Part shown: one piece after another, positions 1 to 64,000 of the stretch
Layout: each line of letters starts with the position of its first letter
Numbering within the stretch: position 1 is the stretch's first letter
DNA from: a virus
Lineage: Duplodnaviria > Caudoviricetes
Virus record (IMG/VR): IMGVR_UViG_3300020577_001726
Span: 7,251-71,250 of that record
Length of the DNA: 64,000 nucleotides
Strand: one strand, 5' to 3'
The notes under the pieces: generated by a model
What the model was told of the DNA's origin: nothing
The model's database searches: none
What the model saw: only the letters and a program-made list of their open reading frames with translations
Translations under genes and position numbers: made by a program

Positions 1-2
1 AC

Positions 3-821
3 CGCCACGAAGGTCGTATGGCTGACCAGAAGTCGATTGTTGAATTCCGTAACAACTCCCGCAACGTGCTGGCCTACTGGCTAGCAGACCGGATCGACCA
101 ACTAGCGTTCCTTTCGCTAGCGGGTATCTCATATGCGTATAAGCCGAATGGCGCAACGCGTGTGGGCTCGGACTTTCCGTTCCTAGAATTCGCGGCTGAC
201 GTTTCGGCTCCTACGAACCTACGCAGACTGCGTTGGGATGGTACCTCAGCTACTCATACCCTAGTTTCTTCAGCGGCTACTTCCGGCGTTGCAGCGACTG
301 ACCTTCCGTCGTACGAGATGATCGTGCAGCTGAAGGCATATGCCAAGGATCAATATATCCGTGGCGCGGGTGGTACGGGCGGCGACGAGAAGTTCCATAT
401 GTTCCTAACGCCGCAAGCGATGGCGAAGCTGAAGATGGACCAGAACTACATTCTAGCTCTCCGTCATGCGCAGAAGCGTGGTAACGACAACCCGCTGTTC
501 ACCGGCGACATCCCTGAGGTTGACGGCGTCATGATCCATGAATTCCGTCATGTGCCTAACACATCGGGCGCAGGTTCAGGTTCGAAGTACGGTGGTGCAG
601 GTACGGTTGAAGGTTGCCAGATCCTGTTCTGCGGTGCGCAAGCACTCGGTATGGCTGACATTGGGAATCCGGAATGGGTTGAGGAAGGCTTTGACTATGA
701 GAACCAACAAGGTATCTCGGTGTCTAAGATTCTAGGCCTCCTAAAGCCGAAGTTTAACAGCATCTACGCAGGTAACACGACCCAAGACTTTGGCGTGATC
801 TCTTGCTACGTTGCGCAATAA
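3..821 (+). CDS. Major capsid protein, N4-gp56-like family (5' truncated by window)
   Basis: Frame is open from base 3 (RHEGR-MADQKSIVEFR). Motifs GEIPEVDG-like GDIPEVDGVMIHE, LFCGAQALGMAD and C-terminal DFGVI are typical of N4-gp56-type capsid proteins. Confidence 0.85.
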   Translation, partial: RHEGRMADQKSIVEFRNNSRNVLAYWLADRIDQLAFLSLAGISYAYKPNGATRVGSDFPFLEFAADVSAPTNLRRLRWDGTSATHTLVSSAATSGVAATDLPSYEMIVQLKAYAKDQYIRGAGGTGGDEKFHMFLTPQAMAKLKMDQNYILALRHAQKRGNDNPLFTGDIPEVDGVMIHEFRHVPNTSGAGSGSKYGGAGTVEGCQILFCGAQALGMADIGNPEWVEEGFDYENQQGISVSKILGLLKPKFNSIYAGNTTQDFGVISCYVAQ

Positions 822-835
822 TAGGAGACTAGACA

Positions 836-1270
836 ATGGCCGCACTAAAAGCTTCCCGTTCTGCACAATGGCCGCTGGTTGCGACGTTCAAGTTCGATAT
901 CACTGATACCTTCGTGGACATCAATGGTGTGAGCAAGGCGTTCTCAGCTTCAGCCCCTGTGTTTGATATTATCAACCTGCCGCAAGGCGCTATCGTTGTC
1001 GGTGGCCAGATGATGGTTACCACAGCATCGAATGACTCGTCTACAGCTACGCTGAAGATTGGTGACTCGGTGGCAGATAACCGGTACTTAGCAGCAACAT
1101 CGATCAAGACGCCTGCGTCAACAGCCTTCACACTTACGGGCTATGAACCAGCGGGTCTTAATCTACGCGTCACACTCGCTAACGCTGGTGGCGATGCAAC
1201 AGCCGGTACAGTTCGGATTAATGTGTTCTTCATCCTGAACGGCCGCGCGAACGAAGTTTATCCGCAGTAA
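836..1270 (+). CDS. Putative capsid-associated/decoration protein
   Basis: 144 aa, beta-rich and Ala/Thr/Gly-rich, directly after the MCP with RBS GGAG; function inferred from position. Confidence 0.5.
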   Translation: MAALKASRSAQWPLVATFKFDITDTFVDINGVSKAFSASAPVFDIINLPQGAIVVGGQMMVTTASNDSSTATLKIGDSVADNRYLAATSIKTPASTAFTLTGYEPAGLNLRVTLANAGGDATAGTVRINVFFILNGRANEVYPQ

Positions 1271-1278
1271 TTAGGAAA

Positions 1279-1305
1279 AGGGGGAAGGTCAAAAGCCTTC
1301 CCCCT
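1279..1305. terminator. Stem-loop after capsid genes (terminator-like)
   Basis: AGGGGGAAGG-TCAAAAG-CCTTCCCCCT. No U-tract on +; only 4 U on the - strand. Confidence 0.45.
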
Positions 1306-1334
1306 AATCCCCCACCTACAATTCGGAGCGAAGT

Positions 1335-1763
1335 ATGCCTAGTTACGTTCTACATCGTAATTACACCTTGGTCACGCTCAGTGGCCGTGCTATCGAATTC
1401 GTCAAAGGTAAGCCGACCCATGTGCCGCCAGACTGTGTTAAGGCGGCTGTTGGTATTGGCGCTGTGCCTGCAGACGGTTCGGACCCCAATCTTGTGTTAG
1501 ATGGTGACGAAGTTCTTGTTCGCGCACCTACTGATCCCGAAGAACGGCTTGAGAAGATTCTTGAAGTCGTTCGTAACTTAGTCATCCGCAATGAGCGCGA
1601 CGACTTCACAGCCGCTGGTATCCCCAGCCCTAAGGTTGTGACCCGCATTCTCGGCTGGAAGGTTGACCTAAGAGAAGTTCACGCCGCGTATCGCGCCTAC
1701 AGTGAGCAGGTTAATGAGGTGCGCGCGCAGGAAGAAATCGACAAGCGAGTTGAGGCTTCATAA
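1335..1763 (+). CDS. Hypothetical virion morphogenesis protein
   Basis: 142-aa ORF with RBS GGAG; its stop overlaps the next start (TAATG). Confidence 0.6.
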   Translation: MPSYVLHRNYTLVTLSGRAIEFVKGKPTHVPPDCVKAAVGIGAVPADGSDPNLVLDGDEVLVRAPTDPEERLEKILEVVRNLVIRNERDDFTAAGIPSPKVVTRILGWKVDLREVHAAYRAYSEQVNEVRAQEEIDKRVEAS

Positions 1764-2458
1764 TGGCAATGACGAGCGACCAGCTTCTAGCGAAGTTCCG
1801 CCAAGATATGGTGGACGTAGCTACTGACCCACTTTGGACTGATGACGAAATCTACCAGTACATCGACGCGGCTCAGAAGGAGTTTTGTCGCCGTACGCTC
1901 GGTATCTCAGACTCACGTACCGACGAGATTTGCCGCTTAGCTCTTGCCGATGGTACTGAGTTCATCTCACTAGACCCCCGGATCCTAAAGATCCGTGGGG
2001 CTAGGATTGAGAGCAACGGCGCTCCGGTGGAGATCATGAACTATGAGAACCTGATCTCCCAGCCCTCATGGCCGTTCGATTACGGTCAGAGCCACCGTGT
2101 GGTTCTGGATAACTCCGTCGGACCAGAATGCAAAGCTCTGATTACCGACATGGAGCAGGATATGGTTCGTATCCTCCCTATTTCGAGCACTGAGCAGGTA
2201 GTGCTGCTGAGTGTGTACCGTCTGCCGCTACATGACATTACGCAGACAAACCAGATGTTGGAGATCCACGAACAACACCATCTATATTTACTGTACTGGG
2301 TGAAGCATTTAGCTCTCCTTAAGCAAGATGCTGAGGTATTCGACAAGAACAAGTCAGACGCTATGGCTGCAGCTTTCTTGAATTATTGCGCTCAAGCAAA
2401 ACATGAGCAGGAGCGGCGCGAGCATAAACCTAGGACGGTAATGTATGGCGGATTATAA
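1763..2458 (+). CDS. Putative head-tail adaptor protein
   Basis: N-terminal pattern L..FR.D..D....LWTDDEI..YI..AQ.EFC and C-terminal I.E.HH.YLLYWV resemble podovirus adaptor/tail-tubular-A-like proteins. Confidence 0.6.
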   Translation: MAMTSDQLLAKFRQDMVDVATDPLWTDDEIYQYIDAAQKEFCRRTLGISDSRTDEICRLALADGTEFISLDPRILKIRGARIESNGAPVEIMNYENLISQPSWPFDYGQSHRVVLDNSVGPECKALITDMEQDMVRILPISSTEQVVLLSVYRLPLHDITQTNQMLEIHEQHHLYLLYWVKHLALLKQDAEVFDKNKSDAMAAAFLNYCAQAKHEQERREHKPRTVMYGGL

Positions 2459-2753
2459 GAACCAAATGCCAGAGAACTGGAGGCAGAAACTATTTGTTGG
2501 TGTTGAGATACCCCTTCCATGGTTGGTAGGCATTGTTATCGCGCTGTTCTTTAATGCTGGTGTACTGTACTCTCAGTTTGATGCTATTAGGAAGCAAAAC
2601 GACGAATTTGTTAAGTTTATCAAAGACTTTTCGACCCGCACAGAGCAAATTGAACGCCGTGTTGAACGTATGGATGATAAGAACGCGCTCCAAGACACAC
2701 AGTTACTAGATCACGAACGCCGTTTGCGGGATGTCGAAAGGCTTAAGAAATGA
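2445..2753 (+). CDS. Single-TM membrane protein with coiled-coil tail (holin/antiholin candidate)
   Basis: One hydrophobic segment (WLVGIVIALFFNAGVLY) then a charged heptad-like region; directly upstream of the endolysin. Confidence 0.5.
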   Translation: MADYKNQMPENWRQKLFVGVEIPLPWLVGIVIALFFNAGVLYSQFDAIRKQNDEFVKFIKDFSTRTEQIERRVERMDDKNALQDTQLLDHERRLRDVERLKK

Positions 2754-3289
2754 TCGACACTACTCAGCTATCGAAAATCTACATAAACGCTAAGCTAGAC
2801 ACTATCGAAAAATTTATAGAGCCGCTGAATGGAACATTTGATAAATTTGAGATTTCTTCTATCCTCCGTCGCGCAGCTTTTTTGGCTCAGATTGGACATG
2901 AATCTGGAGAATTGCGATACGTTAAAGAGATTTGGGGTCCTACTTCGGCGCAGCTGGGTTATGAGGGTCGTTTAGACTTAGGGAATACAGAAAAGGGTGA
3001 TGGTAAGCGCTTTATGGGTCGCGGATTGATCCAGATTACTGGGCGTGCGAATTATGACCGGTGTGGTAAAGCACTAGATCTTGATCTTCTGGACGAGCCA
3101 GAACTGCTAGAACAGCCCGAGTATGCGGCTATTAGCGCTGGATGGTTCTGGAAGATGCGCGGATGTAATGTGCCTGCGGATATGGGTGACATGGTCCGTG
3201 TTACGAAGCTGATCAATGGCGGGCAGAACGGCCTAGATCAGCGTTTAGAACTCTACAGCCGCGCTATAGCGGTGCTAGGAAGTTCATGA
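2750..3289 (+). CDS. Endolysin, glycoside hydrolase family 19
   Basis: AAFLAQIGHESG, GRGLIQITGRANY and VTKLINGG.NGL..R motifs of GH19 phage lysozymes. Confidence 0.92.
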   Translation: MIDTTQLSKIYINAKLDTIEKFIEPLNGTFDKFEISSILRRAAFLAQIGHESGELRYVKEIWGPTSAQLGYEGRLDLGNTEKGDGKRFMGRGLIQITGRANYDRCGKALDLDLLDEPELLEQPEYAAISAGWFWKMRGCNVPADMGDMVRVTKLINGGQNGLDQRLELYSRAIAVLGSS

Positions 3290-3621
3290 CGTGGTTGCTG
3301 TACGGCGTTTGTCTTGCGTTCATAATCTATGTTTGGTGGATCCATAGGAAGAAGGATGGTCCGTTTGATTTCCAAGATCTCTTCCTAGACCACTCAAATA
3401 ATCGCGCCTCGTTGCCGAAGATAATGATCGCATGGCTGCTCGTACTGTCGTCATGGGTTATCATTGTTAAGACATTAGGTATATACAAGGCAGACGGCAT
3501 AGAGAGTCTTCTGCTGGGCCTAGTAACTGTGTTTGTAGGACAGATTACTGTTCTCGCAGCCATTGATCGCTGGAAAGCACCGCCACCGGACCCGCCTAAA
3601 CCACCGGAGATTGGGGAATGA
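3286..3621 (+). CDS. Holin candidate (multi-TM)
   Basis: Three hydrophobic segments in 111 aa, between endolysin and spanins. Confidence 0.55.
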   Translation: MTWLLYGVCLAFIIYVWWIHRKKDGPFDFQDLFLDHSNNRASLPKIMIAWLLVLSSWVIIVKTLGIYKADGIESLLLGLVTVFVGQITVLAAIDRWKAPPPDPPKPPEIGE

Positions 3622-4070
3622 TGTACGTATACTTAGCCATTGCGCTGTTCGTAATGGCGGCTGGTGGGGCTATCGTGTGGAAGTATAACCACGCGCTTGA
3701 GCGTGCGGTAGAAGCTGAGCAGCGCGCAGCTACTGCGGAAGAAGGGCTAAAGGCGTACGAGAAGTCGTACAACTACCTCCTAGCGCAGCACAAGAAGCTG
3801 GATGCCACACTCACAGCTAAAACGAAGTCGGATATCAAAATCAGGCAGGAACTGAACAATGTACAAGCACAACTTGAAGACCTTAAGCGCAAGGATCCCT
3901 CGGTCATGGATTGGGCCAATGAGCCTGTCCCTCCTGCTGTTATTGACTTCTTGCGCATCAAGCCCGACACTCCCGCCGGTAAAGGAGACGGAAGTGGTTC
4001 CGGTGCCAAAGGCCCTGACGTACCCAACACCGGATCCGCTGGAGGGGGAATCACTATCAAACCTAACTAA
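3618..4070 (+). CDS. rz: Rz-like inner-membrane spanin
   Basis: N-terminal TM followed by a long coiled coil and W....VP..V motif; overlapped by a lipoprotein ORF. Confidence 0.8.
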   Translation: MMYVYLAIALFVMAAGGAIVWKYNHALERAVEAEQRAATAEEGLKAYEKSYNYLLAQHKKLDATLTAKTKSDIKIRQELNNVQAQLEDLKRKDPSVMDWANEPVPPAVIDFLRIKPDTPAGKGDGSGSGAKGPDVPNTGSAGGGITIKPN

Positions 4071-4173
4071 CGGGCAGTTGGTGGCTATTATCCGCACATA
4101 CCGCGCGTCTTTGGTAACGTGTAATTCAGATAAATCTTTAATTGAACAGTTTTTAGTCCCGTCGGGACAATAA
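3919..4173 (+). CDS. rz1: Rz1-like outer-membrane lipoprotein spanin
   Basis: MSLSLLLLLTSC lipobox and Pro-rich mature part, in another frame overlapping Rz. The start could be 3859. Confidence 0.8.
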   Translation: MSLSLLLLLTSCASSPTLPPVKETEVVPVPKALTYPTPDPLEGESLSNLTNGQLVAIIRTYRASLVTCNSDKSLIEQFLVPSGQ

Positions 4174-4208
4174 GGTCAGCCGGTAGTCCCTAATCGTTGA
4201 TGGGTTGG

Positions 4209-4235
4209 TTGAACGGGTCCGCTTCCCGGTATAAT
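4209..4235 (+). promoter_or_regulatory. Possible sigma70-like promoter for tail genes
   Basis: TTGAAC-N15-TATAAT in the intergenic gap; perfect -10 but short spacer. Confidence 0.3.
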
Positions 4236-4242
4236 CACGATA

Positions 4243-4280
4243 GTTGGGGGCCTTCGCTGGCTCCGCGAAGGTGCCCCAAC
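4243..4280 (+). promoter_or_regulatory. 15-bp leader hairpin without U-tract
   Basis: GTTGGGG-GCCTTCGC / GCGAAGGT-G-CCCCAAC, upstream of the GGAG RBS of the 4301 gene. Confidence 0.5.
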
Positions 4281-4300
4281 ACCACCCATAGGAGATTGGA

Positions 4301-4699
4301 ATGGCAAACACATTATACGATCCGGGCCGCGAAGCGTTCCTGACAGGGACGATTAACTGGTCCTCGGATACTATTAAGGTCGTCCTAGTTGACACAGGTA
4401 CGTATACGTTCAGCTCAGGACACCAGTACTACAGCTCTATTTCAGGCGTTATCGCAGGACCGCAGACGCTCGGCTCAAAGACGACAACGAACGGCGCAGC
4501 TGATGCCGCAGACGTTACGTTCACGGCTGTTTCGGGCTCATCTATTGAGGCTATTATTATCTACAAGGATACGGGCTCATCAGCTACGTCTCCGCTGATT
4601 GCGTACATCGACACTGCTACTGGCTTACCAATTACACCTAATGGCGGGGATATAATCGTCACGTGGGATAATGGTAGTAGTCGCATATTCAAGTTGTAA
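4301..4699 (+). CDS. Small virion structural (tail/fibre-associated) protein
   Basis: 132 aa, Thr/Ser/Gly-rich; DTIKVVLV...DAADVTF...LIAYID...PNGGDI.VTW pattern is common in phage tail modules. Confidence 0.6.
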   Translation: MANTLYDPGREAFLTGTINWSSDTIKVVLVDTGTYTFSSGHQYYSSISGVIAGPQTLGSKTTTNGAADAADVTFTAVSGSSIEAIIIYKDTGSSATSPLIAYIDTATGLPITPNGGDIIVTWDNGSSRIFKL

Positions 4700-4746
4700 T
4701 AAAGCAACGCCCACGTTATACCCTAGTCTCACAGAAGGAGATTAGT

Positions 4747-5220
4747 ATGACTACAATAGCCGCCAATCTCCAAATGATGGCGGCAGATTCCCGCGTCACA
4801 GTAGATGAGACGAGTTATCTGTCGCCTAAGCTATTTAAGCTTCCGGACGTAATTATAGGGTGTGCAGGGGACACAGAAGCCTGTCACCTGTTCGTAGAGT
4901 GGTACCAAGACCAGAGTAACGCTCTTGTAATACCTAAAGGGATGGATGTAGAGGCGTTGGTGCTTAATCATAAAGGCCTGTACAGATACGGCTCTCGCGG
5001 CCGTCCCGACATCATACGCGATGGTATAATGGCCGTGGGGACTGGAAGCGCCATTGCGATGGCATCGATGGACACTATGATTAGATTAGGCCTAGCTCCA
5101 GACCCCCGCATTGCAGTGGAGGTTGCTTGTAAGCGCAATCCCGGCAGCAGCCTACCTATAGACTTTTTTGAACTAGGGCCGAAGCCCGCCGCGCCGAAGA
5201 GGAAGCGAAAGAATGGCTAA
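4747..5220 (+). CDS. Ntn-hydrolase, HslV/proteasome-beta-like peptidase
   Basis: M-TTIAA N-terminus (Thr nucleophile after Met removal), AADSR, downstream Lys, GCAG and AVGTGS motifs. Confidence 0.75.
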   Translation: MTTIAANLQMMAADSRVTVDETSYLSPKLFKLPDVIIGCAGDTEACHLFVEWYQDQSNALVIPKGMDVEALVLNHKGLYRYGSRGRPDIIRDGIMAVGTGSAIAMASMDTMIRLGLAPDPRIAVEVACKRNPGSSLPIDFFELGPKPAAPKRKRKNG

Positions 5221-5632
5221 AAATACCCAGTTAACTAACTTGGTGGTGGATGCACAGGGCGACGCGCTCGTCACACTTGCCGATCACGGCTGGATTGACG
5301 TCTTGGACGGCACACAACCCGCCACTGGCGATACGGCTATCTCTACCCAAACTTTGCTGGTGAGCCTTCGCCTATCGACCCCAGCGGCGGGCGCTACATC
5401 CAGTGGTGTTATCACGTTCAGCGCGGTGACATCGGGTACCGCCGTCGCTACTGGCACGGCTACGTGGTTCCGTGTATATAAGACTGACCACACAACCGCC
5501 CTGTTCGATGGCTCCGTTGGCACATCCGGCGCTAACTTGAATTTCTCTTCTACAACATCTATTGTGTCTGGGCAGACTATTAGCGTTTCGTCGTTTACCC
5601 ACACAATTGCTAAGTCTACTTCGGGGTCATAA
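5213..5632 (+). CDS. Small virion structural protein
   Basis: 139 aa, Thr/Ser-rich; DGTQPAT..T, GTATWFRV and DGSVG..G pattern seen in phage tail proteins. Confidence 0.6.
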   Translation: MAKNTQLTNLVVDAQGDALVTLADHGWIDVLDGTQPATGDTAISTQTLLVSLRLSTPAAGATSSGVITFSAVTSGTAVATGTATWFRVYKTDHTTALFDGSVGTSGANLNFSSTTSIVSGQTISVSSFTHTIAKSTSGS

Positions 5633-5633
5633 C

Positions 5634-6446
5634 ATGGCTATTTCGACACTTGATGACTACATTGGCTCTGCTAAGCAGATCATACCGATCAGCAAGACCA
5701 CAGCACGTACGACCGTGGCTAACGGTTGGTTCTCGCTTTTCGATATCGCCGGTAACCCCGGTTCTGGTACGCTGGCCGGTTCCAGCACATCTGCTGGCGT
5801 GGTTCCTACGGACGCTACTGCCGGTTGCCCGATCATCTCGTTCTCAACTGGCACGGGATATCTCGCTACCGTGGATTTCGGTAACACAGTCGCGTCGCGG
5901 CTTATGATTGCCGATATCTTATGGAAAGGCGGCGCGTATGCTTACAACTCAGGGACTACGTCCCTCTCGGCGCAACCATCATATTCTTCTCGCGTCCCGG
6001 GCGGTACGGATTACACTGGTACGCAAATTTGGATCGAAGTATCTACCGCTTTTACTTCCGCTACTACTTGGCACGTAGAATGTACATACACGGACCAATC
6101 AGGCAACCCGGGCGCTACAACTGCAACGATGTCGAGCACAACCGCCGCGAACTTAACGCTTGGTCGTATGTACCAGTTGGCGTTAGCTTCTGGCGATACC
6201 GGCGTGCAGAAGATTGAATCTGTGATCGTAACAACAGGTGCCGCAGCGTCTGGGGCATTCAATGTGTTGGTGCTGCGTCCTCTATGGTCAGGCCGCGTGC
6301 CTGCGATTAATAGCGGCGACTGCCATGGACTAGATCGTACCGGCATGCCGGTTGTGTATACAGACTCTGCACTGGCGCTATATGTGAACGCGGATTCTAC
6401 GTCTTCAGGTCTACCGGATGTTACGGTAGAGATCGCGAGTGCTTAA
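5634..6446 (+). CDS. Putative tail/fibre protein, paralogue 1 of 3
   Basis: Start set at ATG 5634 (MAISTL). Shares AQPSYSSRVPGG, QIW.E, YTDQSG, SGD.GVQ, RPLW, GMP and C-terminal SA with the next two ORFs. Confidence 0.65.
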   Translation: MAISTLDDYIGSAKQIIPISKTTARTTVANGWFSLFDIAGNPGSGTLAGSSTSAGVVPTDATAGCPIISFSTGTGYLATVDFGNTVASRLMIADILWKGGAYAYNSGTTSLSAQPSYSSRVPGGTDYTGTQIWIEVSTAFTSATTWHVECTYTDQSGNPGATTATMSSTTAANLTLGRMYQLALASGDTGVQKIESVIVTTGAAASGAFNVLVLRPLWSGRVPAINSGDCHGLDRTGMPVVYTDSALALYVNADSTSSGLPDVTVEIASA

Positions 6447-7255
6447 TGACGATTTCCACGCTGGCGCAATATAATGCCGCTTTTAGGCAGACAATTAGGG
6501 TCAGTAAAGCGTCGCCGGGTAGCCAATCTTCGTTGATCTGGATATCGACGTCTATGGCCGGTGCTGGCGATCCTGCGGCTATATCTTCTTTTGGCGGTAC
6601 AACCAACGGTGCGGTTCCTACATCTGCCACTACTGGCGCGCTTGCGCTTCTTCCGTTTTCCGGAACTGGATACATATCCCGTATAGAATATAGCTGTACA
6701 GCAGTTGGATGCCGCATTATGCTGTATGACAGGCTATTCCATGCGGGAACGTTTTCCGGCGCTTCCGTAGCTGTAAATTCACTTACTGCGCAACCTTCGT
6801 ATTCGTCGCGCGTACCGGGTGGGAATTACAGCGGTTTACAGATATGGCTTGAGCAACAATCTGGCGGCGGCGGCGTTAATGCAAGTAATCAAATGCGTGT
6901 TGGATATACGGATCAGTCGGGAAATACCGGGCACGTTTCCGGTACGGTTACGAAACAGCAGAACGCTGCGGGCGGTTTTATCCCCGTGGCATTAGCTTCC
7001 GGTGATTGCGGCGTACAGGTGATAGAAAATTTCGAAGTAGTGGCGCAGTCGTCTAACTCTAACTACAACGTTGTAGTAGCCCGCCCGCTGTGGTCCGGAA
7101 GATGCGACGACAACGACATTGTGTATACGCACTATTTCGATAGAACCGGGATGCCTATTATATATTCTGATTCGTGTCTGGCAATAGCGACAATACATGA
7201 TTCTGCTACGACGGCCCCAGCTGTTCTTATGGATATAGAAGTTGTGAGCGCATAA
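6446..7255 (+). CDS. Putative tail/fibre protein, paralogue 2 of 3
   Basis: Same motif set; TAATG coupling at both ends. Confidence 0.65.
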   Translation: MTISTLAQYNAAFRQTIRVSKASPGSQSSLIWISTSMAGAGDPAAISSFGGTTNGAVPTSATTGALALLPFSGTGYISRIEYSCTAVGCRIMLYDRLFHAGTFSGASVAVNSLTAQPSYSSRVPGGNYSGLQIWLEQQSGGGGVNASNQMRVGYTDQSGNTGHVSGTVTKQQNAAGGFIPVALASGDCGVQVIENFEVVAQSSNSNYNVVVARPLWSGRCDDNDIVYTHYFDRTGMPIIYSDSCLAIATIHDSATTAPAVLMDIEVVSA

Positions 7256-8049
7256 TGGCTATTTCTACTCTTTCTGATTACGCTTCTGCCCTAAAACAAC
7301 AAGTTGTATTCACAAAAACTCCGGGTAATAGTAATCAAACATACACCTGCTGGGCCTCTTCTGGCGTCCCAGCTGCTGGATCTTTGGCTATAGGTAATAC
7401 AGCTAACGGTGTCGTGCCTACAAATGCTACTACGGGCGCGCCGTCTATAACCGCTTTCAGTGGTAGTGGGTATATAACTAAGGTGGAAGCTCTTTGCGTG
7501 GCTGCTGCAAATATTACCGGAAGGGTAATACTATATGATCGTCTTTTTCATGCGGGTTCATATGCGTTTAATGCTTCTACGACACTAGCTTCGCAACCTT
7601 CGTATTCTTCACGGGTCCCGGGCGGCACCGACTATACTGGTACGCAGATATGGATAGAAACTACGTCAACTTTTTCCGGTAGCGCCGCTATCGCGGTTAC
7701 GTATACGAATCAAAGCGGGGCTACTGGGCATACAACCGGGACCGTAACTATTGGCGCTACAGTTTCTGCTAACATGGTAATGTTGCCTCTCCAATCTGGA
7801 GACAGCGGCGTACAAAAAATAGAATCCGTTACGGCCACGGTGGCATCAGCGGGGGCGTTCAATGTAGTAGTTGCACGGCCGCTTTGGACTTGGTGGTTTT
7901 CGAAAACTAACGAGAGCGTTTTACATCCGTTAGAAGTAGTTGGCATGCCGCAGATTTGGCAGGATTCCTGTCTCGCTTTAATTTATTTCCAGCACGGTTC
8001 GGGAGCACCAAATCCTTTAGAGTTGTATTTGGAAGTAGCGAGCGCTTAA
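7255..8049 (+). CDS. Putative tail/fibre protein, paralogue 3 of 3
   Basis: Same motif set (MAISTL...EVASA). Confidence 0.65.
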   Translation: MAISTLSDYASALKQQVVFTKTPGNSNQTYTCWASSGVPAAGSLAIGNTANGVVPTNATTGAPSITAFSGSGYITKVEALCVAAANITGRVILYDRLFHAGSYAFNASTTLASQPSYSSRVPGGTDYTGTQIWIETTSTFSGSAAIAVTYTNQSGATGHTTGTVTIGATVSANMVMLPLQSGDSGVQKIESVTATVASAGAFNVVVARPLWTWWFSKTNESVLHPLEVVGMPQIWQDSCLALIYFQHGSGAPNPLELYLEVASA

Positions 8050-8050
8050 T

Positions 8051-9793
8051 GTGGCAAAATTTCTATGGCGTGAAAATCCGAGATTCTCTAGATATGGTTG
8101 GGTAAGCACCCTAACCAATAAGACGAATTCGTCCAAATCGGGCGACGTCTATACCGTAGAATTCTTCGGCATCTTCTCACGCGGCCAGATTACTATTGGC
8201 CAAGGTACTGCTACATCAGATATTTCCGCGTCAGCATCAACACCAGCGGCAGCTATCTCTACTGGTCAGGGTTCCATAACTTCTGATCTAGCGGCGAACC
8301 TTAATACAGATGGTGTTATTGATGCGGGCCAAGGCTCTATAACGTCAGATGGCGCGGGCTTAGTACCGCTCCCCGGAACTATAGACGCCGGTCAAGGGGA
8401 CATAACAACCGATATATCTGCGGCCTTCAACCCGTTTAGGGCTGTTCTCCCAACAGGCTGGTGGGATAACGCTAATTATATTACACAGCCGGGGCAGAGC
8501 TTTTATCAACTTAGCCCACGTAGCAGCAGTAATTTAATTTGGAAACTCGCCACTATACCTGTAGTGGTTAACGAGCAGTTCACGCTTCATCCATACAACG
8601 TCTACAGCGACGGTGTCGGCGCTCATGTCATTGCCTATACCAACCAAACGACTTACCCAAGTGGTATAGCGCCGGGATCTTTAGGTACCCCGACAGTACG
8701 GAATCAGTATGAATACGTCTCCCCAACAGGTATATCGGGCGGCGCGTTCGGCACGGCGGTTGTATACAACCTGACGCAGTACATTACGACGACCGGCTCG
8801 TTGTACGAAGCGTTCGGTACGCAGAGCTTAGCCCTTGGTACGTTCCCCCAAACGCTTCATGCAGTAGGCTGGTTCGACGAAACGTACGGCACGCAGGACG
8901 TCCGCAACCGCAACTCCTACATTCTACAAGGTGTTACATCAGTTCAGGTGAAGTTCGGCACACAGAAGGTCGAGAACTTCGCTCGTCTGGTACGTCCTTC
9001 CGGCTTAGCTGCTGGGGGAATCGGTACACCATCAGTGTCAAATTACATCCGCTATATCAATTGCACCGGGTGGAAGAGTGATACTTTAGGAACGCCAGTA
9101 ATCTTCGGTCCTCAGTATGCAAACTGCCACGGCTGGGACTCCGCGCTGTACGGCGTTACGTACGTAGATTACTTCAACCGGCATCTGTATCCCGCCGGTA
9201 TAGAGCCCATCTATTCTACAGTTGATCATCTCCACAAAGTGGAGAACCGTAATCGCTACATCTATATGGACGGTATAGATCCTCCAGATATGTTCGGAGC
9301 TATCGTAGCCATTCCGCCGTTTGATATCATTGACGTGACGGATAACAGCATAGATGCTGGGGACATTACTAGCACAGCGGCTATCTACTACAAGGACCAC
9401 AATCGGATTCTTTGTACTGGGTTCACGCCTACCACGTTCGGAACTATCAAGCTCACGCCGCGCTGGGTCACGGTCAAAGGAGCTACGTTCTCAGGATACG
9501 GAAAACCTACCGTTTCGAACTACATCCGGTATTTGAGGCCCACAGGGTTCATAGATGATCGGTTCGGTACGCAATGGGCGTCGTTCTACATCCGAAATGT
9601 TTATCCAGTAGGATTCGATAGGTCCCGTGTGTGGGATGACTTCGGTCCCGTGGATAGCTCTGGGCGCACAGCTAACGTGTCTCCCGGCCCCATAACGATT
9701 GCGCCAGCAGGCTTCGAAGGATCTGGAAACACGTACGATAACTGCGGATTCCCGAGAATGCCGGGAGTACCAAGACCTACGGTGCATAGATGA
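8051..9793 (+). CDS. Repeat-rich tail fibre-like protein
   Basis: GTG start; four GQG.(A/I)T.D repeats, then multiple P.G....(F/L/I)GT..V.N..Y repeats. Confidence 0.55.
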   Translation: MAKFLWRENPRFSRYGWVSTLTNKTNSSKSGDVYTVEFFGIFSRGQITIGQGTATSDISASASTPAAAISTGQGSITSDLAANLNTDGVIDAGQGSITSDGAGLVPLPGTIDAGQGDITTDISAAFNPFRAVLPTGWWDNANYITQPGQSFYQLSPRSSSNLIWKLATIPVVVNEQFTLHPYNVYSDGVGAHVIAYTNQTTYPSGIAPGSLGTPTVRNQYEYVSPTGISGGAFGTAVVYNLTQYITTTGSLYEAFGTQSLALGTFPQTLHAVGWFDETYGTQDVRNRNSYILQGVTSVQVKFGTQKVENFARLVRPSGLAAGGIGTPSVSNYIRYINCTGWKSDTLGTPVIFGPQYANCHGWDSALYGVTYVDYFNRHLYPAGIEPIYSTVDHLHKVENRNRYIYMDGIDPPDMFGAIVAIPPFDIIDVTDNSIDAGDITSTAAIYYKDHNRILCTGFTPTTFGTIKLTPRWVTVKGATFSGYGKPTVSNYIRYLRPTGFIDDRFGTQWASFYIRNVYPVGFDRSRVWDDFGPVDSSGRTANVSPGPITIAPAGFEGSGNTYDNCGFPRMPGVPRPTVHR

Positions 9794-11613
9794 CAGATTA
9801 CTTTCCGACAGACGTAAAGCTTCACCTTGAAGGGGATAAGACCGCCGCGATGGATCTTATCGGTGAGGCACGTAATCTCTTCTACAAAGCCACGCTGCAG
9901 CACGGCACGAACACTAACGCTCCTACGCAGCTAGTACGATATCTTCCGGACGGTGGAGTTATTTCTGTGCTGCTGATCGACCAGCAGAAGATTGTTACGA
10001 TCTTATCCCCGCCGAAGCCAGTTCCACTAGAGCCGAAGCAGGGCGAGGAGCACAACTTCGACATCCTGTATGTTCTATGCGGTATCGAGAAGGGCGCTAC
10101 AACTGTTACGATCATGGGGAAGGACTACCTGCGCTCCTTCAAACCCACGCCGTCTACCGCCAAGGCGCATAACGTTACGAACGCGTACCACGACAATCTA
10201 CGCCTAGCCACCACGGACAATCAAACTAAGGCCGGGATGTACACCTCGGCTATGAAACGTGTTGTAGCGGCGGTCGAGGGGCTAGGTAAGATCAAAGATT
10301 CCTCTCCTCAGTACTTAACTCCAGAGCCTACAGTACGTGTTGTGCTGAACAAGTACTTGGCGACGTACGCCACGACGCACGGTATCTACAAGGCTGGTCC
10401 TAAGAACCACTGGCTGATCGAAATTAGTGCAGCACGCGGTGTCTTAGCCATGCCGCTACCACTTATCCGGTCAACAGTAGGGAAAGTTTATGAATCTTAT
10501 GTCCGTCGTATCGGTGATTTGGGTGGCTTAGCCCTATGTCTAGAGTTCGGTGGCCTGCCGTCCGGGGAGACATTCCCTACAGGCACGGCCCTAACTACCG
10601 CGATTACTAAGGGGAAAGTTCTACAGCTTCTAACTGCTTCGGATCTGGATCCATACTACAAGGCAGTTACGGGCGAGACGCATACGTATCTAGACAGCTG
10701 GGCTTTTGCTGAGACGCGTCCAGACATTCATAACGTGCGATTCAATTTTAAAAAGCTTCCCGGCAATAGATTGTTTAGCATGAGCGGCGAGCACTGGAAA
10801 ATCACGCTGTCGCTGTCGAAGCATAACTTATCCGCTGTGTTTCCGAAACCGGTGGGGGTAGGTTCCGCAGTTCTAAGTATGGAACATACGGGGCTTATAA
10901 GCAAAGATGCGTTACGTAATTTATGGGTTGCTGGTGCGGACGAGAGACTAAGTCCCCCGTTGTTTACGTACGGTACTATATCTATGCGTAGCATAGACAA
11001 TTATGGGTATGGTTCCCCTAAGTGGAATAACGAATATGAAAACCCAGCTAATATCCTTCAAGAACTAACCGAGTTTGGTTGCTACGTACGTATATTCTTC
11101 GATGGTGATCGTATGGAGCGTGTTAAATACACGCCTATGGCTTATTTAAGCCCCTCCGTGATATCTATAGCCGCTATAGTATCCGATAGAGCAGACACAA
11201 GATTAACTTCTGCAGCAGGTTCTCCCCTTCCGTACTCTATATTCCCCGGATATTGTAGAGAAGGTTTTATATCAGTACGCACAGTAAATGGGCAGTTCAT
11301 TAACGGCGCGTATGTAAATCCATACCAAGGGACGTTCGCTAGAGGTGTTTTCACAGGTATAGGCGCTATAGATATGCCAGTAGATCCAGCTGCATATTAT
11401 TATCCTTTCCGTCCTAATCCCGGGTTTCCAGTGTTCTTTGGGGCGGTTATCAATCCCGGGAGAAACTATGCCTATGTGATGACTAAGTGGATCGCCACAC
11501 AACCTGCGCTTATGGGTTTACCTTCCGTGTCTCCCGGATACGTAACTGCTGGGTTGCTTTCTAATACGGAACCGATTACACTAGCCGAAACCACGTTCAT
11601 TGGAAACTATTGA
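9790..11613 (+). CDS. Hypothetical virion protein (607 aa)
   Basis: Long ORF coupled at both ends within the tail module. Confidence 0.55.
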   Translation: MTDYFPTDVKLHLEGDKTAAMDLIGEARNLFYKATLQHGTNTNAPTQLVRYLPDGGVISVLLIDQQKIVTILSPPKPVPLEPKQGEEHNFDILYVLCGIEKGATTVTIMGKDYLRSFKPTPSTAKAHNVTNAYHDNLRLATTDNQTKAGMYTSAMKRVVAAVEGLGKIKDSSPQYLTPEPTVRVVLNKYLATYATTHGIYKAGPKNHWLIEISAARGVLAMPLPLIRSTVGKVYESYVRRIGDLGGLALCLEFGGLPSGETFPTGTALTTAITKGKVLQLLTASDLDPYYKAVTGETHTYLDSWAFAETRPDIHNVRFNFKKLPGNRLFSMSGEHWKITLSLSKHNLSAVFPKPVGVGSAVLSMEHTGLISKDALRNLWVAGADERLSPPLFTYGTISMRSIDNYGYGSPKWNNEYENPANILQELTEFGCYVRIFFDGDRMERVKYTPMAYLSPSVISIAAIVSDRADTRLTSAAGSPLPYSIFPGYCREGFISVRTVNGQFINGAYVNPYQGTFARGVFTGIGAIDMPVDPAAYYYPFRPNPGFPVFFGAVINPGRNYAYVMTKWIATQPALMGLPSVSPGYVTAGLLSNTEPITLAETTFIGNY

Positions 11614-12860
11614 TGAAAACTGTACCGTTTCCAGCCATTAAGCTTGGCGTGGACATGCTCTCAAATGAGACATCTATCCCCGCAGGCGCTGTCCGTAAGG
11701 CCATTAACGTAGACCTAGACCGCTACGGCAACTTCTCGCGCCGTGTGGGGTATACTAAGGTCGTTTCTGGTGCTGGGTACCACAGTGTAAGAGCGCTCCT
11801 ACAGAAAGGTTGGGTGCTCCTAGCTCAGAACGATGTCCTAAAGATCATAAGCCCGTCAGATTACAGCTTGTCTTCGCTGTATAATCTGAATTCCTCCGAC
11901 CCTCTGGACTACTGTGAGCATAATGGTGACCTCTACTTCTCCAACAAAACCACCCTCGGTTTCGTCCCTTACGGTAGTTCAGTGGCTAGAGAGCTCGGAA
12001 TTGCCGCGCCGAACCCAAGACCAAACCTTACCGCTACTACAAGCGGTTCTCTACGTGCCGGGACGTATACTGTCGCATTATCGTTCCTCGATGACCTTGG
12101 ACGTGAATCAGGACTTGGAGAATATGTTCGAATCACCCTCCCCGCCGACGGTGGGATAGTAGCCACAGGGTTACCTACCCATTCTGGATGGAAGCTGCGT
12201 GTGTACATAACTTCCACGGACGGAGAGGTCCTGTACCTGAACTCTGAGTTCAACGCCGTAACGACGACGATCAACATCAATACATTTAAAGAGTTAAAAC
12301 AAGCGGATAACACGATCTTAGCGCCCATGGAGCCCGGCTCCTTCATCCGACCGTTCAACGGTAGGCTGTATACATGCCAAGATAACGTGATTTCCTTCTC
12401 CGAACCCCTTCGCTATGGAGTGACCAATCTATCGACAAATAAAATCACGATGAATGACAACATCACGATTTTTGAGCCCGTTCTAGGAGGCATTTATGTG
12501 GGCGCTGGAACGAAAGTTTGGTTTATGGAAGGGGGTGATCCGTCTAAGTTCAAGCAGAAACTCGTGTCTAACTGCAGAGCCATTCCGTTCAGTTCGACAT
12601 CAGTCCCTGGTGAACACTTTAATCCTAAGGTAGTCAGCCCAGACTACCCTGTCGCTGTATGGTTATCCACATCTGGGTACGTAGCGGGACAGGCTGACGG
12701 CACCGTCTCTGAGCTTCAGCCTGACCGCATTAGAATTCCCGGAAATCAAGCCGGAAGAAGCACTTTTTTGTTAAGAAACGGTATGAAACAGGTCGTAACT
12801 CCTGTAAACTCTACCTCTGCGGTGGCGTTTGGAACCGCTATTGACTCAACTAATTCCTGA
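11613..12860 (+). CDS. Tail nozzle/stabilisation (tail tubular B-like) protein
   Basis: N-terminal LGVD....E....GAVRKAINVDLD..G.FSRR.G pattern and beta-propeller-like repeats (GRLY, ISFSEP, GIYVG). Confidence 0.6.
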   Translation: MKTVPFPAIKLGVDMLSNETSIPAGAVRKAINVDLDRYGNFSRRVGYTKVVSGAGYHSVRALLQKGWVLLAQNDVLKIISPSDYSLSSLYNLNSSDPLDYCEHNGDLYFSNKTTLGFVPYGSSVARELGIAAPNPRPNLTATTSGSLRAGTYTVALSFLDDLGRESGLGEYVRITLPADGGIVATGLPTHSGWKLRVYITSTDGEVLYLNSEFNAVTTTININTFKELKQADNTILAPMEPGSFIRPFNGRLYTCQDNVISFSEPLRYGVTNLSTNKITMNDNITIFEPVLGGIYVGAGTKVWFMEGGDPSKFKQKLVSNCRAIPFSSTSVPGEHFNPKVVSPDYPVAVWLSTSGYVAGQADGTVSELQPDRIRIPGNQAGRSTFLLRNGMKQVVTPVNSTSAVAFGTAIDSTNS

Positions 12861-12870
12861 GGGAGAACAA

Positions 12871-13473
12871 ATGTCTAAGGAAATCCTCCGTCACGCCGCC
12901 GAGTTTGCAAAAGCGATTGACGGTAACAAGTATGAACTATCAGAGCAGGGGCTGTATATCCCCGGCGCTAAGGTCTTTATCAACGGTGTGTATGGTCATT
13001 ACGCTCCGAATGATGGCCTCGGCTACCAAGAAACGTCGAACATCGTTGTGAACGAAGGCCTTACCGACATTCTCTCCGTCTACCTGAAGTCTGGTACGCA
13101 GAAGACAGCTTGGTACATGTCTCTATTCACCGGTAACTACACGCCGCTAGCTACGCTTACCGCCGCTACGTACCCGTCCACCGCGACAGAGAATACGTCG
13201 AACACGGAAGGCTACACGGAAACTAACCGTCAGACATGGACAGGTGGTTCGATCTCCGCTAACGCGGTCGATAACACAGCGTCTATGGCAGCGTTTACGT
13301 TCGCCTCGGCTACCTCGGTTGTGGTCTACGGTGCAGCCATGCACAGCGTTGCTACTCGTGGTGGCACGACTGGTGTTCTTCTGTCGGCATCGAAGTTCTC
13401 GCCTTCAGCGCGCACACTGTATAACGGCGACGTGTTCAACCTGAGTTGGAAGCTGACGCTTACATCGTCATAA
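12871..13473 (+). CDS. Virion structural protein
   Basis: ATG 12871 with RBS GGGAG; NIVVNEGL..IL, WY.SLF.GNYTP and NGD.FNLSW motifs. Confidence 0.6.
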   Translation: MSKEILRHAAEFAKAIDGNKYELSEQGLYIPGAKVFINGVYGHYAPNDGLGYQETSNIVVNEGLTDILSVYLKSGTQKTAWYMSLFTGNYTPLATLTAATYPSTATENTSNTEGYTETNRQTWTGGSISANAVDNTASMAAFTFASATSVVVYGAAMHSVATRGGTTGVLLSASKFSPSARTLYNGDVFNLSWKLTLTSS

Positions 13474-13488
13474 TCGTAGGGGACGGCG

Positions 13489-14598
13489 TTGCCTAATCCT
13501 TGCGAGTACATTACAGAGTACATCACATGCACTGAGAAAACAGTGCATGGGTACCTGTATGCCATGCAGGAATACATTGCCATAGCAGACACTCAAACGT
13601 GCAGTTCTTATGCTCGTATGTACGAAGCTGTCGCCGCTGCGGATACAACCACTACGAAGATCAAGCTGTACCCCACACTGGAAGAAGCGATTACGGTAGG
13701 GGAAGATGTAGGTATTGAGTTCACCATCCCTACGATGAACGAAGCCGTAACTTGTACGAGCCTGTTCAATCAAACTCGTACAATCTTCGTAACGGAAGCC
13801 ATCGTAGCAGATGGGCCGTTCGTATCTTCGTCACACCTGAAGTACGCAATGAGCGACGTCGTAACCGCGAACGACGTATACGGCCCCGCGTACTACAGGG
13901 CTATTACTGAGTCCGTAGCCGCTACGGATACGTATGTTGGGAAACGTTTGATCGTAGCGCTAGTGCAGGAGTCAGTGAATGCTGCGGAAACACTACCTAA
14001 CTCCTACACTAAGGTCGTGCTCGCAATTAACGAGAGTGTCGATGCTGCAGACGTAACAACTAACAAGGCGACGCTCAACGCGGCGGTTGCTGAGATCGTT
14101 GGTATCGCGCAGTCGTACTGGTATAGAGATACGACACAGATCGCTTGGCAGATGAATACTGAGACGACTGCGGTTAACTGGAACACTAATTACATGTTCG
14201 ACTCCATCGCGCAGTTCGGTAACACAGTGCTAGCCACTGCGCCTGACGGTGTGTACTTGTTATCTGGCGATACTGACGCGGCAGTAGCTATTCCAGCCAA
14301 GGTGCAGACCGGCTTTATGGACTTTGATGACCGTAAGGTTAAGCGCATGGATGGAGTATACTTCGGTCTACAGGGCTCAGAGCTTAAGCTCTCAGTCGAA
14401 ATCTTCGGTGGTACGGGGCCATCTACGTACACAATGCCTGCTAAAACAACAACTACGCCGGGAAGCAACCGTATCATTCCGGGTAAGGGACTAGCCAGCC
14501 GTTACTGGAAGATGACTTTTGAGAACGTTAACGGTGGAGACTTCGACATCGATAACATCGAACTAGACGTTGTGTCCTCTACGACACGGAGAATGTAA
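13489..14598 (+). CDS. Virion structural protein with E-x-V-x-A-x-D repeats
   Basis: TTG start; about 11 short repeats in the N-terminal two thirds and a globular C-terminal domain. Confidence 0.55.
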   Translation: MPNPCEYITEYITCTEKTVHGYLYAMQEYIAIADTQTCSSYARMYEAVAAADTTTTKIKLYPTLEEAITVGEDVGIEFTIPTMNEAVTCTSLFNQTRTIFVTEAIVADGPFVSSSHLKYAMSDVVTANDVYGPAYYRAITESVAATDTYVGKRLIVALVQESVNAAETLPNSYTKVVLAINESVDAADVTTNKATLNAAVAEIVGIAQSYWYRDTTQIAWQMNTETTAVNWNTNYMFDSIAQFGNTVLATAPDGVYLLSGDTDAAVAIPAKVQTGFMDFDDRKVKRMDGVYFGLQGSELKLSVEIFGGTGPSTYTMPAKTTTTPGSNRIIPGKGLASRYWKMTFENVNGGDFDIDNIELDVVSSTTRRM

Positions 14599-16526
14599 TG
14601 AGTGGTTTCGACGCATATGCAGCAGCACAGGACACAGTAACAGATATCGAGAATATCGTTGCTGGCCGCATCGACAGCGCGTCTAAAGTCGCTGACGCTG
14701 CGCAAGTAATTGCGCTCGGCACCATTGCGGATCTGAAAGGCACGAAGTTCACAGTTCCTGATCAGCCCCCAACCGCGCCTAAGGTGGATGCGAAGCTAGA
14801 TATCAAGTTCAACGTTCCTAACATCAGGATAGATACGTTCGGCTCTATTAGCGGCCCGACGACTTCGGACAAGGTCGAAGACCTCGTCCCTGTGCGCACA
14901 GTTACTACGCCTACGATCCCTGCGTTCGTATCTAGCATCGGCTCGCTAACGATTCCGCAACCGCCATCAGAGAATCAGCTTACTAAGCCTGACGACAAGA
15001 CGTTCGACCCGTCAGTTACTATTCCTAACGCCCCAAATACTGTCATCCCAGCTCTTGATAACCTTGTCCCGATCACAATTCCTGCTTTCACGTTCCCGAC
15101 GCTACCGACGTTTGATGCGACAGCGCCGGAATTTGAAGGCTCTGCGCTTCCTCCGGTCTTCAACTGGACGGAGCCTGTGTATCACAATGAGATCTTGGAT
15201 GAAGCTCTAGTCGTTGTGCGCCGAATGTTTGCGGGTGGAACAGGTCTGCCCCCAGCTATTGAACAAGCAATCTTCGGGCGGATGAATGATCGTGAGGATC
15301 AGTTAGTAGCCAAGGCTGTATCGGAAGTTTACACTGAGTGGTCAGAGCGGGGTTTCACAGCACCTAACGGCATGACGAACGCGCGCATCGATCAAGTGCG
15401 CCAAGATGCTCTGTTGAAGAAGCAGGGTGCTAATCGTGAGCTAGCTATCAAGGTCGCAGAGATTGAGGTCGAGAACCTCAAGTTCGCAGTTACGCAAGCC
15501 TTAGCTGCTGAACAGATTCTTATCAACAAGCATCTGAACATCGCTGAACGTATGTTCCAAGCTGCGAAGTATCAGATTCAAGCTCTCGTTGAGATCTACA
15601 ACGCGCAAGTTAGCCTGTTTAATGCCCGTCAGATCGCGTATCAGACTTCTGCTACTGTGTATAAGACGCGCATTGAAGCTGCGCTGTCTGAGCTAGAAGT
15701 TTTTAAGGCCCAAATCCAAGGTGAATTAGCCAAGGCTCAGGTGAATGAATCCACCGTGAGAGCTTACGTCGCCAAGATCCAAGCACTAGGACTACAAGTA
15801 GATGTCTACAAAGCGCAATTACAGGGTGCCCAGACTAAAGTTGACGTTACGAAAGCTCAGATTGAGGCTTACAAGGCTACCATCGAAGCTTACGCTACGA
15901 ACGTCCAAGCAGAAAAAGTTAGATTTGACACATACGCCACGCGCGTCGGGGCAGAAGTGGCGAAAGCTAACATAATTGACGCCCAAGCCAGAGCTTATGC
16001 CGCCCAGATCCAAGGTATTTCGACCGGCGTGATGGCGCAAAAGACGGCTACGGACGCAGATATCTCGACTAACGAGATCAAGATTAAAGAGTTTATCGCT
16101 AATGTCGAGCGCGAGAAGTCCGAGATGCAGTACCAGCTGTCGGCTATCCAAGCCGCAGTCTCTGCGTTTACGGCAGACACGCAGCGGTTCATCGCGCAGA
16201 CTGATACTGAGAAAACGAAGGCTCAGCTACAGATCGCTACGTCAGAACTGCAGTCGAAGACAGCAATTTCTCTGTATGGAGCAATGACTTCATCGTATAA
16301 TGCGCGTATGGAACAGCTGATTCGTGAAGCTACACTCACTGTTGAGGGTCTGAAGTCTGCCGGTCAAATCGCTACAACACTAGCCGCAGCGGCTTATTCC
16401 GCTGTCCATGTGGGTGCCACCCTGTCTGGTGGCGGTTCGCTCAACGCTTCGGGTGCAGTATCTGACTCGTACTCTCGCTCGGAATCTACGTCAACGAACA
16501 CCAACTACAATTACGAAGGTACGTAA
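14598..16526 (+). CDS. Putative internal virion/ejection protein 1
   Basis: 642 aa; Pro-rich N-part and a long Ala/Gln/Glu coiled-coil; first of three large ORFs after the tail genes. Confidence 0.55.
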   Translation: MSGFDAYAAAQDTVTDIENIVAGRIDSASKVADAAQVIALGTIADLKGTKFTVPDQPPTAPKVDAKLDIKFNVPNIRIDTFGSISGPTTSDKVEDLVPVRTVTTPTIPAFVSSIGSLTIPQPPSENQLTKPDDKTFDPSVTIPNAPNTVIPALDNLVPITIPAFTFPTLPTFDATAPEFEGSALPPVFNWTEPVYHNEILDEALVVVRRMFAGGTGLPPAIEQAIFGRMNDREDQLVAKAVSEVYTEWSERGFTAPNGMTNARIDQVRQDALLKKQGANRELAIKVAEIEVENLKFAVTQALAAEQILINKHLNIAERMFQAAKYQIQALVEIYNAQVSLFNARQIAYQTSATVYKTRIEAALSELEVFKAQIQGELAKAQVNESTVRAYVAKIQALGLQVDVYKAQLQGAQTKVDVTKAQIEAYKATIEAYATNVQAEKVRFDTYATRVGAEVAKANIIDAQARAYAAQIQGISTGVMAQKTATDADISTNEIKIKEFIANVEREKSEMQYQLSAIQAAVSAFTADTQRFIAQTDTEKTKAQLQIATSELQSKTAISLYGAMTSSYNARMEQLIREATLTVEGLKSAGQIATTLAAAAYSAVHVGATLSGGGSLNASGAVSDSYSRSESTSTNTNYNYEGT

Positions 16527-16527
16527 T

Positions 16528-19500
16528 ATGAGCAAGATGTCAGACGACTTCAAGAACAAGTCCATGCTGCGTACAGCAGTTACAAGTAACGCCATGGGCA
16601 TGGCTGATGGCGGCATAGCTGGTCTAGCCGGTCTTCGGCAACGCACCATCGACGGTGCTGTCGAAGGTGCTGTGCGCCCAGCTACTCCTGCTCCTGCCCC
16701 AGCACCTGCGCCAGCAGCAGCCCCGGCTCCCGGCGGCATGATCTCTGACGGCGTGGTTACACGCCCAGCACCCGCGCCCGTAGCTCCTACACCGCAGCCG
16801 GGAATTTTCTCTCGGTTGCGTAAGGCCGTCGGTTTTGCAGCCGGGGGCGCAGTAGGTCCGACGCCTGTAATGACAGGTGACGCGGTTACCCCAGCCATTG
16901 CTGAGCTAGGTGCCACAGGTACGCAAGGTCTTTTAGCTGCGGGCAAAGAAGCGCTTGCAGTTCCACAAAAGATGATTACGTTAGCCAATAACGCATACGC
17001 TGGTTCGCCCGCGCTGCGTAACGGCTTCCTGTCTGAAGTTGCTCCCGGCGTATCGCGCTTCCTTCCCGCAGCCGGTGGTATCGTCGGCGCGGCTAAGTCG
17101 TTTATGGACACGCCGCAAGAGCGCTCGGCGTTTGAGAACAACGTTACGCCTAAGGGTTCAGTTCTTCCTCCCGGTGTTGCTGACGCAGCTAGAGTTATGC
17201 AGCACGTTGGCAACGCCGTGTCAGGTAACGCAGCCGGTGTCTTCGGCGCGCAAGTTGCTAAGCTGACTAACCCAGACATCACGCCTGAGGAATCACGTAT
17301 TGCACGTACAGCCAAGGGCCGTATTCGTGGTCAGGGAACCACAGGCAGCTTCCCGGGCATGGCAGACGGCGGCACGTCCCCTTGGGACTCAGCTTATGCT
17401 CCCGGCGGTTCATTGTCGAGCCGCGCTAAGCCACAATCTGTTCAATCTATTCTCGCTGCTACTTTAGCGCAGAGAAACCAACCGACAGCGCCTATAGCTC
17501 CTTCACCGGCAGCTACGCCGTCACCTGAGCTTGCACCCGCGTCACCCGCTGCAACTCCCATGGCTGCTGCACCTGCTACCTCGACCCAGCCAGCCATGGG
17601 AAGCGGTCCTATGCCAACGGCAGGGCCGGGGCATGAGATGAGCAACAGCCAATGGAACCAGATGGCCGCTGGCACGCTCCCATCCGCACCTACAGCATCG
17701 TCATCAGCGAACTGGAACTCACAACAGAATGACGCCTTACGTATGCAAAACTCTATGAGTATTTTGCAAGCTAAACCTATGTCTTCTTCTTTAGTTTTGC
17801 CTAATAAGCAACCCGGAGCTAGCTGGACACCGGATGTTCAAAACCCCGGTAAAACTGACGGTGCTGCTATCCGTGTTGGGCAGACACAATATGGAGGTGG
17901 ATTACGTGGCGGCGGTCGAGTGACTGGCCCCGGTGGTCCGCGCGAAGACAAGGTTGGCCCAGTCATGTTGTCGAACGGTGAGTATGTCCTACCTGCCAAG
18001 ACCGTGCAGAAGCTAGGTGGCCCAGAAGAAATTGACGAGGTGGTTAGAGCTACGAACGACGGGCGTGAACCTCAGCACGCAGATACAGATGATCGCGGGC
18101 TACGCCACGCCGCTTCCGGCCTGTCGCCTTGGGATCCTACCCTTGGGCAAGCTCCGGGAGTTACGAATGGCCCACCAGCTTACACACCGCCACCGCAGCT
18201 ACCGCCCCCACAACCGGGTACGTCGGTTGCTACACGTCCGTATGAGCCTAACTGGCGTCTATATCAAGCTCCCGCCGTCGATCCGAACGTGATCGACGTC
18301 GATCCTGTTCGTCAGTCTAGAGTACCACCGGGCGGTTCTCCGGAGATGCAGGCTGTGCGCCAAGCGCAAGCTGCTGATCAGGCGGGGCTTCGTGCGGGTC
18401 AAGCCGTTGCTGATGCTAAAGCTGCTGCGCAAGCGGCAGGCCCAGCGTCATCAGCTGCTGGCGCTACGCGCGGTTTAGTTGGTAAAGCCGCTGGCCTAGT
18501 TGCAGACGTAGCTAAACCCATCGCGCTTGGTATGACTGCGTACGAAGGGCTACATACATCTACAAGTGATTATGCTAAACGCCTTAAAGGCCTAGCTCCA
18601 GCTGGTCTGCTTAACACAGATGCTAAGGGCAATATACAATCTAATGGCGGTAATTGGCTGCGTGAACATGGGTATGACAATGCTGGTCAGTTAGTGGACG
18701 ATATAGGTGTTCGTACTCACGGCGTTGCTACAGATTTGGCGAATACACTCGCATTCGGACAGCTAGGTTCATACTTCGCGGACAAACAAGCCGCCCCTGC
18801 CGCCGCTCCTCAAGGCCCGGTCCCCGGTCAGCCAGCGGTAGGACTTCATCGCCAAGACCCTAATGTGGCAAATGTTATCGCCGGTAACGTGGCTATGGAT
18901 CGCAACACGCCAGATACGGGCGGTGCCATTCAGCAAACTGGTAACACGTTCTACGGCGGTGTGGGCGGCGCGCAAGGCAAAGCGCTTGAAGATGCTGAGG
19001 CAGCCAAGGGCCGCCAACGTTATCAGAACGACGCTGCGGGAATGTACGCTGCGATCCAAGGTCACATCGCCAACGGCGACTTAGAGACAGCGAACAAGCT
19101 GGCGTGGGATCCTGCCTCACGTGCTCTAGTGAACCAAGGCTACGCTGCTCGGAACGCAGCTATGGCGGCGAACAGCCGCTCGTCAACACCTGACGAAGAC
19201 GCGCTGAACTCACGCTATGACAAGGCGGCTGATCGTCTACGTGGCCTATTCCGCAGCGACAAGGCTCAAGGTAACCTAGCTAAACATTTAACAGAGCTAA
19301 ATCAACAACGCGCTGGCGAGCTAGCCAACCTACGCAATACGAAGGTGCAGGCGCGCGGCCAAGATCTGCTGTCCGAAGGTAACCAAGCTCGCATCGCGTC
19401 CGAACAAGCTATCGCCAACCAGCGTAACCAGTTCGATTGGCGCAAGACCATGATGGAACAGACGAACAAGGATCGAGAGTATCAGCTGAACTCCGCTAAA

Positions 19501-20013
19501 TATGGTACGGAAGTGGCTAAGATCCTGCACGATCAACAAGTGGAACGGGAAACTAAGAATCAGTCTGTGTTCGATACTTTCGCTGCGAAGAGATTCATCG
19601 GCCCTGACGGTAAACCTGATCAGGCAGCAGCAGCTGAATTCTCACAGTTTGCGCACTCAAGCTTAGGAGATGTGTACTCTAAACCCGCCCCTGAGCGTGA
19701 CCGTATACTAGCTTCAGCAGCCAATCGTTGGGAAATTCAACGCAATTCCAACAAAGCCGCTCCTGATGGATACACAGCTACTACATCTCAGCAACTTAGA
19801 GATATTAAGGGGTACCATAAAGGTGGTGTAGAAGACATCCCGCAGATCGGTATTACTGGTTGGGCGGCTGGGAAACTGCCGTTTGTTAACAATGATGTGG
19901 TAGACTTCGCGGATGGTAATTCACGTACTGCTAGATCGCTTGGTGCTCGCGATAGCCAAGATATAAAAGACATCGTTTACCAAAACCAAAACAACGGTCT
20001 GCGTAATAAGTAA
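16528..20013 (+). CDS. Putative internal virion/ejection protein 2
   Basis: ATG 16528; low-complexity Pro/Ala/Gly; GGGRVTGPGGPREDKV..MLSNGEYV motif as found in tape-measure/ejection proteins. Confidence 0.6.
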   Translation: MSKMSDDFKNKSMLRTAVTSNAMGMADGGIAGLAGLRQRTIDGAVEGAVRPATPAPAPAPAPAAAPAPGGMISDGVVTRPAPAPVAPTPQPGIFSRLRKAVGFAAGGAVGPTPVMTGDAVTPAIAELGATGTQGLLAAGKEALAVPQKMITLANNAYAGSPALRNGFLSEVAPGVSRFLPAAGGIVGAAKSFMDTPQERSAFENNVTPKGSVLPPGVADAARVMQHVGNAVSGNAAGVFGAQVAKLTNPDITPEESRIARTAKGRIRGQGTTGSFPGMADGGTSPWDSAYAPGGSLSSRAKPQSVQSILAATLAQRNQPTAPIAPSPAATPSPELAPASPAATPMAAAPATSTQPAMGSGPMPTAGPGHEMSNSQWNQMAAGTLPSAPTASSSANWNSQQNDALRMQNSMSILQAKPMSSSLVLPNKQPGASWTPDVQNPGKTDGAAIRVGQTQYGGGLRGGGRVTGPGGPREDKVGPVMLSNGEYVLPAKTVQKLGGPEEIDEVVRATNDGREPQHADTDDRGLRHAASGLSPWDPTLGQAPGVTNGPPAYTPPPQLPPPQPGTSVATRPYEPNWRLYQAPAVDPNVIDVDPVRQSRVPPGGSPEMQAVRQAQAADQAGLRAGQAVADAKAAAQAAGPASSAAGATRGLVGKAAGLVADVAKPIALGMTAYEGLHTSTSDYAKRLKGLAPAGLLNTDAKGNIQSNGGNWLREHGYDNAGQLVDDIGVRTHGVATDLANTLAFGQLGSYFADKQAAPAAAPQGPVPGQPAVGLHRQDPNVANVIAGNVAMDRNTPDTGGAIQQTGNTFYGGVGGAQGKALEDAEAAKGRQRYQNDAAGMYAAIQGHIANGDLETANKLAWDPASRALVNQGYAARNAAMAANSRSSTPDEDALNSRYDKAADRLRGLFRSDKAQGNLAKHLTELNQQRAGELANLRNTKVQARGQDLLSEGNQARIASEQAIANQRNQFDWRKTMMEQTNKDREYQLNSAKYGTEVAKILHDQQVERETKNQSVFDTFAAKRFIGPDGKPDQAAAAEFSQFAHSSLGDVYSKPAPERDRILASAANRWEIQRNSNKAAPDGYTATTSQQLRDIKGYHKGGVEDIPQIGITGWAAGKLPFVNNDVVDFADGNSRTARSLGARDSQDIKDIVYQNQNNGLRNK

Positions 20014-20021
20014 GGAGCTGT

Positions 20022-23000
20022 ATGGCCGATATCACTTCCTCGCTTCGTCAGATGCGAGGCCCGTTTCTGTCCGACCCAGAGGTATATAACACTCCTCAGT
20101 TAACTGCTGAGGAAAATGCCGCTTCATTACCGGGGCAGTTAGCTAAGGGTGTAGTTTCTGGCCTTACAGGAATAGGCGCTGGGCAAGCGGCAAGTCAGGC
20201 ATTCGCGGCAGAGCAAGCCGGGGCTTCTAATGTTTCGGCTCTACGTGCGCGCGCTGGCGACTTAGCACGATTATCCGAAGCGCAAGCTCCGGACGTACGC
20301 TCGTTTAGAGACATTCATGGTGTAGGCGACGCAGCTGATTATTTCGCAGGCGGTATCGGCGGCATGATCCCATATATCCCTCCTGTTGTGGCCGGTGCCG
20401 CAGCAGCTAGGGTGATTGGTCCTTCCGCGCTGCGCGCCTTCACACCTACGGCTGGCAGCATCGCCGCCATGTACCCGCTCGAAAAGGGTGCGGCGTATCT
20501 CAGCCAATACCAAGATCCAGTACAAGCGGCGCAGCCGATAGATGTTCGTGAATCAGCAGCTACGAAACAAGCTGCGCTGAAGGCCGCGCTCCTAGGCGGC
20601 GGCGCTTCAAGCGTGCTACGCGGTCTTGCTGGCCGTGCTGGCGAGGGGATTATCGGCGGCGCGTTAGAAGCTGGCTTGCCGATGGTGGGTGCTGAGAAAG
20701 TGGCGCAGCACTACGCGTCACAACTTAACCCGGGGCGCGACACTACACACGACACTGACGCGCTTATCGACGCAGCTATCCAAGGTGGTGCGCTCGGCGC
20801 TGCTGGGCATCTACCATCTAAGTTTGGCAGTGCTGTCGGCTCGGCGGTTGATCGCTTCCGTCCAGAACCTAAGCCGCCGGTCGCTCCTAACGAGGTTGGT
20901 CCTCCGTCTGAGCCGCTAGTCCCCGGTGGATTGGTGGATGGTGTTAAGAACGCTGCGGGTGCTATTAATGAACGTGTTATACAGCCGGGTATTAAGGCCG
21001 CAGAAGAAGCATACCAAGGGCTCAAGCCTAAGGCTGCGGACTTCGCTAAAGATGCAGAGCAGTTTGCTAGCGAGAAGGTCGACAAGTTCGCAGAGGCTAC
21101 TAGGACAGCTGAGAGCTTCCCAGACTTCATGCGCAAGGTCTTCGGTAAGGAAGATGAAGATGCGCAGACGCTCGTTGACGGTGATAAGGCAGACGCGTAT
21201 AAAGGTGCTGACGGCAAGGTAGACGAGAACAAGCTGTTCGCGTCTGATGGGCCACGCAAGCAGAAGGCTGCTGAGTACGCTCAACAGCTGATGGATGACC
21301 CCGCCACTCCTAATCATGTGAAGCAGAAGATCGCCTCGTTCAACGGCGACTTTTCTGATCCCGCAGCACAATCATACGTAGGTAATACGATCCTAGGCCA
21401 GCGCGCTGGGCAGCGTGCGGCTGATGTTGTTAACGCCATTAAAAAGAGCGTTGATGATCTCGTTAAGAAGGCACAGGAAGCTGCGCCGGAAATCAAGAAG
21501 GCTGCAGGTGAAGCTATTGATGGCGCGAAGGACGCGATCATCAAGAAGAACATGCAAGAGCCTAAGACGAAGCTTGAAGTTGAGTCGCTTATTCATAAAG
21601 GACTACATGATGAGTTACAAGCTCAGCCAGCGGCAATTGCGCAAGTACCCGAACTTGCAAAGATTATTACAAAGCTACTCGCGCAGGGAGCGCCTATCGA
21701 TGATTCAGCGCTTAAGGTCTTTGGTGGATTCCACGCCATGGATCAACTGTTCAAGGACACAGGCGCGACACTTAAGTCGGTTGCTGAGACTCTAGGCACC
21801 GACGATCTGTTCAAGCGCAGCGTGAAGTTCCGCAGCGCCGAGGAAGATTCGAAGCGCCCAGACTCCATGCTGTACCGCGCCATTCCGCCGGAACATCGTG
21901 AACAGATGAAGGGTTCAAACTTCCGCGAGCTCGGTCGCTTCATCGACAGTGTCTCTGGGCTTGACGATAAGAAGTTTACCCTAGCTGTTGATGGCTTAGC
22001 TACGCACGTATTCGGTAGCAAGGAAGCCGCGCGCACGGTGGTTGATTACTACACGCGCAAGAACGAGTCGGAGCTTGCAGATACCCCGCGTAGCAAAGAT
22101 GTAGAGCATCCAATCGACTTAGCTAACAAGGGTATTGTAGATACCAATCCAGTGCATAGCTTTCTTTATGCCTCTGTAGATCCGGGTAAGAACCAGCCGT
22201 TCCATACCTCAGAGGTTGGTAGAAAGGGCGGTCTAGACGAGCAGCTAAAGATTGAACATGACAGGGGGCTGGCAGAAGTTTCTAAGCGCAATATGGCTGA
22301 TCACGTACAGCGGGAAGGTATAGACCCTGTCGATGAGCTAGCACGTATTGAGCATATGATTAACAAGCGTATCGAGGGTCATGAGAAGCATCCACAGCAA
22401 GACGAAAAGCGTAAGCAGGATATTGCTAATCTAAAGGCTCAGTTAGAGCAGATCGAAGAACGTAAGCGCGAAGTTACTGACGACGAGATGTTCAAGGACA
22501 ACCCAGACCATGCTAAGGAAATGGCAGCGGAGAACGCGCTAAAAGATTTCCATGTCGGGGTGCTGACGAAGGCCGATGCTGATAAGTTCGCTGCTGACGA
22601 CCACTTCATGTGGTCAGCTAGCCGCGCTTATATGAGACAGAAGCCAGCGCAGCGAAAAGCAAATAGAGACAAGACCGTAACCTTCAACATGAAGGACGGC
22701 AAGCAGATGACGCTCTATGCACCCGCTATGGTAAAACTGATGGGTGTGAAGCAAGGTTTAGGGCCGGAAGAACACTTAGGTCCCCGTTCCGCTCGCCTGT
22801 TCCGCGACGCTATTACGTCCATGCTGCTGAGTGATAAAGTCGACGGTCTTGCGCACGACATTCATAATGTTCGGTACAGCGATACAGCCACTCTCGCAAG
22901 CGAAGCGAAGGAACAACAACGCGTTACGAAGAAGGTCATGGAGGCTAACAAGCGCTTCCAAGACGCTACTGATGAGATGGATGCTAACAACCTCCGTAAG

Positions 23001-26000
23001 AAGGAGCTAGTTGGTATCATTCAAGAAGAAAAATGGTCCACACATCCTAAGGTATACGAGGAGCTCCGAGCCCTACAAGAGCGGTATGACGAGCTTAAGG
23101 ATCTAAGGGACAAGGCTCGTCAGGATGGCGCTGACATCAAGCTTGATAAGACTGACAAGCAGGAGCGCGAAGAACAAGGCGTTACGGATATCGTCAAGGA
23201 TATCGTTGAGAAGGAAGGCAACACACGCATCAACCAAGAGCGTGGCTATCGTCGTGCGGGTGATAATCGTGCAACATCTTCTGGTCAGATTACTGATCAA
23301 ACGGCGCACGACATCAAGAAGCAGATCTTCGATCTCCGCAAGTCGCTTGAGGATCCCGGTCGCCCGATGGATAAGAAGCGCATTCGCGACAAGATCGCTT
23401 CGCTACAACAAGAACTTCGTAGATTTGAAAAGGTTAAGCCTGAGGCTGATGTTGGCGAGCGCCCAGAAATGACTACTGGGAAGGCGCAGCACCAAGCTCC
23501 TGTGGATGATCCGCTATCTAAGAAGAAAAGAGCGGAGATCCCCGGCGAGATCATCCGAAAAAAATCTAGGATGAGTACCCAGATCCATGAGGATCTGGGT
23601 AAGGAAGGTATTGCCGCGACACACGATTCTCCGTTCAAGTTCGACAAGTTCGGCTGGACACAGCACAAGTACAAAGGTGAAGGCATCATGGTCTTCGGCG
23701 CAGGCACGTACTTAAGTACTGGGGACGGCGTGCATCGTTCGTACAAAAAACGTTTCACTCAGATGGTCGAAGGTCGGCTGGATCAACACGCCCATGAACG
23801 TAATATGGCGGAGATGCGAGTAGAGAATTACGAAGGTGAATTGCGTGATTTGGAGCCTGTAAAAAACGTTTCGAAGTGGCAGGACTATGCTGATTGGCAA
23901 AATGAAAACGGCATAGCCGACGATTACGCTCATGGGAAGCAATTCGTATACGCCGTAGAAGATGATTTTGGCAGGGAGCGTTTCCTTTCTGTTAGAAAAA
24001 TGGGTGATAAATGGGTGGATGATCAGGAGCATCAGGCATATTTGAACGCTCCTGAGGATTATCCTGTCCCAACTGCTAGGTACGACACGAAAGAAGAAGC
24101 AATGCGTGCCGTCTATAAAAACCAAGTAGAAAGCGTCAAGAAGCAGCTTGAGAAAGCTAAGAGTGAATTAGCAGCTATTCCTAAGTCGCCGCTCGCGGAG
24201 CTTAAACAGGCAAAGGCTAATCTAGAAATCGATAAAGACCGTTACGAACTTCTTCTGCGCGGTTCGAAATTTGAAAACTGGGAGTCCAGTGGGAAGGTTC
24301 GCGGGGTAGAGACGTTCACGCCTAAGAACGCGCTTCCAATATTTGACCTAGATGGTTTCTCTATGGACCGTATCTATAAAGACCCCAACGACGGGATGTG
24401 GAGATCAGAGATGTATCCCGGCGCGCTAGAAGATAACTCTATAGACCTAAATGATAAGGGTTATAAAACTGCGCAGGAGCTTTTAGATCATGAATACGGC
24501 GCTAAAGTACCGGAAGCAAAGGCTGATTACGACGCTTCCGTTGCTAAGCTAGCAGAAGCAGAGTCTAACGTGTCGCCGTTCATAACGAAATCAGCCACGT
24601 ATCACGTGACGGTACGTGCGCGACCAGACGAAATTCTGAAGTGGGACGCTCTATTGAGTAAACAGCCGGTGGCTAAGGGTATCTTTGAACGCGCAGGCAT
24701 CGGCAAGCCCGATACAGCTACTTGGGGTGGCGACGTAAAACACGGCGGGTTTGAGACGTTTGGGCACAACGCCGAATTCCAAATTATGGTCCGTGAGAGT
24801 GCGACCGGTAAATGGATCATGCGTGTGCTGCACACAAAGACGAATATAAAAGTCCACGAAGCACTTTTTAATACTCGTGGCGAAGCTCGCATCGCCGGTG
24901 AGAAAGAATTCACAGCATATAATCACGACTCAAACATTGGGATGCTGTATGGCTCCGACGCTTACAAGAAGCTTGCCAATAAGCTAGGCGGCTCCGAAGC
25001 CGCGTCGATCTATCTCGCAGAGCACGGCCTCGTCGGGCATGAGTATGCTTCTTCTGGCGGCAAGGACGATAAGTTTCCTAACTACGTCATCTACAATGAT
25101 GATCGCATCGACATTAACCACGTCCACTTCTCAGCGCAGCGTCCCGAAATTGGTAAGGACATCTCACCGGAACAGGCTAAGAGCATCCGCGACTACATCA
25201 TGAAGACACGCGGTCCCGAGGTTCGCGCTGAACTGGACAAGTTCGCTAAGGATATTGGTGGCTCAGGCGAGTACTACAAGAATGGCGAAGAACGTGTTAT
25301 CAAGATCGCACGCGACGCGCTTAATCCTGAGTCCGTTGCCTTCCATGAGTCGATGCACGACTTCTTCAACACGTTATTGAACGATACCTCTGCGGGTAAG
25401 AAGGTGCAGGAGCAGCTTCTGCGTGCCGCTGACCGTCCGTGGATCCAAGCTCAGCTTCGTGTGCTGCTGAAGGATCATCCCGAAGCGCTGAAGCAAGTAA
25501 AGTCTGAACCCGAAGAAGCTCTAACCTATATGTATCAGTTCTGGGCGGCTGGGCAACTGCGCATGAACATGGACGCCATTCCAGTGTTCTCGCGTATCAC
25601 GAAGTTCATCCGCGACATCCTAGGTGTTGTGACACGCGGCGAGCAGGCCGAGGCGATCTTACAGGCGTTCCACGACGGTAAGCTGAAAGATATGTCCGTG
25701 GCTGGCAGCGTCATCGCAGACATGAATCTGAAGACCATAGGGGATAAGTTCGACGCGGTCGCTAAGCCGCTTAAGAGCGTCGTCGGCACGTGGCTAACAC
25801 CTACAACTGATGTGCTGCGTAACACAGGTTCACCGGCGCTTAAGGCTCTAGCAGACAAGTTCCACATGGAGCCTGACCGTGAGCGCGGCGAGCCGGGGTT
25901 CATACAGAAGCGTGGACAGACGGAAGGTAAGTTCGACAACAAATTCCAAGACGCTCTGGAAGGTACAACCGCTGCTGAACGTAAGGCCGCTCTGGACGAG

Positions 26001-27647
26001 CTACAGTCTATGCTACCGCCTACTACACAGCTAGGCATGAAGCTCCAAAAACTGCTAGGTGACCTGTTTAACTACATGGATAAGGCTGGCGTTAAGAACT
26101 CCGTTATGGAGAACAAGAAGGTGGTGTGGAAGCCGCTCAACAGAGTGAACAACTACTTCCCTCGTGTCTGGGACCGCAGCATTATTCGCGCCAAAGAGGC
26201 TGAGTTCCGTGATCTGTTAAAGACTGAAGGCAACTTAACCGATACCGAAGCTAACGCCATCATCAAGACAATTACGGCTGGCGACGGGCTTGTGGAGTGG
26301 GCTGAGAACGAGCACCATATGGGCTTCACCCCATATAGCTCCGCAGTAAAAAATCGGGGACTGACGTTTATCAACCAACAAAACGCCGCTAAGTTCGCAG
26401 CATTCCAGAGCAAAGACATGGTGAACGTGCTGCAGACGTACATCAGACAGGCGGTTCACAGAGGCGAGTACGCTCGGTACTTCGGAAACGATGGCGAAGG
26501 TATTAAACAAGCGCTTGCGCAAGCGAAACTGGAAGGAGCGTCGGAAAAGGAGATACTGGACGCAGCACGGGCGGTGCGTGCTATGGAAGGAACCCTCGGC
26601 GCTGAAATCAATCCTCGCCTACGGGATGTGTTCAATGCAGCCGTGGGGTATGAGAACATCGTGCTCCTGCCGTTCGCGCTGTTTTCATCTCTGATCGATC
26701 CGCTCGGTGTGGCTGTGCGCTCGGGTAATGTGGCAGACGCAGCCATCGCGTTCAAGGACGGCGTTAAGGGCATCTTCGAAGACGCGTTCAGAGTGAAGAA
26801 AGACCGCGAGTATGAGATGGCGAGAACTATCGGCGTCATCAGCGATCTAAATAAGCTAGAGGCCATGGGACAGATCACGCAGTCCCAGTACTCAGCCGGT
26901 TGGCTACGTAAGGCTAATGACCTTTACTTCAAGCTCAACGGTATGGAAACATGGAATGAGCGTATGCGTGTGTCAGCTATGGGCGCAGGAATGCGGTTCA
27001 TGGTGCGCAACAAGGACAACGCACGCTATATGGAAGAGTTAGGACTAGAAAAAGGAGACGTTCGGGAACTTCCAGATGGTCGGATAGCTCGAACTACAGA
27101 TGAGGGACTTACACCAGAACAAGAACAGCGCGTGCAAGCGGCGCTATACAGATTCGTGGACGGGGCTATTCTACGTCCTAACGCTGCGCATCGTCCTGCT
27201 TGGACTAGCGATCCACACTACATGTTGGTCGCGCATCTCAAGCAGTATACGTTCACTTTCCAGCAGACTATTTTGAAACAAGTCAAGAAAGAAGCGCAAA
27301 ACGGTAACTACCGGCCAGCATTTATTTTAGCGTCGTATGTGCCGTTCATTGCTGCATCGGACCTGATGCGTGGTAGTATTGCTGGTACGATCAAGAACGG
27401 TTGGACGTTCGGTGAATTTATGCAGGATGGTATTGCACGCTCAGGTATCCTAGGTGTCGGGTCATTCGGTACCGACGCGCTGAAGGATGCACAACTAGGG
27501 CAGATGCCGGGTTCTAGCTTCTTAGGACCGACTGCTCAGCATATCATCATGGCTGCAAAAACAGTTGCGGGAGCTCCGGGCTCAAGTTGGCATGAGCTAC
27601 TACTAAGATCAATGCCAGCATCTCCACTATCTAGAGCAATAGAGTAA
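20022..27647 (+). CDS. Large polyvalent internal virion protein (ART-PolyVal-like domain plus HExxH zincin)
   Basis: 2541 aa. ATHDSP..FDKF...KGEG...G.GTYL / YHV....ILKWD..LS.Q / NYVIYNDD.I match ART-PolyVal-type motifs; FHESMH...EEA zincin at aa ~1775. Confidence 0.7.
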   Translation: MADITSSLRQMRGPFLSDPEVYNTPQLTAEENAASLPGQLAKGVVSGLTGIGAGQAASQAFAAEQAGASNVSALRARAGDLARLSEAQAPDVRSFRDIHGVGDAADYFAGGIGGMIPYIPPVVAGAAAARVIGPSALRAFTPTAGSIAAMYPLEKGAAYLSQYQDPVQAAQPIDVRESAATKQAALKAALLGGGASSVLRGLAGRAGEGIIGGALEAGLPMVGAEKVAQHYASQLNPGRDTTHDTDALIDAAIQGGALGAAGHLPSKFGSAVGSAVDRFRPEPKPPVAPNEVGPPSEPLVPGGLVDGVKNAAGAINERVIQPGIKAAEEAYQGLKPKAADFAKDAEQFASEKVDKFAEATRTAESFPDFMRKVFGKEDEDAQTLVDGDKADAYKGADGKVDENKLFASDGPRKQKAAEYAQQLMDDPATPNHVKQKIASFNGDFSDPAAQSYVGNTILGQRAGQRAADVVNAIKKSVDDLVKKAQEAAPEIKKAAGEAIDGAKDAIIKKNMQEPKTKLEVESLIHKGLHDELQAQPAAIAQVPELAKIITKLLAQGAPIDDSALKVFGGFHAMDQLFKDTGATLKSVAETLGTDDLFKRSVKFRSAEEDSKRPDSMLYRAIPPEHREQMKGSNFRELGRFIDSVSGLDDKKFTLAVDGLATHVFGSKEAARTVVDYYTRKNESELADTPRSKDVEHPIDLANKGIVDTNPVHSFLYASVDPGKNQPFHTSEVGRKGGLDEQLKIEHDRGLAEVSKRNMADHVQREGIDPVDELARIEHMINKRIEGHEKHPQQDEKRKQDIANLKAQLEQIEERKREVTDDEMFKDNPDHAKEMAAENALKDFHVGVLTKADADKFAADDHFMWSASRAYMRQKPAQRKANRDKTVTFNMKDGKQMTLYAPAMVKLMGVKQGLGPEEHLGPRSARLFRDAITSMLLSDKVDGLAHDIHNVRYSDTATLASEAKEQQRVTKKVMEANKRFQDATDEMDANNLRKKELVGIIQEEKWSTHPKVYEELRALQERYDELKDLRDKARQDGADIKLDKTDKQEREEQGVTDIVKDIVEKEGNTRINQERGYRRAGDNRATSSGQITDQTAHDIKKQIFDLRKSLEDPGRPMDKKRIRDKIASLQQELRRFEKVKPEADVGERPEMTTGKAQHQAPVDDPLSKKKRAEIPGEIIRKKSRMSTQIHEDLGKEGIAATHDSPFKFDKFGWTQHKYKGEGIMVFGAGTYLSTGDGVHRSYKKRFTQMVEGRLDQHAHERNMAEMRVENYEGELRDLEPVKNVSKWQDYADWQNENGIADDYAHGKQFVYAVEDDFGRERFLSVRKMGDKWVDDQEHQAYLNAPEDYPVPTARYDTKEEAMRAVYKNQVESVKKQLEKAKSELAAIPKSPLAELKQAKANLEIDKDRYELLLRGSKFENWESSGKVRGVETFTPKNALPIFDLDGFSMDRIYKDPNDGMWRSEMYPGALEDNSIDLNDKGYKTAQELLDHEYGAKVPEAKADYDASVAKLAEAESNVSPFITKSATYHVTVRARPDEILKWDALLSKQPVAKGIFERAGIGKPDTATWGGDVKHGGFETFGHNAEFQIMVRESATGKWIMRVLHTKTNIKVHEALFNTRGEARIAGEKEFTAYNHDSNIGMLYGSDAYKKLANKLGGSEAASIYLAEHGLVGHEYASSGGKDDKFPNYVIYNDDRIDINHVHFSAQRPEIGKDISPEQAKSIRDYIMKTRGPEVRAELDKFAKDIGGSGEYYKNGEERVIKIARDALNPESVAFHESMHDFFNTLLNDTSAGKKVQEQLLRAADRPWIQAQLRVLLKDHPEALKQVKSEPEEALTYMYQFWAAGQLRMNMDAIPVFSRITKFIRDILGVVTRGEQAEAILQAFHDGKLKDMSVAGSVIADMNLKTIGDKFDAVAKPLKSVVGTWLTPTTDVLRNTGSPALKALADKFHMEPDRERGEPGFIQKRGQTEGKFDNKFQDALEGTTAAERKAALDELQSMLPPTTQLGMKLQKLLGDLFNYMDKAGVKNSVMENKKVVWKPLNRVNNYFPRVWDRSIIRAKEAEFRDLLKTEGNLTDTEANAIIKTITAGDGLVEWAENEHHMGFTPYSSAVKNRGLTFINQQNAAKFAAFQSKDMVNVLQTYIRQAVHRGEYARYFGNDGEGIKQALAQAKLEGASEKEILDAARAVRAMEGTLGAEINPRLRDVFNAAVGYENIVLLPFALFSSLIDPLGVAVRSGNVADAAIAFKDGVKGIFEDAFRVKKDREYEMARTIGVISDLNKLEAMGQITQSQYSAGWLRKANDLYFKLNGMETWNERMRVSAMGAGMRFMVRNKDNARYMEELGLEKGDVRELPDGRIARTTDEGLTPEQEQRVQAALYRFVDGAILRPNAAHRPAWTSDPHYMLVAHLKQYTFTFQQTILKQVKKEAQNGNYRPAFILASYVPFIAASDLMRGSIAGTIKNGWTFGEFMQDGIARSGILGVGSFGTDALKDAQLGQMPGSSFLGPTAQHIIMAAKTVAGAPGSSWHELLLRSMPASPLSRAIE

Positions 27648-27661
27648 AATTGCTGTTGTGT

Positions 27662-27690
27662 GCCCCCATCCTTCGGGGTGGGGGCTTTTT
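27662..27690 (+). terminator. Rho-independent terminator
   Basis: GCCCCCATCC-TTCG-GGGTGGGGGC-TTTTT after the structural operon. Confidence 0.9.
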
Positions 27691-27703
27691 CATCCGGGGT
27701 ACT

Positions 27704-28153
27704 ATGAAATACTATGTCTACGAACACTTCCACCCAGTTACTGGTGAAGTAGTCTATATAGGGAAGGGTACCGCCGGTAGAGCGTGGTCATGTGGTTCTA
27801 GCACAGCTAAGCCGGGGCTTAGAGGAAACAGAACAGCGGAACATAATGGTTGGATTACAGCGCTTCTAAACCAAGGATTTACCCCCGCCGATTTCGTAAG
27901 AATAATCCAACAAGGATTAACAAACAATGAGGCGCTTAAGCTAGAAAAAGAGCTATTAGATGATTCAAAATATGTGGGCTTGTTTAATAGGCTATGCCCA
28001 ACAAAACTAACACAAGAACAGGTACGCGACGGGCGTTATATGCTAGAACACGGCATACCGTACTCGCAAGCCGCTAATAAATTAGGCGTATCCACAATGA
28101 CGTTGTGGCGCGCTATGAATGGAAAGACGAAGGGAATAAATTATGGCGTTTGA
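27704..28153 (+). CDS. GIY-YIG endonuclease with C-terminal HTH
   Basis: YVY...VYIGKG...R...H...E.E motif order; C-terminal YSQAANKLGVSTMTLWR helix-turn-helix. Confidence 0.75.
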   Translation: MKYYVYEHFHPVTGEVVYIGKGTAGRAWSCGSSTAKPGLRGNRTAEHNGWITALLNQGFTPADFVRIIQQGLTNNEALKLEKELLDDSKYVGLFNRLCPTKLTQEQVRDGRYMLEHGIPYSQAANKLGVSTMTLWRAMNGKTKGINYGV

Positions 28154-30059
28154 ACGTACAAGCAATCCAGAATACTCTCGTTATATTCACGTATCGCGCT
28201 ATGCGCGGTGGCGTGAGTTCGATAAGCGCAGAGAGACTTGGGAAGAAACAGTTGAGCGGTACTGTAAGTTCTGGCAAAGACGTTATGGCGATCTGTTCCC
28301 GTATGAGCGTGTGTACAACGCGATTGTTAACTTAGATGTTATGCCTTCCATGCGCAGTCTGATGACTGCGGGACCGGCACTGGAGCGCGACGAGATGGCT
28401 GGGTATAACTGTTCAGCCCTGCCCATTGATCATCCGCGCGCATTCGATGAGATCCTGTATGTGCTGATGTGCGGTACTGGCGTCGGCTTCTCCGTGGAGA
28501 GTCAATTTGTTAATCAGCTTCCTGTTGTACCTGAACTTTTCGATTCTGATACTACTATCGTTGTCGGTGACAGCAAAATTGGCTGGGCAACGGCTCTCCG
28601 TCAGCTTGTGGGTCTTCTGTATAGTGGCAGCGTTCCTAGCTGGGACGTTAGTCGTGTCCGCCCCTATGGAGCACGTCTCAAGGTATTTGGTGGGAGAGCC
28701 TCAGGACCAGCGCCCCTAGTCGATATGATGCAGTTCGTCGTTAAGACGTTCCGCAAGGCTCAGGGCCGTCGCCTGACTCCCCTAGAGTGTCATGACATCG
28801 CCTGTAAGATCGCGGACTGCGTGGTTGTGGGCGGCGTGCGTCGTTCTGCGCTGATCAGCCTGTCAGACCTCTCTGACGTCGCCATGCGGGACTCAAAGAG
28901 CGGCCAGTGGTGGGACGAGCCTGACAAGGGCGTCGTCCGTGAGGGCCAGCGGGCTTTAGCGAACAATAGCGCGGTTTATGAGCAGCGGCCTGACATGGAC
29001 ACCTTCCTAGCTGAATGGACGGCTCTGGTGGCCTCTAAGAGCGGCGAGCGGGGGTTCTTTAACCGCCAGTCCTCGCGCCTACAGGCCCGTAGAACAGGCC
29101 GTAGGGACTCAGATCAGGCGTTCCTGACCAACCCGTGCGGAGAGATCATCCTACGCCCATATGGCCTATGCAATCTAACCGAGGTTATCGTGCGGCCGGG
29201 AGATACGCTCAAAACTCTTAAGGAAAAGGTTGAAGTGGCTTCGATCATCGGCACGTTCCAGTCCACGCTGACCAACTTCAAGTACGTGCGTCAGGTCTGG
29301 CGGAAGAACGCTGAGGAGGAGCGCCTACTAGGCGTCTCAATGACTGGGATCATGGACCACCCGCAGCTGCGTCAGGTAGACATTAACACTGAGGTCTGGT
29401 TAGAGGAGTTAAAGCAACATGCTATCGACGCAAATGCTCGTTGGGCCAGTTCTCTTGGGATTAATGTTTCTCGCGCTATTACAACGGTCAAGCCTAGCGG
29501 GACAGTTTCCCAGCTTGTCGATAGCGCTTCTGGCATTCATCCTCGCTGGAACAATCGTTATATTCGTACTGTGAGGGCAGATAAGAAGGATCCGCTAGCC
29601 AAGTTCATGCGCCTTAAGGGCTTCCCCGTGGAAGACGAGCAGCGCCGTCCAGACGTTACGGACGTGTTCAGCTTCCCGGTGGAGATTTCAGGCCCCGTGA
29701 CGATCCGTACGGACGTTACAGCCATCGATCAGCTAGAGCATTACATGATGTTCAAGCGCCATTGGTGTGAACATAATCCGTCCATTACTGTCTATGTTAA
29801 GGATGACGAGTGGTTAGCGGTTGGTGACTGGGTGTACAAAAACTTTGATGAGATCGGTGGCATTTCGTTCCTGCCGCACAGCGATCATATCTACGCACAA
29901 GCACCGTACCAAGACTGCACACAAGAAGAGTTCGACGCGCTTCTGGCACGTATGCCTAAGAACGTTGACTGGACAGAGCTAGGGGCCTTTGAAGATGAGG
30001 ACAACACTAGCGGATCGCAGGAACTAGCGTGCCTAAGCGGGGTATGTGAAATTGTCTAA
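28143..30059 (+). CDS. nrdJ: Class II (B12-dependent) ribonucleotide reductase
   Basis: MPSMR, YNC, NPCGEI.L....LCNL, TVKPSGTVSQL and C-terminal C.SG.CE; no NrdB/F partner in the window. Confidence 0.92.
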   Translation: MAFERTSNPEYSRYIHVSRYARWREFDKRRETWEETVERYCKFWQRRYGDLFPYERVYNAIVNLDVMPSMRSLMTAGPALERDEMAGYNCSALPIDHPRAFDEILYVLMCGTGVGFSVESQFVNQLPVVPELFDSDTTIVVGDSKIGWATALRQLVGLLYSGSVPSWDVSRVRPYGARLKVFGGRASGPAPLVDMMQFVVKTFRKAQGRRLTPLECHDIACKIADCVVVGGVRRSALISLSDLSDVAMRDSKSGQWWDEPDKGVVREGQRALANNSAVYEQRPDMDTFLAEWTALVASKSGERGFFNRQSSRLQARRTGRRDSDQAFLTNPCGEIILRPYGLCNLTEVIVRPGDTLKTLKEKVEVASIIGTFQSTLTNFKYVRQVWRKNAEEERLLGVSMTGIMDHPQLRQVDINTEVWLEELKQHAIDANARWASSLGINVSRAITTVKPSGTVSQLVDSASGIHPRWNNRYIRTVRADKKDPLAKFMRLKGFPVEDEQRRPDVTDVFSFPVEISGPVTIRTDVTAIDQLEHYMMFKRHWCEHNPSITVYVKDDEWLAVGDWVYKNFDEIGGISFLPHSDHIYAQAPYQDCTQEEFDALLARMPKNVDWTELGAFEDEDNTSGSQELACLSGVCEIV

Positions 30060-30615
30060 ACGGTTACCAGATGCAAAAGTAGGTCAGAGATTCGGTGAAT
30101 GGGAGGTAGTTGGAGAAGGGGATAAGACCCCGGGAAGCAGAGTTAGAACGTGGAGAGTACAGTGTAGTTGTGGCAGTATACACAGTGTACGGATCCACGC
30201 TCTGCTAGCCGGGAAGTCTAGGAAGTGTACCGAGTGCCGAGATTCTGGGATTTATATAACGAGGGAGAACAACGCTAACTGGAGAGGGCATGGCCCTGTG
30301 GGACGCACTGAGTTTAGCCGTATGCTAGCCAGTGCTAAGAAGAAGGGATATGAGGTCAACGTGACGATGCAGTACCTAGCGGAGATCTTCAAACAGCAGG
30401 ACGGTAGGTGTGCTCTTACTGGACTGCCCCTGAAGATCCAAAAAGGTGTTGGTAACGCCTCGATTGACCGCATAGACAGTAAGAAGGGCTACATCATTGG
30501 CAATGTGCAGTGGGTTGATAAACGCGTTAACATCATGAAGCATGTAATACCGGAGTCGGAGTTCATAGAACTATGCCGACTAGTCTATCTAAAAAAGGAG
30601 AAGCATAATGATTGA
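30046..30615 (+). CDS. HNH-type endonuclease
   Basis: N-terminal GQRFG...V...CSCG...GKS.KC and C-terminal CALTG...SIDRIDS.KGY..GNVQWV...VN.MK. Confidence 0.75.
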   Translation: MKLSKRLPDAKVGQRFGEWEVVGEGDKTPGSRVRTWRVQCSCGSIHSVRIHALLAGKSRKCTECRDSGIYITRENNANWRGHGPVGRTEFSRMLASAKKKGYEVNVTMQYLAEIFKQQDGRCALTGLPLKIQKGVGNASIDRIDSKKGYIIGNVQWVDKRVNIMKHVIPESEFIELCRLVYLKKEKHND

Positions 30616-30781
30616 AGGTCTATTAATTCTTGGTGCGTTCGTTCTAGGTCTGGTGGGTGGTGCGAAGTGGCAACAAAATGTCTTCGCTGCTGAGAAGCTA
30701 GCTGCTGAGGAAACAGCTAAGCTGGTTGAAGTGGCTAAGAAGCGCATCAATAAGAAGAAGACTCCCCCGCCTGCGGCATAA
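30608..30781 (+). CDS. Small single-TM protein (57 aa; not in ORF track)
   Basis: MIEGLLILGAFVLGLVGGAKWQQ...; RBS AGGAG; overlaps the HNH stop. Confidence 0.6.
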   Translation: MIEGLLILGAFVLGLVGGAKWQQNVFAAEKLAAEETAKLVEVAKKRINKKKTPPPAA

Positions 30782-30808
30782 CGCAACCCCATATAGCTCC
30801 GCTATAAT

Positions 30809-30833
30809 AAAAAGGCCCCTCACGGGGCCTTTA
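30809..30833. terminator. Bidirectional terminator between the convergent arms
   Basis: AAAAAGGCCCC-TCAC-GGGGCCTTT at the point where gene orientation switches. Confidence 0.85.
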
Positions 30834-30866
30834 ACCATTGTAGGATCCAATGGATGATACGCCAAA

Positions 30867-31196
30867 TTAGACCGCTGGCGCTGGCGGTTGAAGCTCCGGG
30901 GTACCGAATTCCAGCACGCCGGTCACTGCTTGCGCATCCACGACTTCAATCGCGCCTGTTAGCGTAATCGTAGACACACCCTCACCAATGTCCGCGTCAA
31001 AAGACGCGGTGATAACCGCTGCCCCTGCAGAAACGCCCGTGACCACCGCGCCAAATTGTCCCGTCGAAGCGACCTTAGCAACCGTCTCATCTGACGATAA
31101 GAAGGTGACATTTCCGTCGATTTTCGCTGGGTGATTGCCCGGGGTCTTCGGGGCGACGACCACACTAACTTGTTCTTCATTTGTAATACGAGCCAT
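30867..31196 (-). CDS. Ig-like (Big_2-type) domain protein
   Basis: VTFLSSDETVAKV....VTGVSAG.AVITA pattern; strong GGAGG RBS at ATG 31196. The frame stays open to ATG 31364. Confidence 0.7.
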   Translation of the reverse strand: MARITNEEQVSVVVAPKTPGNHPAKIDGNVTFLSSDETVAKVASTGQFGAVVTGVSAGAAVITASFDADIGEGVSTITLTGAIEVVDAQAVTGVLEFGTPELQPPAPAV

Positions 31197-31360
31197 AAAG
31201 CCCTCCACGTAAGATTGATTGCCTGTTGACCATCTGAACACAAAAAACTTAGACGGCTTAAGCCGTTTCTTTTTGTGATAGTACGTAGTAGTGATAATCT
31301 CATCCCCGCACCTTGTAATGCGCTTCCGAGTAACACTTCTACTTGATGCTTTAAATTTTT

Positions 31361-31987
31361 TCATTGATCCACCTTTACGAGCTTTCCGTCCATCATTACG
31401 AAGACGTCTTTCCCTTGCTTCAGAAAGTCGCCGCGAAGGATCTCTTTTTTGTCTTTTTCATCCATCATTTTGACTGCTACGATACGCTTGTAGATGATAC
31501 CACAAAGCATATCACCTTCGTTTAAGCGACGAAGAAATTCGTCTCTTAAAATTGTCACACTAGTGTCCGCAGAGGCGATAATTAGGCTCTCGAATTCACC
31601 GTCCTCAGACATATGTACTTGAACATCGAAGTCTAGAAGCATACTAGATTTATCACCTTTAATATGTAGGACAGCATGCCGTTCAAAAGCTTGGGGCTGA
31701 GGAGCGCGGCGCATAGAAGACATCTGGAGCTGTAGATATATCTGTTGTTTCCGTATCTCCATCTCCTTCTGCTGTACCTTCATCGCATACTCCAGCTTCT
31801 TCAGTTGAAGCTCTGTATGTGATAGAGCTAAATCATCAATGAGCGGGGTATGATACGTTTGCTGTGTTTGGGTCCCAGCAGGCTCTGCAATCTCCGCACT
31901 CGTTGTTTTGTCTTCTTGCTGGGCAAGTAGCTTGTCCTGCTTGCGACGTAACCGTTGAAGTATGCCGGAAAGCGGGAGGATTGCCAT
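31361..31987 (-). CDS. Hypothetical protein (start uncertain)
   Basis: 208-aa ORF; its 5' part overlaps the GP88 gene by 152 nt. Confidence 0.5.
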   Translation of the reverse strand: MAILPLSGILQRLRRKQDKLLAQQEDKTTSAEIAEPAGTQTQQTYHTPLIDDLALSHTELQLKKLEYAMKVQQKEMEIRKQQIYLQLQMSSMRRAPQPQAFERHAVLHIKGDKSSMLLDFDVQVHMSEDGEFESLIIASADTSVTILRDEFLRRLNEGDMLCGIIYKRIVAVKMMDEKDKKEILRGDFLKQGKDVFVMMDGKLVKVDQ

Positions 31988-32471
31988 CTATCATTGCTCC
32001 TGAAACACGTATAACTAGGTTGTTTGGTACTGTGTGAGTGCGCAAGTACTCTTTTACTATAGCATTCTCTCTCGTAGGGAGCCAGAAGTGGGTGTCTGGG
32101 CAACGCGAGGCTACCTGAACTATGCGATCTAGGTGGTCAAGTCCTTGGATATCCCCTGAATCGTGCCAGCGGAACCATTCGATCTTCTTGTTTTGTATCA
32201 GGTAGACCATCGCGTCGACCCAGCGCGGGTCTGTAAGTGTGCCCAGCCGCCGGTACTCGGCGTCCTGTACGTTCTGGAAGACGTATCGCCCCTTTAAGGC
32301 GTAGCACTTACTACAGACTGAGTTTGGGATCTGGCGCAGCACGCTACCGACCTTGCACTCTCTTGCCGGGAGCCCGTAGGCATACCCCGGCATTTTACTA
32401 GGCTTGGATAGGCCTCCTACCACTGCTTCTGCCGCCCCAAGGGTATGGAAGCTCATCGGCTGAACATTCAT
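31836..32471 (-). CDS. GP88 family protein
   Basis: SKPSKMPG...LP...C..GS...VC..CYA, FRWHDSGD and FWLPTRE motifs. Confidence 0.8.
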   Translation of the reverse strand: MNVQPMSFHTLGAAEAVVGGLSKPSKMPGYAYGLPARECKVGSVLRQIPNSVCSKCYALKGRYVFQNVQDAEYRRLGTLTDPRWVDAMVYLIQNKKIEWFRWHDSGDIQGLDHLDRIVQVASRCPDTHFWLPTRENAIVKEYLRTHTVPNNLVIRVSGAMIDGNPPAFRHTSTVTSQAGQATCPARRQNNECGDCRACWDPNTANVSYPAH

Positions 32472-32754
32472 ACATAAACTTATGATCAGGATACTTGAGC
32501 TTCAACCCAACAAGCGTGGCGTACGCCTTCGCTTCTAGTCCACCGTCATGTATATATGGTTTAATCAGTTGCTCCATCACGTCGGATGGAGAATATCTAA
32601 CCGTCAGAGAAAACAATTCCGGGATCTGATCCTGAGGAAGGAGCTCTGATCCCGGTACAGCTATGATCCAACCTTTACTCTGCGCAGCGATATTGTCGTC
32701 CAGTGTCCATCTACCTTCTTCTACTTCTATGTCTTCATCTCTCAATAGTATCAC
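32398..32754 (-). CDS. Hypothetical protein (start uncertain)
   Basis: Fills the gap between TraR and GP88; GTG 32754 chosen; weak similarity to the GW...SD...G...AL family at 49.8 and 54 kb. Confidence 0.45.
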   Translation of the reverse strand: MILLRDEDIEVEEGRWTLDDNIAAQSKGWIIAVPGSELLPQDQIPELFSLTVRYSPSDVMEQLIKPYIHDGGLEAKAYATLVGLKLKYPDHKFMYECSADELPYPWGGRSSGRRPIQA

Positions 32755-32774
32755 TCTTGAGACTGGGCTTTCTA

Positions 32775-33026
32775 TCAGTCGTCGCTGAACGCTTTTCGCG
32801 TATGCCTGCGCATACGCTGCGTCTGTTCTAGGAATTGTTGGCATTGTATACACGTAATTGCACCGGTCTTTAGACGGCCCGTGGGTATGGTATCTCCACA
32901 CTCCACGCACTCACCTTCGAAGTCTTCCGGAATCTGGACGTTAGCGTCCCTTCGCACTTTGGCGACTTTCTCATCTAAATCGGCCTGCAACTGCCCCTCC
33001 ACAAATTCAAGAAGTTTTTCGTTCAC
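32775..33026 (-). CDS. TraR/DksA C4 zinc-finger protein
   Basis: CVECGDTIPTGRL....TCIQCQ. Confidence 0.85.
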   Translation of the reverse strand: MNEKLLEFVEGQLQADLDEKVAKVRRDANVQIPEDFEGECVECGDTIPTGRLKTGAITCIQCQQFLEQTQRMRRHTRKAFSDD

Positions 33027-33071
33027 GTTTTAATACGTCTTTCACTAGGTAGTACGCCATCACCCCAGTTA

Positions 33072-33524
33072 CTAGGATTTTGTAGAGGTTCTGGCTAGCT
33101 TGAGCGGTTCTAAGGATCTTGTTAAACAAGGACTAACTCCTGTGATGCCTCGGATTAGCCCTGCAAGGTCTTTCCGGCTCATGATGCGCGCCTTCATCTC
33201 ATCTGACGTCATAGGACTTTCCCAAGTGCGGTTTCTGAATAACACACCGCCATCTGGACAGCCCAAAATTACGACGACGTTTCGCCCTTCCGCGTGCCGG
33301 TCACTGAGCCATTTCAGCTGACGATCTGTCAAAGCTGGAACGATCTCAAGGCTCTTAGGAATCTTAGGGATAAATTTGTACTCCACCCATACATCTCCCA
33401 TAGCTCCTGAGTACCACACATCTGCGGTCCCGGCGCGGTAGGGATTATACATCTTCTCGTGATACACATCTTTAAGGTGTGCGTTAACGGAAGCTATAAA
33501 CGTATTTTCAGGCTTGGTTGCCAA
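33072..33524 (-). CDS. VRR-NUC/PD-(D/E)XK nuclease (resolvase-like)
   Basis: PE..F, G.ADVW, WVEYK and Q..WL motifs. Confidence 0.7.
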   Translation of the reverse strand: MATKPENTFIASVNAHLKDVYHEKMYNPYRAGTADVWYSGAMGDVWVEYKFIPKIPKSLEIVPALTDRQLKWLSDRHAEGRNVVVILGCPDGGVLFRNRTWESPMTSDEMKARIMSRKDLAGLIRGITGVSPCLTRSLEPLKLARTSTKS

Positions 33525-33708
33525 AGTCTATGTCTTGGATATCTATGTGGCCGCATCGGCAGCATATACGGGCTTTGAACTTCATCCCGGGTGGCAGACG
33601 TACTATGATCTTGTCACTGGTTTCGTCGAACTCATGATAATGGTGCTGTCCGAAAAAGCACAGCACCTTTCCGATATAGTACCATATATAATCACTCACC
33701 GTCTTCAT
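33508..33708 (-). CDS. Small Cys/His protein (DUF1660-like)
   Basis: LC.F..HHY...C.RCGH pattern; ATG 33708. Confidence 0.5.
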   Translation of the reverse strand: MKTVSDYIWYYIGKVLCFFGQHHYHEFDETSDKIIVRLPPGMKFKARICCRCGHIDIQDIDFGNQA

Positions 33709-33967
33709 CTTCTTCCTTCTTCTTAAACCAGCGCCTATGTACATAGATGGCTACTGGCACAGCTATAGGACCAGCTAGGACGTAGCCTAGATACTCCTCA
33801 ATTGAGTTGGCGTGCGGGATATGGGTTAGCAGGAACAGCTGAGCTATGCCGATCATCGTACTGTTCACCATCGCCATGCCTATATGCCCTGAGTTCACGA
33901 TGAGGCTCTGGAACCCGAGGAGGAACACTGAGACGAATGTCACTACGAAGATCAGGATCGCGGTCAT
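33692..33967 (-). CDS. Small multi-TM membrane protein
   Basis: Three hydrophobic segments and a basic C-terminus. Confidence 0.6.
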   Translation of the reverse strand: MTAILIFVVTFVSVFLLGFQSLIVNSGHIGMAMVNSTMIGIAQLFLLTHIPHANSIEEYLGYVLAGPIAVPVAIYVHRRWFKKKEEDEDGE

Positions 33968-34314
33968 TCCTGATTAACTCCCATTATCGAGCGCATAATA
34001 GACCGGTACGTTTCAGTTCTGAATTTAGAACGGCGGCTGCTTTCACGCTTATCTGCAGGTTTTTTAGTCACATTGGTAAGCTGTTTGTAGATTTCTGCGC
34101 CTTTAGGGTACAAAATTTCATTGTCATACTCGGTTAAACAGGGCATCATGAAATCAATTGTTTTGCCCTTCAGTTCAAGTACGTGCCCTGTGTTTTTATA
34201 CAGAATGAGCCTGTGGTGCCCCGCGTACGGATGGAGCTCCCAGCTGTCTGCCTGATCCAGCATCTTATCTAGAAGTGTACCCAGCTTCGATAGTCTTGGT
34301 TTAGTCGCTGCCAT
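33964..34314 (-). CDS. Hypothetical protein, paralogue of the 34301-34762 ORF
   Basis: LSKLG.LL.KMLD...W..H, CL..YD...L and Y.SIM...G shared with the neighbour. Confidence 0.6.
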   Translation of the reverse strand: MAATKPRLSKLGTLLDKMLDQADSWELHPYAGHHRLILYKNTGHVLELKGKTIDFMMPCLTEYDNEILYPKGAEIYKQLTNVTKKPADKRESSRRSKFRTETYRSIMRSIMGVNQE

Positions 34315-34762
34315 TTGTAATCCCTAGGACGTTGTTCATGATGCTCTTATAATACTTCCGCTGGTTATTAGATCGCGTAGTTTCCTTGCACCGGTTGTCG
34401 AACTCCATGAACTTGTCACCTGTGTGCTGCTCCACTACAGGCTTAACCTTCTCCCATAGGTGCGCACGGTCATACGCTGAAAGACATGCACAGCCGTATA
34501 CATCGAACTTGTACTTGAACGTCACATCCAGAGCTAGATCGCCTCTAGGGTGCCTAAGGATACGTCGCCTAGCTTGGCCGTACCCTACCTCATGCACTTT
34601 CCATTCCTCTGGGGTATCTAGCATCTTGCTTAAGATCTCCCCCAACTTCGTTAGCTTCTCCAACTGTCTCTCCTTCTTAACATCATAGTAATCGTCGCCG
34701 TAGTTATCTTTATATCTTTGTTGCTGTGCTAGGTGATACTTAAGACGTCTTGTTGCTGTCAT
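34301..34762 (-). CDS. Hypothetical protein, paralogue of the 33964-34314 ORF
   Basis: Same shared motifs as the neighbour. Confidence 0.6.
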   Translation of the reverse strand: MTATRRLKYHLAQQQRYKDNYGDDYYDVKKERQLEKLTKLGEILSKMLDTPEEWKVHEVGYGQARRRILRHPRGDLALDVTFKYKFDVYGCACLSAYDRAHLWEKVKPVVEQHTGDKFMEFDNRCKETTRSNNQRKYYKSIMNNVLGITNGSD

Positions 34763-35292
34763 GGTAAATGGAACAGGTCCTTCACACTCTGTTGAAGGTC
34801 CTGTAATGTCCCGTTGTTAATTAGTATCCCGTCTCCTGCCTCTTGGGCTACCCCCACCTCGCTAGCGTGTTGTCTAACCCGCTCTGCGCTGTCTCGCTTG
34901 ATATGAATGATCCGGCCACCTAGCCTTCGTACCCATTCAGCTTCATTGTCAAAGCGTACATCAGCCACCACCATACCGGGGCCAGAGCTAAGCAGCCTTT
35001 GGCGGGCAAGAATCAACCATATATCTTCGTTGATAAGGTTCCGTCCCCACTCCGTGCCTAGGGTCTGCATTAGCTCGCGCGGAGACTTTCCAATGGCTGG
35101 GATGATGTCTTCTTTGTGCTGGATCCAGTACGGGTCGTTTAAGTCTATGTTGAAACCGGCTTTGAGCATTGCCCGCATAGGATCTGCGAATGAGTACTGG
35201 TAACCGCCTCTCGCCGCGACGATAAATCTAGCGACCGTGTCTTTACCAACTCTAGCTCGCCCCGTAAGACCGATAATTGGTATTTGAGCCAT
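34759..35292 (-). CDS. Deoxynucleoside monophosphate kinase
   Basis: IGLTGRARVGKDT P-loop, FADP, PRELMQTLGTEWGR and DVRFDNE. Confidence 0.88.
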   Translation of the reverse strand: MAQIPIIGLTGRARVGKDTVARFIVAARGGYQYSFADPMRAMLKAGFNIDLNDPYWIQHKEDIIPAIGKSPRELMQTLGTEWGRNLINEDIWLILARQRLLSSGPGMVVADVRFDNEAEWVRRLGGRIIHIKRDSAERVRQHASEVGVAQEAGDGILINNGTLQDLQQSVKDLFHLP

Positions 35293-35305
35293 TCGTTTTC
35301 TTCTT

Positions 35306-35875
35306 TTAAGTGTTTTCTGAGTTCTGGGGGGTTAACCTCAGCCATTTGTAAATCTCCTGAAGGTGTTGAGCCTGAGTAATAGCATCGTCCCTTCCGTTAT
35401 GTTGAACCCCATAGCGATGTAGGAGTTTAGGCGCGCCGGGAAGTCCCTTGAGCGTCCTGAAGCACCTATTCCGGCTATACGACCAAGGTCGTACAACCGA
35501 AAATGCTTCGTACATATCTCCAAGAAGGACATTGTCGAAGTCGGCACCGTTGCCCCAGATCTTCGTTTTCGGTACTTCTTCGACATATTCAGCAAACTCC
35601 TGAAGCGCTTGGACTGGGTCCTTGGGAAATACAGGTTCGAAGACACGGCGGGCGAGCACTGACTGCCGCATCCACCATTCAACAGTTCTAGCATCTATGT
35701 TCAAACCCATGCGCTGCTGTAGAGCCAGCCCATGCTTGTCGAACTCGACATAGAATGGCTCGCACTCTAAGGCTGTATCTGCGTATGGGTCGAAACGGAT
35801 GGCTCCGATGCTAAGGATCACGGAGTTGCGCCCTGTGCCTAGAGTTTCTAGGTCCAACATGATGTGGTCGTTCAC
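35306..35875 (-). CDS. DEDDh 3'-5' exo(ribo)nuclease
   Basis: MLDLETLG, WGNG..FD and HN..DDA..QA motifs. Confidence 0.85.
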   Translation of the reverse strand: MNDHIMLDLETLGTGRNSVILSIGAIRFDPYADTALECEPFYVEFDKHGLALQQRMGLNIDARTVEWWMRQSVLARRVFEPVFPKDPVQALQEFAEYVEEVPKTKIWGNGADFDNVLLGDMYEAFSVVRPWSYSRNRCFRTLKGLPGAPKLLHRYGVQHNGRDDAITQAQHLQEIYKWLRLTPQNSENT

Positions 35876-36087
35876 TTTGCCGCCTGTAGTAACTTCGCCT
35901 CTGCTTTGATTAGTAGCTTCCGCTCGCGGAGCTCCTCTTTTTCTAGAGCGTCCATCTGCTTCTTATGTTCCGCCACTTCTTCCTTACGACGCTTAGCAAT
36001 ATCGGCCAGATTGTTCTTAATCTGACCGATATCTACCTTAGCATCGACTTTTGCTTGCGACATTATGACGCTAGGTAACCGAGCCAT
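35872..36087 (-). CDS. Hypothetical coiled-coil protein
   Basis: 71 aa, coupled to neighbouring genes. Confidence 0.55.
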   Translation of the reverse strand: MARLPSVIMSQAKVDAKVDIGQIKNNLADIAKRRKEEVAEHKKQMDALEKEELRERKLLIKAEAKLLQAAK

Positions 36088-36419
36088 TATTCCCCCGAGC
36101 AGGCAAACGCGTGATCAAACACCTTGAGGATAGCCTTGTGACCCTTGTCGTCGTTAATGGCGACGATGCTACCCGCCTTGGGGTATAGATCGTCTACTGC
36201 GTTATTGAGCGCAAGCAGGACCTTGTTCTGTAGCTTCACAGGAACAAACGCATCGACTGCGCCTACGGCGCACCAGCACACGGCGGAAGGTGCATCTGGG
36301 TGAACCCAATCGTCGTTTTCGTTTTTAGCAATTGCGTCTTGCGTCCATGTGGACTTCTTGCTGATAGCGGTACGAGCCGCTAGGATACCTAGCTGCACAT
36401 CGGTTAGCTTCTTTGCCAT
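36087..36419 (-). CDS. Hypothetical phage protein
   Basis: W.Q...A......CWCAVGA...ND pattern; RBS GGAG. Confidence 0.6.
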   Translation of the reverse strand: MAKKLTDVQLGILAARTAISKKSTWTQDAIAKNENDDWVHPDAPSAVCWCAVGAVDAFVPVKLQNKVLLALNNAVDDLYPKAGSIVAINDDKGHKAILKVFDHAFACSGE

Positions 36420-36441
36420 TTCAACATCTCCGTTTTAGAAT

Positions 36442-36603
36442 TGGTGCCGGTTGTACACGTAGTGACCGGCGGCTACTGAGGCTTATCGCGCGTACTGCGA
36501 GGGGATAAAAGATAGATAACTTGGTTTAAGGTCCTCACCCCTAAACCACTAAGAGTTTTCTCCCTTGCTAAGGGCATGAGGTCTTTGTGCCACTGTTACC
36601 GGC
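36442..36603 (-). ncRNA. Candidate structured ncRNA ending in ACCA
   Basis: Intergenic; terminal GCCGGT/ACCGGC-A-CCA with three internal hairpins (see findings). Confidence 0.45.
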
Positions 36604-36715
36604 GTCACCTTGCGGGCGTTAAGGGGCCGCTCTCGTTTCGCACAATGCATTGAGAAGGACTTACAGAAAGGACGCAATCCTCTTCCTGCCTAGGGGCTCA
36701 CGTTATCTAGTTAAG

Positions 36716-37450
36716 TTACTTCCTGCCTCTTGCTGCTGGCTTCGGTGCGCTGACCTTTGTGGTATCTGGTTCAACGAGAAGACGTAAACGTGCTTCGTCC
36801 AGCTTATTTTCAAACACTTCAAACTCGCTCTCAACTAACGGACGCAGCGCTGAGAACTTCAGCGATGGCCAGTCAACAGACTTGTCAAAGCCCACCACAC
36901 TCACCACCTGAAGATGTGCGATGCTTTTCCCGGCAAGCGTCCGAATATAATCATCAAACCCTTTGATGCCTGTCGGGGATACCGTGAGGACCCACGGCGG
37001 CGTATCAGGTGTGGCATCAGCAGGCATGAAGGCAACCACTCTGGTATTTTTACAGGCTTTGCCCTTACCACGCGGACCCGAACCCCACTGATTATTAGGA
37101 CAGGATGCACAGCTTTCCGCCTGTCTGTCTGGTGAGTTAGTAGACGGGACCAACAGCGACGGCTCTGCGTTAATAGCAAAGCAGTCCGGAGGACCCATGT
37201 TATCCTTATCAAAACCATCTTTGTAGAAGACGTTCGCAGAAACGAAATCGACGATTACGCCTTCCAATGGACCGTCCGTTTCTTCTCCCGAAGGTAGACG
37301 AAACTTCTTAAACTGTGTCACTCGGATCTTGTCGCCGCTAGGAGCTTGGATTCGTTGCTGAATCCCTTCCACAATGCGCTGCGCTGCTTCGCTCTTAACG
37401 ATTGGCAGATCACCAACTTGACGGACTGGTACCACTTCATTTTCACTCAT
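36716..37450 (-). CDS. Putative ssDNA-binding/recombination protein with Cys cluster
   Basis: PPDCF...CASCPNNQWGS..GKGKACKN and V.PT..K.F..Y motifs; located in the replication module. Confidence 0.55.
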   Translation of the reverse strand: MSENEVVPVRQVGDLPIVKSEAAQRIVEGIQQRIQAPSGDKIRVTQFKKFRLPSGEETDGPLEGVIVDFVSANVFYKDGFDKDNMGPPDCFAINAEPSLLVPSTNSPDRQAESCASCPNNQWGSGPRGKGKACKNTRVVAFMPADATPDTPPWVLTVSPTGIKGFDDYIRTLAGKSIAHLQVVSVVGFDKSVDWPSLKFSALRPLVESEFEVFENKLDEARLRLLVEPDTTKVSAPKPAARGRK

Positions 37451-37460
37451 GTAAAGCCTT

Positions 37461-37832
37461 TCACGTTTTTAGCATTCTAAGTTTTCTCTGGATGTATGGA
37501 ACGACACCCGGAATTCGGCCGTGCTTTTCAAACAACTCTCGGCAACCGAGAACCGACGGACGACGCTCCAAAAGGTGGAAATATCTATTCGCGTGGATGT
37601 AATCCTCGAATTCCGCCCAGTCTTCCACACTAGGCTTCACAGATTCCGAGATACTGACAGTTGCCGACATGCCAGTTATCTTGGATATACCTTGGGCATC
37701 CATCGACGCCATTAGTTCCATTTCCCGGTCACGAATTTCCTGCTCAACAGCCTCCAGCTGGCTTTCCAGATGGCGCTTGCGTTCTCGCAACAGAAAGAAA
37801 TGATCTACTTGTTTACCGAGTGGATCACTCAT
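37461..37832 (-). CDS. Conserved phage replication-module protein
   Basis: N-terminal coiled coil, then V.DW..F..YI and LLERR.S....ELF....IPGV; ATG 37832. Confidence 0.6.
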   Translation of the reverse strand: MSDPLGKQVDHFFLLRERKRHLESQLEAVEQEIRDREMELMASMDAQGISKITGMSATVSISESVKPSVEDWAEFEDYIHANRYFHLLERRPSVLGCRELFEKHGRIPGVVPYIQRKLRMLKT

Positions 37833-38175
37833 CTTCATCCTCATCGTCGCCGGTTTTAGTGGCGATGCGTTCTTCGATGTGTTCGAATACTTGCCTACCC
37901 CCCGGCTCGGGCTGGGCGTCTTGTGCGATACCTTCAAACGTAGAGGTCATAGCCTCGCCGTATGTCAGCAGCGCAGAAGCAAAGATACCGGGAGAACATG
38001 TACCAATCAGGCTCTTTGCGGCCTCACCAATAGCTGCAATTGCCGCACGTGCGGATTGCTGCTGCTTCTCCGAAATGCCGATAACAATGCCTTCCGAGAG
38101 TACGGCGTTAGTAAGGTCCTCGGTAAACTGGTCAATAGCTCTCTTTTCTTCCTCTTCATCCATTTGTAGCCTCAT
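37825..38175 (-). CDS. Hypothetical acidic protein
   Basis: 116-aa ORF coupled to the polymerase gene. Confidence 0.55.
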   Translation of the reverse strand: MRLQMDEEEEKRAIDQFTEDLTNAVLSEGIVIGISEKQQQSARAAIAAIGEAAKSLIGTCSPGIFASALLTYGEAMTSTFEGIAQDAQPEPGGRQVFEHIEERIATKTGDDEDEDE

Positions 38176-40001
38176 TTTGAATAACAGTAGTCATACCCAC
38201 CTTTGACATCGAGGGGGAGATTTAGTGCCCACGAAGGCGGGGTAACCATGATTTTCTTTCCGAATTCCAACGACTCATCCGCTTCTTCCTCTGGCGCTAG
38301 CCACACGATCTCGTCGTGAGACATCGTCACCACGGGGTAACGCTCTGCGATAGCCAGCATCTGGTTAGCTACGATGATACGAGCTAGTGCTTGCACTACG
38401 TTCTCGGTAACTAGGCCACCATAAATCTTAGTAAACCCGTACCTAGTCTCGTAGGTCATCTCGTCGGGTGCGGGCATGGACAGCCCCGGATAGAGCAGCT
38501 TCAGACCATTAGGAAGACGTATACGACCACCATCTTCTGCTCCATCCCACCCGATACATTTGAATTCTCCGTTCTCACGACGTATCATGCTGACAAGCAC
38601 ACCGTTCATCAGCCGCCAGAGTTGCGTAATTTTAGGGTTCGCTGTTCGATAAATATTAACAATGCTCTCGCATTCGCGGAGTGAAAGTTCGACTTTAGGT
38701 CCATTGACGCCAAGCGCGAGCGTCGCTTTAAGCTTAGCCGCTCCCATGCCATACCCCAGCCCAAGGATGCAAGTCTTCCCAACAAATCGTTGAATTTCTG
38801 TAACCTCTGACTCGGGCACGCCATAAATGCGGCTTGCCATTTTTTTATATACGTCTTCTTTTTTCGCGAAAGCGTCGATGATGTTGTGCTCATCTGCTAG
38901 CCACGCCGTTGTTCGCGCTTCGATTTGTGAGGAGTCAGCAACGACGACAACCATACCTCTAGGAGCTCGTAACGCTCTACGGAGCGAGCCACCTCTGGGT
39001 AAGTTTTGAAGATTGAGCTTATTGCCGCCTGACCATCTCCCTGTATGAGCGCCGTAGTAATTGAGCAGGACTGGCATAGGCATACCGTCTGAGCCCGCGC
39101 TTGAAAATCTCTTCGCACGCGTCTCACCGATAGTCGTTTTAAGACCTTTTCGCGCTTCAAAGAGATCTTTAATCTCTTTATCATCTGATTGTAGGTATAG
39201 CTGGAAAGCTGGGTCGGTCTTTGCGAAGGCATACTTCTCTTCACCCTTCTTGTTCTTCTTCATGGGCACCGGGATGCCCTCTCTACGTAGTACCGCAGCG
39301 AACTTCTCGTTGCTCATTAGATCTTCGCGCGTGATACCACGTTTCTCAAGCCTAGCAAGCAGAGCTTCCTTCGCTGCTTGTTCTTTCTCTATCTCCCCCT
39401 CAACCAGACCCGTGTCCACCAGCAGCTTAGGTTGGCAGAACATCTTCAGCGTCAAATCTATGAGACGAAGTTCTACGTCCGGAAAGAACGGGTACAACGT
39501 CCAAAACACTTTACTACATAGGTCAACGTCCCGTGCGCAGTACTCCATGAGCTGTTCTTGTAGCTCATTCGGGAGTTCTACAACACCTTTTGTCTTCAGC
39601 AGCGTGCCTTTGATCTTACCACCTAGGCCTAGGCGCTCGGCAACGTCGTCTAGCTTGTGGCTCACGTGGTGGCCGAACAAAGCCTTAGACATCCCAAGCG
39701 TATCGATGTAGCCCTTAGGTTCTACGCCGTAATGGTGTGAGAGGATGAACCCGTCGAACGCAGTATTGTGTGCTAGGACGTATTTGTTTTTCCAGTCTAT
39801 GCCGCGTATTACCCTAGGGATTTCGTCCCCTCGGTATACGCGAACAGGGTCATTTCCTAGCCTGATTCCTAAGCAATGCACTTTGAAGCGAGGATCTCTG
39901 ACGTACTCGGACATGTTGATCTTAACGTCCGTGAGGCTATACCCTACGTCATAGAACGTCTCGAAATCCAAGGTAACTATATTGTTTGCGTCTATTTGCA
40001 T
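38172..40001 (-). CDS. DNA polymerase, family A (3'-5' exo plus polymerase)
   Basis: DFET exo I, HN..FD, NLQNLPR, motif A D.SQIEAR, motif B R..GK...LGLGYGMG, motif C HDEIV. Confidence 0.92.
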   Translation of the reverse strand: MQIDANNIVTLDFETFYDVGYSLTDVKINMSEYVRDPRFKVHCLGIRLGNDPVRVYRGDEIPRVIRGIDWKNKYVLAHNTAFDGFILSHHYGVEPKGYIDTLGMSKALFGHHVSHKLDDVAERLGLGGKIKGTLLKTKGVVELPNELQEQLMEYCARDVDLCSKVFWTLYPFFPDVELRLIDLTLKMFCQPKLLVDTGLVEGEIEKEQAAKEALLARLEKRGITREDLMSNEKFAAVLRREGIPVPMKKNKKGEEKYAFAKTDPAFQLYLQSDDKEIKDLFEARKGLKTTIGETRAKRFSSAGSDGMPMPVLLNYYGAHTGRWSGGNKLNLQNLPRGGSLRRALRAPRGMVVVVADSSQIEARTTAWLADEHNIIDAFAKKEDVYKKMASRIYGVPESEVTEIQRFVGKTCILGLGYGMGAAKLKATLALGVNGPKVELSLRECESIVNIYRTANPKITQLWRLMNGVLVSMIRRENGEFKCIGWDGAEDGGRIRLPNGLKLLYPGLSMPAPDEMTYETRYGFTKIYGGLVTENVVQALARIIVANQMLAIAERYPVVTMSHDEIVWLAPEEEADESLEFGKKIMVTPPSWALNLPLDVKGGYDYCYSK

Positions 40002-40347
40002 TCCACCCTCGTTGTTGTCGTTCTTCTGACAACTTCATGAGTGGCATAAATATGTCACCTCCGGTGTCGTTATATGGTGTGCAGAATTCGGTTATATTCG
40101 CTCTTTTTCTTTTCATTAGATGCGAATCTAGTAAGATACCGTAGAACCTACCTCTATTAGCACACCACGTAAGGACCACTTGCTTCGTACCATTAACCAT
40201 TCCAAAATACGCTTTGCCGTCTTCATACTGGCTGCTATGAAGCATGCCCATCATGGCTAGCTGCATGACGTTAATTGGTGGAAGCGGGTCCTCTGTTATT
40301 AGATCCGACAACTGCTTACTTAGTTCCTTGTTTACCGGTAATTTCAT
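39949..40347 (-). CDS. Hypothetical protein
   Basis: 132-aa ORF between helicase and polymerase. Confidence 0.5.
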   Translation of the reverse strand: MKLPVNKELSKQLSDLITEDPLPPINVMQLAMMGMLHSSQYEDGKAYFGMVNGTKQVVLTWCANRGRFYGILLDSHLMKRKRANITEFCTPYNDTGGDIFMPLMKLSEERQQRGWNANRRKQYSYLGFRDVL

Positions 40348-41710
40348 CTTTGTACTCTTGGAGAATAGACAGTAGGTTAGCCTGTCTTACATTCTTGTCC
40401 AACAGCTTGTCATAGACCTTCTCTTCTATGGTCCCAGCAGCTAAGAGGATAATCGTCTCAGTCGGCTCGGTCTGGGAGATACGATAGATACGCTTGTTAC
40501 CCTGTAGGAAGTGCTCTAGGTTGTACGTAGGCGACGTCCAGATTGTACTAGTCCCCCGAGTAAGTGTAAGACCATGTGCTGCGGATTGAGGGTGAGCAAG
40601 TAGTACTTTGTAAAAGCCTTTTTGGAACAAGTTGACGGCTTCAGCGCGTTTTTTATCGGTAACCGACGAATCGATGAGGGCGAAAGTGATCTCCCGGGCT
40701 TGAAACTCTTTGATGAGATTATCCCGCTGATGCTTCCAATTAAAGAAGACGACTGAATGACCACGTTGTTGGACAAGGTCGGCAACAAGCTCGTACCGCC
40801 CCGTGTCAATCTCTGCGTAGTTTCCACTCTCATCGTACACTGCTCCTGAAGCAATCTGCATGAGCTTCGTCATCACAGATGCTGCGTTCACAGCGTTGAT
40901 GACTTGGCGATTGATCGACGTCATTGCAATATCTGCCATCTGCAGGTACTTCTGCTCCTGCGTCTTGGACATATGATACTGCAACGTAAATTGATGGTTC
41001 TCCGGAATGTCTACACAGTCTTCAAACTTATGCCTGATCGTTATGTCTTTAATCAGCGTAGCCACTCCGAGTTCAGCCCCTTCGCGGTCAATCCACTTGA
41101 CCATCTGCGGCATGGGGCCGACTTGCTGTGGCTGGCAGACTTGGGAGCGGAAGGCATAGAAACTAGTGCCTAAGCGCTTTCCATCGTCTATGACAAAACA
41201 CTGATGCCACAGATCCGTAACGGAGTTCGAATCCGGGGTACCAGTTAAACCATATCGGTACTTGAAGTATTTGCGCAGCTTCGACAATGCTTTTGACCGC
41301 TGAGACGTCGCGTGCTTGAAAGCTGATAACTCGTCTATAACTAATGTTTCGAAACCATGGAAGAATGATGGTTTTTGTTTCGCTAGCCAATTTACACCAT
41401 CCGTATTGGTTATATAGACGTCCGCATCCTCTTGAAATGCTTCCTCACGGTTTGAAGCGAAAGCGACGGATACCCGCAGCCACGGCGCGTACTTACGAAA
41501 ATCGTCTTCCCAAGCAGTTCGAAGTAATGACTTCGGCGCGATGACAAGTAACTTACCACCGCCGCGCGCTCGTCTGGCGGCAAAGAGCTCAATCTGTACC
41601 CGGGTCTTCCCTGTTCCCGGATCAGATAAATCAAGTGCTGTAGGAGTTGTTGAGAGAAATTCAACGGAACGCCTTTGATGATCAAATAGAGGGGGGATTT
41701 TGATGGTCAT
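40316..41710 (-). CDS. SNF2-type SF2 DNA helicase
   Basis: PGTGKT, DELS, LTGTP, AAHGLTL and Q...RIYR motifs. Confidence 0.9.
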   Translation of the reverse strand: MTIKIPPLFDHQRRSVEFLSTTPTALDLSDPGTGKTRVQIELFAARRARGGGKLLVIAPKSLLRTAWEDDFRKYAPWLRVSVAFASNREEAFQEDADVYITNTDGVNWLAKQKPSFFHGFETLVIDELSAFKHATSQRSKALSKLRKYFKYRYGLTGTPDSNSVTDLWHQCFVIDDGKRLGTSFYAFRSQVCQPQQVGPMPQMVKWIDREGAELGVATLIKDITIRHKFEDCVDIPENHQFTLQYHMSKTQEQKYLQMADIAMTSINRQVINAVNAASVMTKLMQIASGAVYDESGNYAEIDTGRYELVADLVQQRGHSVVFFNWKHQRDNLIKEFQAREITFALIDSSVTDKKRAEAVNLFQKGFYKVLLAHPQSAAHGLTLTRGTSTIWTSPTYNLEHFLQGNKRIYRISQTEPTETIILLAAGTIEEKVYDKLLDKNVRQANLLSILQEYKDEITGKQGTK

Positions 41711-41933
41711 GGAGCTTTAGTTTCCTAAGCTCCATCTCTTGTACCCGCTGATGCGAGTACAGGACTTCTCGGCAGTGGTTGATTTCTAACTCGGCTCTTG
41801 GGTTGCTTGCAAACGGAGCCATCAAGAGCTTTGATAGTTTAACTGTGTAGAAGTCAACGACCTCTTTGGTATACGGGGGAATTGCCACCTTGCGGTGAAG
41901 CACCCAAGGTGGCAGGCCAAGCTTTTGTTTCAT
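41682..41933 (-). CDS. Hypothetical protein
   Basis: ATG 41933 just after the nuclease stop. Confidence 0.45.
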   Translation of the reverse strand: MKQKLGLPPWVLHRKVAIPPYTKEVVDFYTVKLSKLLMAPFASNPRAELEINHCREVLYSHQRVQEMELRKLKLHDHQNPPSI

Positions 41934-41940
41934 GAGTCTC

Positions 41941-42660
41941 TTATACGCCAACTGTGCAATGCCCCGTACCTTTCGGTCCGTATGGGCACCACTTGCATGA
42001 AAAGATGTTAGGATTCGGAGCGAAATCTTCGCAAGCCGTAACTGCTCCTCCTCTTCGCTCAAACGCACTGAGGAATCTGAGGCCTTGCGCGCGCGTATAG
42101 GTAACACGGGTCATCTCGTCTAGGTCTGTGTACCAGAACTCTACATCCACTTTCTGAATGTCTGGGTAACGTAGGAACGTAGCTAGTTGGTATAGCTGGC
42201 CTTGTTCCATATGCTTAACTTCGTTGCCCTTAAGACGCCCAGTCTTGTAGTCGATTACGACTCCATGGTCGTGGGATAGTCGAACCATTGCGTCGAGTTT
42301 AAGACGCACCCAAGCTCTTGGATCATTCCAGCCGATGGGAAGCCATTGGTTATCCATAGCCCACTCGCCTTCAAGAGAGACTTGCCCGTTGGCGTACATG
42401 TCTCGAAGTTGTTTGAATTCGTCTTCGAACTTTGAGAGTTCTGGAAGAAGTTCAACGCCGCCTTTGACGTAGAGCTCTGCTGCTTCATGGACGCGAGTGC
42501 CTCGATCATTAGCATGTTCAGTTTTTCCGGGTGGTAGTGGTCTGGGTGGTTCAGGAATTCGGTCGATGTACTGCAGCTTTGCGCGCAGCTTGCATTGCTC
42601 AAAGACCGTGAGTCTTGAATAGCTCCATGTCTGGAGCTTGATGGGTATTACCTGATTCAT
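41941..42660 (-). CDS. PD-(D/E)XK exonuclease, Cas4/AddB-like
   Basis: WSYS.L..FEQC, RG..VH, D...IDYKTG and C-terminal CKWCPY...C (1+3 Cys arrangement). Confidence 0.85.
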   Translation of the reverse strand: MNQVIPIKLQTWSYSRLTVFEQCKLRAKLQYIDRIPEPPRPLPPGKTEHANDRGTRVHEAAELYVKGGVELLPELSKFEDEFKQLRDMYANGQVSLEGEWAMDNQWLPIGWNDPRAWVRLKLDAMVRLSHDHGVVIDYKTGRLKGNEVKHMEQGQLYQLATFLRYPDIQKVDVEFWYTDLDEMTRVTYTRAQGLRFLSAFERRGGAVTACEDFAPNPNIFSCKWCPYGPKGTGHCTVGV

Positions 42661-42840
42661 GTGGACCTCTGCGGACTCTATAGGAGCCGCTATTTTAACA
42701 TGAGGCCACGCTAAATTCACTTCTGCTGGTAAAAAAATCGCTGACTGCCTAGGCTTACGTTTGGTACGTAGCTCGGTGGTCTTTCGCACGCTCCCTCCGA
42801 TAGTTTATTCCTCTTTATGGGTCCGTGACACTACGTATTG

Positions 42841-42928
42841 TGGTGCGTCCCGGAGGATTCGAACCTCCACGTGCAGCCACGACTTCGGGGTTACAGCCCG
42901 ATGGTTTATCCAGTTCACCCAAGGACGC
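42841..42928 (-). tRNA. tRNA-Tyr(GTA)
   Basis: Acceptor GCGTCCT/GGGACGC-A-CCA; anticodon arm TCGGG-CTGTAAC-CCCGA; long variable arm; GTTCGAATC. Confidence 0.92.
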
Positions 42929-42938
42929 GTAACAAAAA

Positions 42939-43033
42939 GGCAGGTGGTGCGCTACATCCACATTACGATTCCTCGCTTCAAAGGCAAGGATAGTCGTTTC
43001 TATAGATACTATGCGACTTATGTATCTTCTGCC
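42939..43033 (-). ncRNA. tRNA-like element with TTG loop
   Basis: GGCAG/CTGCC closure, three internal arms, 7-nt loop CTTTGAA; no TTCG T-loop and no CCA. Confidence 0.4.
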
Positions 43034-43165
43034 AAAAAAGGTTAGGATTGGAGGGCCGTTACAGCTTCATTGTCAGTTACCGAGACACCGTCGATTTTAT
43101 CCTGACTACGATTGGGGGCGGTGGTTCTTTCTGATAGTTTTCTCTTATTATATTTATACATATAT

Positions 43166-43257
43166 CGGAGGAAGCGGTGAGATTCGAACTCACGAAACCT
43201 TTTCTGGTTTACAAGCTTTCAAGGCTAGCGCAATAAACCGGACTCTGCCACGCTTCC
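43166..43257 (-). tRNA. tRNA-Ser(TGA)
   Basis: GGAAGCG/CGCTTCC; loop CTTGAAA; long variable arm; T-loop TTCGAAT; ends CCG. Confidence 0.88.
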
Positions 43258-43261
43258 TTTT

Positions 43262-43338
43262 TGGAAGCAGGGATAGGAATCGAACCTACTTTGTCCAGCT
43301 TATGAGGCTGGCGACTATCCAACCGTCTACCCCCTGCT
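43262..43338 (-). tRNA. tRNA with CAT anticodon (Met/Ile2), atypical
   Basis: CCAGC-CTCATAA-GCTGG; T-arm GTAGG-TTCGATT-CCTAT; CCA; two extra G before U8. Confidence 0.8.
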
Positions 43339-43344
43339 ATTATA

Positions 43345-43436
43345 TGGTGGGGTGGCCTCTCACAGCACTTGTGTCTCATGGTAGATTTAGACTACACCCG
43401 CAGGTGAATCAGTCTAACTCCGTGGAGGACCACCCC
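43345..43436 (-). ncRNA. Non-cloverleaf RNA with tRNA-type acceptor stem and CCA
   Basis: GGGGTGG/CCACCCC-A-CCA; internal TTAGACT/AGTCTAA stem; no T-loop. Confidence 0.55.
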
Positions 43437-43445
43437 ATTGACTCT

Positions 43446-43913
43446 TTACTTCCTAGGACCAGATCCGGGAACGAAGCCGGTGTTTCCCGCGTCACCGAAG
43501 TCTTTACCTACGATGCCACTGGTACTAGGCGTACTGCGACCTCTCCGCGTATACTCTGTAATGTATTGCGCGCGGAACCCTCTCTTTATATCAAGAATAC
43601 TAGCATACGAAATATTTGGGAACTGCTTCTGCACCGCCTCCCAATCAGCGATATCTTTCTCATTGGCTAAGAAACCACGATCCAGAGCCGCGTCAGGTTG
43701 GACAGCCATGGGCAAGCCTTGTTCCAAAATCTCGGCCTGCGCCTCGTTCTTATCCACTTCGCGGACTTGCTTGATCTCACGCAGCGCATAAGCGAGCTTA
43801 CCTGCCTCGGTATTCTGATCATACGCACCGCCGGGACCCATATCCGCAGACGACGGGGGCCAAGCAGACTCCGTACCCATACCCATCTTCTTCATAAATT
43901 CGTTCTTATCCAT
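43446..43913 (-). CDS. Hypothetical protein inside the tRNA cluster
   Basis: 155-aa ORF with RBS AGGAG. Confidence 0.6.
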   Translation of the reverse strand: MDKNEFMKKMGMGTESAWPPSSADMGPGGAYDQNTEAGKLAYALREIKQVREVDKNEAQAEILEQGLPMAVQPDAALDRGFLANEKDIADWEAVQKQFPNISYASILDIKRGFRAQYITEYTRRGRSTPSTSGIVGKDFGDAGNTGFVPGSGPRK

Positions 43914-43932
43914 TCCATTCTCCTTTGTTAAC

Positions 43933-44009
43933 TGGCGCGCCCGACAGGATTCGAACCTGTGACCGGTAGCTTAGAAGGCTACTGCTCTAATCCTCTGAGC
44001 TACGGGTGC
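43933..44009 (-). tRNA. tRNA-Arg(TCT)
   Basis: GTAGC-CTTCTAA-GCTAC; canonical D and T arms; CCA. Confidence 0.95.
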
Positions 44010-44238
44010 TGCGTAATTCTTCACCGAAAGCATCGATCTCTTTACAGAGAGCGTCGAAGTCTAGCACATTTTTGAAAATAGAGTCATGGCCGCATGTAGG
44101 GCATCCGCCTTCTTCGTATCCTACGTGTTTAAGTGGAGCTATAATGTGCTGACGCTCACACAACCATCCTTTTAGTTTCTCAAGGATAGGCTTTATTACC
44201 ATCGGCGTGATTAACGGTAAATCATTTTTCTTAGACAT
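43987..44238 (-). CDS. Hypothetical protein (CxxC)
   Basis: 83 aa; 3' end runs into tRNA-Arg. Confidence 0.5.
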   Translation of the reverse strand: MSKKNDLPLITPMVIKPILEKLKGWLCERQHIIAPLKHVGYEEGGCPTCGHDSIFKNVLDFDALCKEIDAFGEELRSTRSSED

Positions 44239-44248
44239 TTTCTATCCT

Positions 44249-44334
44249 TGGTGCGCAAGGCGGGCATCGAACCCGCAAGGGCCAAGCCCGAGGGATTTTA
44301 AGTCCCTTGTGTTTACCAATTTCACCACATGCGC
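44249..44334 (-). tRNA. tRNA-Leu(TAA)
   Basis: AGGGA-CTTAAAA-TCCCT; long variable arm; CCA. Confidence 0.93.
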
Positions 44335-44340
44335 GTTGTA

Positions 44341-44412
44341 CGGCAGGCTGGTAGGGACTCGAACCCCATAGGTCAGGATCTATTCCTGCTAGCATACCAT
44401 TAGCTCCGGCCT
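44341..44412 (-). tRNA. Degenerate/atypical tRNA (anticodon undetermined)
   Basis: T-arm TGGGG-TTCGAGT-CCCTA; acceptor AGGCCGG/CCAGCCT; anticodon arm CAGGA-ATAGA-TCCTG has a 5-nt loop. Confidence 0.55.
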
Positions 44413-44418
44413 GAAACT

Positions 44419-44502
44419 TGGTGCGCTATGAGGGACTTGAACCCCCACGCCGTGAGGCACTAGCTCCTAAGGCTAGCGTGTCTGCCATTCCACCAATAGC
44501 GC
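44419..44502 (-). tRNA. tRNA-Leu(TAG)
   Basis: CTAGC-CTTAGGA-GCTAG; variable arm; CCA. Confidence 0.94.
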
Positions 44503-44503
44503 T

Positions 44504-44580
44504 TGGTAGTAGGAGATGGGCTTGAACCACCGACCAACCCCTTATAAAGAGGCTGCTCTAACCAACTGAGCTATCCTACC
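44504..44580 (-). tRNA. tRNA-Ile(TAT)
   Basis: D-arm TAGCTCAGTTGGTTAGAGCA; GCCTC-TTTATAA-GGGGT; A73-CCA. Confidence 0.88.
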
Positions 44581-44589
44581 TTAAATCTT

Positions 44590-44665
44590 TGGTGCCCCCG
44601 GAAGGATTCGAACCCTCGACCTGCTGATTACAAATCAGCTGCTCTACCGTCTAAGCTACAGAGGC
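44590..44665 (-). tRNA. tRNA-Thr(TGT)
   Basis: GCTGA-TTTGTAA-TCAGC; CCA. Confidence 0.95.
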
Positions 44666-44740
44666 TTTAGTTGTTTATGCCCGGGTCAGTTTCGCTCTCT
44701 TAGACCGTAGTTTCTTTGTACTGCGAGAGAGGGCTTTGAA

Positions 44741-44817
44741 TGGTCAGTGATGTGTGATTCGAACACACGAATTCCTGCTCCCAAAGCAGGCGGCTTAGAC
44801 CACTTGCCTAATCACTG
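44741..44817 (-). tRNA. tRNA-Pro(TGG)
   Basis: CAGTGAT/ATCACTG-A-CCA; CCTGC-TTTGGGA-GCAGG. Confidence 0.93.
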
Positions 44818-44823
44818 AATACT

Positions 44824-45513
44824 TTACTTAGGCATGTATGCCTTTAGCGGCCCTTCATACTTCGAAAAATCGAATGGCGCAGCCCGAGTAGAAAGAAGTT
44901 CTTTCGTTGCTGGGATGGTAGCCAGAGGGGAAGACCCGTAGGCCCACCAGTTGAAGAAATCGTGAACGTCCTTAAGAGGTCCGACCGCGTTTTGAAGCTC
45001 CAGAGAGAACCGGTTAAAGTATCGTAGATCGTCGGCATTTAGGGACCGGATATCCAGTTGGTTGGGCTTCAGGAGCGTAAGCTGCGCTTCAGCGTCAGCT
45101 TGTTCACGTAGGCGGTTCTCCATCGACTTAACGACGGCTACCTTATACGCAGCCACCTCCGCACCATTAGCAAACGTTTGACCGTCGTAAAATACACGGG
45201 GGTTGGGAAGCTTCTGACCATTCCCATCCACGGCATAGACGTACGTGTAGCCTTCGGGGCTAAACTCAGGCGTGCTTTGAGCATTCATGGCCTCTCCTTG
45301 TAGATTGTTCTTGCCCCAAGCTTCTAGCTTGGATAGCGCAATACCTAGTTGTGCGGTCACTGCGTGCGCAGCGCGGGTATATGCCACCCCAGTAACTACG
45401 CGCCCAGCGTCAAATTCCGCCTCGGCCTTACCGAGGTTTTCATCAATTCGTGATGGTAGCTGTCCAGCCACGTCAAGTAGTACAAAGAACGTTTGCTTAT
45501 CTAGTGGTGTCAT
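44824..45513 (-). CDS. Hypothetical protein (alternative start 45288)
   Basis: 229-aa ORF with a second in-frame ATG preceded by AAGGAG. Confidence 0.55.
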   Translation of the reverse strand: MTPLDKQTFFVLLDVAGQLPSRIDENLGKAEAEFDAGRVVTGVAYTRAAHAVTAQLGIALSKLEAWGKNNLQGEAMNAQSTPEFSPEGYTYVYAVDGNGQKLPNPRVFYDGQTFANGAEVAAYKVAVVKSMENRLREQADAEAQLTLLKPNQLDIRSLNADDLRYFNRFSLELQNAVGPLKDVHDFFNWWAYGSSPLATIPATKELLSTRAAPFDFSKYEGPLKAYMPK

Positions 45514-45631
45514 TTACTTCTCCTGTTATAAGAAAGCACCCGGGCTTCAACAAGGGAACCACCCCCGTATTTGGGCTGGTGAGACGCACCGGATTTATGA
45601 TACTTTCCGGCCCCGGCGTGCTTACGTATAA

Positions 45632-45655
45632 CCCCTCGGTAGACCTACCGAGGGG
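45632..45655 (-). terminator. Perfect hairpin, possible terminator
   Basis: CCCCTCGGTAG-AC-CTACCGAGGGG; only a weak U-tract. Confidence 0.45.
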
Positions 45656-45696
45656 ACGGGGAAGCATTATATCACTTCCCAAAGAAGAACTGAAAG

Positions 45697-45921
45697 TTAT
45701 GCTCCTACGTACGCCAGTTGCAGTGCCTTGCGGCGCTTAAAGCGTGCAGTGCCGCGAGGAGGGAGCTTCTTAGTAGCCCACTTCTTCGCCGCCTTCTCGA
45801 CAAGTTTGGCATTACGCTTTATCCGCTTGTCGCGATTGACGCTCTGCCTGTTCCCGGATTTGTAAGCGGCGTTGCTTGCGCTGTTCCGATTTCTGTCCGC
45901 TTTTGTACATCCTTTGCTCAT
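45697..45921 (-). CDS. Small highly basic protein
   Basis: 74 aa, Lys/Arg-rich; RBS GAGGAG. Confidence 0.55.
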   Translation of the reverse strand: MSKGCTKADRNRNSASNAAYKSGNRQSVNRDKRIKRNAKLVEKAAKKWATKKLPPRGTARFKRRKALQLAYVGA

Positions 45922-46237
45922 TATGCTTCTCCTCGTTATCGTAGGGGACTGCCAGACGCATGATTGGGTAGAACGCTTCCTTCAGCTGACCACCGATTGG
46001 CTTGGTAGGATCGATGGTTAGACTTAGAAATTCACCGTTTTCGAACTTCGTGATTGCGGTATTGCGACCGATTTCCTTGCAGAATGCATCGTTCTTACTG
46101 CACGATGCAATTGCAAGCTGAATCACCTTGTCCCCAGCACGTGGAGGAGGGAAGAAGGCGATGGTAAGACCACCACATCGTTCGTAGCCACCCTGCCTAC
46201 TGCGCGGTCGAATGTGAACAAACTTCAATGTATGCAT
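45812..46237 (-). CDS. Conserved phage hypothetical protein
   Basis: GGLTIAF....A.CSKND.FCKEIGR..A pattern recurrent in phage early proteins. Confidence 0.55.
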   Translation of the reverse strand: MHTLKFVHIRPRSRQGGYERCGGLTIAFFPPPRAGDKVIQLAIASCSKNDAFCKEIGRNTAITKFENGEFLSLTIDPTKPIGGQLKEAFYPIMRLAVPYDNEEKHNEQRMYKSGQKSEQRKQRRLQIREQAERQSRQADKA

Positions 46238-46240
46238 CTT

Positions 46241-46480
46241 TTACTCCGTTCTTCCATAGTTAGTGATAGGCACCATTGCCTTCCTTGCAAGCGTCTCTGC
46301 TAACGGGATCATCTTATCGATGGTTACGGTAGCGTTGAAGCCGTTCTTTTCATAATTTGGATTTAAGCCGCAATGATCCATAAGCTTGCCGAGTATCATA
46401 GTGTAGAGTGCAACGAAATAGCCCTTATCCTCCATGAGCTTAACTGCTGCTGCATGAGATACATGCTGATCCGGACTCAT
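46241..46480 (-). CDS. Hypothetical protein
   Basis: 79 aa; ATGA overlap with the upstream gene. Confidence 0.55.
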   Translation of the reverse strand: MSPDQHVSHAAAVKLMEDKGYFVALYTMILGKLMDHCGLNPNYEKNGFNATVTIDKMIPLAETLARKAMVPITNYGRTE

Positions 46481-46812
46481 TGCTTAATTCCTAAACGTGC
46501 GTTTGAAATACGAGCGAACTCTTTTTTACGATCATTTTCTATCATAAGTTTGAGTGACTTACTGTGTGATCTACGTCGCATCCTACAAGCCCTAAAGGAA
46601 AGTGCTTGGCGCATCCACCACGGATATATAAAGTAATTAGATTGTGATACGGTGTCGAAACCTCTAAAGATTACATACCCGTCATAGCTTATGAACTCTA
46701 GATTTGTGTGCCGATGTCTGTAATGCCATCCCGAGTTAGTAGGTTCCCATAACCAGTCGTTAGGATCACCGAGCATGCGCCACAACACCATGAATGTTTT
46801 CCACATGATCAA
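46477..46812 (-). CDS. Hypothetical protein
   Basis: 111 aa, coupled to the VWA gene. Confidence 0.5.
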   Translation of the reverse strand: MIMWKTFMVLWRMLGDPNDWLWEPTNSGWHYRHRHTNLEFISYDGYVIFRGFDTVSQSNYFIYPWWMRQALSFRACRMRRRSHSKSLKLMIENDRKKEFARISNARLGIKQ

Positions 46813-47972
46813 TCCACGTTGAGGACCAGCGATTCTCCGATAGGCGACGTCACCTGCTCGTTATTGATGCACCACAGAGTCGGGAAATCAACTTCATGCT
46901 CCTCGGGGAACGAGCCGTAACCGTCCGTCAGGTAGACAAGCGCCTTGGGGACGATGCCATGCTTGCGCAGGTAGTGGAACGGAGGACGGAAATCCGTACC
47001 ACCGCCGCCTACAGCTTCCAAGATGACTGGATCATGAGGTCCAAATTCAACAACTTTGTTGACCTGTGCGTCACAGTAGATGACAATCGTCTTGGATGGC
47101 CGTACTTCTTCGATGATTCCCTGAATTTCAGACCCAAATTCTGTAAGCTCCTTTTGCCCGATGGATCCCGAGGTATCGATGCACACGACAATCTCGCCAC
47201 TTGCTTCCGATTCACGGGAAGGCAGATATAAGCCTTGAGAAATAAAGCGGCGATTGCCCTTTCGCCAAGAGAAATCATCGTTTGCACGCTCCGTCATAAA
47301 GCGCCGTAGGATCTCCTTCCACGGCATCTGCGGAGCCATGAGCTCGTCAAGCATCCGCTCCATGTCTGCGGGCAGCTTGCCTTGCTGCTTGGCTACGTAC
47401 GCCGCCTGAGAGACCGCAATCTTCCATTGAACCTCTTCATTTTTGCGCTCAGACTCCGAGGCCTTATCTCCGCCCTCACCCGGTGCGTCGCCGACGTCGC
47501 AGCAGCCGCCACCCGAGTCACCCTCGCCGCTACCACCTCCCTTAGGTTCATCCGGTAGCTGCGTGAAAATGTGCTCTGCAGTCTGTCCGTCGAATTTAGG
47601 ATCGACAAGCTCCCCGGGGGGCAATGTAAACCCCGCTCGTTGAATAATACCGTTGATCGAATAATCTGTCGCTTTCTGCCACTTCTTTTCTTCACGATGC
47701 CCTCTACGAGTATGGTGCAGCATGGCTGGGTGCATGACAGCTTGCGCCATGGTGCCCTTCACTTGCTCAAGGGTTAGACTGTCGATGTACTTGGGATTGT
47801 AGTAGAACGTCGTCCCATCACACATCGTTTTTTCGATCTTGTCGTTCTCTGCTACCTTAAGCCGCAGAGCCAGAGCACCGAAGAACGGTTGCGCCATAAC
47901 GAGTGTAGCGCGGGCTTTGCGGACTTTTGCATCATGTGCGAGGGGTGCTGCCATTGGGGCCTCCGGGTTCAC
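46809..47972 (-). CDS. DUF2201-like metallopeptidase-fold plus VWA domain protein
   Basis: FFG.LAL, T.C.DG....YNP, A.D..IN; MIDAS DTSGS, GGGGTDF and YLTDG. Confidence 0.85.
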   Translation of the reverse strand: MNPEAPMAAPLAHDAKVRKARATLVMAQPFFGALALRLKVAENDKIEKTMCDGTTFYYNPKYIDSLTLEQVKGTMAQAVMHPAMLHHTRRGHREEKKWQKATDYSINGIIQRAGFTLPPGELVDPKFDGQTAEHIFTQLPDEPKGGGSGEGDSGGGCCDVGDAPGEGGDKASESERKNEEVQWKIAVSQAAYVAKQQGKLPADMERMLDELMAPQMPWKEILRRFMTERANDDFSWRKGNRRFISQGLYLPSRESEASGEIVVCIDTSGSIGQKELTEFGSEIQGIIEEVRPSKTIVIYCDAQVNKVVEFGPHDPVILEAVGGGGTDFRPPFHYLRKHGIVPKALVYLTDGYGSFPEEHEVDFPTLWCINNEQVTSPIGESLVLNVD

Positions 47973-48135
47973 GAACGAGAGCGATGGTCATGTGGAAACC
48001 TAGGAACGAGCCTAGGATACCCACAAGAAGTTGCAGCCTGATGCTCACAGGCATACGGTGAAACGGGAGCATAGTTACCTGTGCTTCCCGGCTCGCCTCT
48101 TTTTTTACTTCTTTAAGCATTTGTTCGTCTGTCAT
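47932..48135 (-). CDS. Small TM protein
   Basis: 67 aa with one hydrophobic segment. Confidence 0.45.
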   Translation of the reverse strand: MTDEQMLKEVKKEASREAQVTMLPFHRMPVSIRLQLLVGILGSFLGFHMTIALVREPGGPNGSTPRT

Positions 48136-48368
48136 GTCTTCTTTTGCGCCTTCACATAGTGAGAAAGCCCGATGTTCCGGGCTGCGTTGGTGAGATGTCT
48201 CCAGTAAGTACCCCTCGGTGCAGGGCGCTTAAGGAGGAAATTGGGTTGCTTCAGAAAGTCTCCAATTTCCTCTTCCGAGACATCTCCATTGATACGAAGA
48301 CGCACGACCACGAAGTCTTGGAGGACTTTATACGCCTTGTTTGCCTTCCGTCGTTGTTTTGAGTTCAT
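48132..48368 (-). CDS. Hypothetical basic protein
   Basis: Begins MNSKQRRK; 78 aa. Confidence 0.5.
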   Translation of the reverse strand: MNSKQRRKANKAYKVLQDFVVVRLRINGDVSEEEIGDFLKQPNFLLKRPAPRGTYWRHLTNAARNIGLSHYVKAQKKT

Positions 48369-49188
48369 CTAAGATTTTCTTTGCGTATTGGGCTGCTTGA
48401 GCCCGAGCGCTCATATCCGTACGCAGAGTTTCTACGGAATACGGGCATAGAAATTCCTGAATGTTCTGAGCGAAACGATTCAGGTCCTCATCGTTACCGA
48501 TGTTGAGACTTGGAAGCAACTCTGCGAACTCGTAAAGATTGTTTACCGTCGATTCATGAAACTTTTTCTCTGGGTTGTCTGTACCGTTGAAGTAGAGCGT
48601 GACAAGTCTTTCAAGTCGTTCATATAGGAAGGCTGTAGCGTTGTCGTGTGCCTTCTTATATTCCTGTTCGGCCTTCTTGCGAAGATCCTCAAGGACGTCG
48701 TCGTCAATGTCAAGTCGAAAGTCTCCTGAATCTGGGAGAGGGAAGAACGAAGTATTAACCGCGAAGAGATCACGTAACTCAGTTTCCGTCGGGTAATCCG
48801 ATTCATTGTACATCCCCTTCTTATCGGCCTTCGCTTGCTCTTTTGCGTTTCTGTAGTTCTTTAGAAAGTCGTTTACGTCGGATTCGAACGCGTCTTTCAA
48901 AGTTCGCATTTGTGCCGTGTATTCGAAATACGCTTTGGAGGCCAATATACGCAGGCCACCATCTTGCCACGGCATTGTAAGCTTGTAGTGTGCGGTCCTT
49001 ATCTTCCCAATAGTGCGTTGCAATTGCGACATAGAACCCGACGGCAATAGGGTCTTGATGTACAGATCTGATCCTGTTCCCTCCACACCATACTTGTCGG
49101 CTACTTCCTTGGCTAACGATTTGTCTATTGCCTTGTTGTACCATTGGCTTATGCTCAGCTTAACCAACATTGCATTCTTATGAGACAT
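48328..49188 (-). CDS. DUF3150-like protein associated with AAA/VWA modules
   Basis: MLV.LSI..W, HY.LT.PW.D.G.RIL, SDYP...EL...F and P.P...DFR motifs. Confidence 0.65.
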   Translation of the reverse strand: MSHKNAMLVKLSISQWYNKAIDKSLAKEVADKYGVEGTGSDLYIKTLLPSGSMSQLQRTIGKIRTAHYKLTMPWQDGGLRILASKAYFEYTAQMRTLKDAFESDVNDFLKNYRNAKEQAKADKKGMYNESDYPTETELRDLFAVNTSFFPLPDSGDFRLDIDDDVLEDLRKKAEQEYKKAHDNATAFLYERLERLVTLYFNGTDNPEKKFHESTVNNLYEFAELLPSLNIGNDEDLNRFAQNIQEFLCPYSVETLRTDMSARAQAAQYAKKILDELKTTTEGKQGV

Positions 49189-49804
49189 CTCCCATCCTCG
49201 CTTTCAGTAGATTCGCTTTTGTTTCAATATCCATAGCGACTTCTACTTTCGTCCGCTTCTCGTAGACGACAGGACGATTGTGCTGTTCGACATAACGAGG
49301 AGAGACGAAATCCAGCGCGGATGGCCAAATTTCAATTAACTTCTTCAGAGAAGGTACCTTAACAAGTATCTCTTCAATCTGAGTTACTAGCGTTGCTCGA
49401 TCCTGTTCAATCTGATGCAGAGGATCTAGGATCGTCTTGATTCTTGGGTACAGTGGAGCGTGTGGTTCTATCTCGTAGTCATTATCTCGTAGGTAGTAAG
49501 AACTAGTATCAAATTTAACCGGTAGCGAACCACCTATAAATTTTAGCTCAAAACTATACCACGTATTATTAGCATTAACTCTGAAAATTACGCCGCTGGC
49601 GTGCTTCACGTATCCTTTATATTGAGGCTTACACAACTCGCTCACGACATCAGGAGGAAAAAAGTACTCTCTAATCTCCTTCTGAAGGTCCTGCATATTG
49701 AGTTTTACCTGTTCCATCATCTTCTCATGACGACCATTGAACATCTTTTGGATGTTACCTACGATATCTTGCCGTAAATCTCTTGTCATCCTTACTGTAG
49801 CCAT
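49178..49804 (-). CDS. Hypothetical protein (possibly Nmad5-like)
   Basis: VRMTRDLR.DI N-terminus and C-terminal ..K.L.E.WP pattern; recall-level match only. Confidence 0.45.
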   Translation of the reverse strand: MATVRMTRDLRQDIVGNIQKMFNGRHEKMMEQVKLNMQDLQKEIREYFFPPDVVSELCKPQYKGYVKHASGVIFRVNANNTWYSFELKFIGGSLPVKFDTSSYYLRDNDYEIEPHAPLYPRIKTILDPLHQIEQDRATLVTQIEEILVKVPSLKKLIEIWPSALDFVSPRYVEQHNRPVVYEKRTKVEVAMDIETKANLLKARMGDVS

Positions 49805-50186
49805 TCAGTTGTCTCCGTGCGCTTTCAATTAGCGCTTTTTGGGCCAGAATATCCCCATCCTGAGCCAGCTGTTTCACGTGATCCGCAGCTTCTTCATCGG
49901 TTGAAAATCTTACATTCATTGTGCTAAGAACTACGGCTCCTTCGCTTGTAAGGATCCATCCGCGCTCACTAGCGTGTATTCTGTCAAATTCATTCCATTG
50001 TAAATCGCGTACTAACTGCTTTGCATCTTCATCTGTCTCCGCAAGAGCATATAGTTGTCGGGCTATCTCCCTAATGTTTTTCCTAAGCATTGGGTGGATA
50101 ATTCCCCCCATAACTACGAAGCCTAGGCGCTTAGCGATCAGTAATTGCGATTCGCTGAGTTCCACGTGATGATCCTCCGTACGCAC
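49755..50186 (-). CDS. Hypothetical protein, GW...SD.EA...G family member
   Basis: ERGW...FSTDEEAADHVKQLAQDGDILAQKAL. Confidence 0.55.
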   Translation of the reverse strand: MRTEDHHVELSESQLLIAKRLGFVVMGGIIHPMLRKNIREIARQLYALAETDEDAKQLVRDLQWNEFDRIHASERGWILTSEGAVVLSTMNVRFSTDEEAADHVKQLAQDGDILAQKALIESARRQLNGYSKDDKRFTARYRR

Positions 50187-50294
50187 TCAATGCGCGCCCG
50201 TTCGCACAGCCAATGAGGAGACGTCTTAACGAAGTCCCTCATCTCTTCGTGCGTCTTACCGCTGGTGCGGTACGAAAAGATCACGCCGGTAATA

Positions 50295-50504
50295 TCAATC
50301 CAGAACCCGATTTTTTCTGCCAACTTTGTGTGGCGGGGCATCCATGAGTCGCGATTCTTTTTTGAGCGCTTTGTAGAAACCGCGCTCGGATGTTGGAATT
50401 GCACGGATTTCACGGTTCCGGTGGACATAGTATTGCTCCCCATCGTTGTCTTTGGCCATGTCACGCGCTAGAGCACGCAACTCTTTAGCTAATTTTGCAT
50501 TCAT
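50295..50504 (-). CDS. Small basic protein
   Basis: MNAKLAKELR...RGFYKALKK. Confidence 0.5.
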   Translation of the reverse strand: MNAKLAKELRALARDMAKDNDGEQYYVHRNREIRAIPTSERGFYKALKKESRLMDAPPHKVGRKNRVLD

Positions 50505-50637
50505 CTTCAAACGCCTTCCGTTCTTGTTCACGGCGTTCACGCTCATGCTTCATAGCCTCATGCGCTGCCCATACAACGAGCAGCCACCCAAGACCAAATA
50601 GCAGAGCAGCTAAGCCAAAAAGCACTGTGTACATCAT
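50485..50637 (-). CDS. Small TM peptide (50 aa; not in ORF track)
   Basis: MMYTVLFGLAALLFGLGWLLVVWAAHE...; RBS GGAGG. Confidence 0.55.
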   Translation of the reverse strand: MMYTVLFGLAALLFGLGWLLVVWAAHEAMKHERERREQERKAFEDECKIS

Positions 50638-50807
50638 TCATTGTCCTCCAAGTCATCCAGAAAATCTGGATCGTGACACTCATCATCCTCGTAAGGTTGA
50701 TAGTCGTCCCGAGCGCTGATGTTTCTCACTGGGCAGTTCTTGCACATGATACTTCTGCCGTTCGGGCACTCAGGACAACAAATCACTTGGCTGAACGCTG
50801 TTTGCAT
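50634..50807 (-). CDS. Small Cys-rich/acidic protein
   Basis: CCPEC...CKNC followed by an acidic tail. Confidence 0.45.
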   Translation of the reverse strand: MQTAFSQVICCPECPNGRSIMCKNCPVRNISARDDYQPYEDDECHDPDFLDDLEDNE

Positions 50808-51052
50808 AGTTTCCACACCCTGTAGGCGAAGATTGTCTTGGGAACCCAGAACCACAGGTTAAAGGCATTAAGTATTGCGACAACTAGCCCGTACCACGTG
50901 CCGCCGAGTAAGCACAGCACGAAGAAGCTTGCGAATGAAATGCAAGCGATTAAATGCCCTACAAAAGCATCACCTACGAAGCGGTTCGTGATTAGAGCGG
51001 CAGTGGCAGCAACAGCATCGCTCCCGCCATTAGTACTGTTGATTTCAGCCAT
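50783..51052 (-). CDS. Two-TM membrane protein
   Basis: ATG 51052 with RBS AAGGA; two hydrophobic segments. Confidence 0.5.
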   Translation of the reverse strand: MAEINSTNGGSDAVAATAALITNRFVGDAFVGHLIACISFASFFVLCLLGGTWYGLVVAILNAFNLWFWVPKTIFAYRVWKLCKQRSAK

Positions 51053-51107
51053 TTTCCTTTGAGTCCTAAGAGGAATGAGAGAGCATACATTGTGATGCCG
51101 AGGATTT

Positions 51108-51713
51108 TCACTTGCCACCTCCCGCCGCCGCCCGCGCTGCGTCGTATGCGCTAACCTTGCGGCACCATCCGCACTCGTTCCTGCCGCATTTGCAGGTCCC
51201 GACTCGCGCCATGTGCTCCCGTACCGCATCCGCTGCCGTGAGCGCCGCCTGCGCCGCAGCGAGTTGGGACTCGGCACGTTCGGCGCGTTCTTCCTGCTCG
51301 GCCAGCGCGGCGGTCGGCTCGGGCGCGGTCTTAGCTTGTGAAGCGATGTATTTGTCCGTCATCGCAACCCCGAAAGCGTGCGACTCGCGCAGCGCAGTCA
51401 GCGTCTCGCTGATGTGTGCAATGATGCGCGGCACGTTCAACGACCCGCCATCGGTGCGCGATTGCTCGACAGTCAAACCGAGTGCCGCGCAAATCCTATC
51501 CGCGTCGGCGCACTCGCGTTCCAAATCATCCGCAGGCGCGGCGGTCGGCTCGGGCGCGGGCGGGGCGGCGAGGTCGTGCGGCGAATGCCACCCAAGCACA
51601 AGCTGTGGTCGATGCTCGGGGTCGTTGGTACAAAACGCCTTCTTGGCGAAAAAGCTAGTTATCCATGCTGGATCGCCGCATACTGGGCATTTTCCTACGA
51701 TTTTTCGAAACAT
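51108..51713 (-). CDS. Mosaic GC-rich hypothetical protein
   Basis: N- and C-terminal Cys clusters; duplicated APEPTAA linkers; visibly GC-rich. Confidence 0.6.
   Translation of the reverse strand: MFRKIVGKCPVCGDPAWITSFFAKKAFCTNDPEHRPQLVLGWHSPHDLAAPPAPEPTAAPADDLERECADADRICAALGLTVEQSRTDGGSLNVPRIIAHISETLTALRESHAFGVAMTDKYIASQAKTAPEPTAALAEQEERAERAESQLAAAQAALTAADAVREHMARVGTCKCGRNECGWCRKVSAYDAARAAAGGGK
51305..51559. repeat. 24-bp direct repeat pair (51305-51328, 51536-51559)
   Basis: GCGCGGCGGTCGGCTCGGGCGCGG occurs twice. Confidence 0.9.
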
Positions 51714-51726
51714 TTTGTTTCCTTTG

Positions 51727-51806
51727 AAAAACGGGGCGTATGTAGCTTTGTCCAGTACCATGGCGTCCGGACTTAGGCGGAAGCACCGCGACTTCACATA
51801 CACCCC
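51727..51806 (-). terminator. Three-way-junction stem with U-tract after the AAA gene
   Basis: GGGGTGTATGTG/TACATACGCCCC-GTTTTT enclosing two hairpins. Confidence 0.55.
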
Positions 51807-51817
51807 GGGGCCTGCTC

Positions 51818-52837
51818 TTACAGCATCACATCGCCGTTCTTGATTGCCCATTCACTGAACGCCTTCGTGTTCAGGATCTTCTGCTCGCGAGCCACAGCAT
51901 CCTTGATCAGAAGGACTTGGAACTCGGCAGGCATCCGCAGGGCATACTTCACGACACGGTCCATGTTGTCTTCCGTCGCTTTCGCAGCCAGACCAGTCGA
52001 CAACGCATACAGCGTCGCAGGCTGGGTCGGCACGGGCGCTGAACCTGGGTTCAGGAGGATGCCGTCGAGGTTCGGGAGATCCCGGTAATACTTGAGATAA
52101 CCCATGAACTCCGCAGCGCACCCTTCACCGACGGTGCCCTTGTACAGTTCGAACTCCACTTCTGCATCAGGGCGTTGATGCACGATCTTGCTCATGAATT
52201 CCCACGAACGCGGAGTCGCAAACGCCTTCGCATCCTTGAGTTGAGCCATCCGCTTTTGCTCGTCCTTCGTGTCACCTCGCGGTTCGAACTCGTTCAGAAG
52301 CGTGGGACGGAACCGGATGAACGACAGGACCTCGGTCGCAATGCCCGAAGTAAGCGCCCATTGGCACCAGTCTTCCAGATTCACTTCGAAGTCCAGATGA
52401 ACGAGGCGATTCTTCAGCGCCGACGACATCTGATTAACAATCGCGCGATCCGTGCTACGGTTGCCCGCCGCGACCATTGCCCAGCCTTCTGGGAGGACAT
52501 AATCGCCAAGTCGTCGGTCAAGGACGAGTTGGTACGCAGCCGCCTGAGTAGCTTGCGCAGCGCTGTTGATTTCGTCGAGGAACAGGATACCCGCGCCGCT
52601 TGTGGGGAGGAAATCCGGAGCGTTCCAGACCGTTTGCTTGTTGACGACACTCGGAACTCCTCGGAGATCGACAGGGTCCAGCTGAGACAACCGGAGATCG
52701 ATCATGTCGATGCTGCGAGCCTTCGCAACTTGATGAACGATCTGGCTCTTTCCGGCCCCCGGTTGCCCGTGGAGCATGACAGGCTGCTTGCACTCCACGA
52801 GATAGTTAAGGGCCTTCGTAATGGCGGATGGGCGCAT
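51818..52837 (-). CDS. MoxR-like AAA+ ATPase
   Basis: GQPGAGKS, DLRG.P, FLDEINSA, AAGNR..D, ALKNR and PRSW motifs. Confidence 0.9.
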   Translation of the reverse strand: MRPSAITKALNYLVECKQPVMLHGQPGAGKSQIVHQVAKARSIDMIDLRLSQLDPVDLRGVPSVVNKQTVWNAPDFLPTSGAGILFLDEINSAAQATQAAAYQLVLDRRLGDYVLPEGWAMVAAGNRSTDRAIVNQMSSALKNRLVHLDFEVNLEDWCQWALTSGIATEVLSFIRFRPTLLNEFEPRGDTKDEQKRMAQLKDAKAFATPRSWEFMSKIVHQRPDAEVEFELYKGTVGEGCAAEFMGYLKYYRDLPNLDGILLNPGSAPVPTQPATLYALSTGLAAKATEDNMDRVVKYALRMPAEFQVLLIKDAVAREQKILNTKAFSEWAIKNGDVML

Positions 52838-52839
52838 GT

Positions 52840-53340
52840 TTACTTGATTCCTTTGATGGTGGTTTCGAACTGCTTAGCGAGGGACAACGCGTGCTCTGAA
52901 TCTGCGGTCAGAAGGCGCAGTTCAAGCTCCTTAAGTCCATTCAACACATCTTCGAAGATTTGTTTCTTGAATGCCGGAACATGCATCCATATGAATGGCT
53001 TTACGCTAGCTGCAAGGCTAACGAGTGCGTAACGAGCTTCGATTTTATTCAGCTCGGATTGAACCCTAGATGAATAAACTACGCGAACGTCTCCATGAGA
53101 AAGTCTCGTTGTGAATACCTTAGCCACACCATGCTTAGCGATAGCGTTGGTGATGTAGGCTTCACGAGCTTTGGGAAAATTCTTATCCGCTTCCTTAATT
53201 GCGATATCGGCTTTCTTTTGAAGTTCCTTTCGGAGGATTTCAAGAATCCGGTCGATGTTTGCCTTCGGAAGCCGCTTGCTTGTTGGAGTAACTGTGGGTG
53301 TAGCTTTTTGAGCTACGACAACATTTGGTGTCTTTGCCAT
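52840..53340 (-). CDS. Hypothetical protein
   Basis: 166 aa; RBS AGGA. Confidence 0.55.
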   Translation of the reverse strand: MAKTPNVVVAQKATPTVTPTSKRLPKANIDRILEILRKELQKKADIAIKEADKNFPKAREAYITNAIAKHGVAKVFTTRLSHGDVRVVYSSRVQSELNKIEARYALVSLAASVKPFIWMHVPAFKKQIFEDVLNGLKELELRLLTADSEHALSLAKQFETTIKGIK

Positions 53341-53341
53341 C

Positions 53342-53524
53342 TTAACGTTCCTTATATCTGTGATGATCAGGGCCCGGTATCACTTTGAACCGGATGATCT
53401 CTTGGTTATCCTTGAATTCGTTGAGCTCGCGCCGCTTAGTCTTTGCAGCGGGCTTGCTGCTGAAAAATCCTTCTACTACTTTTTTCTCCTTTGAATCGAA
53501 CAACTGAAAGAGTCTTACTGTCAT
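53342..53524 (-). CDS. Hypothetical protein
   Basis: 60 aa; F..K..AK.KR.EL and V.PGPDH. Confidence 0.55.
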   Translation of the reverse strand: MTVRLFQLFDSKEKKVVEGFFSSKPAAKTKRRELNEFKDNQEIIRFKVIPGPDHHRYKER

Positions 53525-53832
53525 TGCACTTTCTCCTTTGGTACTTCCTTGGCTTCCCTTTCGCCGTCAAACGTACGGCCTATTGCCGAGTACGTCGATG
53601 CCATCATCGCGGCCATCTGTGCTTTTGAACCCAGTACGATATGCGAAGCTTTTACGCGTGTTGGATGTTCCTCCGAGGCGTCTTGTTCAACGATACAAAC
53701 TGTCATGCAACGTACCTTGGCTGGGTCCAAGCTTTTTACTACTTCGATTGCCTTGGCAACCTCGTCCTTAAACGACGCTGCTGTATCAGGATACGACAAC
53801 CGAGATGTCTCTTCTGGCTTAATGTCACTCAT
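53521..53832 (-). CDS. Hypothetical protein
   Basis: 103 aa, coupled to neighbours. Confidence 0.55.
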   Translation of the reverse strand: MSDIKPEETSRLSYPDTAASFKDEVAKAIEVVKSLDPAKVRCMTVCIVEQDASEEHPTRVKASHIVLGSKAQMAAMMASTYSAIGRTFDGEREAKEVPKEKVQ

Positions 53833-54076
53833 TCTCGCTCCTTTTGATTAGATCCTTCTCTTCGGCATCCCAAACTACACCGAGACGTTTAGCTGCGGCC
53901 TTTAAAGACAAAATAGCAGGTTCAAGGCCTGTATTGCCCTCGCCAGATAGCTTTCTAGCAGTATGTAGTTTGAGGATACGTCTGACAACACGTACCAACT
54001 GAGGAGCGTCGAGGCTGTGAGCCTTAGGAGGATTACGTACGATGCGACGGATTACAGTATCCAGCGGCAGTGTCAT
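53825..54076 (-). CDS. Hypothetical protein
   Basis: 83 aa, coupled to neighbours. Confidence 0.5.
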   Translation of the reverse strand: MTLPLDTVIRRIVRNPPKAHSLDAPQLVRVVRRILKLHTARKLSGEGNTGLEPAILSLKAAAKRLGVVWDAEEKDLIKRSENE

Positions 54077-54378
54077 TTCTCAAATTCCTTGCGCACAAGC
54101 AGAGCAAGCGCGGCTTGATGATAAACTGAGCCAGTAGCTGCTTGTTCTTTTATGAATTCTGTCACTTGATCCGAGGTAGTGAAGCGATCAAACCAAGGAT
54201 TAGGAGTGTATTTGCTTATGTATAGACTACCCGGACCTCTATACCCTTCAGTGTCAGGGGGCTTAAGGGGGTAGAAGCCTATAGGAAATTTTTTCTCGTT
54301 TCCATCTTTCCACTTACAGAACCAACCCTCTTCCAACCTCTGCTTCCTAGCTTCGTGGGATGTGAAGTCGTAGTTCAT
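54073..54378 (-). CDS. Hypothetical protein, GW...G..YHQ family member
   Basis: EEGW...FTTSDQVTEFIKEQAATGSVYHQAALALL. Confidence 0.6.
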   Translation of the reverse strand: MNYDFTSHEARKQRLEEGWFCKWKDGNEKKFPIGFYPLKPPDTEGYRGPGSLYISKYTPNPWFDRFTTSDQVTEFIKEQAATGSVYHQAALALLVRKEFEK

Positions 54379-54722
54379 TTCTGAAATTTCCTACGCATGA
54401 GGATTGCAATTATTCCTTGGTGGTACCGGGAGCCTTCGTTGGCACGTTGTTGTACGTATGCAGAGGCCTCATCATCACTCTTAAATACATTCTGTCGGAA
54501 AGGGATATGTGCGAAGCGACTAGTGATACAGGTATTAGATACTATCGCAGCTATTCCGTAATCCATTACCATCCAACCTTCAAGGAAGCGGTGTCTTACT
54601 TGGTGCTCATGAGCGAGGACTATAACTTCCCCGTCTGGATATCTGACATAACGTCTTGTAACCTCTGTGGGTCTATTGTCCACGGGGTCGGGAGTACTCT
54701 GATTGTCTTCCCGTTGATCCAT
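54375..54722 (-). CDS. Hypothetical protein, GW...G..YHQ family member
   Basis: LEGW...FKSDDEASAYVQQRANEGSRYHQGIIAIL; start overlaps the primase gene. Confidence 0.55.
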   Translation of the reverse strand: MDQREDNQSTPDPVDNRPTEVTRRYVRYPDGEVIVLAHEHQVRHRFLEGWMVMDYGIAAIVSNTCITSRFAHIPFRQNVFKSDDEASAYVQQRANEGSRYHQGIIAILMRRKFQK

Positions 54723-56947
54723 TGCGGTACTAACTCCATGTCATGATGTTTTATGTACGCCCCGAATTTGACGGGCGAAGACGGTACACTGTCAAGAAGC
54801 CAAGATAGGATGACTTGTAAATCAGCACGTGATAAGTACGGCCTTTGTGTTTGAACAAGCTCGACAATAAGATCACGGTATGACTGAGCCGCGTACTTCT
54901 TAACCCCGGCGTCATCTGGGTCTGAGATCCACTCAATGAAGTAGTCAAGATTGCCTTTCTTTAGGTGCATGCTTATTTCGTCAATAGCTGTCTGACCGAT
55001 AGCTTGCAGGAGTCGACGAGGCGCATTGTCGAGGGGGAGACGGGCTTTAGCCACGTCTGCATTTCTAGTTCTAAGATAATGCGCGAAGGCTTCAACCTCG
55101 GACGGGATGAGGACATCAATCTGGTGGTCTGAAAGTAATGTGGTGATCTTATCACGCTGATAACCACCAACATTGTACCGTCTATCATCCATGTCAATCT
55201 GAGCACCTTGCATTTTATTAGTTGAGAAAATGAGGTTTGCATAGTTCCTGACTTCCACAGCCTCATGGTACATAGGGCGGATTGAGATGGTGGGCTCTAC
55301 AATGATGTTCTTAAGCCGGGAGGTTACCTTCTTGAAGTACTCGCCTTGACCGACTTCCATTTCATCAATGTAGACAATAAACTTGTTTCGGAAATAGCTA
55401 GTGAAGTCGCTGCCAATTTCCTCTCCTCTCTTCGATACAATATTAGCTGCTCCGAAAATAGGAGTAAGGACTTTGTGGAAAAACATGCCTTTACCCGTGC
55501 CTTGAATCCCCTGTATAACCCAGCATGTGCCTGTACGATCAAGTTTCTGAACAACGACGGCGAGCCAGTTGTAAAAATGCTCAACTGTCGCAGCGTCACC
55601 GCCGAGGAAGTGCTGTACCATCTTGTCAATTGTTGGCGGCGGAGCTTGTAACGTTTTCGCTGGGCACGCCAGCAACTCCGAAGCACGATAAGTGTTGATG
55701 GTTCGTCTTTGGGCGTCCAGTATTGTCCCACTGTGGGGATCAAACTCAAGAACCCAGTCAGGAATATAGTCGCCAAGTGGTTGCCCATGTTGCTTCATGT
55801 AATCATGAAGCTGGTCCTTAGAATTAGCCTTGAAGATGTCCAGCACATTGTTCGTCGTATCGTATGTACCGTTCCAGTACGCTGCGGTATGTAAGTCCCT
55901 AAATACAAGGTAAATTTTACCGGTAGTGTCTGGCTTGTAATCTTTTACCCTCTGCGTGATCGATGCCCAATATTGAGGAAGCAGCTCAGCAGTGCGGTAC
56001 GTAGGCTCTCCTTTGAAATTGTAAATGAAACTGGGGTTGTCTTCCGGGTGGTAATATGCCCATGAATCACCACCATTGAGGTTGAAATAGCAAAACCCTC
56101 TTTCAATCTTCGTTCCAGTGATTGTTGCAGTATCTGGCTTTTCAAGATACTCTGTCTCACCCGCAAACTTGTACCGAGAAGCTTTGCGCTCGGTGTAGCC
56201 AGCAGTTTTGCGTAGTTCATTGACTTTGGCATCAATCTTGTCCCTTAACATCGTCGCAGACGGAATATTTTCTGGCAGCGTACCGTAGCGCTTCCCCCGC
56301 GTTTCACAACTAATTCTGGGCTTAGTCGCAAAAGGATCATGAATGTCCGATGCGAGCTTCGGCGGTGCCACGTATATAAGTTTATCGTTCTGGCATGTCG
56401 TGACATCTAGTGGCCATGTGACTGAGTTGTACGTCTTCGTGAGCTTCATGGAATTCAGAAGCACAGGAGATGTGAGGTTTAGATGTTGAAGCCATTGCTT
56501 GAGAAGCGCGGGATTCGTGGGCCTGTCAAGCAACATGAATATGTGGCATCGAAAACCTGCATGGTTCTCAATGCCCATGGAACTAGACCACTGTAGTACG
56601 TAGTCGACGTCTCCTAGACCTATCCCTTGGAGGAAGAGGTCTATAGATTGAACACCTTCGACTCCATCCAGATCAAGACAGATCCATTCAGTCGGTACGT
56701 CACTACTTGTAGCCCCTGCTCTGCTTTCCGCCACGAGAGGCCGGGATAATATTCCCTTGAGTAGACATGCTTTAGACTGTGCCACAGTGGAGACTGTGGT
56801 GTGCAGTCCTTGTATATCCACAACCTCGTAGGCTGTGCTCGTGAACTCATATACGAAGGGGTATGAAGTCTTTTCAATTTCCCCATTAGCATTTAGTTTG
56901 TACTCTTTAATGATGGGGATTGTGCTTTGAAGGCCGTAGATTATCAT
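54620..56947 (-). CDS. Primase-helicase (AEP-like N-terminus plus SF3 helicase)
   Basis: WICLDLDG, SSS and CHIF (DxD/H primase pattern); Walker A GIQGTGKG, IDEM, IFSTN and DDRRY. Confidence 0.8.
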   Translation of the reverse strand: MIIYGLQSTIPIIKEYKLNANGEIEKTSYPFVYEFTSTAYEVVDIQGLHTTVSTVAQSKACLLKGILSRPLVAESRAGATSSDVPTEWICLDLDGVEGVQSIDLFLQGIGLGDVDYVLQWSSSMGIENHAGFRCHIFMLLDRPTNPALLKQWLQHLNLTSPVLLNSMKLTKTYNSVTWPLDVTTCQNDKLIYVAPPKLASDIHDPFATKPRISCETRGKRYGTLPENIPSATMLRDKIDAKVNELRKTAGYTERKASRYKFAGETEYLEKPDTATITGTKIERGFCYFNLNGGDSWAYYHPEDNPSFIYNFKGEPTYRTAELLPQYWASITQRVKDYKPDTTGKIYLVFRDLHTAAYWNGTYDTTNNVLDIFKANSKDQLHDYMKQHGQPLGDYIPDWVLEFDPHSGTILDAQRRTINTYRASELLACPAKTLQAPPPTIDKMVQHFLGGDAATVEHFYNWLAVVVQKLDRTGTCWVIQGIQGTGKGMFFHKVLTPIFGAANIVSKRGEEIGSDFTSYFRNKFIVYIDEMEVGQGEYFKKVTSRLKNIIVEPTISIRPMYHEAVEVRNYANLIFSTNKMQGAQIDMDDRRYNVGGYQRDKITTLLSDHQIDVLIPSEVEAFAHYLRTRNADVAKARLPLDNAPRRLLQAIGQTAIDEISMHLKKGNLDYFIEWISDPDDAGVKKYAAQSYRDLIVELVQTQRPYLSRADLQVILSWLLDSVPSSPVKFGAYIKHHDMELVPQWINGKTIRVLPTPWTIDPQRLQDVMSDIQTGKL

Positions 56948-56992
56948 TCTTACTCCATCTTTGTTGTAACGGCCGGTGCGGAGTATATCACA

Positions 56993-57292
56993 TTACATCT
57001 GATCGATGTTGACGTGTTCCCCACCCATCTTGATGATTACGTCCTTCAGCGTCTGCCTGTCACCGGTCTTAGTAGCGATGTATGCCATCATCATACCGAT
57101 GAGGACACCGCCGCTAAGCGGATCGGATAACAGGATGGCCATTGGCGAAGATTTGAAATACTTCGGCAAGGCCTCTGTTAACATTGCTTTGAACGCTGGC
57201 AGATCCATTGGTTCCGGTTCATCCTTCAGTTCATCGAGGTTGAACGAACCAGCGGTCAGGTTCTTGAGGAAATCTTCTGGTGATTGAGCCAT
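56993..57292 (-). CDS. Hypothetical protein
   Basis: 99 aa, TAATG coupled. Confidence 0.55.
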   Translation of the reverse strand: MAQSPEDFLKNLTAGSFNLDELKDEPEPMDLPAFKAMLTEALPKYFKSSPMAILLSDPLSGGVLIGMMMAYIATKTGDRQTLKDVIIKMGGEHVNIDQM

Positions 57293-57684
57293 TATTGCGC
57301 CTTGAAAATTTTGGGGAGGGTCACCTTGTTCGGATTCTCTTGGACGTACACCTTATCCACACGGCGCTGAGCTTCTGCTGCCATATGGATGATGCCTGCA
57401 ATGTGTGGCGGCAAGCCATTGACGGCCTTGTTGAGGGTAGCCACTAGATTCTTGAGGAACTGCTTACGTTTCTTAAAGCGCTCAGCGTCATCCAAGCAGT
57501 TGTCGGCCTCTGTCTTCTGGATCTCCATGTTCTTCATGGTTTCCATCATGTTAGCGCCTGTGAACGCAACACCACCATCAAGGTACGAAGCGTCAGCCTC
57601 ACCACCTACATCACCGGCCTTCTTAACCGTACCGCCTACGACATCGGCTACGAACCCCGAACGGAAATCATCTGCATTGCCCAT
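57292..57684 (-). CDS. Hypothetical protein
   Basis: 130 aa; RBS AGGAG. Confidence 0.6.
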   Translation of the reverse strand: MGNADDFRSGFVADVVGGTVKKAGDVGGEADASYLDGGVAFTGANMMETMKNMEIQKTEADNCLDDAERFKKRKQFLKNLVATLNKAVNGLPPHIAGIIHMAAEAQRRVDKVYVQENPNKVTLPKIFKAQ

Positions 57685-57727
57685 ATAACTCTCCTATCTT
57701 AGTTATGCCCATATAATTCCTGGGTTT

Positions 57728-57769
57728 AAAAAAGTAGTGCGCAGAGCTTACTGCCTCTGCGCACTACTT
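57728..57769 (-). terminator. Rho-independent terminator
   Basis: Perfect 15-bp stem AAGTAGTGCGCAGAG/CTCTGCGCACTACTT followed by a T-run on the - strand. Confidence 0.88.
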
Positions 57770-57793
57770 AATGATTACCGGGACGGCGTAGTG

Positions 57794-58705
57794 TTAAACG
57801 CGAGCCCCTTGGTTTTCGTTCAGGATCCGCTCGGCACCCATGGTCCACGTCTTGACTTCTTCCCAGAGGGCCTTGAGGAGGTAGCACTGTTGCGCCACTT
57901 CCAGCGACCCACCGCGAATCTTGACGCCGTACAACCGCTGGTACTCCTTGTTGATGGTGTCTGCGATCTTCGTACCGATGCGGATCTGCGTGTCCAACGG
58001 CAGCGTTTCGAAGGCTTCGCGACCGCAGGACTTCGTGAACGCTTCGGCGGTCATGACGACTTCCGGAGCCGTGTTGGCCAGATTGCGAGCCAACCGCTCG
58101 CTGTCTTGACGCATCACTTCACGAATGAAATCGACGTCGACGTTGTCTTCCTTCGCCACCCGCTTGGCGCGGTTTTCGTCGATCTGTCCTGCCATCTGAA
58201 TCCGGAAGGCCAGATTGAATTCCAACGACATGGGTTGATCGAAATTGATCTTCCCGTCGGGACGCGGCTTGGGATTACGGTACAACGCCTTTTCGTCGGC
58301 CAGATCGATGACGCTTTCGAACTCCTTGTACAGCGTGTGACGGATGCCGTCGCAGAGTTCTGCGATTTCCAGCGGCGGCGTGGGCACCATGTGACCGGCG
58401 TCCTCTGTCATCTGCTTGCCGAACTCGGCACTGATATGGGCCAGATCCTGAGCGTTGCGCTCGTCCATCGTCGGCTCGCCATTCCTGCTTGCTGCTGCTC
58501 CTGCACCCACGGTCGGAATGTGCAGTTCGTCTAGACCGGAAACGTCGATGCGCCGCTTGTTGCTGATGTGAGCGAGAATGTTCGTTGCGACGGCGCTGGT
58601 GAGTGCGTTGATCGTTGCCTTGTAAAGGAGCTTGAGCTCTTGTTCGGTTTTGCCATCTTTGCCAGTGGTGATAACGGTGTCGAGAAGGTTCGTTGGCTTT
58701 TTCAT
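57794..58705 (-). CDS. Hypothetical early protein (303 aa; frame open to ATG 58870)
   Basis: C/G-ending codons throughout, followed by a strong terminator; no motif recognised. Confidence 0.7.
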   Translation of the reverse strand: MKKPTNLLDTVITTGKDGKTEQELKLLYKATINALTSAVATNILAHISNKRRIDVSGLDELHIPTVGAGAAASRNGEPTMDERNAQDLAHISAEFGKQMTEDAGHMVPTPPLEIAELCDGIRHTLYKEFESVIDLADEKALYRNPKPRPDGKINFDQPMSLEFNLAFRIQMAGQIDENRAKRVAKEDNVDVDFIREVMRQDSERLARNLANTAPEVVMTAEAFTKSCGREAFETLPLDTQIRIGTKIADTINKEYQRLYGVKIRGGSLEVAQQCYLLKALWEEVKTWTMGAERILNENQGARV

Positions 58706-58901
58706 TTTGCGCTTTTCCTTTGAAGTGTAGTCGTTAAGAATGAGTTCTGCTTCATACTCTGTGATTTCCCCAGAGAGCACAGCTTCTTCAAGCTGTTCTA
58801 ACAGTGAATCTACGCCCTGAGGACAGAGCCCTTCCGCTAGACAAGCATTGTCTAACTGCCAATCTTCCATTGGACTTCCCCCCTACTTGCCTGCAGGTAC
58901 G

Positions 58902-59054
58902 TTAATACGGAACTGGTTGTCCTACAGGCAGCGGGGTTGCGTAGCAAGGTCGGAAGAGTAGTGGTTCGATTGCACGGCACGTACGAGAACCGTCTTCCTG
59001 CTGGGTTACTTCAAGGAGTACTCCGGAATACGGTGAAACAATCACGTATTTCAT
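58902..59054 (-). CDS. Small ORF (50 aa; not in ORF track)
   Basis: MKYVIVSPYSGVLLEVTQQEDG...; RBS GAGG. Confidence 0.45.
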   Translation of the reverse strand: MKYVIVSPYSGVLLEVTQQEDGSRTCRAIEPLLFRPCYATPLPVGQPVPY

Positions 59055-59076
59055 GTTAAACCCTCACGTTCTTATT

Positions 59077-59214
59077 CTATGAACTAGCGGAGGATGAATG
59101 AGCCTTGGGACTCGGTAGGTGCAGTGCCACTGCACATCGTAACGGCTGGTCTAGTAGATTAACCGGATTCACCCCAAGGCTTTATGGTCGTTCTCCATGT
59201 TTAGCCGCTCATAG
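59077..59214. ncRNA. Candidate multibranch structured RNA
   Basis: Nested stems CTATG+AGCGG/CCGCT+CATAG, AGCCTTGGG/CCCAAGGCT and GTGCAGT/ACTGCAC in a non-coding gap. Confidence 0.45.
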
Positions 59215-59368
59215 GCATTACTCCCGTTGATTACCAGTTGCCATCTGGCCGGACTACTGCGGCTTGCAGACCCCATCCTGCGCTTGATAGTACTGGGGTA
59301 CAGCTTAATAGTTTGTTTCCTAATTTAGTGCCTAATCTACGGATAGTGCATACGCACTTACTCCTTTC

Positions 59369-59593
59369 TTATTGAGTGATTAAGGTAAGTTGAATTCTCC
59401 TCGCAACATCGAACCCGCACTTCAAGTGCCGGTCGATAATGTGCGGATGAACAAGCGAGTTGGCATTACGCAACAACTCACCTACGCACTGAGGAGAGAG
59501 GTCGTAGCGTTCGACTGAACTCAAACGCACGATAATGGAACCACCAAGAACTTCAGGAGGTTTACTGAAGATCTTTTCGAACTGTACTTCCAT
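59369..59593 (-). CDS. Hypothetical protein
   Basis: ATG 59593 with RBS GAGG. Confidence 0.5.
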   Translation of the reverse strand: MEVQFEKIFSKPPEVLGGSIIVRLSSVERYDLSPQCVGELLRNANSLVHPHIIDRHLKCGFDVARRIQLTLITQ

Positions 59594-59612
59594 TGCCTCG
59601 TAAGGGTCAGGT

Positions 59613-59759
59613 CTAGGCCCAAACACGCTTCACCTCTTTCTTTGCGGGTTGTTGGATAGGAACGTTGTTGGTTTGCAGCTTCGTAGCCATGGTGTGAGTA
59701 CCAACTACGAAGCCGATGATGAAGGCGTTGATGATTGCGAACGTGATAGCTGAGCGCAT
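59613..59759 (-). CDS. Small TM peptide (48 aa; not in ORF track)
   Basis: MRSAITFAIINAFIIGFVVGTHTM... Confidence 0.5.
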   Translation of the reverse strand: MRSAITFAIINAFIIGFVVGTHTMATKLQTNNVPIQQPAKKEVKRVWA

Positions 59760-60238
59760 CGGAAGATCTCCCATCTCGACCAAAGCGGTTCAATTGGCTT
59801 ATACATGGACTGAGCATAATCCACGCAGTTCTTCGTCCCCCCAGTGGATCCATCCCAAAGGGCGAGCAAGATATTGCAATTGTCAACCATCCACTTATTC
59901 CGCTCTTGCATCTTCCAAGCGGAATATCCACCGGGGCATACTACATGGATTTTGCTAGCCTTAGCCAGCAGATTCTTGTAATACAGCCGCGATGCATATG
60001 GCCACGCAGATTCTTGGCCATTGAATGGCACAGCGGCTATGAATGGGATATCAAGTACAACGGCAGCACGTGCAAGTGCTTGATCCCATCCTAACGCCAT
60101 TCCTGAAATGATCTTGGTAGGCGTGGGAAGTACGTTCTTCAGAATCTCTTCAGCAAACATATTGAGAAGATTTACTGCTTCGGGTGTATATCCACCGATT
60201 TTATTCGGTCGATGTCCCGTTCCCGCATAGATCGTCAT
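59705..60238 (-). CDS. YspA-type SLOG (DUF1273-like) protein
   Basis: TGHRP, ISGMALGWDQ, RNKWMVD and WDGSTGGT.NCV.YA; RBS GGAGAGGA. Confidence 0.85.
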   Translation of the reverse strand: MTIYAGTGHRPNKIGGYTPEAVNLLNMFAEEILKNVLPTPTKIISGMALGWDQALARAAVVLDIPFIAAVPFNGQESAWPYASRLYYKNLLAKASKIHVVCPGGYSAWKMQERNKWMVDNCNILLALWDGSTGGTKNCVDYAQSMYKPIEPLWSRWEIFRCAQLSRSQSSTPSSSAS

Positions 60239-60486
60239 CGTCGTCCTCTCCTGTTCCGAATGTGCAACCTTTGTAACGACGCCCTTGGGGAATAGATGCA
60301 GGAACTTCGTACCCAAGAGCATTATGAAGCGTTCTCCAAGCCGGTTGAAGCTGTTCACGGTTGGGAACTTTCTTCTTGTGACTACGCCACTTAGCTGGTT
60401 TTTCTCCTTTGTATGGCATGCTTTCTCCTGTTTGTTAAGCTCCGAATCCCTAGAATCAGAGATCCGGAGCGGAGCGACGTGCGCGT

Positions 60487-60591
60487 TTACGGTTTCATGA
60501 CCACGTATTCAAAACAGGTCTTGATGACCGAGAGCGTGGCAGAGATGAAGCCGAGGATTGCGATCATGATAGCGAGGAGCGCTGGCTTCAT
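60487..60591 (-). CDS. Small TM peptide (34 aa; not in ORF track)
   Basis: MKPALLAIMIAILGFISATLSVIKTCFEYVVMKP; RBS GGAGGAG. Confidence 0.5.
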   Translation of the reverse strand: MKPALLAIMIAILGFISATLSVIKTCFEYVVMKP

Positions 60592-60866
60592 GTGTTCTCC
60601 TCCTCCTCTCCAGCAATCAGAGCATCGACTACTTGTCGAAGAAGCTTGTAGTATTTCAGCTTCCAGTTGATCGCTTCGAACTGCGGTTGAGGCTGTTCTT
60701 CGATGTGATCAGGCAAGTGATCAGCAGCCTCGCGTGCAGCTTTGCGCGCCTTGATGGTGCGCATGAAGTTCTTGCGCTGTGCTGGTGTCCAAGCTTTACT
60801 GCTTTTCTTCGAAGAGGCCACGGTTCCACTCCTTAAATGCTGCGAATTTGGGAAGCTCATTGGCAT
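60588..60866 (-). CDS. Hypothetical protein
   Basis: KAWTPAQRKNF...KARKAAR pattern. Confidence 0.55.
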   Translation of the reverse strand: MPMSFPNSQHLRSGTVASSKKSSKAWTPAQRKNFMRTIKARKAAREAADHLPDHIEEQPQPQFEAINWKLKYYKLLRQVVDALIAGEEEENT

Positions 60867-61011
60867 GGATCGTGATCTCTTTCACGATCTCTGTGCCGTG
60901 GCTGATGACTCCGTCCTCGTTGCGGTACGTGACCTTGCGTACTGCGATTACGACACGTACCGGCTTTTCACCCTCGTAGCTGAGAGTGTTGCTATGCTGT
61001 GACAGGTACAT
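60796..61011 (-). CDS. Hypothetical protein
   Basis: ATG 61011 with RBS AAGGA. Confidence 0.45.
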   Translation of the reverse strand: MYLSQHSNTLSYEGEKPVRVVIAVRKVTYRNEDGVISHGTEIVKEITIHANELPKFAAFKEWNRGLFEEKQ

Positions 61012-61279
61012 CTTTGTCCTTTCGAGTAAGTGCTTGGGGCTTGGGAGGATAGAGCGGATGAAGTTCATTACGCTTTGCGCACCACTCATCGCTGTCAAGC
61101 TTATTTTTACGTTTGTCAGCGAATTGTACAAGGTAATAAAGCGATGTACGTGTTTCACCGTTTTCATGTTCTGTGGTGCGGAGTTCTTCAGGAGCAATTA
61201 CTGTGCAGTAAGCACCTAAATGTTGCAAATCCGCATCAACGACTATGCACACAGTGCCTACTGGTATGGGTTTAGCCAT
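60992..61279 (-). CDS. Hypothetical protein (SH3/KOW-like beta barrel)
   Basis: IPVG.VC.VV....G..C.V...Y.V.F...EL.P pattern. Confidence 0.55.
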   Translation of the reverse strand: MAKPIPVGTVCIVVDADLQHLGAYCTVIAPEELRTTEHENGETRTSLYYLVQFADKRKNKLDSDEWCAKRNELHPLYPPKPQALTRKDKDVPVTA

Positions 61280-61520
61280 GGCGTTGCTCCTTATGGAAGC
61301 GAATGCCAGTGGTAGTACGGGTGTATTGAGCGAGTAGGGCACCGGTACATACGTTCAAGAGCTCGTACGTGGTGCCAACTGCTTGGTATGAGTGGAGGAG
61401 CTTCAATGCTGCGTAATGAGCATTGATGGCTTTGCCGAAGTAGTGCCAACGTACTTCGACGCCGAGCTTCGGGTCCCACAGCCGGTAGGGACGAAGTGTT
61501 TCGGTATTACGTAGTTTCAT
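61272..61520 (-). CDS. Hypothetical protein
   Basis: PYRLWDPK...W.YF...NAH; GALLAQYTR. Confidence 0.55.
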   Translation of the reverse strand: MKLRNTETLRPYRLWDPKLGVEVRWHYFGKAINAHYAALKLLHSYQAVGTTYELLNVCTGALLAQYTRTTTGIRFHKEQRHG

Positions 61521-61556
61521 TGGTTGAACGTATTCCGTTATTAGCGGTCTACGTTA

Positions 61557-61838
61557 TTAACAACGGTTCTTCAGGAAGTAACCATAGTGCGTACCGCTGC
61601 GGTCTTGGTAGCCATACAGGCTGCGACCGAGCATCGTAAAGCCTGAACACATCAGGCCTGCAACCGCAGCTGCCATTACACCACTGAATGTGCCCCAGTG
61701 GAGTATGTACCCAGCAGCTGAGACTGTTAGATCCATCATCAGTGGCATGCCCAGAAGGCGCATACGCCAATGATGTGGTAGTTTGATGAACAGCAACAAC
61801 AGACCGACGAAGATAATGACGCCGGATTCGATGATCAT
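61557..61838 (-). CDS. Multi-TM membrane protein
   Basis: Hydrophobic segments; H.GT.SG.MAA.VAGL motif. Confidence 0.65.
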   Translation of the reverse strand: MIIESGVIIFVGLLLLFIKLPHHWRMRLLGMPLMMDLTVSAAGYILHWGTFSGVMAAAVAGLMCSGFTMLGRSLYGYQDRSGTHYGYFLKNRC

Positions 61839-61840
61839 GG

Positions 61841-62023
61841 TTAGTCTCCATGTTCATAGAAGCGTTGAAACGCCGCTTCGAGGTTTTGTAAGTCAAACTC
61901 AACCTCAAGCGGAATTGGTTGCTGCATATCGACAAAGCGCATTTCCATGCCTGTGTCGATCATCTTTTTGAGCTTGAGTTGCATTGCAGCCATGCTCTCA
62001 AGCATTTGTTGTCCGGTTCTCAT
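61841..62023 (-). CDS. Hypothetical protein
   Basis: 60 aa, ATGA overlap. Confidence 0.5.
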   Translation of the reverse strand: MRTGQQMLESMAAMQLKLKKMIDTGMEMRFVDMQQPIPLEVEFDLQNLEAAFQRFYEHGD

Positions 62024-62199
62024 TGGAGTGTCGGACCTTGTTGCAGATCGATGAATTTCGCGATCAGCGATTGAATGATCTCTCCGTACACACGGATTTC
62101 GTCCGGTGTAGCTTCGCCCGAGATCGTGAGTTCTTCGATTTGAACTTCGTCGTTACCGATCTTGGCGTTGAGGTTCTTGATTGTGAATGAGGTTTTCAT
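62020..62199 (-). CDS. Hypothetical protein
   Basis: ATG 62199 with RBS AAGGAG. Confidence 0.6.
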   Translation of the reverse strand: MKTSFTIKNLNAKIGNDEVQIEELTISGEATPDEIRVYGEIIQSLIAKFIDLQQGPTLQ

Positions 62200-62399
62200 T
62201 TGATTCTCCTTGTGAGTTGTACTACGTTGCATTGCAACACCGGATCCCAATACTGGGCTGCTTTGAGATTGTCAGTCTCGATTAAGACGCGCGCTCCTTG
62301 TGTTTGATTCATCTCGCGTCGTGCTTTGCGAAAGGTTTTACGAATGTCCGTCGCGTGGGACGGCGTGTATTTGAAGCTTGGATCGAGGATGCTTTTCAC
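62196..62399 (-). CDS. Conserved small phage protein
   Basis: GTGA overlap; SILDPSFKYTPS.ATDIRKTF motif. Confidence 0.6.
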   Translation of the reverse strand: MKSILDPSFKYTPSHATDIRKTFRKARREMNQTQGARVLIETDNLKAAQYWDPVLQCNVVQLTRRIK

Positions 62400-62587
62400 T
62401 TGGTCCAAGTCCTTACGAGTTCGATGGTGAAGATGATCGATGCTACGGCTGCGATGCCGTACCATACGAACCACCAGATGCCGTACATGGCGTATGTGGC
62501 GTAGATCATTTGGCATGTGAGATAAATGCCAAATCCTACGTTCATGAGGATGAGGAGCGAGAGTGTAGCAATGTAGATGTTTTTCAT
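62396..62587 (-). CDS. Two-TM membrane peptide
   Basis: MKNIYIATLSLLILMNVGFGIY...; two hydrophobic segments. Confidence 0.55.
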   Translation of the reverse strand: MKNIYIATLSLLILMNVGFGIYLTCQMIYATYAMYGIWWFVWYGIAAVASIIFTIELVRTWTK

Positions 62588-62588
62588 C

Positions 62589-62732
62589 TTAGCACTCCAA
62601 TGCGAGTTCAAGGTACGCGATTGCTGCTGCTTCGTAACGCAGTGCTGCGCGTCCATCGCCGCGCTGGAACGCTTCGTACGCTTGTACTAAGCACTCACGC
62701 ATGTGATGGATGTATAGTTCGTAGGTGGTCAT
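62589..62732 (-). CDS. Small ORF (47 aa; not in ORF track)
   Basis: MTTYELYIHHMRECLVQAYEAFQRGDG...; RBS GGAG. Confidence 0.55.
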   Translation of the reverse strand: MTTYELYIHHMRECLVQAYEAFQRGDGRAALRYEAAAIAYLELALEC

Positions 62733-62752
62733 GATTTACTCCAGTGAACGTA

Positions 62753-62788
62753 GTCCTGTGTACCGCCCCGACGGGCGGTACACAGGAC
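62753..62788. repeat. Perfect 16-bp inverted repeat
   Basis: GTCCTGTGTACCGCCC-CGAC-GGGCGGTACACAGGAC, flanked by direct AGTGAACG repeats. Confidence 0.9.
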
Positions 62789-62805
62789 GTAGTGAACGAG
62801 TTGTA

Positions 62806-63123
62806 TTACATGTTGGCCGATTTGACGGAGCTGGGCCAGCCCTTGATCGCCGCTTGCTTGGCGATCCAGTGGGCCTTGGTCCGAGCCTTCTGCTCGTCAG
62901 CGTCCATGATGGTGTGCTTGATCTTGCCGTTGATCAGCACGTTGAAGCAGTACACCTTGGGTTCCGGGGCGTTGATGCCCGGAACGTTGTCGCTCGGAGG
63001 CGGCGTGAGCGTGAAATCGTGCTTGGGTTCTTGCGCATTGTGAGCGCAGTCGGCCAGCATCTGGTTGAAGTTACGGCACAGCGTTTCGAGTTGCAGTTGC
63101 TTTTGCTTTTGCTTCGCGTTCAT
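62806..63123 (-). CDS. Hypothetical early protein
   Basis: 105 aa; RBS AAGGA; biased codon use. Confidence 0.65.
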   Translation of the reverse strand: MNAKQKQKQLQLETLCRNFNQMLADCAHNAQEPKHDFTLTPPPSDNVPGINAPEPKVYCFNVLINGKIKHTIMDADEQKARTKAHWIAKQAAIKGWPSSVKSANM

Positions 63124-63154
63124 GTCAATGTTCCTTCAGGTTGAGTTGCAGGGT

Positions 63155-63409
63155 TTAAATCTTCTGCACAACGATGATGCGCGAGGTCATATCGACTGCG
63201 TCCTTGGGAACGCTGTTGCCGATCTGTTGATTTGGCGAACGGAGTCCAGACTTGAGGCCAGCCCAGAACGACGTTGTTGCGTCCTTGGCACCCTTGCTGC
63301 CACGCACAACGCCCTTGCCCGCAGCCACTGCGCCACGCTTCACCGAGGACGCGGCCGCATTGAGCGTAGCACCCACCACCACACCATTGTTGTATGCACG
63401 ATCAGCCAT
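63155..63409 (-). CDS. Hypothetical early protein (first gene of the - arm)
   Basis: 84 aa; RBS AGGAG; Ala/Gly/Val-rich. Confidence 0.6.
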   Translation of the reverse strand: MADRAYNNGVVVGATLNAAASSVKRGAVAAGKGVVRGSKGAKDATTSFWAGLKSGLRSPNQQIGNSVPKDAVDMTSRIIVVQKI

Positions 63410-63436
63410 GATCTAAGCTCCTAAGTATGAGTCATC

Positions 63437-63475
63437 GTAGACTCTGTTGTATTGAATATTCAGTACAACGTCTAC
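63437..63475. repeat. Near-perfect hairpin upstream of the first early gene
   Basis: GTAGAC(TCT)GTTGTATTGAA-TA-TTCAGTACAACGTCTAC. Confidence 0.75.
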
Positions 63476-63557
63476 AAAGAAACTCAGGACACGGAGCGGA
63501 GCGACGTGGGGGTTGGGGGATGTTGTTTTCGAATGGCCCTGAAACCGAATCCGAAGT

Positions 63558-63975
63558 GGGGTAGTGGGTTAGGGGTTGAGGGGGAGGGTACTATGAGGTG
63601 GACAAACACCAAAAAATTTAGTTTTTTAGCCCCTAAATGTATCACAAGTGAAATCCTTACAGCCTTACAGCTTATCTGTAAGAGTTGTAAGGATTTCACT
63701 TGTGATACTTGGCATTTGTAGGTGTTTGTCCTACAGAAATAGAAAACTTCAGAGCAACTAAATTACGTTGTACTAAGTCTTCTCAGGAGCTTAAGAAAAT
63801 GCACCAAAAAGGTGCAAATGTATCACAAGTGACTTGTGACATCAGTGGTATCCTTACAAGTCCTTACAGATTACTGTAATGGATACAGCCCTACAACCAC
63901 GCGGGATTCCAGGTAGCACAAGGGGGGGGGTATACCTACCCTGTAAAGTTAGTAGCAAAAAAAAAAAAAAAAATA
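63558..63975. other. Putative origin / genome-terminus region
   Basis: Non-coding; G-tracts, palindromes, a 17-bp direct repeat, CCTTACA repeats, G9 and A17 runs. Confidence 0.45.
63639..63708. repeat. Long palindrome (23-bp perfect arms plus inner 7-bp arms)
   Basis: GTATCACAAGTGAAATCCTTACA ... TGTAAGGATTTCACTTGTGATAC; inner CTTACAG/CTGTAAG. Confidence 0.9.
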
Positions 63976-64000
63976 AATTTTCTACATATAAGTTTCCGAC

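Follow-up and report, generated by a model that had tools for sequence, protein, structure and literature searches.

Two elements in the tRNA array of an uncultivated phage, B and C, are probably genes for small non-decoding tRNA-like RNAs that selection has kept inside the phage tRNA operon. This view comes from comparing the two elements across related phages, in which both keep their helices while the paired bases change.

The tRNA array and its relatives

The elements lie in a 71-kb uncultivated phage, of which a stretch of 64,000 nt (the window; positions 7,251 to 71,250 of the IMG/VR record IMGVR_UViG_3300020577_001726) was analysed. The array is placed upstream of the replication genes of the phage (family A polymerase, SNF2 helicase, PD-(D/E)XK), and small ORFs are interspersed through it. 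ARAGORN and Rfam agree with the first-pass annotation that there are nine tRNA genes; all are on the minus strand, between 42841 and 44817. The features, in window positions, are:

44741-44817, minus, tRNA-Pro(UGG) (ARAGORN; Rfam 61.6 bits)
44590-44665, minus, tRNA-Thr(UGU) (ARAGORN; Rfam)
44504-44580, minus, tRNA-Ile(UAU) (ARAGORN; Rfam)
44419-44502, minus, tRNA-Leu(UAG) (ARAGORN; Rfam)
44341-44412, minus, element B, putative non-decoding tRNA-like RNA (relaxed ARAGORN only; homologues, covariation, identity)
44249-44334, minus, tRNA-Leu(UAA) (ARAGORN; Rfam)
43933-44009, minus, tRNA-Arg(UCU) (ARAGORN; Rfam)
43345-43441, minus, element C with leader (fold z, model R1, covariation)
43262-43338, minus, tRNA-Met(CAU), 7 nt downstream of C (ARAGORN; Rfam)
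43167-43257, minus, tRNA-Ser(UGA) (ARAGORN; Rfam)
42934-43033, minus, element D, modular structured RNA (fold, comparison of relatives)
42841-42928, minus, tRNA-Tyr(GUA) (ARAGORN; Rfam)
36442-36501, minus, 3' module of intergenic RNA F (alignment A4, pair counts)

The first-pass annotation had placed three of the elements in tRNA-sized slots. This holds for B (84 nt) and C (107 nt), while D sits in a 238-nt gap. The 75-nt gap between tRNA-Pro and tRNA-Thr (44666-44740) showed no significant fold (z -0.6); in lineage L156 the corresponding gap is just 4 nt. No tmRNA (a tRNA-like domain with T arm plus a tag reading frame) was found by ARAGORN or Rfam, and with permissive thresholds Rfam placed none of B, C, D and F in a family. 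Among 20 nearby proteins scanned there was no tRNA-repair or tRNA-targeting gene.

The comparison covered seven lineages of one phage clade, the window and six others (L148, L013, L156, L158, L007 and L153). A pattern for tRNA-Leu(UAA) in metagenomes gave 120 loci with only one relative (L025). Searching IMG/VR with the exonuclease led to relatives L001-L005 (55-75% identity), none of which has the array or any of the four elements. Queries of IMG/VR with ORF229, ORF155 and ORF83 returned no relatives, and ORF155 had none among 5.8 billion proteins. A near search of public phage genomes yielded only unrelated tRNA matches, and exact and degenerate DNA patterns for B and C hit nothing beyond chance matches and the ordinary genes for tRNA-Pro and tRNA-Met. 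Pairs were counted in alignments fitted to the model, from a sample of only 5 to 7 lineages, and as a baseline for covariation the fraction of paired cells was recounted with the helices slid.

Element B

B (about 72 nt) is closed by the acceptor stem AGGCCGG/CCAGCCU, which forms 6 of 7 pairs with a C.A mismatch at 5:68, and has a D loop with GG, the hairpin CAGGA-AUAGA-UCCUG, the T arm UGGGG-UUCGAGU-CCCUA, a discriminator G and a CCG end. Positions 32 and 38 of its "anticodon" loop can pair, which leaves a Watson-Crick closed loop of 5 nt with A at position 33, and the loop centre varies among lineages (AUAGA, AUUGA, AUUAG, GAAUG). Because this hairpin loop is sealed at 5 nt and its centre is variable, we conclude from the sequence that B does not decode. 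It was called a tRNA by relaxed ARAGORN only, and the same relaxed search assigned the L148 copy (loop AAUUGAU, 5-bp stem) to tRNA-Gln(UUG).

B is present in 5 of the 7 lineages (window, L148, L013, L156, L158), always between two tRNA-Leu genes. In the window it is flanked by a 6-nt spacer to tRNA-Leu on each side, resembling the tRNA-to-tRNA spacing of the array. It is dispensable, since it is missing from L007, where the two tRNA-Leu genes are 8 nt apart, and from L153, where a tRNA-Lys occupies its slot. The acceptor stems of the five lineages (AGGCCGG/CCAGCCU, AGGUUGG/CCGACCU, GGGGAGA/UCGCCCC, AAGAGGG/CCCUCUU, UCCUCCC/GGGAGGA) keep 6-7 of 7 pairs and are fully covarying. In these five lineages 81.6% of cells were paired, compared to 37-54% when the helices were slid. 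The NCC tail (GCCG, GCCG, GCCA, GCCA, CCCA) and the GG of the D region are found in all five copies, and the T arm is intact in four and degraded in L158. An attP-type tRNA fragment was also considered for B and was rejected, as B retains the two strands of its acceptor and these covary.

Element C

C (43345-43436, about 92 nt) consists of a 7-bp helix GGGGUGG/CCACCCC, followed by ACCA (43345-43348), that encloses a hairpin UUAGACUG..UAGUCUAA and a conserved single strand AUCUACCAUGAGACACAAG; it has no T, D or anticodon arm. A leader UCAAU (43437-43441) precedes G1 at 43436. The fold is far more stable than that of shuffled sequence (z -3.5 to -4.2). Model R1 found exactly one copy per lineage in all seven, and about 170 other loci contained no match. 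Over these seven lineages 87.8% of cells were paired versus 34-43% with slid helices, the closing helix reached 95%, and both sides had changed in 20 of 29 pairs. The leader UNAAU followed by G and the tail RCC(A/C) are conserved in 7/7 lineages, with three of the seven copies ending in GCCC, not RCCA.

We also looked for an antisense target of the C loop. No exact site was present in the phage window besides the opposite strand of C itself, near matches to the complement of the loop (54 sites with at most 3 mismatches versus 46 expected) were at the level of chance, and CAATGAG was not enriched above chance in the window.

Constraint on B and C

When the window is compared with L148, identity is 82% for B, 65% for C, 70-100% for the real tRNAs and about 52% (49-55%) for fourfold-degenerate sites. 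Compensatory changes were seen in every helix of B and C. Since both elements are far more conserved than neutral sites, these comparisons argue that B and C are not decaying pseudogenes. The first-pass annotation had described the 44341 element as a T arm and acceptor with a broken anticodon loop, and the 43345 element as acceptor plus CCA only, and had suggested that they may be something other than decayed tRNAs. The structures given above bear out the two descriptions, and the covariation over five and seven lineages, together with the identity of B, speaks for the suggestion.

Element D and intergenic RNA F

The first-pass annotation had grouped B and C with D and the 36442 hairpin as a single panel of four tRNA mimics and had proposed conservation and covariation in relatives as a check. 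B and C came through this as tRNA-like RNAs; D and the 36442 hairpin are conserved, but not as such, and the single panel is not upheld. The anticodon-like arm noted at 42939 does exist, as part of a cloverleaf-shaped fold (42939-43033, z -1.9) closed by GGCAG/CUGCC and carrying a CUUUGAA loop. This 7-nt loop is, however, confined to this genome; in its place one relative carries UUUAAA, and inserts of 100 nt are found in others. What is conserved across relatives is a modular RNA with covarying hairpins and a terminal U run: hairpin 1 (43004-43027), whose 12-nt loop AUAAGUCGCAUA is conserved, a central arm that varies, and hairpin 3 (GUGG..CCAC) followed by U5 (42934-42938). No tRNA-specific feature of D is conserved across the relatives, and comparison points to an sRNA or terminator-like module, not a tRNA mimic.

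The 36442 element had likewise been read as an acceptor with CCA. It belongs to a conserved intergenic RNA, F (36420-36715, minus strand), whose 3' module (36442-36501) comprises hairpin X (36485-36501, loop AGUACGC) and hairpin Y (36446-36470, GCCGGU/ACCGGC) followed by ACCA (36442-36445). The hairpins covary (93.9% paired versus 21-37% slid), but the ACCA is found in only 3 of 7 lineages (alignment A4). In our reading this hairpin is not a tRNA mimic but a segment of a leader RNA located upstream of the DUF6197 gene.

Possible roles of B and C

According to the explanation that we favour, B and C would be co-transcribed with the tRNAs and excised by the host tRNA-maturation enzymes. Cleavage by RNase P would fall between the conserved U(-1) and G(+1), and the conserved NCC tail would be completed by 3' trimming and the CCA-adding enzyme; the acceptor-like helix and tail would thus act as a handle for processing and stability. 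The payload of C would be its conserved internal hairpin with the single-stranded AUCUACCAUGAG motif. That of B would be the sealed GAAUNGAUC hairpin together with an entire tRNA elbow, made up of the GG of the D loop and the T loop. Once released, the RNAs probably work in trans and bind either a specific RNA or a factor that recognises the ends or elbows of tRNAs.

The main alternative, which was the idea of the first-pass annotation and which we regard as unlikely, is that B and C are decoys. C would offer an acceptor helix and a CCA tail, and B an acceptor, an elbow and a dead anticodon loop, to host immune effectors or toxins directed at the ends or bodies of tRNAs. By absorbing these attackers, they would spare the real tRNAs. 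C is tRNA-like only in its acceptor helix and tail, synthetic mimics of acceptor stem plus tail are cut by Cas12a3 (PMC12851939), the CCA end is the target of toxSAS and MenT toxins, and phage tRNAs counter retron and other defences (PMC11555353). The differences in the B loop centre among lineages are also what an arms race might give. However, the conserved internal motif and leader of C would be needless for a pure end-decoy, the GCCC tails of three C copies and the loss of B from two lineages do not fit, and a stoichiometric decoy would have to outnumber the tRNAs of the cell. A more specific version, to which we give little credence, has both RNAs made via host tRNA-processing enzymes and titrating effectors that put the 3' ends or bodies of tRNAs out of action, a counter-defence by RNA mimicry. 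Such effectors would be Cas12a3, the toxSAS CapRel/FaRel2, the MenT/AbiEii nucleotidyltransferases and acceptor-stem nucleases. If true, this could also account for T4 RNAC and RNAD.

It is improbable that the folds are merely cis-acting punctuation, steering RNase P and 3' processing to free the neighbouring tRNAs and small mRNAs (ORF83, ORF155) while the excised RNAs are functionless. The location of C would suit such a role: in the window 8 nt separate it from the preceding ORF155 stop and tRNA-Met follows closely, in other lineages it is flanked by tRNA-Arg and a small ORF (tRNA-Arg precedes it in 4 of 7 lineages), and small ORFs are interleaved in the array. Yet this context shifts, before Met or after Arg, and the internal sequence of C stays conserved. 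Furthermore, the tRNA-Leu pair of L007 manages without B, L153 has tRNA-Lys in the slot, and a mere signal would need neither a conserved elbow nor a loop motif. That the elements are decaying tRNA pseudogenes and chance hairpins without function, as the tRNA descent of B (seen in the tRNA-Gln call for L148), its absence or degraded T arm in some lineages and the lineage-specific ACCA at 36442 and CUUUGAA loop of D might suggest, is highly improbable and already disfavoured in view of the compensatory changes in every B and C helix, identity well above fourfold sites, the retention of C in all seven lineages and the covarying hairpins of D and F.

Comparison with known systems

B shares with canonical tRNA (RF00005) the 7-bp acceptor, the D-loop GG, the discriminator, the NCC tail and, in four of its five lineages, an intact T arm (UUCGAGU in the window), and differs in its sealed 5-nt loop, the lack of U33 and a shortened D region. 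C shares the acceptor-like helix and RCC tail alone. Membership of RF00005 is set by a covariance-model score of at least 29 bits; neither B nor C matched at E values up to 10 in the 2.4 kb searched, nor did B when a 91-nt piece was searched alone, and the L013 copy of B scored 13.7 bits, against tRNA-Sec. The best weak Rfam matches of B were to mascRNA (RF01684), 13.5-15.1 bits compared to a gathering score of 42.5, and involve the T arm alone; with this score below gathering, membership of B in this tRNA-like small RNA family was rejected. mascRNA resembles B in its tRNA-like fold with a non-functional anticodon arm and is made by tRNA-processing enzymes, but the family is eukaryotic. In the C4 antisense RNA of P1/P7 and the M3 RNA of phi80, a closing helix with a CCA-like tail is an RNase P handle that frees a small regulatory RNA; for C, no antisense target was found in the phage window.

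About fifty years after small stable RNAs became known from the tRNA cluster of T4, what they do is still unexplained. B and C may add two unrelated examples with comparative evidence for which parts are under selection: an acceptor-like helix with NCC tail and leader, a tRNA elbow, and specific internal loops. With them, "odd gaps" between the tRNA genes of an array become defined candidate RNA genes, whose ends, motifs and natural loss-of-B variants are directly testable. Should any of them prove to be a decoy for tRNA-targeting immunity, RNA-based counter-defence would gain a new class.

Among known RNAs, rnaC and rnaD of T4 come closest to B and C as analogues, without being homologous to them. 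RNAC and RNAD (species 1 and 2) are expressed (PMC9697503), and their roles are unknown (PMC3014915). They are larger (139 and 119 nt), belong to an unrelated phage lineage and fold differently, and model R1 with filters off gave no match in the T4 region. Nevertheless, B and C would be the same kind of product: like the T4 RNAs, they are apparently non-decoding and lie on the tRNA strand inside a tRNA cluster. Both rnaC and rnaD adjoin tRNA-Arg. With its T arm and closing helix rnaC resembles B, while rnaD, which directly follows tRNA-Arg and ends in ..GCGCACC, resembles C in its ..CACC end and in the position that C takes in four of the seven lineages.

Genome context and related phages

The IMG/VR record behind the window has 71,250 bases (the window being its bases 7251-71250) and an estimated completeness of 98%. 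Structural genes occupy the plus strand to about 30.6 kb of the window, and are followed by an early/replication module on the minus strand, which contains:

Minus strand, replication module: PD-(D/E)XK exonuclease, SNF2 helicase, family A DNA polymerase, DUF6197 gene
Minus strand, further downstream in the module: Rv2179c-like exonuclease and dNMP kinase

Nine tRNA genes, every one on the minus strand, were identified at 42841-44817 by ARAGORN and Rfam in agreement, with the exonuclease gene directly downstream of the array. Since homologues of this exonuclease have ~240 aa, its start is probably ATG 42660 and not GTG 42789; this would probably leave a non-coding stretch of ~180 nt downstream of tRNA-Tyr. 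The first-pass annotation had proposed that four further elements form a panel of tRNA mimics interleaved with the real tRNAs:

44341-44412, minus strand: element B, within the array
43345-43436, minus strand: element C, within the array
42939-43033, minus strand: element D, within the array
36442-36501, minus strand: hairpin region at the 3′ end of an intergenic RNA

All four exist at these sites, but only B and C are read as tRNA-like RNAs.

No close relative of the window was found in public phage genomes or IMG/VR. Relatives were reached via exonuclease homologues in a large protein collection, which led to contigs from six more lineages within the clade: L148-L152 (together with L025/L145, from the same phage), L153, L156, L158, L007 and L013. 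Two more loci, L154 and L155, scarcely differ from the window. All relative lineages carry the same tRNA array in rearranged form. At fourfold-degenerate sites of three replication genes, identity between the window and L148 is only 49-55%, and neutral sequence is therefore near saturation.

Some further features of the array were observed. The tRNA-Ile with UAU anticodon (44504-44580) is kept throughout the clade; the L013 gene, with a called length of 98 nt, therefore carries an insert. The array also contains the small ORF83 (43987-44238), which encodes a GYEEGGCPTCG motif and whose stop codon falls 22 nt inside tRNA-Arg; this ORF is conserved in L007. A shared breakpoint was seen in four independent assemblies of the L148-type phage: they end about 44-70 nt (L145-L147) or about 300 nt (L025) past a 58-aa ORF downstream of tRNA-Leu(UAA), which suggests a genome terminus or repeat.

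Element C is a conserved RNA with an acceptor-like closing helix

Element C was present as first described, with a long closing helix beginning GGGGUGG/CCACCCC and followed by ACCA. Its fold is much more stable than that of shuffled sequence (z −3.5 with flanks, −4.2 alone). It is without T arm, D arm or anticodon arm, and has no match in Rfam. A covariance model (R1, alignment A1) built from five copies detected one copy, and no more, per lineage in all seven (65-100 bits); searched genome-wide, the window phage has a single copy. None was detected in about 170 other loci, among them the T4 tRNA region, distant relatives, six chance matches in bacteria and 119 unrelated metagenome loci that share the tRNA-Leu(UAA) motif.

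Across the alignment of seven lineages, pairing is found in 87.8% of cells, versus 34-43% when pairing partners were shifted. Both sides have changed in 20 of 29 pairs, and the closing helix is 95% paired. All copies share the UNAAU leader that precedes G1, an AUGA inside the element and an R-C-C tail, the next base being A in four lineages and C in three. A single-stranded stretch (AUCUACCAUGAGACACAG) is near-identical in five lineages, and an internal motif, AUCUACCAUGAG, is conserved. C lies immediately upstream of tRNA-Met in three lineages; it is directly 3′ of tRNA-Arg in three, and 49 nt after tRNA-Arg in L007.

Element B probably descends from a tRNA

For element B a canonical T arm was confirmed. 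In the window the acceptor stem forms six of seven pairs, the anticodon arm reads CAGGA-AUAGA-UCCUG, and the element ends in CCG. Default ARAGORN and the Rfam tRNA model both rejected B as a tRNA, even when it was searched alone; relaxed ARAGORN reports it as a low-scoring tRNA, and its L148 copy as tRNA-Gln(UUG).

Homologues are found in L148, L013, L156 and L158, in the slot between tRNA-Leu(UAG) and tRNA-Leu(UAA). The two tRNA-Leu genes are adjacent in L007, which has no B; a genuine tRNA-Lys(UUU) replaces B in L153 (6034-6108), and L158 has both B and, in or beside its slot, a genuine tRNA-Lys(UUU) (6105-6179). The acceptor stems differ wholly in sequence between lineages, yet are complementary in each, and 81.6% of cells are paired versus 37-54% in the shifted control, despite an imperfect alignment of L158. 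The discriminator and NCC tail are kept, GG is always present in the D region, and four of the five copies have an intact T arm. The anticodon-like hairpin keeps its core GAAUNGAUC, with a 5-nt loop closed by a Watson-Crick pair, while the would-be anticodon triplet varies (UAG, UUG, UUA, none, UAG). Identity between the window and L148 is 82%, within the 70-100% of real tRNAs and well above neutral sites. On this basis, B probably descends from a tRNA. Today it is probably a selected, non-decoding tRNA-like RNA that was lost in some lineages.

Element D and the 36442 hairpin are other conserved RNAs

Element D is present and folds into a four-way junction between U runs (z −1.9). Copies occur in L148 (a tandem pair) and L156, and fragments sharing the first hairpin in L013, L017 and L018. 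The closing stem is conserved (GGCAG/CUGCC changing to GGACG/CGUCC), as are hairpin 1, with a 12-nt loop AUAAGUCGCAUA atop a freely covarying stem, and hairpin 3 (GYGG..CCRC), which is followed by a U run of 4-21. The central arm carries the loop CUUUGAA in the window, which had been taken as anticodon-like; one copy has UUUAAA, and two others have inserts of >100 nt instead. As this loop is not kept and no tRNA-specific feature is conserved, D does not qualify as a tRNA mimic.

In five lineages a further conserved hairpin (GCAUG/CAUGC) carries this 12-nt loop as well; it is on the tRNA strand in every case and did not turn up in unrelated loci. Copies of the loop hairpin (loop consensus RUAANNCGNAUA) are:

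Window 43004-43027, tRNA strand
L148 6268, 6541 and 6650, tRNA strand
L156 6511 and 6722, tRNA strand
L013 2414 and 2823, tRNA strand

This hairpin is clade-specific, with two or three copies per genome and none in some 125 unrelated loci. It is probably a motif that binds RNA or protein.

In six relatives, the exonuclease gene is preceded at ~110-130 nt by another conserved hairpin motif, CAAUGAGG..GUARCG..CCCUCCA. The window copy of this motif (43049-43072) is located upstream of D and tRNA-Tyr, suggesting that these two were inserted after it.

The 36442 element is a 6-bp hairpin followed by ACCA, within a 296-nt intergenic region before the DUF6197 gene (36420-36715). This whole region is conserved in all seven lineages and has no Rfam match. 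Two hairpins make up its final 60 nt, with 93.9% pairing versus 21-37% in the shifted control and with compensatory changes in L007. ACCA follows the hairpin in only three of the seven lineages (ACUU, AAGA or AUUU elsewhere), which speaks against the proposed acceptor + CCA mimic. The region is best described as a conserved RNA, either a leader of the downstream DUF6197 gene or a small RNA. A near-perfect palindrome, CTCAATGCATTG, lies in the region as well. Its TCAATGC recurs in the element C leader of most lineages; the window leader is TCAATGG.

Comparison with T4 RNAs and possible roles

Judged by comparative sequence analysis, B and C are tRNA-like RNAs under selection, of the same kind as T4 RNAC/RNAD, and D and the 36442 hairpin are different conserved RNAs; the proposal of the first-pass annotation is borne out in part. 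Their anatomy suggests that B and C would be processed by RNase P and the CCA-adding enzyme, and may act in trans.

Several immune effectors target tRNA tails, and one of them cuts acceptor-stem-plus-tail mimics as substrates (PMC12851939), so that by analogy B and C could plausibly be decoys for effectors acting on tRNA, as the first-pass annotation suggested. The conserved internal motif of C favours a more specific interaction.

The tRNA-Arg gene of T4 precedes rnaD (119 nt, species 2) and rnaC (139 nt, species 1). The fold of T4 rnaC comprises a closing helix and a T arm (CCGGG-UUCGAAU-CCCGG), and rnaD ends in ..GCGCACC. Both are expressed late in infection (PMC9697503), and their roles are still not known (PMC3014915). 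The R1 model of C has no match in the T4 tRNA region; B and C are not homologues of rnaC and rnaD but predicted functional analogues.
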